Shown: one piece after another, positions 1 through 29,184 of the stretch
Position numbering within the stretch: the stretch's first letter is position 1
Layout of the letters: each line of letters begins with the position of its first letter
DNA from: Ignisphaera sp.
GTDB lineage: Archaea; Thermoproteota; Thermoprotei_A; Sulfolobales; Ignisphaeraceae
Direction of reading: 5' to 3'
DNA length: 29,184 nucleotides
Assembly: GCA_038889075.1 (NCBI GenBank)
Contig: JAWAHS010000010.1
Coordinates: 23,068-52,251 of the forward strand
The notes under the pieces: generated by a model
What the model saw: only the letters and a program-made list of their open reading frames with translations
Database searches by the model: none
Told to the model about the DNA's origin: nothing
Translations under genes and position numbers: made by a program

Positions 1-1
1 A

Positions 2-1147
2 GATGCAGATAGCTACTACCTCTATGTAGAGGCGCCACCCATGGGATACAGGTTCTACAAATACCTACAGGGAGTGTGTAGAGCTTCAGAGGGTGTAAGG
101 GTCTACGAGCATCAGGACGGTATTGTAATGGAAAATGAACACCTGTCTCTAAAGATAGACAGCAACGGTAACATATCATCACTGAAGCTAAAGAGGGAGA
201 ACCTAGAGATTCTATCAGCACCCTCAAATAAGCTCGTAGCCCATCCTGACCGACCGGGTAGATGGGATGCATGGGATGTAACAGACGAATTCCTCGTACA
301 TGGAGATGAGCTAAAGGTTCTCGGAAAGCCTGTGGTTGTTGCAAGAGGACCTCTGGTAGCGTGTGTAGATGTAACCAAAGGTGTCGGTACATCAACCATT
401 AAGCAGAGCATATGTCTAGCTAAGGATTCACCAGTTATAGAGGTTAGGAATAGAATTGTATGGAAAGAGAAGAGTTTGCTGGTAAAGGTATGGTTCGAAA
501 CCTCTCTAAAGTCTAGGAAAGCTATATACGATATTCCATATGGAGTTATAGAGAGATCTTCACTTAGGGAAACATCGTGGGAGAAGGCGAGATTCGAAGT
601 TCCAGCTGTTAGATGGGCTGAGCTATACGATGAAAGAGCAGGGCTTGCGATAATAGCTCCCTCGAGGCACGGCTATACTGCTGTAGAAAATAGAATAGCA
701 CTAAGCTTAATCAGATCCCCTGTATTTCCAAATCCATGGAGTGATGTAGGCGAGTTTGAGGTTGTCTACTATATATATCCACATACAGGAGACTATAGCA
801 GAGCCAACCTAGCAAAGGTAGTTCAGGAAAAGCTATTTAGGTTGAAGGCAGTTGAAGATGTAGGGTCAGCCGAACGAGAGCTCAATCTATTAAGTATCGA
901 GCCTGATGCTATTGTATTTGGAGCATTCAAGAAATCTGAGGATGGACAGGGATACGTAGTACGGCTGTTCAATCCATATAAAGAGGCGAAGCAGGTAAAA
1001 CTGAAATTTGCAATACAACTATCTAGAGCAGTTGAAACAAATATCATAGAGACTGAAACCTATAGCGAACTAGCCATCGAAGACGGAAACACCCTAAGGG
1101 TAGAAATGAAGCCCCTTGAAATAAAGACGATAAAGATATACATTTAG
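2..1147 (+). CDS. alpha-mannosidase (glycoside hydrolase family 38), C-terminal part; 5' end lies outside the window
   Basis: The frame is open back to position 2 (DADSYYLYVEAPPMGY...). Motifs typical of the GH38 C-terminal domain: ENEHL, WDAWD, YDIPYGVIER, WEKARFEVPAVRW, LSLIRSP, FKKSEDGQGYVVRLFN, KPLEIKT. Confidence 0.88.
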   Translation, partial: DADSYYLYVEAPPMGYRFYKYLQGVCRASEGVRVYEHQDGIVMENEHLSLKIDSNGNISSLKLKRENLEILSAPSNKLVAHPDRPGRWDAWDVTDEFLVHGDELKVLGKPVVVARGPLVACVDVTKGVGTSTIKQSICLAKDSPVIEVRNRIVWKEKSLLVKVWFETSLKSRKAIYDIPYGVIERSSLRETSWEKARFEVPAVRWAELYDERAGLAIIAPSRHGYTAVENRIALSLIRSPVFPNPWSDVGEFEVVYYIYPHTGDYSRANLAKVVQEKLFRLKAVEDVGSAERELNLLSIEPDAIVFGAFKKSEDGQGYVVRLFNPYKEAKQVKLKFAIQLSRAVETNIIETETYSELAIEDGNTLRVEMKPLEIKTIKIYI

Positions 1148-1223
1148 ATACAGCCGCTGTATTTTTTATAAACAGTTTTAAGCATATGCATTCTAGCATG
1201 CAACATCCGCGTGTACTGCAGGA

Positions 1224-1817
1224 TTGTTGGTGAGTATAGTATTGAGTGGTATAGTGAAGTACGTTGTGGATAGATTCATCGTGAGTGTCAAGGGATGTAA
1301 AACGGTTGACTGTGTACTAGTTAAACTCTCTACAGCAGTATACGACATACGTAGCTACACCTCCTCCGGCGGCTATACAACGTCTACACTCATTCACGAA
1401 TTCCTCCACAATTCCGAAGTTATGAAGATTCTCTCCGGATTGTCATACGAGAAGGAGTATGTAGAGAAGAAGATTTCTACGGATCCTAGATTCTCATCAC
1501 TTAAACCATATCTACAGCTAATAATTTCAGCAATAGAGTCGGCTGAGGAAAGAGGTGTAGAACCCTCTACAATCTTTAGAGCTGATACACGAGGACCTAC
1601 ATGGCAGATAGAGTACCAGGAAGAGTACGGTAGGACGCACCACAAGAGAATATATGTGAAGAGTAGGAAAAAAAGAGGTATTAGAGGAGCGATTGAGAAG
1701 GTTCGAGAGCTACTTATTACCTATAAGAAGACAGTAATCCTACTAGTACTAGCAGCTACAGTAGTGGCTATAGCTGTAGCTATAGCAATCCTACTATCAA
1801 GGGCAAAAGCAGTATAG
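1224..1817 (+). CDS. hypothetical protein with a C-terminal transmembrane anchor
   Basis: 197-aa ORF with a basic patch (KSRKKRG) and a C-terminal hydrophobic helix (VILLVLAATVVAIAVAIAILL). TTTATAAA lies upstream at about 1165. Start codon uncertain. Confidence 0.65.
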   Translation: MLVSIVLSGIVKYVVDRFIVSVKGCKTVDCVLVKLSTAVYDIRSYTSSGGYTTSTLIHEFLHNSEVMKILSGLSYEKEYVEKKISTDPRFSSLKPYLQLIISAIESAEERGVEPSTIFRADTRGPTWQIEYQEEYGRTHHKRIYVKSRKKRGIRGAIEKVRELLITYKKTVILLVLAATVVAIAVAIAILLSRAKAV

Positions 1818-1964
1818 ATGGTACCACCCTATAAACTGCAGCACATGATTCCCCTGATGGTAAATTACAATATATCAAATAACATAGGCTAATATGAAAA
1901 CAGAAAAACAGAATCGGTTCCACGAGGATTTCAGCTATAAAAGTAGAGTGGTTGAGACACCCGT

Positions 1965-2816
1965 TTATCTTTCTGTATCCCTTCTCTGGTAGAAGGGTAT
2001 GTGGGGCCGTGGTAGATATTCTACACCTGGTCTCTGCTGCATTGCCTGTGGATATAGCTCCATTAATGCATAGATTTCTGGCGGTACAGCTGTGTTTATG
2101 TTAAGTCCAAGCCTCTTAGCCTCTTCAACGGTTATCGGATAGTCATGTGTGTATCTACCCTCAGTCAACTCGCTAGCTATCTCAGCAGCCTTTTCCTTTC
2201 CAAGCTTATCTTCAAGTAGATTAATTATAAGGCTCTGAACCTCTTTTACAGCCTTTTCAGCTATCTCTGCCAGTATCAGTGTTTCATCACGTGCACTATT
2301 TCCCTTAATCTTAGCTATCTTGATAACACTCGGTGCTGGATACACAGCATTGCCTACCTGTAGCTGTGGGTCTAGCGGCCCTAGAACAGCATCGGGATCC
2401 ATGATTATCTCATCAGCTGCTAAGGCAATTAGAGTTCCGCCACTCATAGCATAATGTGGTACTATAACAATCTTCTTACCCTTGTGTCTCTTAAGAGCCA
2501 TTGCTATCTGAGAGGCTGCCAGCACCATGCCACCTGGCGTGTGAAGAACTAAAGCTATGGTTTGATCATGTGGTGTTGTTCGTATGGCTCTCAGTATAGC
2601 TTCGGAGTCATCGATATCTATAAACCTATATATTGGAAAGCCTAGAAAACCCATCCGCTCCTGTCTATGGATCATTGTGATAACTCTCCAGCCATATTTT
2701 CTCTCAATCTCTCTAATCAGCTTCAGCCTAGCATTAGTTAGTGCCCTAAACTGAAGCTGTGGGTGGAGTACCAGGTATAGAAATATTATAAAGAATAGTA
2801 TGCTTATCCAATCCAT
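1965..2816 (-). CDS. ClpP-class serine protease (SDH_sah/DUF114 family)
   Basis: N-terminal TM helix and motifs IHRQE, LHTPGG, PHYAMSGGTLIALAADEI, GPLDPQ, THDYPI. ATG at 2816 is preceded by a GAGGGG RBS; alternative start 2837. Confidence 0.9.
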   Translation of the reverse strand: MDWISILFFIIFLYLVLHPQLQFRALTNARLKLIREIERKYGWRVITMIHRQERMGFLGFPIYRFIDIDDSEAILRAIRTTPHDQTIALVLHTPGGMVLAASQIAMALKRHKGKKIVIVPHYAMSGGTLIALAADEIIMDPDAVLGPLDPQLQVGNAVYPAPSVIKIAKIKGNSARDETLILAEIAEKAVKEVQSLIINLLEDKLGKEKAAEIASELTEGRYTHDYPITVEEAKRLGLNINTAVPPEIYALMELYPQAMQQRPGVEYLPRPHIPFYQRRDTER

Positions 2817-3036
2817 ATACAGCCCTCTTAAAACCATTACATTTCGTAAAGCCTTTAATGTATAGGGGAAATAAAAAACTTTTATGATTTTAACCAGAAA
2901 TATTTTCCACTTTATGGACTCGGCTCTTCTTCTATAGATGCTAGAATCGCCGTAGGAGATGTATAAATAGTGCTGATACTGCTGCTGACAACGATATGTA
3001 TATCAGTATAGCCTCTCTAATCCAGATGCTATGCTA

Positions 3037-3888
3037 CTATATGTTGTTTCTAATCCATTCGACCATGTTTTTGATGCGTTCTCTCCATCCAATTTCGTGA
3101 AGCGGTGAATGTCCACATTCTGGATACACTATCAGCTCTTTCTTTAGAGTTTTTAATCTACTGTAGGTTCTTCTACTTGCTTCAATAGGTATTATATTGT
3201 CTTTTTCACCATGTATGAGTAATGTTGGAATTTGTATCCTTTCAACGTATCTCCAAAATTCTCTAGATGCCTTCCAAATTTCAACCAGTAGCCTTATTGT
3301 TGTATCTCTTAATACAAGTTCATCCTTTCCCATAGCCTCTAGAAGCTCTCTATCCATCCTCTTCATACCCTCCTCAATCTGTTGCTCTGTGAATGGTAGC
3401 TCTATCCTTTTCCTTGGAAAGAGAATCGATGCGATGGTTGCGAAAATTAGTGTTGAAAATCTTCTAGTTTCAGGGATCAGCACCGCGGGAGCGACAGCAA
3501 CCACAGCATCTCCTACCCTTCCGTATTTTCCTGCATAGAGTAGAACTATCAACCCACCCATACTGTGCCCTATTAAAACCGTCCTCTCCCCACCAAAAAT
3601 TCTCTGAACATGCATTGTGAATGTCTCTAAATCCACTAGAAAATCATTAAAGGAATCAACATAGCCTCTTTCTAAATTCTGTGCTGTTCTCCCATGGCCT
3701 CTTTGATCATGTATACAGACACCATATCCATAGCTGGCCAGCTCCTTACCGATATGTATATAGAAACCACTATGGGAAGTAAAACCGTGTGAAACAATAG
3801 CAAGCTCTTTAAAGGACTCGGGAAGGATACATCGATAAAAAACCTTCACACCTGTATCCAAACTTGCAAAATCTTCAATGATTTTCAA
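3037..3888 (-). CDS. alpha/beta hydrolase, lysophospholipase/monoacylglycerol lipase-like
   Basis: HGFTSH oxyanion motif, DQRGHG, GHSMGG nucleophile elbow, HGEKD (Asp) and GHS (His). GGTGA RBS before the TTG start. Confidence 0.9.
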   Translation of the reverse strand: MKIIEDFASLDTGVKVFYRCILPESFKELAIVSHGFTSHSGFYIHIGKELASYGYGVCIHDQRGHGRTAQNLERGYVDSFNDFLVDLETFTMHVQRIFGGERTVLIGHSMGGLIVLLYAGKYGRVGDAVVAVAPAVLIPETRRFSTLIFATIASILFPRKRIELPFTEQQIEEGMKRMDRELLEAMGKDELVLRDTTIRLLVEIWKASREFWRYVERIQIPTLLIHGEKDNIIPIEASRRTYSRLKTLKKELIVYPECGHSPLHEIGWRERIKNMVEWIRNNI

Positions 3889-4177
3889 ACTATCTTCACC
3901 AAAAATATACTCACCCCAACTGATTTTAAACTAATAATATCCAACCTAATGTGTTCCAGCTTTTAGCAACTTCACAGCACTATCATTCAGTCAAAGCCGT
4001 CTATCATTAATCAGGTTAATACCTAGGAATTGATACTAGGTAGTGCTAACTATGATAATTCAGAGCTCTCTGCTCCATATACATATATCAATGCTCTAAA
4101 GATTATATAGAGCCTACTGGGAAGGAACTATTAGTACCGGAAAGACCAAAAAATACTGTTTTACAGTAGCAAATGGA

Positions 4178-4782
4178 TTAGGTCTTGGAATATTGTTTTT
4201 CTATGATTTTTCTTATCCTTTCAACTTCTTCGAGTATTTTCTGCTCTATGCTACTTCTCTCGATAGTGAAGAGTGGTTTACCTTTAACCATAGTTATTAT
4301 AAGATCTCTCATCTCTAGAAAGTCATCTATTCCTATAATTTCTGCTTCTGCTATCTTACTCCTTCCTCCAGAAGGACCTGTATAGCCCGCAGTATAGATG
4401 AATACGGAGCCTATTCTAGATCTTCTCGAGATGGGACCTTGTATAATATCAGCTGACATTACTCGCGAATATGGAACAAGGTGTTTCATCTTCCACCATA
4501 CACCTCTTTCTACAGCAATACCATCTTCAGCAATGGTATACCAGATAGAGTCATACTACTTTCTTATCCGGTAGGATATAAAGATGGATATCAATACAAC
4601 TATTAGTGGTGGAATAAGGGTGTATGGCCAAGCCCAAATCCATGTATTGTGCATGGTATAGTAGATTACTAGAAGCGGTATAAGTGAAGAAAGAAAGAGT
4701 AAAGTAGCAACAATAAGCAGGTAGATATATGGTAGACCTTTATAAAGTTTGGATGGGGTTTAAACCTCTTACCAATCTCCAA
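4178..4782 (-). pseudogene. disrupted membrane protein with a bacterial PH (bPH_2/DUF304-like) domain
   Basis: Manual translation: GGTGG RBS, TTG at 4782, MEIGKRFKPHPNFIKVYH, then a 2-nt frameshift in an ATATAT run (about 4723-4730). It continues IYLLIVATLLFLSSLIPLLV...ISIFISYRIRK, hits an in-frame TAG (4556-4558), then reads YDSIWYTIAEDGIAVERGVWWKMKHLVPYSRV...QGPISR...IYTAG. Confidence 0.8.
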
Positions 4783-5213
4783 CTAAACCACCAAGCTAGT
4801 GCAATTCTACATGCCTTATAACCACATATGTTTCCAAAGCCTAGAACAGGTTCAAAAGTTACAGACCAGCCTGAGATACATCTAGTGAAAACTAGTAGCA
4901 ACACCCTACTACATTGATATGGCTATAGAGGGAGTTGGTATGCTAAAAAGCTCTGCATCTAAAATTTTATGGAAGATACCAGAATATCTGTTATCAAAAC
5001 TGTTTTCTCTGGTAGTACATCTATATCTTGAATTTATAGCTATTGCAATATCTTCTCACTAAATAAAATTTGTGCTGTTAGAGAAATCTGAATGTTAATG
5101 AGAAGGCTATACTTCCGAGGTACATTTCTACTCTACCTTTTCTCTCCTCAGTTAGAAAAATGGATAGGGAGTTGATGATGTTAGAATACTGAGATATACA
5201 GCAATCTTTTGAT

Positions 5214-6089
5214 CTATACGTTCTCTGGGAAGAGTGGTCTAGCACCTTTTTCTCTAAATACTTCAACCACTCTGTTTTGCTCTTCAATGGATAGTTTTCT
5301 GAATCTTTTTCCAGCGTTTAGAATCATGGGCCACAGCCTAAGGTCTCCGGCCATAGAGTATGTCGCAACAGGTTCCTGTGACAATGTGTACCAGACGGCC
5401 ATATCTATATCGTCTTGACCGTCAAAGGGTTCATACCATGTTGTATACCTTCTTTCACCTACGTATCTCCTCTTGGCAACGGATTTGATAGCGATGACAC
5501 CGATATCCCGATCCAATGCAGCTTTAAGCACTGGTCTGAAATCATTTTCAGGTCTCGGTATAGTCATGGCAGCAGCGTAAACCGGTATCAATACTGTATC
5601 GAAATCGAATATCTCCAATGCTTTTAAAACTATTCTCATGTCGGAGTGTGCAGTTATGCCAATGAATTTTATCAATCCCTGATCACGTGCTTCTATAAAG
5701 GCTTTTGCTGCACCCTTTTCACTAAAAATTTTATCCAATTCATCTAGAGAGCTGACTGCGTGAAACTGGTAGACATCGATGGATTCGATACCAAATCGTG
5801 AAAGAGTTGTTCTAAGCTCCCTCCAAGCACCTTCATATGTTCTCTCAAGGGTTTTCTCAGCAACAACAAGCCTATCTCTATACTTCTTTATTAGAGAGCC
5901 CAGCCTAGTTTCAGCCTCTGCATAGCTGGGGGCGATATCAATAATATTGATACCCTCACCAATAACCTCTTCAACTACCTTAATAGCTAGTTGGGGATCG
6001 GGATGCACACCAGGTCCATAGCCTCCAATAGCAAGAACGGAAACTTTAAAATTCGTTCTTCCCAATCTTCTGTACTCCAATATAAACAC
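5214..6089 (-). CDS. aldo/keto reductase
   Basis: YRRLGRTNFKVSVLAIG, DIAPSY (Asp/Tyr), EKT (Lys), YQFH (His), GLIKFIGIT. Confidence 0.92.
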   Translation of the reverse strand: MFILEYRRLGRTNFKVSVLAIGGYGPGVHPDPQLAIKVVEEVIGEGINIIDIAPSYAEAETRLGSLIKKYRDRLVVAEKTLERTYEGAWRELRTTLSRFGIESIDVYQFHAVSSLDELDKIFSEKGAAKAFIEARDQGLIKFIGITAHSDMRIVLKALEIFDFDTVLIPVYAAAMTIPRPENDFRPVLKAALDRDIGVIAIKSVAKRRYVGERRYTTWYEPFDGQDDIDMAVWYTLSQEPVATYSMAGDLRLWPMILNAGKRFRKLSIEEQNRVVEVFREKGARPLFPENV

Positions 6090-6118
6090 CTCTCCGCAGC
6101 CTTTTCTATAGATTTAGA

Positions 6119-6126
6119 TATTTAAA
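6119..6126 (-). promoter_or_regulatory. archaeal TATA box for the aldo/keto reductase gene
   Basis: TTTAAATA on the minus strand about 30 bp upstream of the GTG start at 6089. Confidence 0.5.
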
Positions 6127-6471
6127 AACCTATTGGATGTGAAAAGCTATAGCATTATATTGAGAGAAATAGCTGTACTCTGCGGAGTATACATACACAG
6201 CTTACAGCCCTTTATAATCCAGTCTTCTCCCCACCCTATGTAGATACTATTGCTGTGAAGAAGTACGTGAATATAGAAAAATTTTTAAACTAGTCTAATT
6301 ATGTTTAGAGGATTTGGTGTTGATTATTGTATATAGTGTGATCGATAAACAACATATACATGTATATACAGAGAAGGATGTGAAACACATAGAGATTGAG
6401 ATAAGCTACTACACATACAGCTACACCACCCACTACCTCTGTAATGCATATGTATTCTAAGGTTGATATCT

Positions 6472-7776
6472 ATGCAGATACTGTACTGGAACTCTACTCT
6501 AGAGACTATACCACGTAGTGAATTAGAGAAGATGCAGCTAGCTAAACTAAAGGAACAGGTAAAAAGAGTTTACGAAAGGTGCTACTACTATCGTAGGAAG
6601 ATGAGAGAGGCTGGTATCGCTCCCGAAGATATTAGAAGCCTCAACGATACTAGAAAACTACCATTTACAACAAAAGACGATTTAAGAGATGCGTATCCCT
6701 ATGGTACCCTAGCTGTCGACCTCTCGGAAGTTGTTGAAGTTCACGGTAGTAGTGGTACGACAGGTAAACCAACGTTATCATTCTATACACAGATTGATAT
6801 AGAGAACTGGAGTGAGGTGATGGCTAGAAGCTTAACAGCTATAGGTATAACAAAAAGCGATATAGTGTTTATAGCATATAACTATCACATGTTTACAGGA
6901 GGTCTCGGTTTCCACTATGGAGCTCTGAAAATTGGTGCAACAGCTATACCAGCAGGTGTTGGCTATACACAGAGACAGATAATGATGATAAAAGATCTAG
7001 CTGTTACAATGCTTACCTCAGTTCCAAACTATGCTCTTAGGCTTGCTGAAGTAGCTTTTGAAATGGGTATAGATCCAGCTAAAGATACAAGAGTAAGAAA
7101 AGGTATGTTTGGTGCAGCACCTTGGAGTGAAGAAATGAGAAGTAGAATAGAGAAGATATGGGAGATGGCAGCATACGATATGTACGGTATGAGCGAACTT
7201 TACGGTCCTGGTGTTGCTTCTGAGTGTATACATAGGGAAGGTCTTCATGTTTGGGAGGATCACTATCTTGTTGAGGTTGTTGATCCTAGGACAGGCGATG
7301 TTTTGGAGCCTGAGGAGAGGGGTGAGCTAGTGGTGACAACTCTATCAAAGGATGCAATGCCTCTAATAAGATATAGAACAAGGGATATAACAAGAATACT
7401 GGATGTCAAACAGTGTCTATGTGGAAGAACACATAGAAAAATAGATAGAATACAGGGAAGAACAGACGATATGTTCATAGTAAACGGAGTAAACATATGG
7501 CCATCAGCAATAGAGGAGGTGCTTTTGAGAGAACCTCTTGTAGCTCCATACTACCAGATTGTTCTTGAGAGGGACGATGCACTTGATAGAATGATTGTTG
7601 TTGTTGAAGCTGTTAAACAGCTCAGTGATAGAGATAGAGAGATTTTGGAAAAGAGGATTCAGAGAGATTTAAAGGAGGCTATAATTGTTACACCTGTTGT
7701 TGAGGTTGTCGATCCGGGTACCCTGCCAAGATTTGATGGTAAGCCTAAAGTTGTTGTGGATAAGAGGTCTATATAG
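6472..7776 (+). CDS. paaK: phenylacetate--CoA ligase family (aryl-acetate CoA ligase), copy 1
   Basis: LPFTTKDDLR, P-loop HGSSGTTGKP, FTGGLGFHYG, YGMSELYGPG, PLIRYRTRD, GRTDDMFIVNGVN, LPRFDGKPK. ATG at 6472 follows an AGGTTGA RBS; alternative TTG 6463. Confidence 0.93.
   Translation: MQILYWNSTLETIPRSELEKMQLAKLKEQVKRVYERCYYYRRKMREAGIAPEDIRSLNDTRKLPFTTKDDLRDAYPYGTLAVDLSEVVEVHGSSGTTGKPTLSFYTQIDIENWSEVMARSLTAIGITKSDIVFIAYNYHMFTGGLGFHYGALKIGATAIPAGVGYTQRQIMMIKDLAVTMLTSVPNYALRLAEVAFEMGIDPAKDTRVRKGMFGAAPWSEEMRSRIEKIWEMAAYDMYGMSELYGPGVASECIHREGLHVWEDHYLVEVVDPRTGDVLEPEERGELVVTTLSKDAMPLIRYRTRDITRILDVKQCLCGRTHRKIDRIQGRTDDMFIVNGVNIWPSAIEEVLLREPLVAPYYQIVLERDDALDRMIVVVEAVKQLSDRDREILEKRIQRDLKEAIIVTPVVEVVDPGTLPRFDGKPKVVVDKRSI
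6587..6683. repeat. 97-bp inverted repeat (1 mismatch); partner 11364-11460
   Basis: Manual alignment to the reverse complement of 11364-11460; only an ATC/ATT codon differs. Confidence 0.9.
6783..6818. repeat. 36-bp perfect inverted repeat; partner 11229-11264
   Basis: CTATACACAGATTGATATAGAGAACTGGAGTGAGGT is present in both paaK copies. Confidence 0.88.
7025..7104. repeat. 80-bp perfect inverted repeat; partner 10943-11022
   Basis: Manual alignment; encodes NYALRLAEVAFEMGIDPAKDTRVRKG in both copies. Confidence 0.9.
7146..7168. repeat. 23-bp perfect inverted repeat; partner 10879-10901
   Basis: AATAGAGAAGATATGGGAGATGG is present in both copies. Confidence 0.8.
7237..7516. repeat. 280-bp perfect inverted repeat, left arm; partner 10531-10810
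   Basis: Manual base-by-base comparison found no mismatch, including at synonymous positions. Confidence 0.93.
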
Positions 7777-7779
7777 AGT

Positions 7780-9633
7780 ATGTCCAGGAGTAGACTGCTT
7801 GGTAAAGCTGGTGAAACAGCTTTTCTTCTTGGTAATGAAGCTATTGCCAGAGGAGCCATCGAATACGGTATAGGTGTTGCAGCTGCTTACCCTGGAACAC
7901 CATCAAGTGAGATTATCGGTACCCTTGCCCAAATTGCTAAGAATCTCGGCATACACGTTGAGTGGAGCGTCAATGAAAAAACAGCTTTTGAAGTAGCTTA
8001 TGCAGCTGCTATGAGTGGTGTTCCAAGCCTAACGGCTATGAAACACGTTGGACTTAATGTAGCTTCTGATCCTCTTATGTCCAGTGCATACACAGGTGTG
8101 AAAGCCGGCTTTGTTATTGTTACAGCTGACGATCCGTATATGCATAGTAGCCAGAATGAGCAGGATAACAGATGGTATGGTTTACACGCATACATACCTG
8201 TTCTAGAGCCTGCAGGTGTTCAGGAGGCTAAGGATCTTACATATATGGGGTTGGAGCTCTCAGAGAGATTGGAGCATCCATTTATCCTTAGATCGCTCAC
8301 TAGGGTAAGCCATGCTAGAGCACCTGTAAAGCTTGGTGAAATAGGATCTCCCAGATCATCAGGGGTATTTCTGCGAGAACCTGAGAGATGGGCTGTGATT
8401 CCAGCACATGCAAGGGTGATGAAGCGTAGAGTTCTTGAGAAGTGGATGAGGATTGGAGAGATGCTAGCAGATCTACCCTATAATAGGATTGAGGGTGATG
8501 GTTCCACGCTCATCGTTGCCTCAGGTATAGGGTATGCATACACTAGGGATGCGGTAAACATATTGGGTTGTAGAGCTAGGATTCTGAAAATATCTACACC
8601 CGTTCCCCTACCTAGGAAACTCGTTGAAAAGTCTTTAGATGGTGTTGAGAAGATACTCGTTATAGAGGAGACGGATCCTGTTGTAGAGATGCAACTCAAA
8701 TCCATACTAGTAGATATCGGTATGAATATCGAGGTACACGGTGGAGATCTCATTGGAAGATTTGGTGAACTTACAATAGACAGGGTTGCCCAAGCTATAG
8801 CAAAGGTATGTGGTATACCATGGCTGCCTCCACAGCCACTTAAACCAGAAATAGAGCCTCCACCGAGAAGTCCTATTCTATGCCCTGGCTGTCCCCACAG
8901 AGCTACATTCTATGCACTTAAGCTAGCAGCCAAAAAGGTTGGTGTAGACCCTATATACACAGGGGATATAGGATGCTACAGTCTTGGTATATCACCTCCA
9001 TTTAGAGTTCAAGATACTATAGTAGAGATGGGTGGAAGCATAGGGCTTGCAAATGGCTTTGCACATACAGTTAGAGATAGACCCGTTGTAGCTATTCTAG
9101 GAGATTCAACATTTTTCCACGCAGGCATACCACCTCTTGTAAATGCTGTATACAATAGAGCTCCTATGCTAATTCTAGTACTGGATAACGAGACGACCGG
9201 CATGACTGGTTTCCAACCACATCCAGGCACCGGGCTAACTGCAAAAGGTGAGCAAACGAGGAGAGTATTCATTGAGGATATCGCTAAAGCTGTAGGTGTA
9301 TCCCATGTAGAGGTCTTCGATCCTTATAGTGTCAGGGAAGCTGTTGAAACTATAGAGAGAGGGCTTAGGGTGGCCCTAGGTGGAGATGTTGCACTTCTTG
9401 TAGCTAGAAGAACGTGCTCTCTACTCGCAGTAAGGCTAGGTCTGCTTAGGGATGTATACTCTATAGATAGCAGCAGATGTATAGGATGTCTGCTATGTGT
9501 GAAAAATTTGATGTGCCCAGCTATAACCGTTGAGGATGGTAGACCACATATAGTTAAAGCTCTCTGCCGCGGATGTGGTGTGTGTACACAGATATGCCCT
9601 GTTAAAGCCATAGATAGAGGAGGTGCTGGATGA
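7780..9633 (+). CDS. iorA: indolepyruvate:ferredoxin oxidoreductase subunit alpha
   Basis: GNEAIARG, YPGTPSSEI, NEK, MKHVG, CPGCPHR, GDIGCY, TPP motif GDSTFFHAG...DN, and two C-terminal ferredoxin CxxCxxC...CP motifs. Confidence 0.95.
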   Translation: MSRSRLLGKAGETAFLLGNEAIARGAIEYGIGVAAAYPGTPSSEIIGTLAQIAKNLGIHVEWSVNEKTAFEVAYAAAMSGVPSLTAMKHVGLNVASDPLMSSAYTGVKAGFVIVTADDPYMHSSQNEQDNRWYGLHAYIPVLEPAGVQEAKDLTYMGLELSERLEHPFILRSLTRVSHARAPVKLGEIGSPRSSGVFLREPERWAVIPAHARVMKRRVLEKWMRIGEMLADLPYNRIEGDGSTLIVASGIGYAYTRDAVNILGCRARILKISTPVPLPRKLVEKSLDGVEKILVIEETDPVVEMQLKSILVDIGMNIEVHGGDLIGRFGELTIDRVAQAIAKVCGIPWLPPQPLKPEIEPPPRSPILCPGCPHRATFYALKLAAKKVGVDPIYTGDIGCYSLGISPPFRVQDTIVEMGGSIGLANGFAHTVRDRPVVAILGDSTFFHAGIPPLVNAVYNRAPMLILVLDNETTGMTGFQPHPGTGLTAKGEQTRRVFIEDIAKAVGVSHVEVFDPYSVREAVETIERGLRVALGGDVALLVARRTCSLLAVRLGLLRDVYSIDSSRCIGCLLCVKNLMCPAITVEDGRPHIVKALCRGCGVCTQICPVKAIDRGGAG

Positions 9634-10274
9634 AGATAGAGATAGCTGTATGCGGTGTCGGTGGCCAAGGAGTTGTGACTATGAGTGCTGTAATAGGGGA
9701 GATTTGTGTTAGACGTGGATTAAATGTAGTAGCTGCTGAAACCCATGGTATGGCACAGAGGATGGGATCCGTAGAGGTTTTTGTTAGAATAGGGGATGTA
9801 GAAGCACCGTTAATCTCTCCTGCATCAGCAGATTATGTCGTAGCTCTAGAGATGGTAGAGGCGCTAAGGGGTGTTAGATATCTTAAGAGATGCGGATGGA
9901 TTCTCGTTAGCAATATATACATACCTCCACCGGGTAGCGATAGAGTACCATCAAGGAGACAGGTAATTGAACTGCTATCAAAGCTGCCTATCAAAATGAT
10001 TGTTATAGACGTTGAGGAAATCATAAATAGGTTGGAAGATCCTAGAGTTGTTAATATGGCTATGCTTGGTGCTCTTCTATCTTTTAAAGACATATCGAAA
10101 ATACTACCAATAGATGTAGCTGAAGATGTTGTACAGGGGATGCTTGGTAGTGTAAATAGGGAAGCTCTTGCCATGGGATACAGGCAAGCTTTGGAAAAAA
10201 TGAATAACGGAAACGGTATATACGTATCGAACGTCTGTACCTACTCTACTGCTCCCTCTTCCAATCAAGGCTAG
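9630..10274 (+). CDS. iorB: indolepyruvate:ferredoxin oxidoreductase subunit beta
   Basis: GVGGQG, ETHGMAQRMGSV, NMAMLGAL. ATGA overlap with the iorA stop. Confidence 0.93.
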   Translation: MKIEIAVCGVGGQGVVTMSAVIGEICVRRGLNVVAAETHGMAQRMGSVEVFVRIGDVEAPLISPASADYVVALEMVEALRGVRYLKRCGWILVSNIYIPPPGSDRVPSRRQVIELLSKLPIKMIVIDVEEIINRLEDPRVVNMAMLGALLSFKDISKILPIDVAEDVVQGMLGSVNREALAMGYRQALEKMNNGNGIYVSNVCTYSTAPSSNQG

Positions 10275-11578
10275 CCATTAGATACTATGTACACTCTCTT
10301 AGCCTTACCTTCACTTCTCGGAAGCATACCTGGATCGACAACCTCAATCTCCGGTTCCACAACTATGGCTTCTCTTAACTCATACTGCAACCTTCTAGCT
10401 AGGAAATTCCTTTCCTCATCACTAAGTTTTCGAGATGATTCAACCTTGATTGAGAGTCTATCACCACCATCACTCTTCACAACCACAATCTGATACTCAT
10501 TACCAACAAGAGGATTGCTGTGGAGAACAACCTCTATTGCTGATGGCCATATGTTTACTCCGTTTACTATGAACATATCGTCTGTTCTTCCCTGTATTCT
10601 ATCTATTTTTCTATGTGTTCTTCCACATAGACACTGTTTGACATCCAGTATTCTTGTTATATCCCTTGTTCTATATCTTATTAGAGGCATTGCATCCTTT
10701 GATAGAGTTGTCACCACTAGCTCACCCCTCTCCTCAGGCTCCAAAACATCGCCTGTCCTAGGATCAACAACCTCAACAAGATAGTGATCCTCCCAAACAT
10801 GAAGACCTTCATGGTATTGGCAATCTATAGCGGTTCCAGGTCCATAGAGCTCGGCCATACCATAGATATCGAATGTCTCCATCTCCCATATCTTCTCTAT
10901 TTTTCTCCTAAGAGAATCGCTCCACATTTCAGCACCGAAAACACCTTTTCTTACTCTTGTATCTTTAGCTGGATCTATACCCATTTCAAAAGCTACTTCA
11001 GCAAGCCTAAGAGCATAGTTTGCTATTCCCGCAATCATCGTTGTCCCCAGCTTGACCATAACGTAGATCTGTCTTCGTGAAAATCCCGGTCCTGTTGGAA
11101 CTATGCATGCACCTATCTTTCTAGCTCCATAGAAGAATCCAAAGCCTCCTGTAAATAGGCTGAAACTCGGTGTTATCTGTAGTATGTCCTTTTCTGTGAG
11201 ACCTGCTGATGCCAGAGATCTGGCCATTACCTCACTCCAGTTCTCTATATCAATCTGTGTATAGTACATGAATACAGGTTCTCCTGTTGTTCCAGATGTT
11301 CCGTGAACTTCTACAACCTCTGTGAAATCAGTTGATAGGTATCCAAATGGCTGTGTCTCCCTCAAATCGTCTTTTGTTGTAAATGGTAGTTTTCTAGTAT
11401 CGTTGAGGCTTCTAATATCTTCGGGAGCAATACCAGCCTCTCTCATCTTCCTACGATAGTGCTCTACGCCATTATATAGCCTATAGATCTGCTCCCTCAG
11501 TCTCTGAAGCTGGATCTTCTCTATATCCTCCCTCCTTGCACACTCTATGCTGGGATTCCAGATCCAGCTATCAGGCAT
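10271..11578 (-). CDS. paaK: phenylacetate--CoA ligase family, copy 2
   Basis: LPFTTKDDLR, HGTSGTTGEP, FTGGFGFFYG, FGAEMW, YGMAELYGPG, LPRSEGKAKRV. ATG at 11578 follows an AGGTGA RBS; alternative GTG 11587. Confidence 0.93.
   Translation of the reverse strand: MPDSWIWNPSIECARREDIEKIQLQRLREQIYRLYNGVEHYRRKMREAGIAPEDIRSLNDTRKLPFTTKDDLRETQPFGYLSTDFTEVVEVHGTSGTTGEPVFMYYTQIDIENWSEVMARSLASAGLTEKDILQITPSFSLFTGGFGFFYGARKIGACIVPTGPGFSRRQIYVMVKLGTTMIAGIANYALRLAEVAFEMGIDPAKDTRVRKGVFGAEMWSDSLRRKIEKIWEMETFDIYGMAELYGPGTAIDCQYHEGLHVWEDHYLVEVVDPRTGDVLEPEERGELVVTTLSKDAMPLIRYRTRDITRILDVKQCLCGRTHRKIDRIQGRTDDMFIVNGVNIWPSAIEVVLHSNPLVGNEYQIVVVKSDGGDRLSIKVESSRKLSDEERNFLARRLQYELREAIVVEPEIEVVDPGMLPRSEGKAKRVYIVSNG
10531..10810. 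repeat. 280-bp perfect inverted repeat, right arm; partner 7237-7516
   Basis: Reverse complement of 7237-7516. Confidence 0.93.
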
Positions 11579-11623
11579 AGAAATCACCTATAGAGCAACG
11601 GAGTTCCATGGATTGGTTATCTC

Positions 11624-11629
11624 TATAAA
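11624..11629 (-). promoter_or_regulatory. candidate TATA box of paaK copy 2
   Basis: TTTATA on the minus strand about 35 bp upstream of the AGGTGA RBS. Confidence 0.4.
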
Positions 11630-12286
11630 CTATGGCATAGAGAATGGCATTTTCAGCTCTACATACATTTAGATAAACTAGCTCCATTGGCTCATCTAAA
11701 ACCACCTCAGACGAGTCTCTCTATAATATGGAACGGAATTTAAAGTTTTCGGACAAATACAGCAAAGCTATCTATATTACTGGTAGCCGACTTCCACTAT
11801 CGTCATAGGTTAGTAGAACGGTTGACTTGACGTAGTTATTGGCTCCTACACAGCTAGTCTAGTTGTGGAAAGACTATATTACTAGGGTTTCTACTATTTA
11901 TTTGAAAGCTTTCAAAATCTATTGCTTTGGACTGCTAGATAGAATACAGCTGATTACTGTAGTAGGTCTAGCAATAGTAGATGGAGTAGAGCTCTTCTAC
12001 TCTGTATAGACAGCCATGCATTCTCCATGGATGATACACTTCTTCAAAAGCTTCCACAGCCTAAGAGATTCTTAGTTTTTACAGGGTAGTAGATATAATC
12101 TCTAGAAATCTTTATCAACCCCAACTATCTTACCACATCTTTGAATACATGTATAATGGATATTGCGTTTTATAGAAGACTGTATTCCTCTACATAGAGA
12201 TGTATTTTCAGTTGCATGGATTTAGAAAATCCGTAGATCTCCTTAAATTTTTAAGGTATTCTATCTCTATCTTGTGTGGTGGTTTT

Positions 12287-12994
12287 ATGGAGATTTTTGT
12301 TGGTACTTCTGGATGGGTCTATGACTGGAATGTTGGAGGTTCTCTGGATTGGTATCTAGAGAATTCCGGACTTAATGCTGTAGAGCTTAATGCTTCTTTC
12401 TATAGATTCCCTTTTCCTAACCAGGTTAAGGGCTGGGCTAGAAAAACCTCTAGCCATGGTATTAGATGGGCTGTTAAGGTCTATAGAGGAATTACACATT
12501 TTAAGAGGTTGGGTGGAAATTCTTTAGATCTCTGGATGAAGTTCTACCATCTATTTAAACCTCTTGATAGATACATAGATTTCTACCTTTTTCAAATGCC
12601 TCCAACTTTTATTAGAACTGAGGATAGTATTAATAGGATCGAGATGTTTGCCAGAGCTGTAAATCTTGGTAGCAGACTTGCTATAGAGTTTCGACATAGT
12701 AGCTGGTTCCTAGAAGAGGTTGTTGAAATATGTAGAAATCTGGGAATAACGGCAGTCTCCATCGATGCTCCTATAGGTAGGTGGATAGTATCGAGCAATA
12801 GTATAGTGTATCTGAGGCTCCACGGTACTGATGTCTGGTATGGATACAACTACAGCTTTAAGCAACTTAAAGAGATCGCAGAAAGCATTATATCTCTTGA
12901 TCCGAGAAAGATCTACATATTCTTTAACAACAATCACTGGATGCTTGAAAATGCACAGACAATGTTAAATATACTAAAATCTTCAAAGATATGA
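12287..12994 (+). CDS. DUF72 (YecE-like) protein
   Basis: IFVGTSGW, AVELNASFYRFP, ITHFKRL, LFQMPP, IEFRHSSW, YLRLHG, IFFNN. ATG at 12287 follows a GGTGG RBS; the ORF-track start at 12200 is probably too long. Confidence 0.92.
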   Translation: MEIFVGTSGWVYDWNVGGSLDWYLENSGLNAVELNASFYRFPFPNQVKGWARKTSSHGIRWAVKVYRGITHFKRLGGNSLDLWMKFYHLFKPLDRYIDFYLFQMPPTFIRTEDSINRIEMFARAVNLGSRLAIEFRHSSWFLEEVVEICRNLGITAVSIDAPIGRWIVSSNSIVYLRLHGTDVWYGYNYSFKQLKEIAESIISLDPRKIYIFFNNNHWMLENAQTMLNILKSSKI

Positions 12995-13239
12995 CAGGGT
13001 TGGCCGACATAGTATGCAAGGTGTAGGGAATTCCCTCAATCCATTAGAAATTCAATTGATTCTGTATAGGAAAGACCATAACCATGCATACATAGTTTAC
13101 AAATGAATTGAAGGTGGGTGGATATACGGTGAAACTATGGGTTTGACGTAACTAGCAATGATTGTTGAATGGGATTGTATTGGAGTTGACTATAGAGTAT
13201 TTTTAAATGAATTGAATATAGTTTAAAAAGGGGCTTACA

Positions 13240-14100
13240 TCAGCCTTTAATGAACCATTCGAAATTCTTTCTAAATATTTTTTCAAGTTCTTCATCACTT
13301 CTTGCAAGAATTCCCTTTAGTATCGATAAATCTCTGTTAATAGCGCTGCTGATACACTGTGCATCAATATGGCAATCTGAGGCGAACATAAGCATTTCAG
13401 CACCTAAATAGGTTACAGCTTTGAATAGTGCATCTATTTTCCATTGGAGTGGAGCACCCGATGATATATCGAATATTATCTGGGGTCTTCCATAGGGAGA
13501 CGAAATCCATCCATATTTTGTTGGATAGAGGAATCTTCCACCGACTGCAAGTGCTTCATCAATCCAAGGCCAGCAGATGTGTGCTAGAGCAAATCTTAGC
13601 TTCTTGAATCTCATAAGCGGTTCATAGAGTACTGGTTTGCAGAATCTAGAAGAGTCTGGGAAGCCCCATGAAATTCCGCAGTGGAAGAGTATGGGGGTGT
13701 TGATCTCTTCGAGCTTCTCATATAGTGGATAGAGCTTTTCTTCATAGGGATACCAGCCAGCGGGAATCATTTTAACACCACTCAACTCTTTGTCTACCAG
13801 AGCCCATTCGACAAGCTTTACCAACTCATTACTATCGCTAACCATACGCGGATCTACAAAAGCAAATCCGTAAACTCTCCCACTCAACATTTTCTGAATA
13901 CTAGAGAGATGCTCTATCGAAGATCTGAATTCTTCAACACTAATGGGGTGCCACACATCCTTTAAAAGGTATGGATGGTATGAAATTACAATACCCTTTT
14001 CGATATTTGCATTATCGAATGCCTTTTCTATTTCCTTAGCAGTCTCCCTACCAGAGGAATGTATATGAGGATCGCAAATTCTCATATTCAAAACTGCCAC
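13240..14100 (-). CDS. amidohydrolase family protein (Amidohydro_2-like, metal-dependent TIM barrel)
   Basis: DPHIH (HxH), GVKM, PILFHCG, LAHIC, MFASD. Confidence 0.87.
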   Translation of the reverse strand: MAVLNMRICDPHIHSSGRETAKEIEKAFDNANIEKGIVISYHPYLLKDVWHPISVEEFRSSIEHLSSIQKMLSGRVYGFAFVDPRMVSDSNELVKLVEWALVDKELSGVKMIPAGWYPYEEKLYPLYEKLEEINTPILFHCGISWGFPDSSRFCKPVLYEPLMRFKKLRFALAHICWPWIDEALAVGGRFLYPTKYGWISSPYGRPQIIFDISSGAPLQWKIDALFKAVTYLGAEMLMFASDCHIDAQCISSAINRDLSILKGILARSDEELEKIFRKNFEWFIKG

Positions 14101-14130
14101 ACCAATGTATGCCGCAGTCCTAGCATGAGA

Positions 14131-14139
14131 TATAAAAAG
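14131..14139 (-). promoter_or_regulatory. TATA box of the amidohydrolase gene
   Basis: CTTTTTATA about 31 bp upstream of the GTG start at 14100. Confidence 0.5.
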
Positions 14140-14234
14140 CTATCTGAAGCCAGAACGATCATTTCAATACTTTTAGGTGGCTAAGCCATAGATGCAAAAC
14201 ACTATATAAAAACTGTAGCCTAAGTATATAACTA

Positions 14235-14423
14235 CTAAGATAGGACTCTTCTTTTTATTGCTATGATAACGAGTACAAGTAGTAGTAGAGATATCAATAG
14301 GGCAAGTACATTAATTACATATGATGGTGAGTTAACATCTTGAAAAGGAAGTGTAATTAGGGATAGGATCAGTAAAAGTATTGCAATCGATAGCCATGTT
14401 CTAAGTACACCGTGTCCATTCAT
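14235..14423 (-). CDS. small membrane protein with two TM helices
   Basis: 62 aa, two hydrophobic helices separated by QDVNSPSY, basic C-terminal tail KRR. Confidence 0.7.
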   Translation of the reverse strand: MNGHGVLRTWLSIAILLLILSLITLPFQDVNSPSYVINVLALLISLLLLVLVIIAIKRRVLS

Positions 14424-14441
14424 GTTGTAGTCAACTTTTTA

Positions 14442-14652
14442 CTATCTTCTTGTATAGAGGTGGCATGCTACGTAGTGGTTCTGTGAAATTTCCACCGGCC
14501 TTGGCTTAACCACATTGCATGTTCCATCGATGTAGTAGGGGCACCGGGTATGAAATCTGCAACCAGGTGGTGGGTTTGAGATACTTGGTATGTCTAAGCT
14601 TCTCGATTTGGGAAGCCTCTTGGTTCTCGTAATCTTTGGATCTGGTTCAAGT
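14442..14652 (-). pseudogene. remnant: C-terminal (oligo_HPY) domain of an oligopeptide ABC transporter ATPase
   Basis: Manual translation EPDPKITRTKRLPKSRSLDIPSISNPPPGCRFHTRCPYYIDGTCNVVKPRPVEISQNHYVACHLYTRR*. An in-frame stop lies shortly upstream and there is no ATPase core. Confidence 0.82.
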
Positions 14653-14867
14653 TTTTCGTATTTTTGTGTTACATATAATCCTTCTATGTTTTAGATTATT
14701 GGTTCGGTGGCTCTTCTAGAGCTGCCTCGTTTAATATTTCCTTGAATTCTACTAGCATAAATTGTATAATTCGTGCGTTATGTGTTGGAGTAGCTTAGTT
14801 TACTATAGTATTTGGCATGCAAGCTTATAGTTATTCATATGGTGACGATATGTAGATTAGGTGACTG

Positions 14868-15596
14868 GTGGGTATGATAAGGGCTGTGTCTTTCGATCTC
14901 TGGTTTACCTTGATTTGGGAAAAGCATCCAGATGATGAGGAGCTGTACAGCAGAATGAGGGCGGAGTCCATTTTCAAGATACTTAGATCGAGAGGTTATG
15001 ATGTAAGTCTAGGCAGGATTCGTGAAATCTATATGGGTTTAGGAGCGGCGAGAATGGTTATGAATGGTAGGGAGATTGCTTCGATGATTTTAATAGGCCT
15101 AGGTTTAAAGAATCGCGGCGAGCTCATTGACGAAATTGCAGAAGTGTATGAAATGTCAACATCGGAGTTTAGACCCAGGGAGAATCCTGAGGCACGGCAT
15201 GTCCTCTCTACACTTAAGAGAATGGGTATGAGAATCGCTATTGTTAGTAATACCAGCTTTAGTGGTAGAGGGGTTAAAGCTCTTCTGAGAAATGTTGGAA
15301 TCGATAACTATGTAGATGTAATAATTTCATCATCTGATGTCGGATTCGCTAAGCCGCAGAGAATGATATTTCAGAGACTGGTTACATCCATAGGAATAGA
15401 GCCTACCGAGGTAGTTCACGTAGGAGATGCCTGTGTTGAGGATGTAATGGGAGCGCTAGCTAGTAATATACATGCCGTATACTATACTGGTCTACTCCAT
15501 CTAAGGGGAGCAAAGCCCAATGTGCTATGCTTAGACCTTGTACCAACAATCAAAAGCCTAGGCGAATTTCTTGATCTATTAAAAATCATTGAGTAG
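14868..15596 (+). CDS. HAD-superfamily hydrolase
   Basis: Motif I FDLWFTL, motif II IVSNT, motif III KP, motif IV HVGDACVEDV. Confidence 0.9.
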   Translation: MGMIRAVSFDLWFTLIWEKHPDDEELYSRMRAESIFKILRSRGYDVSLGRIREIYMGLGAARMVMNGREIASMILIGLGLKNRGELIDEIAEVYEMSTSEFRPRENPEARHVLSTLKRMGMRIAIVSNTSFSGRGVKALLRNVGIDNYVDVIISSSDVGFAKPQRMIFQRLVTSIGIEPTEVVHVGDACVEDVMGALASNIHAVYYTGLLHLRGAKPNVLCLDLVPTIKSLGEFLDLLKIIE

Positions 15597-15839
15597 AAGC
15601 CTCCATTTCAATATTTGCAAAGAAGATATGTGTAGATCTTACTATTTAGCTACCCTATGTAGTTTCATATGCTATTCAAAACATATGAAGATACCTTTCA
15701 GCGATTCTCTAAAAAACACATTTATAGAATGCTAGATCTGGGTGTTTGGTAGCGATGCAAGACCCGTCTATACAACTGTGCATCTCTAGAGATCTTAAAA
15801 ATAGAATGAATAGAGAAGTGAACGCCGGTCTAAGAATAC

Positions 15840-16187
15840 ATGGTGATGATGGTTATGAACACAGTTAGAAATATTATCTATGAAGGGGCATCTAGGGTCT
15901 CCCCCGGACTTCTAGAGGCATTGAATTTAGTGTGCACTACAAATACGGGTAGAGACTGTATCGATCTTCTATTTAATGAACCTGAAACTCTACGGAGAAT
16001 CCTGCTAGGTTTTATAGGGAATGCGATTGCTGTGAGGATTGTTATAAAAACTATATTTCTAAAACCTATAGAAAGGCATTTCAATACGGACTCCGAAGCT
16101 CTAGCTACTCTATTTTTTGAAGATATAGAGATGTTTAAAGAGTTTATCAATTCCATTATACAGCCTCTACCATTGCAAGCTTATTGA
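15840..16187 (+). CDS. hypothetical protein
   Basis: 115-aa helical-looking ORF with a CxxxxxxxC pair and an AT-rich element upstream; family not confidently recognised. Confidence 0.6.
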   Translation: MVMMVMNTVRNIIYEGASRVSPGLLEALNLVCTTNTGRDCIDLLFNEPETLRRILLGFIGNAIAVRIVIKTIFLKPIERHFNTDSEALATLFFEDIEMFKEFINSIIQPLPLQAY

Positions 16188-16309
16188 ATACGCTTCTTCC
16201 AAAGCTATTCAACAGCAAGCTGAGAACGCTATTCACATTCCTTACTTCTCCACATCGCTCTTCCCTAGATGGGGGAACTTCCATTGAACTGCAAAAAATG
16301 TATTATATT

Positions 16310-16625
16310 TACAAAATTATATCAAACAGAATAGCCGTTATGTATCTAGGTAAAATAGTTGAACTGGGTTCCACAAAAATGTGCTGGAGAAACCTTACAC
16401 TTCTATATACAAGCTCTTCTAATCGCAATACCTGCAATAGATGGGTATAAACCTTATAAAAGCATAGAGCTTAAAGGAGAGATATCGGAAAACATACCAG
16501 AGAAAGGATGTAGACTATTTAATAGATGCCAATTTGCAACAAATTTGTGCAGCAGAGAGGAACCTGCATTAATGGAGATAAAATCCAATCACAAAGTAGC
16601 ATGCCGGCTTCTCATTAAAAGATAG
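16310..16625 (+). pseudogene. remnant of an oligopeptide ABC transporter ATPase (DppD/DppF-like), C-terminal part
   Basis: ISNRIAVMYLGKIVELGSTK, NVLEKP and LHFYIQALL...GCRLFNRCQFATNLC...KVACRL are spread over three frames (two single-base deletions near 16378 and 16395). No Walker A/B motifs upstream. Confidence 0.85.
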
Positions 16626-16739
16626 TTTAACTTGGTACCTGATCCTGCATATCCTAGGGTCACAAACCACTCTATCAAAATTATAGCAAGATCGTCAGAA
16701 TTCTTCAAAAATCTGCTCTAATCTTTGGGTATCGATATA

Positions 16740-17084
16740 CTATTTTGCTTCCACCCGGTATGTCGGAACGGTTTCTCCTCTCAATGCCTTGTAGATCATG
16801 TATACTGCAAATACTATGAACAGTACTATAGGTATAGCAAAGAATATTGCAGTGGAATCGGTTGAGAAAGGCGATGAGAAAATCATCAACAGCATTATAA
16901 TAGCTACCACAAGGAGAAGTACACCTCTAATGAATAACATTCGAGGATGAGGTCCTATTACAATGTGTCCTCGAGTTCTTCTATCCTGTAGTTTTAAACT
17001 AAATCCGCAATAGGGACAGTAGGTGAACTCCTTCTCAATTCTCCTACCACAGTTTGGACAGTAGGTGTATTCCATACCATTCAA
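16740..17084 (-). CDS. zinc-ribbon domain membrane protein
   Basis: YCPNCG...YCPYCG followed by two TM helices; GGAGGTG RBS. Confidence 0.85.
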   Translation of the reverse strand: MNGMEYTYCPNCGRRIEKEFTYCPYCGFSLKLQDRRTRGHIVIGPHPRMLFIRGVLLLVVAIIMLLMIFSSPFSTDSTAIFFAIPIVLFIVFAVYMIYKALRGETVPTYRVEAK

Positions 17085-17305
17085 TCCATAGGCACCTCCG
17101 CTGCTACAAAATAGCTATTACCTAGATCAAGTTATATATCTTACCAACATACTACAGTATGGCTATATATAGGCTATTTAGCTGAATGGATCAAAGCCAT
17201 CTTAGCTATCGTCATAAAACGAACAATCCAGGTAGATGCTATAGTGTGCTTGAAGTAGAACAGATTTCCTTTTCTTTGTAGGGTATCCGGTAACTGTATA
17301 TGAGT

Positions 17306-17662
17306 TTAGCTTTCTACAACATCTATACACGGATCCTCATCGCCACCGATACCTACTACGGTTACCGGTCTTACCTCTACTATTGCTTGTATAAGCTTCT
17401 TCCTTCCAGAATCCAAAAGTCTCCATAGAGTACCTCTTGAAATATTCATAGCTTTCGAAGCCTCCTCCTGTGTTCTATTCTCAAGATATACAAGTCGGAG
17501 AGCTTCCACTTCATCAGGGTATAGCGTTATCGGTTCTCTCCAAATTCTATTACCCGTGGAGTCAAGTGGTATGAAGTGTACATTCTTTATACTACCATCG
17601 ATGGTTCTCGGAGTTGGTTTTCTACCCAGCCAACCCCTTCTAAAACACCATCTGTGCTTCAT
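17306..17662 (-). CDS. DUF134 (UPF0251) predicted DNA-binding protein
   Basis: GRKPTPR, EVEALRLVYLE, TQEEASKAMNISRGTLWRLLDSGRKKL (HTH). Confidence 0.92.
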   Translation of the reverse strand: MKHRWCFRRGWLGRKPTPRTIDGSIKNVHFIPLDSTGNRIWREPITLYPDEVEALRLVYLENRTQEEASKAMNISRGTLWRLLDSGRKKLIQAIVEVRPVTVVGIGGDEDPCIDVVES

Positions 17663-17690
17663 AAACGTTCATAGAAAGAGGTGTTGTTTC

Positions 17691-17700
17691 ATTATAAAAA
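17691..17700 (-). promoter_or_regulatory. TATA box of the DUF134 gene (probably leaderless)
   Basis: TTTTTATAAT about 30 bp upstream of the ATG at 17662. Confidence 0.5.
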
Positions 17701-17721
17701 GTTTGTGGTTTTACCTGTGTA

Positions 17722-18057
17722 CTACCCTTTTTTAAGCCTTTCCTCAAGTTCTCTAATTCTCTCCTCAACACTCTTGAGCTCGTCTTGAAGTTCTCTAAGA
17801 TCCCTCTCCAAAGCTTCTCTATAGGTTTTTAGGTACTCCAGCTCCTCTCTGGCATCTCTAGGTGGGTACGGATGGGGCCAGATGGGGATTCTGTATCCGC
17901 TTCTCATTATCTCCAATAACCAGTACCATCCTGGTGTACCTGGTGGTGGAGGTGGTATTGGTGATGCTCCGTATAGATATGCTAGCCACCACCATATGTG
18001 GCGTCTCCGAGGTCCTCCATGCCACCACATCCAGTACATGCACCTTTCACCTATCAT
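17722..18057 (-). CDS. DUF5320-like protein: Trp/Pro-rich N-terminus plus C-terminal coiled coil
   Basis: C-terminal EELEYLKTYREALERDLRELQDELKSVEERIRELEE, adjacent to DUF134 as is typical for this family. Alternative start ATG 18039 with a GGTGA RBS. Confidence 0.75.
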   Translation of the reverse strand: MIGERCMYWMWWHGGPRRRHIWWWLAYLYGASPIPPPPPGTPGWYWLLEIMRSGYRIPIWPHPYPPRDAREELEYLKTYREALERDLRELQDELKSVEERIRELEERLKKG

Positions 18058-18084
18058 AAACTGTGCTTTTGCACAGTTTATAAA
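18056..18084. promoter_or_regulatory. palindromic operator overlapping a TATA box
   Basis: ATAAACTGTGC-TTTT-GCACAGTTTAT (18056-18081), perfect 11-bp arms, overlapping TTTATAAA (18077-18084). Confidence 0.75.
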
Positions 18085-18201
18085 CTTGACTATAGTGACG
18101 TATAGGATATCGTCTGCTCGTATATCTAGTTCAAAAGTCTATTGCTTACATATTATTCTGTTTACCACAGCTAGCTCTAGCTGTATACTAGAGGTATTGC
18201 T

Positions 18202-19347
18202 ATGGGTATCTGTAGGCTTTGTGGTGCTAGGGGTGCTACTATTAGTAGCGTTATAGGTGTCTGTAGCAATTGTTTGAGGAATAGAAAGGAAGGGCTTGGT
18301 GTAGCTATGGAGGTGCATAGAAGATATAGAGCAGCTCTAGGGCTTCCTCCACAGCCTCCAGAGAGTGCTAATGGTATTAGGTGTACCCTATGTGTTAATG
18401 AGTGTAGCATAGGTGTTGGAGAAACCGGCTACTGTGGACTCTGGAGCAACTGTGGAGGTAGGCTCTGTTTTGTAGAGGGGCATAGTATTGGTATACTCTA
18501 TGCATATATAGATCCTCTACCAACAAACTGTGTAGCTACACCAGTATGTCCAGCTGCTACTGGATGTGGATATCCAAAATACAGTGTTTCCAGAGGCCCT
18601 GAATACGGATACTATAATCTTGCCGTATTTTTTGCCGGTTGCAATCTCAATTGCGTCTTCTGCCAGAATTGGGATCACAAAAACATTGTTGTTTCCCCAA
18701 GCCTTAGAGGAAGGTATACGGTTTTCGATGTAGAGCTTATCGATAGAGCTGTGAAAAATGGTAGAGTTACCTGCATATGCTATTTTGGTGGCGACCCAGG
18801 TCCGCATATGGTCTATGCCCTCAAGGTATCGAGAAAAATAGTTGAGGAATCTAAGAGGAGCAGTACTGTAAAGAGGGTTTGCTGGGAAACGAACGGTCTC
18901 GAGAACCCTGGTATAGTGAGGGAAATGGCTAGGGTAAGCCTTGAATCAGGAGGTATCGTAAAAATAGATTGGAAAGCCTATACCCCAGAAGTCTACCAAG
19001 CTCTAACAGGGGTTAATGGATATAGAGCTGTTAATAGGGTAAAGGAGAACATCGCCATAGTTGCCAGCATGTCTAGGGAGAGAATGGAGATTCCACTACT
19101 AACAGTCAGCATCCTCCTTGTACCCGGATACGTCGATGAGATAGAGCTCAGCGGTATGGCTGAGTACATAGCATCCGTAGATAGAGATATACCTGTAGTC
19201 CTTCTAGCATTCCATCCAGACCATCTTCTGAGAGATCTACCACCAACGAGTATAGACCATGCCAAGAAAGCTGTTGGGATATTCAAGGAATACGGTGTAA
19301 GGAAGGTGTTCCTTGGAAATGAGTGGCTTTTAGGTCCATACTACTAG
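18202..19347 (+). CDS. radical SAM protein, PflA/AmmeMemoRadiSam-related (COG1180-like)
   Basis: GCNLNCVFCQN (CxxxCxxC); extra N-terminal Cys motifs (CRLC, CSNC, CTLCVNEC, PTNC...CPA); YFGGDP, WETNG, LLVPGY, LAFHP. Confidence 0.9.
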   Translation: MGICRLCGARGATISSVIGVCSNCLRNRKEGLGVAMEVHRRYRAALGLPPQPPESANGIRCTLCVNECSIGVGETGYCGLWSNCGGRLCFVEGHSIGILYAYIDPLPTNCVATPVCPAATGCGYPKYSVSRGPEYGYYNLAVFFAGCNLNCVFCQNWDHKNIVVSPSLRGRYTVFDVELIDRAVKNGRVTCICYFGGDPGPHMVYALKVSRKIVEESKRSSTVKRVCWETNGLENPGIVREMARVSLESGGIVKIDWKAYTPEVYQALTGVNGYRAVNRVKENIAIVASMSRERMEIPLLTVSILLVPGYVDEIELSGMAEYIASVDRDIPVVLLAFHPDHLLRDLPPTSIDHAKKAVGIFKEYGVRKVFLGNEWLLGPYY

Positions 19348-19380
19348 CTGGGTAGAGATATACAGTTGGTGGCTATTTAC

Positions 19381-19851
19381 ATGGTTCTAGCAGTAGGAGG
19401 CGTCTACGTATTTATATTTAGAGTTGACAGAGATATTCGTACAACCATAGGCTCCCTGGGCAGTGCACACCTTGTACACGGAGTATATGGTTATGTAGGT
19501 TCTGCTAGAGGAGCTGGTGGAGTAAGGGCCAGGGTTCTACACCACATTAGGAAGGAAAAGAGGAGGGTGTGGTGGCATATAGACTACCTAACGACTCTCC
19601 CAGAAACCGTACCTATGTATGTAGTATATGCTAAGACTAGCTGCGATGTTGAATCCCTTCTAGCACATCGAATCGGATTATCACCGTGTTGGAGTGGATG
19701 CACTAGGGGATTCGGCTCATCAGATAAGGATAGCTATACACATCTATACCTCTGTAGCTGTAGCGAGGAGCTGTGTATCGATAGCATAGCTGAAGCATTT
19801 AGTGCTATTGGGCTGGAACCTATAGTTGAGAAAGTAGATGATATTATTTGA
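19381..19851 (+). CDS. GIY-YIG (Uri superfamily) nuclease, DUF123 family
   Basis: GVYVF...GVYGYVGSA, RVLHH, WHIDYL, ESLLA, GFGSSD, THLY. ATG at 19381 follows GGTGG; alternative TTG 19366. Confidence 0.88.
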   Translation: MVLAVGGVYVFIFRVDRDIRTTIGSLGSAHLVHGVYGYVGSARGAGGVRARVLHHIRKEKRRVWWHIDYLTTLPETVPMYVVYAKTSCDVESLLAHRIGLSPCWSGCTRGFGSSDKDSYTHLYLCSCSEELCIDSIAEAFSAIGLEPIVEKVDDII

Positions 19852-19922
19852 GTAGATGGATAGTGCCATCTAGTGAAAAGTAGATAACCTATTTCCAGCT
19901 AGAATAGAACTGGTGGTCTGGT

Positions 19923-20807
19923 TTGGAGAAGAGGCTCATTTCAAGGATAGCGGTATTTACACTGGTATCGTATACATCTGCATTTATCCTAGACTATACA
20001 GCACTTCTAGGACTGTTTACTACAGGATGGGGTGCCACGGCATGGGGATTTTTGAGAATGTGGAGCGTTGCACTATCTGCAGTATTGTGTCTGGCGATAT
20101 ATAGGGAGGGTGTAGCTATACATATTAAACACTTCTTAAAACCGTCTAAGAAAGCCCTTGTAGGTTACCTTACGGCACCGCTCATAGTCTATGGAGCTCT
20201 AGCAATCTATATACTGATTGCCCTACCTCTAAAGCTCTTCGACTTCGGTGTATATGTGAAGATTATTGCCGAAGCTCTTCGCACAACACTACCATCGCTC
20301 TCCGAGGATCAGCTTACAAATCTAGCTACTACAGCTGCATATAGCCAGATTCTAGCAGGATATGTAGCGGCTGTAACAATAAATGCATTTTTTGCCCTCG
20401 GTGAAGAGATTGGCTGGAGGGGATATCTATACCGTATTCTAGGTGCAAGGCCAACTCTATACAATATCATTGTAGTGGGTATTCTCTGGGGATTGTGGCA
20501 CTCACCTGCAATACTGCTCCTAGGATACAACTATTCAGTTAACAGATCCATGGGTGTACTTCTATTCACATTATACACCATCTTTCTATCCTATCCACAT
20601 CTATTGGTAACCACGGCTACCGATAGTATACTTCCCGCTACCACCCTCCACGGTGCTGTAAATGCACTATGGGGTTTAACAATAGTTGCTTCGAATCTAC
20701 CAATAGAGTTGAAGGAGACTCTACTTGGATTGGGAGTTCTAGGAATAGCTGCATGGTCTATCACGTGCATACTGCTATACATAGCGTACAGGTACAGACG
20801 TAAATGA
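19923..20807 (+). CDS. CPBP (CAAX/Abi) family intramembrane glutamic endopeptidase
   Basis: GEEIGWRGYL, LWGLWH, LHGAVN and multiple TM helices. Confidence 0.93.
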   Translation: MEKRLISRIAVFTLVSYTSAFILDYTALLGLFTTGWGATAWGFLRMWSVALSAVLCLAIYREGVAIHIKHFLKPSKKALVGYLTAPLIVYGALAIYILIALPLKLFDFGVYVKIIAEALRTTLPSLSEDQLTNLATTAAYSQILAGYVAAVTINAFFALGEEIGWRGYLYRILGARPTLYNIIVVGILWGLWHSPAILLLGYNYSVNRSMGVLLFTLYTIFLSYPHLLVTTATDSILPATTLHGAVNALWGLTIVASNLPIELKETLLGLGVLGIAAWSITCILLYIAYRYRRK

Positions 20808-20930
20808 AGATGCCATTCATCGTCAACACCACAGATATTTAGAGACAGCGGTATCTACCCTCTACATAGTAAAACGGTTAGACCTCCAGCTGTAGAGATT
20901 TTATTATCCAAATAGCTACATGGTACAGCG

Positions 20931-21998
20931 ATGGTGTTTAGAGTGGACTCTAGAACTTTGAGACGGGCTAGGCTATGGCTTCCAGAGGGAGACCGCGTTA
21001 GGTGTGATGTATGTGAGAGGAGGTGTGTGATTCAATCAGGCAGTAGAGGGATATGTGGAAACTACGTGAATATAGACAATGTGCTCTACCACTTTGGCTA
21101 TGGAAGAATAAGTGCCGTTGAGAGTAGACCTATTGAGATAAAGCCCCTCTTCCACTACTGGCCGAACAGTACAGCATTAACCTTCTCGACATGGGGTTGC
21201 AACTTCTACTGTCCATGGTGTCAAAATCACCACCTGAGCTTTAGAATGCCTAGGGAGGAGGATCCTACCACACCACCTGATGAGCTGCTAAGGAAAGCTA
21301 TTCTAAATGGTGATGAGGGGTTTAGTGCAAGCTTCAATGAACCAACTGTAAACTTCGACTATCTAGTCGATCTAGCTGAGCTTGCTGTAAAGGAAGGTCT
21401 ATACTTTATGATTGTAACCAATGGCTACCTCACTAAAAATGCTCTAGACCTACTCCTACAGCTCAATGTCGATGGATGGAGTATAGATATAAAGGGGTGT
21501 CCAAAGATGAGGAGAGCACTTGTCAATATAGATCACAGTATTGTATATAGAAATGCAAGATACATAGCCGATAGAAATGGTCATGTTGAAATGGTTTACC
21601 TTGTTGTACCAAATACAAACGATTTCGATGAATGTATAGAATGGATAATAGATAGCCACATATCCTACCTAGGCCACAGCACCCCACTACACATAAACAG
21701 ATACTACCCTGCACATAAATGGCATGAACCACCAACACCCATAGAGAGGTTGAGGTGGGTAGCTGAAAGAGCTAGGGGTGAGGGTATTGAGTATATCTAT
21801 ATAGGTAATGTGGGTGATCCACAGCTTGAATCAACAAAATGCCCAAGATGTGGTAAAATTCTGATCTATAGATACAGCTATAGAGTTTGGGAATTCAATC
21901 TAGATAGAGATGGCAATAGATACAGATGCCCAAGATGCAGCTACAGCATACCAATAAAAGGAAGATACATACCGTGGAAAAGCAATACATTGATCTAA
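20931..21998 (+). CDS. AmmeMemoRadiSam-type radical SAM enzyme
   Basis: VRCDVCERRC...GICG, PIEIKPLFHYWP, GCNFYCPWCQN, FNEP, VTNGY, IDIKG, YIYIGNV, TKCPRCG, RCPRC. Confidence 0.88.
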   Translation: MVFRVDSRTLRRARLWLPEGDRVRCDVCERRCVIQSGSRGICGNYVNIDNVLYHFGYGRISAVESRPIEIKPLFHYWPNSTALTFSTWGCNFYCPWCQNHHLSFRMPREEDPTTPPDELLRKAILNGDEGFSASFNEPTVNFDYLVDLAELAVKEGLYFMIVTNGYLTKNALDLLLQLNVDGWSIDIKGCPKMRRALVNIDHSIVYRNARYIADRNGHVEMVYLVVPNTNDFDECIEWIIDSHISYLGHSTPLHINRYYPAHKWHEPPTPIERLRWVAERARGEGIEYIYIGNVGDPQLESTKCPRCGKILIYRYSYRVWEFNLDRDGNRYRCPRCSYSIPIKGRYIPWKSNTLI

Positions 21999-22039
21999 AA
22001 CTCTACCACCATTATTCTCTCTGTTCTTTGTGGCCAGAT

Positions 22040-23128
22040 CTATAGCGGGCAGTAGCTGAGGCTATGGTAGTATGGACAGTGTCCACAGTTCGGCTCACCG
22101 CCTAGACAATCAGCAGTATTTTCTCTAGTTTTTCCACAGTATTCAACAAGGCTACAGGCTAAACAAGATGGAATCCTTTTAAAGTATAGCCTATAGAATA
22201 TCCTCGCATACCTATTCCTCCATATATCGATAAGCCTGTCTTTCCCAATATAGCCTAGCACAACTTTTTTTATGTACCTATTGATTCCCAGTATATTTGG
22301 GGTCCAGCTATATGCATAGTGAATACATGGGGTTACCGCACCATCGCATCTAATAAATAGGGCTCTTTTTGATGCAAAGGGACATGATGCTGTATACTGT
22401 GTTTGAGGAGCTGTAATTCTTAGGCTAAACTCCTTGAATTCTTCTAAAGCTTTTTTAAGCTGTGTAGATAGGTCTTCTATACATTTAGTTGAGCTCAGGC
22501 ATCCAACATCTTGATCGCTATAAGGTATCGCACTGGTAAATACAACCTCGTTTACACCTAGCTCTACAGCTAGTTTGAGGAAGTACTCTACGTCAACAAT
22601 ATTTAGAGATGTTACCGTAAACAATGTTTTTATAACAGGTTTTATCTGTCCCCGCACTTGCTTAATACTTACCAATTTAGAGATGCTCTGTATAATGCTA
22701 CTGAACATTGTTGGCTGGCGAACTATGTTATAGACTCTAGGTGTTGCAGCATCTAGAGATATGTAAATCTCATCAACATACTTGACCAGAGCATCGATAA
22801 GCTCATCAATTCTAGAACCATTTGTATTTATGGCAACCTCTAATCCTAGATCTCTACACATCTTAATCATATACTGTATCTCTGGATGGATAAGTGGTTC
22901 ACCCCAGCCTGAGAAGACAATCCTACCCACATTGTTTTCAATAGCTTCACTCAGTATGTTCTTAAAGAACTTCAAATCCATACTACATGGCTTAAGGTCT
23001 AGAGCAGCCTTTCTAAAACAGTGTATACAATTCATATTGCATAGTGTAGTAATCTCGACTACAAGTTCTCTGGGATGCGATTTCGGGCTCATCATTACGA
23101 TCCAGTCAGGTGTTGAGAACTCACGCAT
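22040..23128 (-). CDS. tungsten-cofactor oxidoreductase radical SAM maturase
   Basis: EITTLCNMNCIHC, FSGWGEP, NTNG, and a Cys-rich SPASM-like C-terminus (CPF, DGAVTPC, PSCLAC, DC...PNCGHC...CPL). Directly downstream of the AOR gene. Confidence 0.88.
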   Translation of the reverse strand: MREFSTPDWIVMMSPKSHPRELVVEITTLCNMNCIHCFRKAALDLKPCSMDLKFFKNILSEAIENNVGRIVFSGWGEPLIHPEIQYMIKMCRDLGLEVAINTNGSRIDELIDALVKYVDEIYISLDAATPRVYNIVRQPTMFSSIIQSISKLVSIKQVRGQIKPVIKTLFTVTSLNIVDVEYFLKLAVELGVNEVVFTSAIPYSDQDVGCLSSTKCIEDLSTQLKKALEEFKEFSLRITAPQTQYTASCPFASKRALFIRCDGAVTPCIHYAYSWTPNILGINRYIKKVVLGYIGKDRLIDIWRNRYARIFYRLYFKRIPSCLACSLVEYCGKTRENTADCLGGEPNCGHCPYYHSLSYCPL

Positions 23129-23242
23129 TGCATTATAGCCTCGACACTCTCCTGCTGCTCGGATCTAGATGTGTAAAGAGGAGGGGGTAGCTGCGAAAAA
23201 TATATAGATTTAGTGTGGTTTGTCTCCTATATTATAGGTAGG

Positions 23243-25138
23243 CTATTGTGGTAGTAGTCCTTCTTTCTCTAGTTTGTCACTCAACCACCTAAGATCCAGC
23301 TCCTCTAGTTTTGATCTTGTTGGTCTTCCTTTAACCCAACCTCTGATAGTGTAGTACTCGGGTAGCATTTCGCCAATCCTAGCTACATAGCCCTTCGCAG
23401 GCCCCTCAGGCATAGGTTCCTCCAGCAACCTCTTTGGCAACGTATCGTATGTCTCTCCATCGCCGAAGGCTAGGACGTTGAATACCCGTTCAGCGTTGTA
23501 TATTCTTTCGCCTACCTTCTTAAGCTCATCTACAGGCATATCCCACCCTGTTACAGTAGAGAGCTGTTCTGACAGCACATCGGCCCAGTATGCAAAGGTC
23601 ACAAACTTACACACTATTAGGCTATCTACTACCGCAAACACATCTTGGAACTCCTTAACCCATGCAGCCTTACCCCTAGTCTCAAATCTATTTAGCAACT
23701 GGGGTACACCTACAACCTCTGGAGCAATCATGTAAGCCCTCAGGTGACAGCCACCCCTGTTACTTGTAGCATAGGCTAGTCCGTGTCCCTGAACTCCACG
23801 TGGATCATAGGCTGGGAGCTCCTGATCTCTAACAACCATAGCGATCTCCGGCAGACCGTACTTTCGAGCAAGTCTAGCAGCACCTTCAGCAAGGTCGTCA
23901 CCTATACCAGAGCGGTAGGCAGTTCTCCACACAAGTTCTACCAGCGTTTCACCATTGCCCCACTCAACTCTTAGCCCTCTCAATCTTTCTGGTGGCACCC
24001 TGCCCTTCTCAACAAGCTCCATTAGAGTTGCTATGGTGGCCCCCATTGATATAGGGTCTATGCCGAGTTCATTACATAGAAAGTTTGCCTTGGCAACAGC
24101 AGCTAGATCGCCTGTACCTGTATCCGCTCCAAGAGCCCAGACAGTCTCGTATTCCGGCCCCCCACCTTCACCTGTAAATGGTGGCTTTGTAATTCTCGTA
24201 TATCTTGCACACTTCATCTCACAGCCCCAGCAAGCTTCTTCTTCAGCCATCTTCCAATCCATAATCTCATCCGCTATTCTCTCACCGCTGATCTTAACAG
24301 CCTCTGGAAATACCCCTGTTCTAAAGTTTCTTGTAGGAAAGATACCGTGTGCATTTATCACATTAACCAAGACGGCCGTGCCGTACTTTGGAAGAGACTG
24401 TGATGTAACAGGAGACTTCTTTATAATATCGAGAGACTTTGCTGCTACCTCTTCAAGTCTCTCCTCGTCAGCTACCTCCGGTCTCATATGCCCTCTAACA
24501 GCTATAGCCTTAAGCTTCTTAGATCCCCATACAGCTCCATGGCCACCTCTACCTGCAGCTCTATTCTTATCATTTAGTATAGCTGCGATTTTAACAAGGT
24601 TTTCACCGGCAGGGCCTATACACGCTACCTTGACCTCCCTAGCCTCATCAGGTCCAAGTACTGGTGAAAGCTCCTCTTTTATAGCATCTGTAGTACTATG
24701 GACATCTTTACCCCAGAGGTGTTTTGCATCCCTAAGCTCAGCCTTTCCATCATATATCCAGAGGTATACAGGCTTCTCAGAGGCACCCTCAATAACAATT
24801 ATATCAAAGCCTGCGAACTTTAGCTCTGGTCCAAACTTACCACCGCTATGGGAATCGTGGATCGTCCCAGTTAGTGGAGACTTTGTTACCGAACACCATC
24901 TACCAGATGAGGGAACCCCTGTAACACCTGTGAGAGGTCCTGTTGCCACAATAGCTTTATTGCTAGGGCTTAGAGGGTTGATTCTAGGATCCACCTCCTT
25001 AAGCATATAGTATACTCCTAGACCTCTACCACCAATCCATCTCCTTAAAACGTCCTCTGGTGGTAGATCCTCTACAAGTATCTTGCCATGGGTTAGATCA
25101 ACTCTTAGAACACGACCCATATACCCTCCTATAGGCAT
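23243..25138 (-). CDS. aor: tungsten-containing aldehyde:ferredoxin oxidoreductase
   Basis: GYMGRVLRVDL, IGGRGLG, KSPLTG, GPAGEN, AAGRGGHGAVWGSKKLKAI, CWGCEMKC, PEYET, YDPRG, RGGCH, IVCKF. ATG at 25138; alternative GTG 25147. Confidence 0.96.
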   Translation of the reverse strand: MPIGGYMGRVLRVDLTHGKILVEDLPPEDVLRRWIGGRGLGVYYMLKEVDPRINPLSPSNKAIVATGPLTGVTGVPSSGRWCSVTKSPLTGTIHDSHSGGKFGPELKFAGFDIIVIEGASEKPVYLWIYDGKAELRDAKHLWGKDVHSTTDAIKEELSPVLGPDEAREVKVACIGPAGENLVKIAAILNDKNRAAGRGGHGAVWGSKKLKAIAVRGHMRPEVADEERLEEVAAKSLDIIKKSPVTSQSLPKYGTAVLVNVINAHGIFPTRNFRTGVFPEAVKISGERIADEIMDWKMAEEEACWGCEMKCARYTRITKPPFTGEGGGPEYETVWALGADTGTGDLAAVAKANFLCNELGIDPISMGATIATLMELVEKGRVPPERLRGLRVEWGNGETLVELVWRTAYRSGIGDDLAEGAARLARKYGLPEIAMVVRDQELPAYDPRGVQGHGLAYATSNRGGCHLRAYMIAPEVVGVPQLLNRFETRGKAAWVKEFQDVFAVVDSLIVCKFVTFAYWADVLSEQLSTVTGWDMPVDELKKVGERIYNAERVFNVLAFGDGETYDTLPKRLLEEPMPEGPAKGYVARIGEMLPEYYTIRGWVKGRPTRSKLEELDLRWLSDKLEKEGLLPQ

Positions 25139-25176
25139 AGGGAGCACCCACTTGTAACAGAACGTGCCTCATGGAA

Positions 25177-25194
25177 TATATAAAGCTTTTCCTC
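25177..25194 (-). promoter_or_regulatory. BRE plus TATA box of aor
   Basis: Minus strand reads GAGGAAAAGC-TTTATATA, about 30-40 bp upstream of the start. Confidence 0.6.
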
Positions 25195-25242
25195 TGCTAC
25201 CTAACGGTAGCTAGTAGATATAGAGGGTACTACTACGATTTG

Positions 25243-25533
25243 TCATCCTCCGCCTGCAGGTGGGAAAATATCTATTGTAGTATCTCCAGAAATCTCTGTA
25301 TCAAAATTATTTAACAGCATAATGTTTATACCGTTAACAAGAATCATATAGCTGCGAGGGCTATTCATAACGGCATTTCTCAGATCCTCAAAGAACTCTA
25401 TAACATCTCTAACCCTAACCCTCTCTTTATCTACCACAAGCTCTCTTCTAGACCAGCCAAGCTTTCTAGCCAAATCCATATAAAGATTGATGTATATATG
25501 CACAGGCACACCTACATATCTCCTATAGATCAC
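25243..25533 (-). CDS. MoaD/ThiS/SAMP ubiquitin-like sulfur carrier
   Basis: ILVNG and C-terminal IDIFPPAGGG; start uncertain (possibly the internal GTG). Confidence 0.88.
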   Translation of the reverse strand: MIYRRYVGVPVHIYINLYMDLARKLGWSRRELVVDKERVRVRDVIEFFEDLRNAVMNSPRSYMILVNGINIMLLNNFDTEISGDTTIDIFPPAGGG

Positions 25534-26049
25534 AGAATTTTAAACTATGGTGACATACTGTATCCTCTCTAACAAGGTAGCACCACTGCTGGTCATATTA
25601 GAAGATAATAGCTACACCTAATTATTCGCTAAACATATCCACTGCTCCAACATCTACAACGATGCACTTATTTGGATCCTTATCTTATAGAGCTCTAAGC
25701 CTTGTTTCACAATGTATGGGGAGAAGCGATACTAGATGGGTTGATCGCATTGCTTAGAAGTCTTTTCTTCTAACTAATAATCTAGTACGGTACTACATGA
25801 TGTATGATTCGATGGTTAAAACATAGAAAACATCAGGTGAAAAATAGTACTGCTATGCATAATGTTTTTGCTAGTTCCATAGATTTATCTAAATGCGGAT
25901 ATAGATGTGGCCGGTAGAGGATTATATTTACCAGAGAGGGTGTGTATGTAATGAACGTAGACCATACGGTTTGATATATGTGTACTCCAAAGATTTCCAA
26001 CGTATATACGTGTATTAGGGATGTGTTGAAGAGATGAGCTATTTGTTGT

Positions 26050-27447
26050 CTAGGGTTCCCAGGAGAAATCCTTATCCAAGGGATAGATTGGCCTTCTCAC
26101 CCTTTCGTATCTAAGTTTCTCTACAACTAGATTTGTACATCCAGGTGATAGAGCTATTAGAGCTAGCTTGGCTATTCTCCTAAAATCTGGTGTTAGGTAT
26201 CCAAGCTTTACCACAACAATTTTCCTTTCAGTTGGATCTACTCCAAACTCTCTAAAGATGTCTAGGGAGGTCCAGCCACGCCTTCGGCTCGCCAGCAATA
26301 TGTCTATCCCATCCACTCTGAGTACCGCACCTCCATCTATTAGATTCACAACCCTTCCTATAACCTCAACAGGATATCCGTTAACTCTATCGATCTTACC
26401 ACCTATGGAGGTCTTTACAGAGCCTCCTAAACCAGCTTCTCTACATAGCTGGACAGCCTCTGGATCGTATATTCCAGCTACAACTGCATCTCCAACCTTT
26501 AAGTCGAGTAACCGTTCTATAGCTATGGGAACGTCGCCTGGGGCTCCTGCTGTAACATTATCTCCGGAATCCGAAATGAATACGGGTCTCTTTGTCGAAT
26601 TTTTAGCGATTCTCACTACTTCATCGATTTCACCAGCCTCAACCTCGAGTCTAAACTCTCTCCTCTTATCCCAGTAAGATTTTGCAAGTTTACAAGCTGC
26701 TTCATAAGCTTCACCCTCGTTTTTTCCATCTGAGACCACTATGGCGCTGGCACCCGCGTGGGGTGTATCAGCCCAAGCCATACCAACCAGCATAGAGGAA
26801 TCTACCACACCCGGTTTTCGATCAATTTCTTCAAGGCTTTGGTATATGCTGGCAGCTGGTTCAATTGATGTAACAACGTATTCCCCTGGTAATAGAACTG
26901 GAGGTTTGACTATAGTAGAGATTGGTTTGATACCGGTTTTTATAGAGTTTAGGAGAAGCTTAGCAGCCTTCAATCTAGTTTCAACAACATCTACATGTGG
27001 AGCAGTTCTGTAAGCTGTTAATATATCTGCATATTCAACGAGCTGCGGATTTAGATTGCCATGAAGATCTAGAGCAACAGATACTACAGTCCTCCAGCCC
27101 ACGATCTCCCTAATCTGTTTAAGTAGATGTGTCTCGCCATCACCAATCCCCTCAACCTCCATAGCACCGTGGAGGAATAGACATACACCATCAACTCTAC
27201 CAGCACTCTCAAGAGCTTTGAGCAGTTCGCCCTCCAGCTGTAGAAAAGCATTTCTAGAAACGATACCAGATGGAAGAGCCCAGGCATAGATTGTTGGAGT
27301 AACCTCAACACCTTCATCTATAAGGAATCTAGCAACTTCATCCTCAAGAAGCCCATCACTTCTAACAACATCGAAATCCTCTATAGTTGTATGTAGGGGG
27401 CTAAACGTATTAGACTCGTGGCCTATACCACCTAAAGCGATACGCAT
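26050..27447 (-). CDS. M81 family metallopeptidase (MlrC-like)
   Basis: MRIALGGIGHESNTFS, LHGAM, DLHGN, YRTAPHVD, DSGDNVTAG, VVKLGY, RRPIYPLD. ATG at 27447 follows a GAGGCGG RBS. Confidence 0.92.
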   Translation of the reverse strand: MRIALGGIGHESNTFSPLHTTIEDFDVVRSDGLLEDEVARFLIDEGVEVTPTIYAWALPSGIVSRNAFLQLEGELLKALESAGRVDGVCLFLHGAMEVEGIGDGETHLLKQIREIVGWRTVVSVALDLHGNLNPQLVEYADILTAYRTAPHVDVVETRLKAAKLLLNSIKTGIKPISTIVKPPVLLPGEYVVTSIEPAASIYQSLEEIDRKPGVVDSSMLVGMAWADTPHAGASAIVVSDGKNEGEAYEAACKLAKSYWDKRREFRLEVEAGEIDEVVRIAKNSTKRPVFISDSGDNVTAGAPGDVPIAIERLLDLKVGDAVVAGIYDPEAVQLCREAGLGGSVKTSIGGKIDRVNGYPVEVIGRVVNLIDGGAVLRVDGIDILLASRRRGWTSLDIFREFGVDPTERKIVVVKLGYLTPDFRRIAKLALIALSPGCTNLVVEKLRYERVRRPIYPLDKDFSWEP

Positions 27448-27698
27448 CGAATACCGCCTCAATTTAAATATATCAATGGACAGTATTTTTACCTTTTGCA
27501 CGTTATCGGTAGCCCTGCTTAGGTCTATCTATATCTTCTTCACCAATCCTCATAGAAGCTGCCCAGAACAGTCTTTCCATTTCTAACAAGAAACAGGGTG
27601 GGTAGCTATGAAGCAGATGATCTGGAGAAGAGGTTAACTGGGCAGTCCCTGCTAAGGATAGCTCCTCAATCCTCTGTATATCAATATGGCTGAATTGT

Positions 27699-28301
27699 TT
27701 ATCGTTGGTAAAGACCTACTAGAATCCCATAGCCTACTACATGGTTTCTACAGATCTCTAGGACTTGGGTTGGTGTTGCCCCAGGTTCTATGTCCAGCTC
27801 TATATCTAGTGCTAGTACTAGGAATATGTAGCGATGTCTACTACCCGGGGGTGGACATGGTCCTCCATAGCCTATGTAGCCGAAATCGTTTAAACCTTGA
27901 ATACCTATGCTGATCTCCCTTCTATTTTTAGCTCCTACTCCTTCATCTACGGTTGTGATTGACGGTGGTATGCTGTATACTATCCAGTGATAGAATATAC
28001 CTCTAGGGGCATCAGGATCGTAAACAATTATAGCAAGACTCTTCACATCCTTTGGTATATCTGAAATCGATAGAGGTGGTGAAACATCTAGATCGTCACA
28101 TGTATACCTCTTGGGAATGGAACTAAGGTTATTGAAAGCGCTACTGGAAACCGTTAGAATCCTCTTAGACTCTTTAGCTACATCCGGTAGCGGAACCTCT
28201 TCCCCAGCACCGGGTCTGTACAAGAGATGTACAACTACACCTAGGATTACTAACAAGACTATAGCGAGGACGGCTGAAACAACAAGGGTTCTCCTAGGCA
28301 T
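27699..28301 (-). CDS. YbhB/YbcL family PEBP/Raf kinase inhibitor-like protein with an N-terminal membrane anchor
   Basis: IPKRYTCD, SPPL, DPDAP, FYHW, GYGGPCPPPG, HRY; N-terminal MPRR plus hydrophobic helix. Confidence 0.93.
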   Translation of the reverse strand: MPRRTLVVSAVLAIVLLVILGVVVHLLYRPGAGEEVPLPDVAKESKRILTVSSSAFNNLSSIPKRYTCDDLDVSPPLSISDIPKDVKSLAIIVYDPDAPRGIFYHWIVYSIPPSITTVDEGVGAKNRREISIGIQGLNDFGYIGYGGPCPPPGSRHRYIFLVLALDIELDIEPGATPTQVLEICRNHVVGYGILVGLYQR

Positions 28302-28750
28302 AGAAATCGCCTACAGATACCAATAGCTGTACCGAGGATAATAACAATTAATAGTTCTCCCAAATCTGGAGAAAGAGTTCCAGATCCATCGGCGGCTCAA
28401 TGCGAGGGACAGCACATACCTGGCTGGAGTTTCTAACAGATTTGAGTAGACCTGTGGATAAGGTGATGCTAAGCTTATAATAGGGTTATCTAAATAGCTT
28501 CTACCTCCCTAGCCCTTCTGATACGACTCTGCCATCAAGATTCACCTTCTGTATCGATTCGGTAGCCACATCACCTGCTACTTCTATGGATTTGCAATTC
28601 CCTACATACGCAATCTATTTAGAATAGTGTACACCTACACTACTGACGGATTAGATGTGTAGATGAGCGATGATAGTTTGTTACTCTCTGTCTCCCACTA
28701 AATATAGGCTTATTTATTTTACCTACATCTATACTCTTTCAGGTGTATCT

Positions 28751-29184
28751 ATGGAGATCTCTGAGAAAATCCTGAATAGAATTTCGGCTACTGTGGATGG
28801 CTATAGGGATGAGATGGCCAGAACTCTCATGGAGCTTATTAGCATACCCGCTATAAGCCCTGACTACGGCTATGAGGGTGAGTATGATAAGGCTGAAAGG
28901 CTTGTGGATGTTGTAAGGGATTGGGGCTTCGATAGAATTGATATATATAACGCTAGCGATTCTAGGGCTAAAAATGGTGTAAGACCCAATATTGTTGCCT
29001 ACTACTATGGTGAGAACCGAGATGCGCCAAAGATATGGATTCTATCCCATCTAGATGTTGTCCCACCTGGTGACCTAAGCCAGTGGACTGTAACAAAGCC
29101 CTTCGACCCAGTGTTTAGAGATGGTAAGATCTTTGGAAGGGGCGCTGAAGACAATGGTCAGGCCATCGTATCCTCAATCTATGC
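28751..29184 (+). CDS. M20 family metallopeptidase (DapE/ArgE-like), 5' part; runs out of the window
   Basis: Manual translation MEISEKILNRIS...LISIPAISPDYGYEGEYDKA...RPNIVA...ILSHLDVVPPGD...WT..PF...DGKIFGRGAEDNG; AGGTG RBS. Missing from the ORF track because it is truncated. Confidence 0.92.
   Translation, partial: MEISEKILNRISATVDGYRDEMARTLMELISIPAISPDYGYEGEYDKAERLVDVVRDWGFDRIDIYNASDSRAKNGVRPNIVAYYYGENRDAPKIWILSHLDVVPPGDLSQWTVTKPFDPVFRDGKIFGRGAEDNGQAIVSSIY

Follow-up and report, generated by a model that had tools for sequence, protein, structure and literature searches.

Two inverted paaK paralogues of Ignisphaera evolve in concert in discrete tracts and remain distinct in the pocket block

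Two ligase genes of an Ignisphaera locus, paaK_A and paaK_B, lie inverted around iorA and iorB and share identical tracts that are interleaved with diverged segments. Silent sites agree within these tracts but not outside them, the tracts evolve in concert in several lineages with conserved boundaries, and one variable block, V2, stays distinct between the two genes. We consider it highly probable that this pattern reflects ongoing, segment-limited ectopic gene conversion between the inverted paralogues, with the pocket block kept distinct. The latest conversions in the genome of the window (the whole stretch of DNA analysed, 29,184 nucleotides) are very recent, since its tracts hold a single difference in 516 bp, compared with 12-26% between species in the same blocks.

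The locus and its shared tracts

The gene paaK_A (6463-7776, plus strand) encodes a PaaK-family aryl-acid CoA ligase and heads a paaK_A-iorA-iorB run; translation probably begins at the ATG at 6472, given a 434-aa database match, P0001, with 100% identity. Between the arms sit iorA (7780-9633, plus strand), for the alpha subunit of indolepyruvate ferredoxin oxidoreductase (IOR), and iorB (9630-10274, plus strand), for the IOR beta subunit. The diverged paralogue paaK_B (10271-11587, minus strand) is inverted relative to paaK_A, and its likely start is the ATG at 11578 (435-aa protein P0030, which has every variable and tract segment of paaK_B). These matches (P0001, P0030) are labelled as proteins from metagenome-assembled genomes (MAGs) of Ignisphaera sp.

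Pfam and NCBIfam scans of the open reading frames found AMP-binding and AMP-binding_C_2 domains in both ligases. The PaaK equivalog TIGR02155 is the top NCBIfam match of both, with 495.8 bits for paaK_A and 424.9 for paaK_B, and neither reaches its curated cut-off of 646.3 bits. The nearest solved structures to paaK_A are PaaK enzymes of Bacteroides (4r1l_A, E = 1e-123) and Burkholderia (2y27_A, E = 3e-119). On these matches, both proteins are predicted members of the PaaK-like subgroup of ANL adenylate-forming enzymes. The iorA product passes TIGR03336 (724.5 bits against a cut-off of 650.9), and the best matches of iorB are to IOR beta, all under the curated cut-offs. Both paaK genes are under purifying selection, with an orthologue dN/dS of about 0.1-0.16.

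In the literature excerpts available for this enzyme, IOR turns aromatic 2-oxoacids into aryl-CoA esters. With differing pockets, paaK_A and paaK_B would probably act on different aryl acids. AMP-forming aryl-acid ligases beside IOR could return aryl acids towards aromatic amino acids, a route reported from methanogens. The adjacency to iorAB gives a context for phenylacetate or another aryl acetate as a possible substrate.

A codon-anchored alignment of paaK_A (6463-7776, plus strand) with the reverse complement of paaK_B (10271-11587) reproduced to the base the five shared tracts that a preliminary description of this DNA had listed, namely 97 bp with one mismatch, and 36, 80, 23 and 280 bp, 516 bp in total. 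T1 covers 6587-6683 of paaK_A (plus strand) and 11364-11460 of paaK_B (minus strand), corresponding to residues 43-73 in the N-terminal microdomain; its 97 bp consist of two identical runs, 6587-6617 (31 bp) and 6619-6683 (65 bp), separated by a synonymous ATC/ATT mismatch at 6618. The other four tracts are perfect: T2 of 36 bp (6783-6818, plus; 11229-11264, minus), T3 of 80 bp (7025-7104, plus; 10943-11022, minus), T4 of 23 bp (7146-7168, plus; 10879-10901, minus) and T5 of 280 bp (7237-7516, plus; 10531-10810, minus). T5 encodes residues 259-351, which we take to hold the generic adenylation and hinge motifs, YRTRD and GRTDDMF. An independent repeat search recovered the same inverted arms (I1-I3).

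Over the whole genes, 964 of 1317 positions are identical, and the inter-tract segments reach only 54-59% (about 56% overall). Among these segments, the P-loop codons (about 6727-6759 in paaK_A) differ between the copies just as had been quoted earlier; the differences there are not all silent, however, because one of them exchanges AGT (Ser) for ACA (Thr).

The convergent stops of iorB and paaK_B overlap by 4 bp (10271-10274), so any terminator of either transcript must fall within the other gene. Read-through from paaK_A-iorAB would produce a transcript that is antisense to paaK_B and also complementary to the tracts that it carries in its 5' part. The region around the translation start, GGT(T)GAT..TCTATGC, has stayed similar in the two paaK genes (6458-6476, plus strand; 11574-11593, minus strand); 22 nt at the paaK_B start are 91% identical to the start region (28296-28317) of a PEBP-family gene at 27699-28301. 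There are no tRNA genes in the 29-kb window.

Concerted evolution of the tracts

Where both copies encode the same degenerate amino acid, the codons are identical in 158 of 159 cases within the tracts, versus 57 of 118 outside (Fisher P = 7e-27). By the Nei-Gojobori method, dS is 0.009 in the tracts and 1.70 outside, and dN is 0 and 0.49, respectively. Synonymous divergence is thus not uniform along the genes, as a sliding window of 20 codons also indicates, with a paralogue pS of 0.00 over 7270-7509. A GENECONV-style permutation (621 polymorphic sites, 5 sequences, 10,000 shuffles) gave a clear result for the longer runs: those of T5 (63 sites), T3 (18 sites) and the 65-bp part of T1 (21 sites) were each matched in 0/10,000 shuffles, with P = 0.007 for T2 (13 sites) and P = 0.015 for the 31-bp part of T1. 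The permutation therefore backs four tracts, T1, T2, T3 and T5, as products of conversion; for the 23-bp T4, which holds fewer than 7 polymorphic sites, the same proposal gained no significance when the tract was taken alone. Comparison with 30 A-type and 29 B-type proteins gave no resolution of the transfer direction of T2 and T4. GC3 is not raised in the tracts (0.30, versus 0.33-0.41 in the window genes), so there is no sign of GC-biased conversion.

The same process is visible at the DNA level in other species. A scan of species-representative genomes yielded 18 loci, 4 of them from Ignisphaera; the bacterial loci among L003-L018, with single or tandem paaK and no iorAB match, were set aside. 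In a second Ignisphaera species (locus L001, 77% nucleotide identity to the orthologues), the order A-iorA-iorB-B(inverted) is as in the window, and the A and B of this genome are identical to each other over runs of 102, 71 and 278 bp, equivalent to window positions 6586-6687, 7033-7103 and 7237-7514. For T1, T3 and T5, identity is 95-100% between the paralogues of one genome and 74-89% between orthologues of different genomes; for the variable segments, the corresponding values are 53-68% and 63-90%. T1, T3 and T5 are therefore persistent domains of conversion, whose boundaries nearly coincide in L001, and not separate recent accidents. T2 and T4 are identical at only 24/36 and 19/23 positions between the L001 copies; thus, at the DNA level, only these two are particular to the window lineage. 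A third species contributes part of the pattern: the 5031-bp contig L013 carries an exact 141-nt inverted repeat at its two ends (1-141 and 4891-5031), and mismatches set in directly beyond the repeat, where T5 has its right boundary, so that in this species, too, T5 is identical over at least 141 bp.

Protein trees were built from 7 A/B pairs, 2 taken from DNA loci and 5 paired by equal size of the longest listed contig; two looser pairs (P0006/P0038, P0022/P0043) were tabulated and dropped before the trees. In the tract-segment trees, A joins B of its own genome in 6 of these 7 pairs (2 identical, 4 at bootstrap 98-99), and in the tree of the variable blocks V1+V2 all A proteins separate from all B proteins at 100/100. 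With groups named from gene type and with the tests run once the trees had been seen, AU tests rejected a monophyletic B group for the tracts (p = 2e-68) and, for V1+V2, a clade of the two window proteins, W_A+W_B (p = 6e-45). Tracts therefore evolve in concert and variable segments follow orthology, and these segment-wise trees, together with the silent-site contrast, support the active recombination between the arms that had been suggested from the sequence. The remaining pair, P0023/P0040, is not homogenised, so the proteins can exist without identical tracts.

Further lineages were compared by grouping proteins on their tract signatures, with 61 best database proteins, the 2 window proteins and 6 locus translations. 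Eleven groups contain both A and B types, and within them, by a grouping that is circular for the tracts but not for the variable blocks, A-versus-B identity is always 41-57% in V2, ranges over 25-84% in V1, and in some groups reaches up to 100% in V0, V3, V4 and V5. For concerted evolution that is long-lasting and recurrent, the accessible text of Wang and Chen 2018 (PMC6053082) asks for at least five species. Here, DNA and synteny give 2 complete loci (the window and L001) and 1 partial locus (L013), and 4 further pairs are heuristic.

Reciprocal exchange, assembly and other explanations

The pattern could also be driven by reciprocal exchange, with conversion as a by-product, which we regard as unlikely. 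Here, crossovers in the tracts would invert iorAB and swap segments, leaving inversion isomers with chimeric ligases. Some database proteins look like such products: under one tract signature they combine A and B blocks in the patterns AAAAAB (P0013), ?BBBBA (P0029), AAABBB (P0019), AAABBA (P0010, P0011) and BBBAAB (P0034), P0020 and P0041 are mosaic as well, and the break points fall at tracts, with the tract signature of the lineage shared. These proteins may be genuine, as recombinants or inversion isomers, or they may come from misassembly, which across identical inverted tracts would yield the same chimeras. Reciprocal exchange is, moreover, unable to produce identity. In two pairs apparently on one contig, P0015/P0031 and P0024/P0050, the two genes agree completely in one variable block, so the transfer was non-reciprocal, and it ran in opposite directions in the two pairs. 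The order of the locus also speaks against reciprocal exchange: the A-type C-terminus is directly upstream of iorA wherever the DNA spans both genes (window, L001, L002, L013), and the complete A gene is unmixed in all three loci that have one (window, L001, L002). The preliminary description had offered recent repeated conversion or double crossovers; the former stands, and the latter is dropped, because a reciprocal swap cannot make two sequences identical and non-reciprocal conversion is needed. Crossovers may nonetheless take place between the arms.

It is rather improbable that the inverted arms serve as a system of cassette exchange, in which the tracts would act as landing pads, crossovers or long conversions between them would reshuffle N-terminal, mid and C-terminal ligase blocks, and a crossover would flip iorAB to the other promoter and pocket module. 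If so, Ignisphaera populations would carry mixed ligase mosaics and operon orientations, and the database mosaic proteins would be real alleles, not misassemblies. Real mosaic alleles would offer a natural test of how modules can be swapped inside an adenylate-forming enzyme. A site-specific invertible switch or shufflon was considered and rejected: no recombinase or integrase domain was found among the 22 window ORFs scanned (2 of them without any family), and the repeats, far from being short sites, are stretches of coding sequence 23-280 bp long.

We also consider an assembly artefact very unlikely, in which a metagenome assembler would have collapsed or chimerised the paralogues and thus created falsely identical tracts. 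Contigs of related MAGs do break in the tracts: L013 ends in its inverted repeat and L009 ends within T3, and both ends resemble assembly breaks at repeats. Bubble merging could, in addition, turn near-identity into identity. Nevertheless, an independent MAG from another species has tracts at the same positions with a sequence of their own, and the pattern recurs in further pairs at the protein level. Collapse cannot make identity out of flanks at 54-59%, and at most it hides a few differences. The perfect identity of the tracts may for this reason be overstated, with a true value of perhaps 98-99%, since assemblers of short reads are able to fuse paralogous stretches that are nearly the same.

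It is most improbable that a third paaK-like gene, foreign or from another place in the genome, was the donor that overwrote both copies: the search that had been recommended for such a copy found none in the 29-kb window, which has only two paaK matches, and none in the other fetched loci (the 21-kb L001 locus likewise holds two), and the donor would need to hit the same blocks in several species.

Purifying selection on the nucleotides themselves, through an embedded RNA or DNA element or an extreme codon preference and without recombination, has a practically negligible chance of being correct, for although the tracts overlap better conserved parts of the protein (66-75% identical to distant homologues), the orthologues differ at silent tract sites (dS of 0.64-0.82 between the window and two other Ignisphaera species; sliding-window pS of 0.16-0.82 where the paralogue pS is 0), so nothing forces these particular nucleotides, and each species has its own version of the tracts, common to both its copies. 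Protein-level selection had already been judged unable to explain the identity, and we agree: silent sites are identical within the tracts and saturated outside, and the tracts differ silently between species. Family-wide, the tracts are only moderately more conserved than V1 or V4; thus, conservation alone does not fix the tract positions.

The pocket block, the mechanism and known systems

V2 occupies 6819-7024 of paaK_A (plus strand) and 11023-11228 of paaK_B (minus strand), corresponds to residues 120-187, and is 56% identical in DNA between the two genes. According to the available part of a review, an aromatic residue of the ANL A4 motif lines the acyl pocket; placed from that account and our alignment, the A4 acyl-pocket motif lies in V2, and the pocket Phe cited for structure 4R1L in the text available aligns within V2 as well. 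V2 is homogenised in none of the 11 lineage groups examined, and conversion is absent from V1-V2 (the P-loop flank and the acyl pocket, residues 75-187), except for T2. Law and Boulanger are said to have named in 2011 the PaaK1 pocket residues Tyr136, Phe141, Ala147, Ala214, Ile236 and Pro245. These six fit the letters of 2y27_A at a constant offset of 5, and we take them to map to window residues 139, 144, 150, 218, 240 and 249. The mapped positions are all in V2-V4, and at two of them A and B have different residues (Tyr/Pro at 139, Met/Ile at 240).

We propose the following course for the segment-limited gene conversion. An old duplication would have left two inverted PaaK-family ligase genes around iorAB, and both would have been kept functional, with substrate-pocket regions that differ. 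Homologous recombination between the arms would then repeatedly copy sequence one way, as non-reciprocal ectopic gene conversion. Concerted evolution within each genome would follow for T1, T3 and T5, and in the window also for T2 and perhaps for T4. Conversion would be limited to the blocks in which homogenisation is harmless and identity is enough for strand pairing. Two causes may set the boundaries: First, chimeric pockets may be selected against. Second, an identity of 54-59% may be too low for heteroduplex formation; variable segments that are too diverged to form heteroduplex would make the boundaries reinforce themselves. Both causes together are most likely.

The patchiness of the tracts has a possible parallel in Sulfolobus acidocaldarius, in which, according to the accessible text on this species, heteroduplex is resolved in un-coordinated short patches that leave patchy markers (PMC3367456). 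The tracts fit such short-patch mismatch resolution by analogy, and it is a plausible source of the small tracts T2 and T4, as far as that text describes it. In the part available, the work relied on short donor DNAs introduced by transformation into a member of a different archaeal order, and any likeness of the Ignisphaera pathway to it is an analogy; the pathway proposed for Ignisphaera should be read as presumptive.

Gene conversion between paralogues is already known, including long-lasting and domain-limited archaeal cases, and the process is not new. The bacterial tuf genes (tufA/tufB) are listed, in the accessible text, as a case of concerted evolution by gene conversion (Wang and Chen 2018, PMC6053082). 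As with tuf, to the extent that this text describes it, two paralogues are kept similar within a genome by long-running gene conversion. As general background, the tuf copies of Salmonella are inverted, and crossovers between them invert a chromosome segment. The tuf genes resemble each other along almost all of their length and share one function, whereas here only blocks are alike and the pocket block has a protein identity of about 50%; the paaK arms also lie only 2.5-3.8 kb apart and enclose partner enzyme genes.

A closer archaeal case is the one-operon pair mtrA-1/mtrA-2 of Methanococcales and Methanomicrobiales, for which the accessible text reports long-lasting conversion of only a part of the gene (PMC4632066). 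Both cases, on that account, involve archaeal paralogues, with partial conversion and a remainder that stays different. In mtrA, as described there, homogenisation affects one domain, and the second, gained by fusion, is a different transmembrane domain; in paaK, the homogenised blocks are interleaved in one catalytic fold and the genes are inverted. The PaaK1 and PaaK2 enzymes of Burkholderia cenocepacia, the second and third closest solved structures to the window ligases, are 69% identical and have different aryl pockets that give different substrate ranges, according to the available parts of the articles (PMC4498308, PMC3417372). Unlike the window pair, their genes are placed by these texts on different chromosomes, and the text available on the two enzymes held no report of conversion between them.

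For the paaK case itself, the 26 genes of Wang and Chen 2018 (PMC6053082) do not include paaK, and neither 'phenylacetate' nor 'paaK' occurs in the accessible article text. A literature search found, among the articles accessible to it, nothing joining Ignisphaera with phenylacetate or iorA and iorB with paaK, and one on mosaic conversion and substrate specificity gave no comparable prokaryotic enzyme case among the matches listed. What is notable here is the interleaving of the blocks, the boundaries shared between species and the protected pocket block. This makes the locus a clean archaeal case of a rule that is often proposed but seldom seen this sharply, namely that parts with generic chemistry are homogenised and the specificity block escapes. 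In practical terms, orthology and paralogy will be confounded in whole-gene trees of these ligases, and annotation by identity will obscure the distinction between two enzymes that probably differ. Assemblies from short reads break at the tracts, as in L013 and L009, and may be joined wrongly there.

The 5-kb paaK-iorAB-paaK module is kept across species, and the flanking genes differ in each. In L013, a gene of the sodium:solute symporter family (2971-4479, minus strand, 502 aa) lies between iorB and paaK_B, which overlap in the window; going by its family, it is a possible uptake step for ligase substrates. The neighbours of the module are an aldo-keto reductase and a DUF72 gene in the window (5214-6089, 12200-12994), a KaiC-like ATPase and HerA/NurA in L001 (8263-9639, 15985-18772), and a rubrerythrin-like gene and a PLP enzyme in L002 (2308-4138). 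Farther along the window, at 18202-25147, Pfam matches mark three radical SAM genes (one with SPASM) and DUF123, CAAX-protease-like and aldehyde ferredoxin oxidoreductase genes.

Follow-up and report, generated by a model that had tools for sequence, protein, structure and literature searches.

Two genes for PaaK-like aryl-CoA ligases, paaK1 and paaK2, flank the iorAB genes of an Ignisphaera sp. in inverse orientation and share an exact 280-nt tract. This identity is probably a recent gene-conversion tract between old, diverged inverted paralogs, with inversion of the intervening DNA arising as a by-product and not as the work of a dedicated switch. We infer that gene conversion is the mechanism and that inversions really occur; occasional flipping of the 3 kb between the ligases is likely.

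Open reading frame (ORF) calls and profile and Pfam scans of the window (the whole stretch of 29,184 nt that was analyzed) give the gene order paaK1> iorA> iorB> <paaK2 (Table 1), flanked by genes for an aldo-keto reductase and a DUF72 protein. paaK1 lies directly upstream of iorA, 3 nt away from it; iorB and iorA share 4 nt, and the stop codons of iorB and the convergent paaK2 also overlap. Against the TIGR02155 PaaK model, paaK1 scores 495.8 bits (E = 7.9e-149) and paaK2 scores 424.8 bits (E = 2.7e-127), both below the curated cut-off of 646.3. Each carries Pfam AMP-binding and AMP-binding_C_2 domains, and the window ligase matches PDB entry 4r1l (E = 1.9e-123); by these domain and structure matches both clearly belong to the PaaK-like subfamily. 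A 434-aa protein that is 100% identical to paaK1 (P0121) bears the source name phenylacetate--CoA ligase [Ignisphaera sp.], and two further proteins (P0150 and P0155) are 99 to 100% identical to paaK2. IorA, with POR_N, TPP_enzyme_C, and Fer4 domains, scores 724.5 bits against TIGR03336 IOR_alpha, above the cut-off of 650.9, and its best named relatives are Ignisphaera proteins of at most 77% identity. The best matches of IorB are models of the indolepyruvate:ferredoxin oxidoreductase (IOR) beta subunit (E = 5.5e-38), all below their curated cut-offs, together with Pfam POR at 107.4 bits. An alpha subunit above its cut-off, next to a gene for the beta subunit, is the combination expected of IOR. 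The two ligases may activate different arylacetates feeding this enzyme.

Table 1. Features of the paaK-iorAB locus, in window coordinates
Feature	Position	Strand	Basis or remark
Presumed promoter region of paaK1	6090..6471	+	From sequence; GGTTGAT just before ATG
paaK1, PaaK-like aryl-CoA ligase	6472..7776	+	434 aa from ATG; ORF opens with TTG at 6463
Putative second conversion tract	6587..6683	+	Exact 31 + 65 nt with one mismatch between; pairs with 11364-11460
Exact 36-nt run	6783..6818	+	Pairs with 11229-11264
Exact 80-nt run	7025..7104	+	Pairs with 10943-11022
Exact 23-nt run	7146..7168	+	Pairs with 10879-10901
Arm A of exact 280-nt inverted repeat, inside paaK1	7237..7516	+	Residues 259-351, ORF numbering
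Segment that a crossover in the tract would invert	7517..10530		3014 nt; geometry of repeat and ORFs
iorA, indolepyruvate:ferredoxin oxidoreductase alpha subunit	7780..9633	+	TIGR03336, Pfam
iorB, IOR beta subunit	9630..10274	+	IOR beta models, Pfam POR
paaK2, second PaaK-like aryl-CoA ligase	10271..11578	-	435 aa from ATG; ORF opens with GTG at 11587
Arm B of exact 280-nt inverted repeat, inside paaK2	10531..10810	-	Pairs with arm A
Presumed promoter region of paaK2	11579..12199	-	620 nt; GGTGAT just before ATG

Positions 7237 to 7516 are the reverse complement of positions 10531 to 10810, with 0 mismatches over 280 nt, and the match cannot be extended by 1 base on either side. The initial annotation had described both this repeat and the gene layout, and both are borne out, the repeat in the assembled sequence and the layout by the ORFs and their profile and Pfam matches. 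The exact match belongs, as its core, to an arm pair of 354 nt (7237-7590 and 10457-10810; 92% identity). The whole window holds 0 direct and 3 inverted repeats of at least 35 nt, all of them paaK arm pairs. The two genes, paaK1 on the plus strand and paaK2 on the minus strand, are 75% identical in nucleotide sequence overall; protein identity is 62% over the N part, reaches 100% over the tract, and drops to 47% over the C part. Arm A runs from the last stretch of the N-terminal domain of paaK1 into the first residues of its C-terminal domain.

Six exact runs lie on one shared diagonal, measuring 31, 65, 36, 80, 23, and 280 nt, the last being the longest. Between the runs, 30-nt windows are mostly 50 to 75% identical, and the sharp edges of the 280-nt tract abut windows of 57 to 80% identity. 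We permuted the match/mismatch columns of the ungapped stretch from 7019 to 7739 (81% identity) 10,000 times; the longest run averaged 25 and reached at most 75, against 280 observed, which rules out chance identity over this length. Within the tract, 93/93 codons are identical, including 89/89 degenerate codons, and outside it degenerate codons for the same residue are identical in 125 of 188 cases. Exact runs and synonymous-site identity between diverged stretches are a signature of gene conversion.

Relatives were compared at the protein level, among the 90 best matches, and paralogs were paired as residents of the same contig on the basis of equal longest-contig values. In five of the six pairs so formed, the tract is 96 to 100% identical (96% for P0132/P0173 and 97% for P0125/P0181) and block II is 45 to 60% identical at the protein level; in the exception, P0143/P0160, the tract is 82% identical and the longest identical run is 18 residues. 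Between lineages, the protein tracts of orthologues are 73 to 88% identical, with a median of 81 to 83. In the converted part, paralogs of a genome, as assigned by this contig pairing, are closer to each other in protein sequence than are orthologues of different lineages. The window's own tract is shared only by P0121, P0150, and P0155 among the 90 best matches. Tract limits vary with the lineage (80, 89, 93, 162, and 239 residues), which indicates independent conversion events.

Trees of the separate segments tell the same two histories apart. Block II places 17 rows in a K1 clade with support 93 and 20 rows in a K2 clade with support 100, and block IV is split by paralog (12 rows at support 92 versus 12 rows at 95). 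The tract tree groups by lineage: the two window ligases coincide (K1win = K2win), as do P0130 with P0157 and P0135 with P0151, while P0132 joins P0173 and P0144 falls with P0170. A tract that follows the lineage between flanks that follow the paralog is, to judge from these trees, the outcome of recurrent concerted evolution in Ignisphaera-like archaea.

Recombinant proteins of both reciprocal types occur among the relatives, N1-C2 in P0133 and P0139 and N2-C1 in P0140 and P0149. The foreign C part is retained to the last residue in P0133, P0140, and P0149; the conversion shared by P0135/P0151 ends about 10 residues before the end of the protein. Within one closely related group, P0149 matches the N2-C2 protein P0172 at 100% identity over the N part and yet carries a C1 part. 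Patch mosaics are seen as well, of the form AAbA in P0131 and P0130 (the latter a source-deposited protein from a 139-kb contig) and bAAA in P0128/P0129. All mosaic breakpoints in the relatives coincide with shared tracts, that between blocks I and II with the window's second tract at 6587 to 6683 and that between blocks II and III with the run at 7025 to 7104. The N/C-swapped proteins match the product of a crossover with inversion and could have arisen in this way; they could equally come from short-read assembly, in which the orientation of a segment between exact inverted repeats is ambiguous and a wrong orientation would give the same proteins. None of the 90 best matches is a chimera from the window's own species, which accordingly shows no sign of an inversion polymorphism.

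We propose that the general homologous-recombination machinery would repeatedly homogenize the most conserved central part of both ligase genes, where the N-terminal domain ends and the C-terminal domain begins, and that the N-terminal blocks, which in this enzyme family carry the acid-binding site, and the C-terminal domain would remain paralog specific. Because the paaK copies are inverted, exchanges resolved as crossovers would flip the 3014 nt between the arms, a segment that holds the C-terminal part of paaK1, iorA, iorB, and the C-terminal part of paaK2. Such a flip is predicted to exchange everything from about residue 352 onward, a stretch covering nearly the whole AMP-binding_C_2 domain (Pfam match from residue 342), and would swap the C-terminal domains and put iorAB behind the N-terminal part and upstream region of the other ligase. 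No homology was found between the 250 nt upstream of paaK1 and the 250 nt upstream of paaK2 (51% in a global alignment); inversion would therefore set iorAB behind a different upstream region, and paaK was presumably duplicated without its promoters. No ORF of at least 50 aa lies within the region upstream of paaK2, an Rfam search of the window, including the upstream regions of about 380 nt and 620 nt, found no families, and a tRNA scan of the window found no matches.

As for an enzyme that might drive inversion, the 28 ORFs scanned across the window contain no recombinase, integrase, or transposase domain, so that a recombinase gene in or beside the locus, the mark of a programmed DNA invertase, is missing there; a recombinase encoded elsewhere in the genome is possible. 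Part of the initial annotation stands: it had predicted a flip that keeps both reading frames open and places iorAB behind the other ligase and its promoter, and it had seen no site-specific recombinase in the window. What does not stand alongside the repeat, the layout, and the crossover geometry is its treatment of the tract as a crossover site given in advance, because recurrent gene conversion is a better explanation for the six exact runs and for the homogenized tracts in five of six pairs.

A different reading would make the locus a dedicated invertible cassette that works without a recombinase, its tract kept by selection as a crossover site, both orientations present, and the coupling of iorAB switched. 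We regard this as unlikely. A shade less likely still is the broader claim that archaeal populations carry both iorAB orientations around a selected tract, with flips shuffling specificity modules, C-terminal domains, and promoters. The geometry is suited to such a device, since both frames remain open and the tract ends near the start of AMP-binding_C_2, so that chimeras would swap whole C-terminal domains; the unrelated ligase upstream regions and the presence of both reciprocal chimera types in relatives, including P0149 versus P0172, are also in keeping with it. The tract moreover occupies the same position in five of six lineage pairs, and such lasting presence at one site across many lineages may reflect selection on it. 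Each ligase would keep its own upstream region in either state, however, so that only the driver of iorAB would change, a poor reason for a metabolic operon to have a stochastic switch. The absence of an own-species chimera among the 90 best matches argues against the cassette too, and the conversion patches that involve no swap (P0128, P0130, and P0131) point to general recombination rather than to a specialized site. The success of conversion at this site can be explained simply by how conserved the protein segment is.

[quoted passage not shown] There, too, inverted repeats lie inside coding sequence, inversion swaps protein modules between an expressed gene and its partner, and, according to the accessible text of PMC6620402, inversions at repeats of 333 bp and 85 bp persist without the locus recombinase or RecA. 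Such loci encode a tyrosine recombinase of their own alongside silent partial genes, and high rates of switching have been measured in them; in contrast, both paaK genes are complete, and no recombinase gene is present in the window.

It is improbable that the identity is an assembly artifact, in which merely similar copies were merged into one consensus and the chimeras of relatives are mis-joins at a shared stretch. Judging by the source name of P0121, the window apparently comes from a metagenome-assembled genome, the 280-nt repeat is longer than usual k-mer sizes, and the mosaic breakpoints of relatives all fall at shared tracts, where an assembler could switch copies. Merging of near-identical paralog stretches by assemblers could raise an identity of 97 to 99% to 100%. 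Other pairs nevertheless keep differences within the tract (P0132/P0173, P0125/P0181, and P0143/P0160), pairs from several sources have identical tracts of differing extent, the tract edges are sharp beside their less similar neighbors, and double-switch mosaics (AAbA and AbbA) would need two errors in one contig. A 100%-identical IorA (P0001, with 12 member sequences) comes from a contig no longer than 3073 nt. An independent assembly interrupted at the inner repeat edges should give a contig of this size, which suggests that the repeat acts as a true one there; we take the expected size of such a broken contig to be 3014 nt plus about 30 nt on each side, assuming a k-mer size of 31.

Strong purifying selection on a conserved catalytic core (no other part is as well conserved between lineages as the tract, which we assume to cover core motifs of this enzyme family) or a very recent partial duplication, in either case without ongoing exchange, has next to no probability: protein constraint alone is ruled out because selection at the protein level cannot keep all 89 degenerate codons identical and because the tract differs between lineages and is nearly uniform within five of six genome pairs, and a single recent duplication is ruled out because it can yield neither six separate exact runs between diverged stretches nor tract limits that differ between lineages.

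Gene conversion with inversion as a side effect of concerted evolution would be analogous to what is described for tufA and tufB of Salmonella enterica, paralogs in inverse orientation that exchange by homologous recombination, with inversion of the DNA between them accompanying conversion in up to about 50% of events (PMC5485169 and PMC6735719, in the text available). The ligase genes likewise form an inverse homologous pair with sharp, exact tracts that include synonymous sites, and, in the converted part and at the protein level, a genome's paralogs, as paired by contig, resemble each other more closely than orthologues of different lineages do. The two tuf genes hardly differ from end to end (12 differences in 1185 nt), with 761 to 762 kb between them. 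Unlike them, the paaK paralogs have diverged to 62% and 47% protein identity outside the core and flank a single operon at a distance of 3 kb from each other, and a crossover between them would make domain-swapped chimeras and rewire that operon, in an archaeal host. Inversion has been demonstrated for tuf, as those sources describe it; at the paaK/iorAB locus it is a prediction.

If recurrent gene conversion is the right explanation, the locus would be a compact natural case of partial concerted evolution in hyperthermophilic archaea, with one segment homogenized repeatedly, the specificity-bearing and C-terminal parts kept distinct, and recombinant alleles breaking at shared tracts. It would offer a tractable place for measuring, in natural populations of archaea, homologous recombination, the lengths of conversion tracts, and rates of inversion, and it carries a warning for metagenome assembly, because neither the orientation of iorAB nor the combination of ligase N and C parts can be trusted from short reads. 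The locus would carry greater weight if both orientations coexist and change which arylacetate ligase couples to IOR; if a switch did exist, it would be a recombinase-free invertible metabolic operon in an archaeon, built from coding sequence only. A full-text literature search found no account of paaK genes inverted around iorAB, nor any of gene conversion in Ignisphaera.

Two PaaK paralogs in one genome are also described for Burkholderia cenocepacia, whose PaaK1 and PaaK2 are 69% identical and differ in substrate range through the aryl pocket; the accessible part of that report (PMC4498308) concerns aerobic phenylacetate catabolism and mentions neither an inverted iorAB arrangement nor a conversion tract. 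The window ligase matches the B. cenocepacia PaaK structures 2y27 (E = 2.8e-119) and 2y4o (E = 7.2e-113).

We also surveyed the layout of 80 distant loci with at most 55% identity to IorA, none of them from Ignisphaera and some on short contigs from which flanks may be missing. The window's inverted ligase pair occurs in 0 of these 80 loci. A gene for a PaaK-like ligase adjoins iorA in 27 of them, and in such paaK-iorAB clusters of anaerobic bacteria and archaea the ligase gene or genes are co-oriented with iorA in 26 of the 27, in contrast to the window. The convergent ligase is found only in L054, and two loci (L065 and L077) have a ligase gene on both sides, in each case co-oriented.

ORF and profile analysis of the window (29,184 bases, 41.7% G+C, zero N) recovered the gene order described in the initial annotation, in which a ligase gene, iorA and iorB are followed by an opposing ligase gene. 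Because the two ligases (paaK1 and paaK2) score strongly but below the cut-off of the PaaK equivalog, we treat both as PaaK-like aryl-CoA ligases with an unproven substrate; the best solved-structure relative is Bacteroides PaaK 4r1l (E 1.9e-123). The paaK1 end and the iorA start lie 3 nt apart. At the other end of the cluster, the iorB and paaK2 stop codons overlap (10271-10274), which leaves the two convergent units no spacer for a terminator; antisense readthrough is probable both from iorAB into paaK2 and from paaK2 into iorB.

Features of the window discussed in the text (window positions)
Feature	Position	Strand	Detail
paaK1, PaaK-like ligase	6472-7776	+	PaaK equivalog E 7.9e-149, below cut-off
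iorA	7780-9633	+	IOR_alpha 724.5 bits, passing the curated cut-off of 650.9
iorB	9630-10274	+	
paaK2, second PaaK-like ligase	10271-11578	-	PaaK equivalog E 2.7e-127, below cut-off
Exact repeat, arm in paaK1	7237-7516		280 nt
Exact repeat, arm in paaK2	10531-10810		280 nt, reverse complement
Stretch before paaK1 with GGTGAT-like motif	6454-6471		
Stretch before paaK2 with GGTGAT-like motif	11579-11596		
paaK2 upstream stretch	11579-12199		620 nt
Radical SAM gene	18202-19347		
Radical SAM gene	20931-21998		
Radical SAM gene	22040-23128		SPASM domain
Tungsten-type aldehyde:ferredoxin oxidoreductase	23243-25533	-	AFOR_N + AFOR_C, 634 aa

The perfect 280-nt inverted repeat reported earlier as shared by the ligase genes was recovered as an exact match bounded by a mismatch at each end (hereafter, the tract). 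In the repeat finder output it belongs to a longer pair of 354-nt arms (92%), of which it is the core, and the only repeats of at least 35 nt in the whole window are three inverted pairs, all within paaK1 and paaK2. Nucleotide identity between the two genes is 75% overall and very unevenly spread: six exact runs fall on one diagonal (31 and 65 nt with a single mismatch between them, then 36, 80, 23, and 280 nt), and the 30-nt windows between runs mostly show 50 to 75% identity. The proteins (ORF numbering) are 62% identical in the N part (residues 1-258), 100% in the tract (259-351), and 47% in the C part (353-437). Such exact, sharp-bordered patches within otherwise old paralogs are a sequence signature of gene conversion. 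Chance and protein constraint are excluded as sources of the identity, since 10,000 shuffles gave a mean longest run of 25 and never one above 75, and since the tract is identical at 93 of 93 codons, including all 89 degenerate ones, versus 125 of 188 degenerate same-residue codons outside it.

We compared the best 90 paaK1 matches (P0121-P0210) segment-wise with both window ligases. P0121, from an Ignisphaera sp. metagenome-assembled genome by its source name, is 100% identical to paaK1; the nearest named IorA proteins are from Ignisphaera, at no more than 77% identity. Six paralog pairs, including the window's, were found, with same-contig status inferred from equal longest-contig values. 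In five of the six, the tract segment is 96 to 100% identical at the protein level and block II (residues 76-188) 45 to 60%; the sixth (P0143/P0160) reaches 82% in the tract, with no long identical run. Between lineages, tract identity is 73 to 88% (median, 81 to 83), and the extent of the identical stretch varies by lineage (93, 89, 80, 162, and 239 residues). In trees of 41 rows, built by a quick method from short segments, block II separates a K1 clade (17 rows, support 93) from a K2 clade (20 rows, support 100), and block IV (352-437) gives the same split (12 rows at 92 and 12 at 95). The tract tree instead groups by lineage, joining the window's own pair, P0130 with P0157, P0135 with P0151, P0132 with P0173, and P0144 with P0170. 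Together, these trees and identities indicate, at the protein level, that the paaK duplication is old and that its central segment has been homogenised repeatedly in separate lineages.

Groups of close relatives contain proteins that combine cleanly delimited blocks of the two paralog types, with breakpoints that coincide with shared tracts (residues ~43-75, 189-214, and 259-351). Writing the paralog type of blocks I to IV as A or b, one group contains parental P0126 (AAAA) and P0158 (bbbb) and the mosaics P0128 and P0129 (bAAA), P0131 (AAbA), P0139 (AAbb), P0140 (AbbA), and P0149 (bbbA); P0133 (AAAb) belongs to a second group, and P0130 (AAbA) differs from P0124 (AAAA) in a third. The patch forms, AAbA among them, resemble the outcome of non-reciprocal conversion. 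Blocks II and IV are discordant in the trees for 4 of 38 ingroup rows, which join the N part of one paralog to the C part of the other (N1-C2, P0133 and P0139; N2-C1, P0140 and P0149); three further rows (P0134, P0136, and P0144) show deeper discordance. In P0133, P0140, and P0149 the foreign C part extends through the last residue. In P0135 and P0151 the homogenised stretch ends ~10 residues before the stop, leaving paralog-specific tails. Conversion should end within homologous sequence. Homology ceases past the ligase stop codons, since one gene is followed by the start of iorA and the other by the end of iorB, and a complete C-part swap would thus be the expected product of a crossover in the tract, that is, of inversion.

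We consider gene conversion, with inversion as a by-product, the probable explanation of the locus. The process would most likely be homologous recombination between the inverted paralogs: double-strand-break repair would copy stretches of one ligase gene into the other, with the best success where they already resemble each other most. The tract begins at the end of the N-terminal domain and extends ~10 residues into AMP-binding_C_2 (Pfam match from residue 342). Excerpts of the cited papers describe this enzyme family, whose N-terminal domain binds acid and ATP and whose C-terminal domain rotates between the two half-reactions (PMC8388817), and the two Burkholderia PaaK paralogs, whose substrate range differs via the aryl pocket (PMC4498308); the paralog-specific parts are therefore predicted to carry specificity. 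For the inversely oriented Salmonella genes tufA and tufB, excerpts report that up to about half of exchanges invert the intervening DNA (PMC5485169, PMC6735719), and the segment 7517-10530 should, by analogy, also be subject to flips. The product would be N1-C2> <iorB <iorA <N2-C1, with iorAB behind the paaK2 N-terminal part and upstream region.

This crossover geometry is as the initial annotation drew it, and the upstream region that iorAB would gain is unrelated to that of paaK1 (51% in global alignment). The annotation also saw no site-specific recombinase, and no recombinase domain occurs among the 28 ORFs scanned in the window. Its further proposal, a dedicated recombinase-free switch, has a parallel in pneumococcal spnIII, where 85- and 333-bp coding-sequence inverted repeats still support inversions when the recombinase of the locus, or RecA, is absent (PMC6620402, in excerpt). 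However, each ligase keeps its own upstream region either way, so that the driver of iorAB would be the sole change, and we regard such a switch as unlikely. Similarity between the genes begins only at a GGTGAT-like motif a few bases before each ATG; the remaining upstream DNA is unrelated. For an archaeal intergenic region, the paaK2 upstream stretch is long; it contains no ORF of at least 50 amino acids, Rfam match, or tRNA; scans of the window likewise found no Rfam family or tRNA.

An assembly artefact appears quite improbable. The swapped forms would be equally obtainable by a short-read assembler that places a segment between exact inverted repeats in the wrong orientation or switches copies at a shared tract. 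Among the best 90 paaK1 matches, none is a chimera from the window's own species; the window's tract sequence is shared only by P0121, P0150, and P0155, each N1-C1 or N2-C2. Indirectly, P0001, an IorA 100% identical to the window's with 12 member sequences, suggests that independent data contain the repeat as well: its contig measures no more than 3073 nt, as expected of an assembly interrupted at the inner ends of the arms (3014 nt and ~30 nt per side, presuming a k-mer size of 31). The IorA contigs of several relatives are ~3.0 to 3.1 kb (P0006, 3084; P0007, 3113; P0010, 3038; P0017, 3073); because they approximate the inter-arm segment in length, they suggest that in other lineages, too, contigs end at an inverted repeat beside iorAB.

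We surveyed 80 distant iorA loci from a genome scan (IorA identity, ≤55%), none of which carries an inverted ligase pair, some being short contigs. In 27 of them iorA has a PaaK-like gene nearby, co-oriented in 26 and convergent only in L054, a Methanobacteriaceae locus with a single paaK after iorB; in L065 and L077, paaK flanks iorAB on both sides in the same orientation. On this reading, the paaK pair adds a further case to a known process, in which inverted paralogs undergo concerted evolution and inversion. What is unusual is partial homogenisation that is limited to a domain-junction segment, recurs across lineages, and brackets an archaeal metabolic operon; a full-text search of one literature library found no prior description of such an arrangement.

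Free acids are activated by AMP-forming ligases. IOR interconverts arylpyruvates and arylacetyl-CoA (PMC5817080, in excerpt, for the oxidative direction). For these reasons the most plausible role of the ligase-IOR cluster is to salvage arylacetates for aromatic amino acid synthesis, and two ligases with differing N-terminal parts would widen its acid range. Such salvage has reportedly been found in Methanococcus maripaludis. Elsewhere in the window, the aldehyde:ferredoxin oxidoreductase gene, which adjoins a small ThiS/MoaD-like gene, may share aromatic or aldehyde metabolism with IOR. The three clustered radical SAM genes (18202-23128), interspersed with a DUF123 gene and a CAAX-protease-like gene, might form a peptide-maturation cluster.
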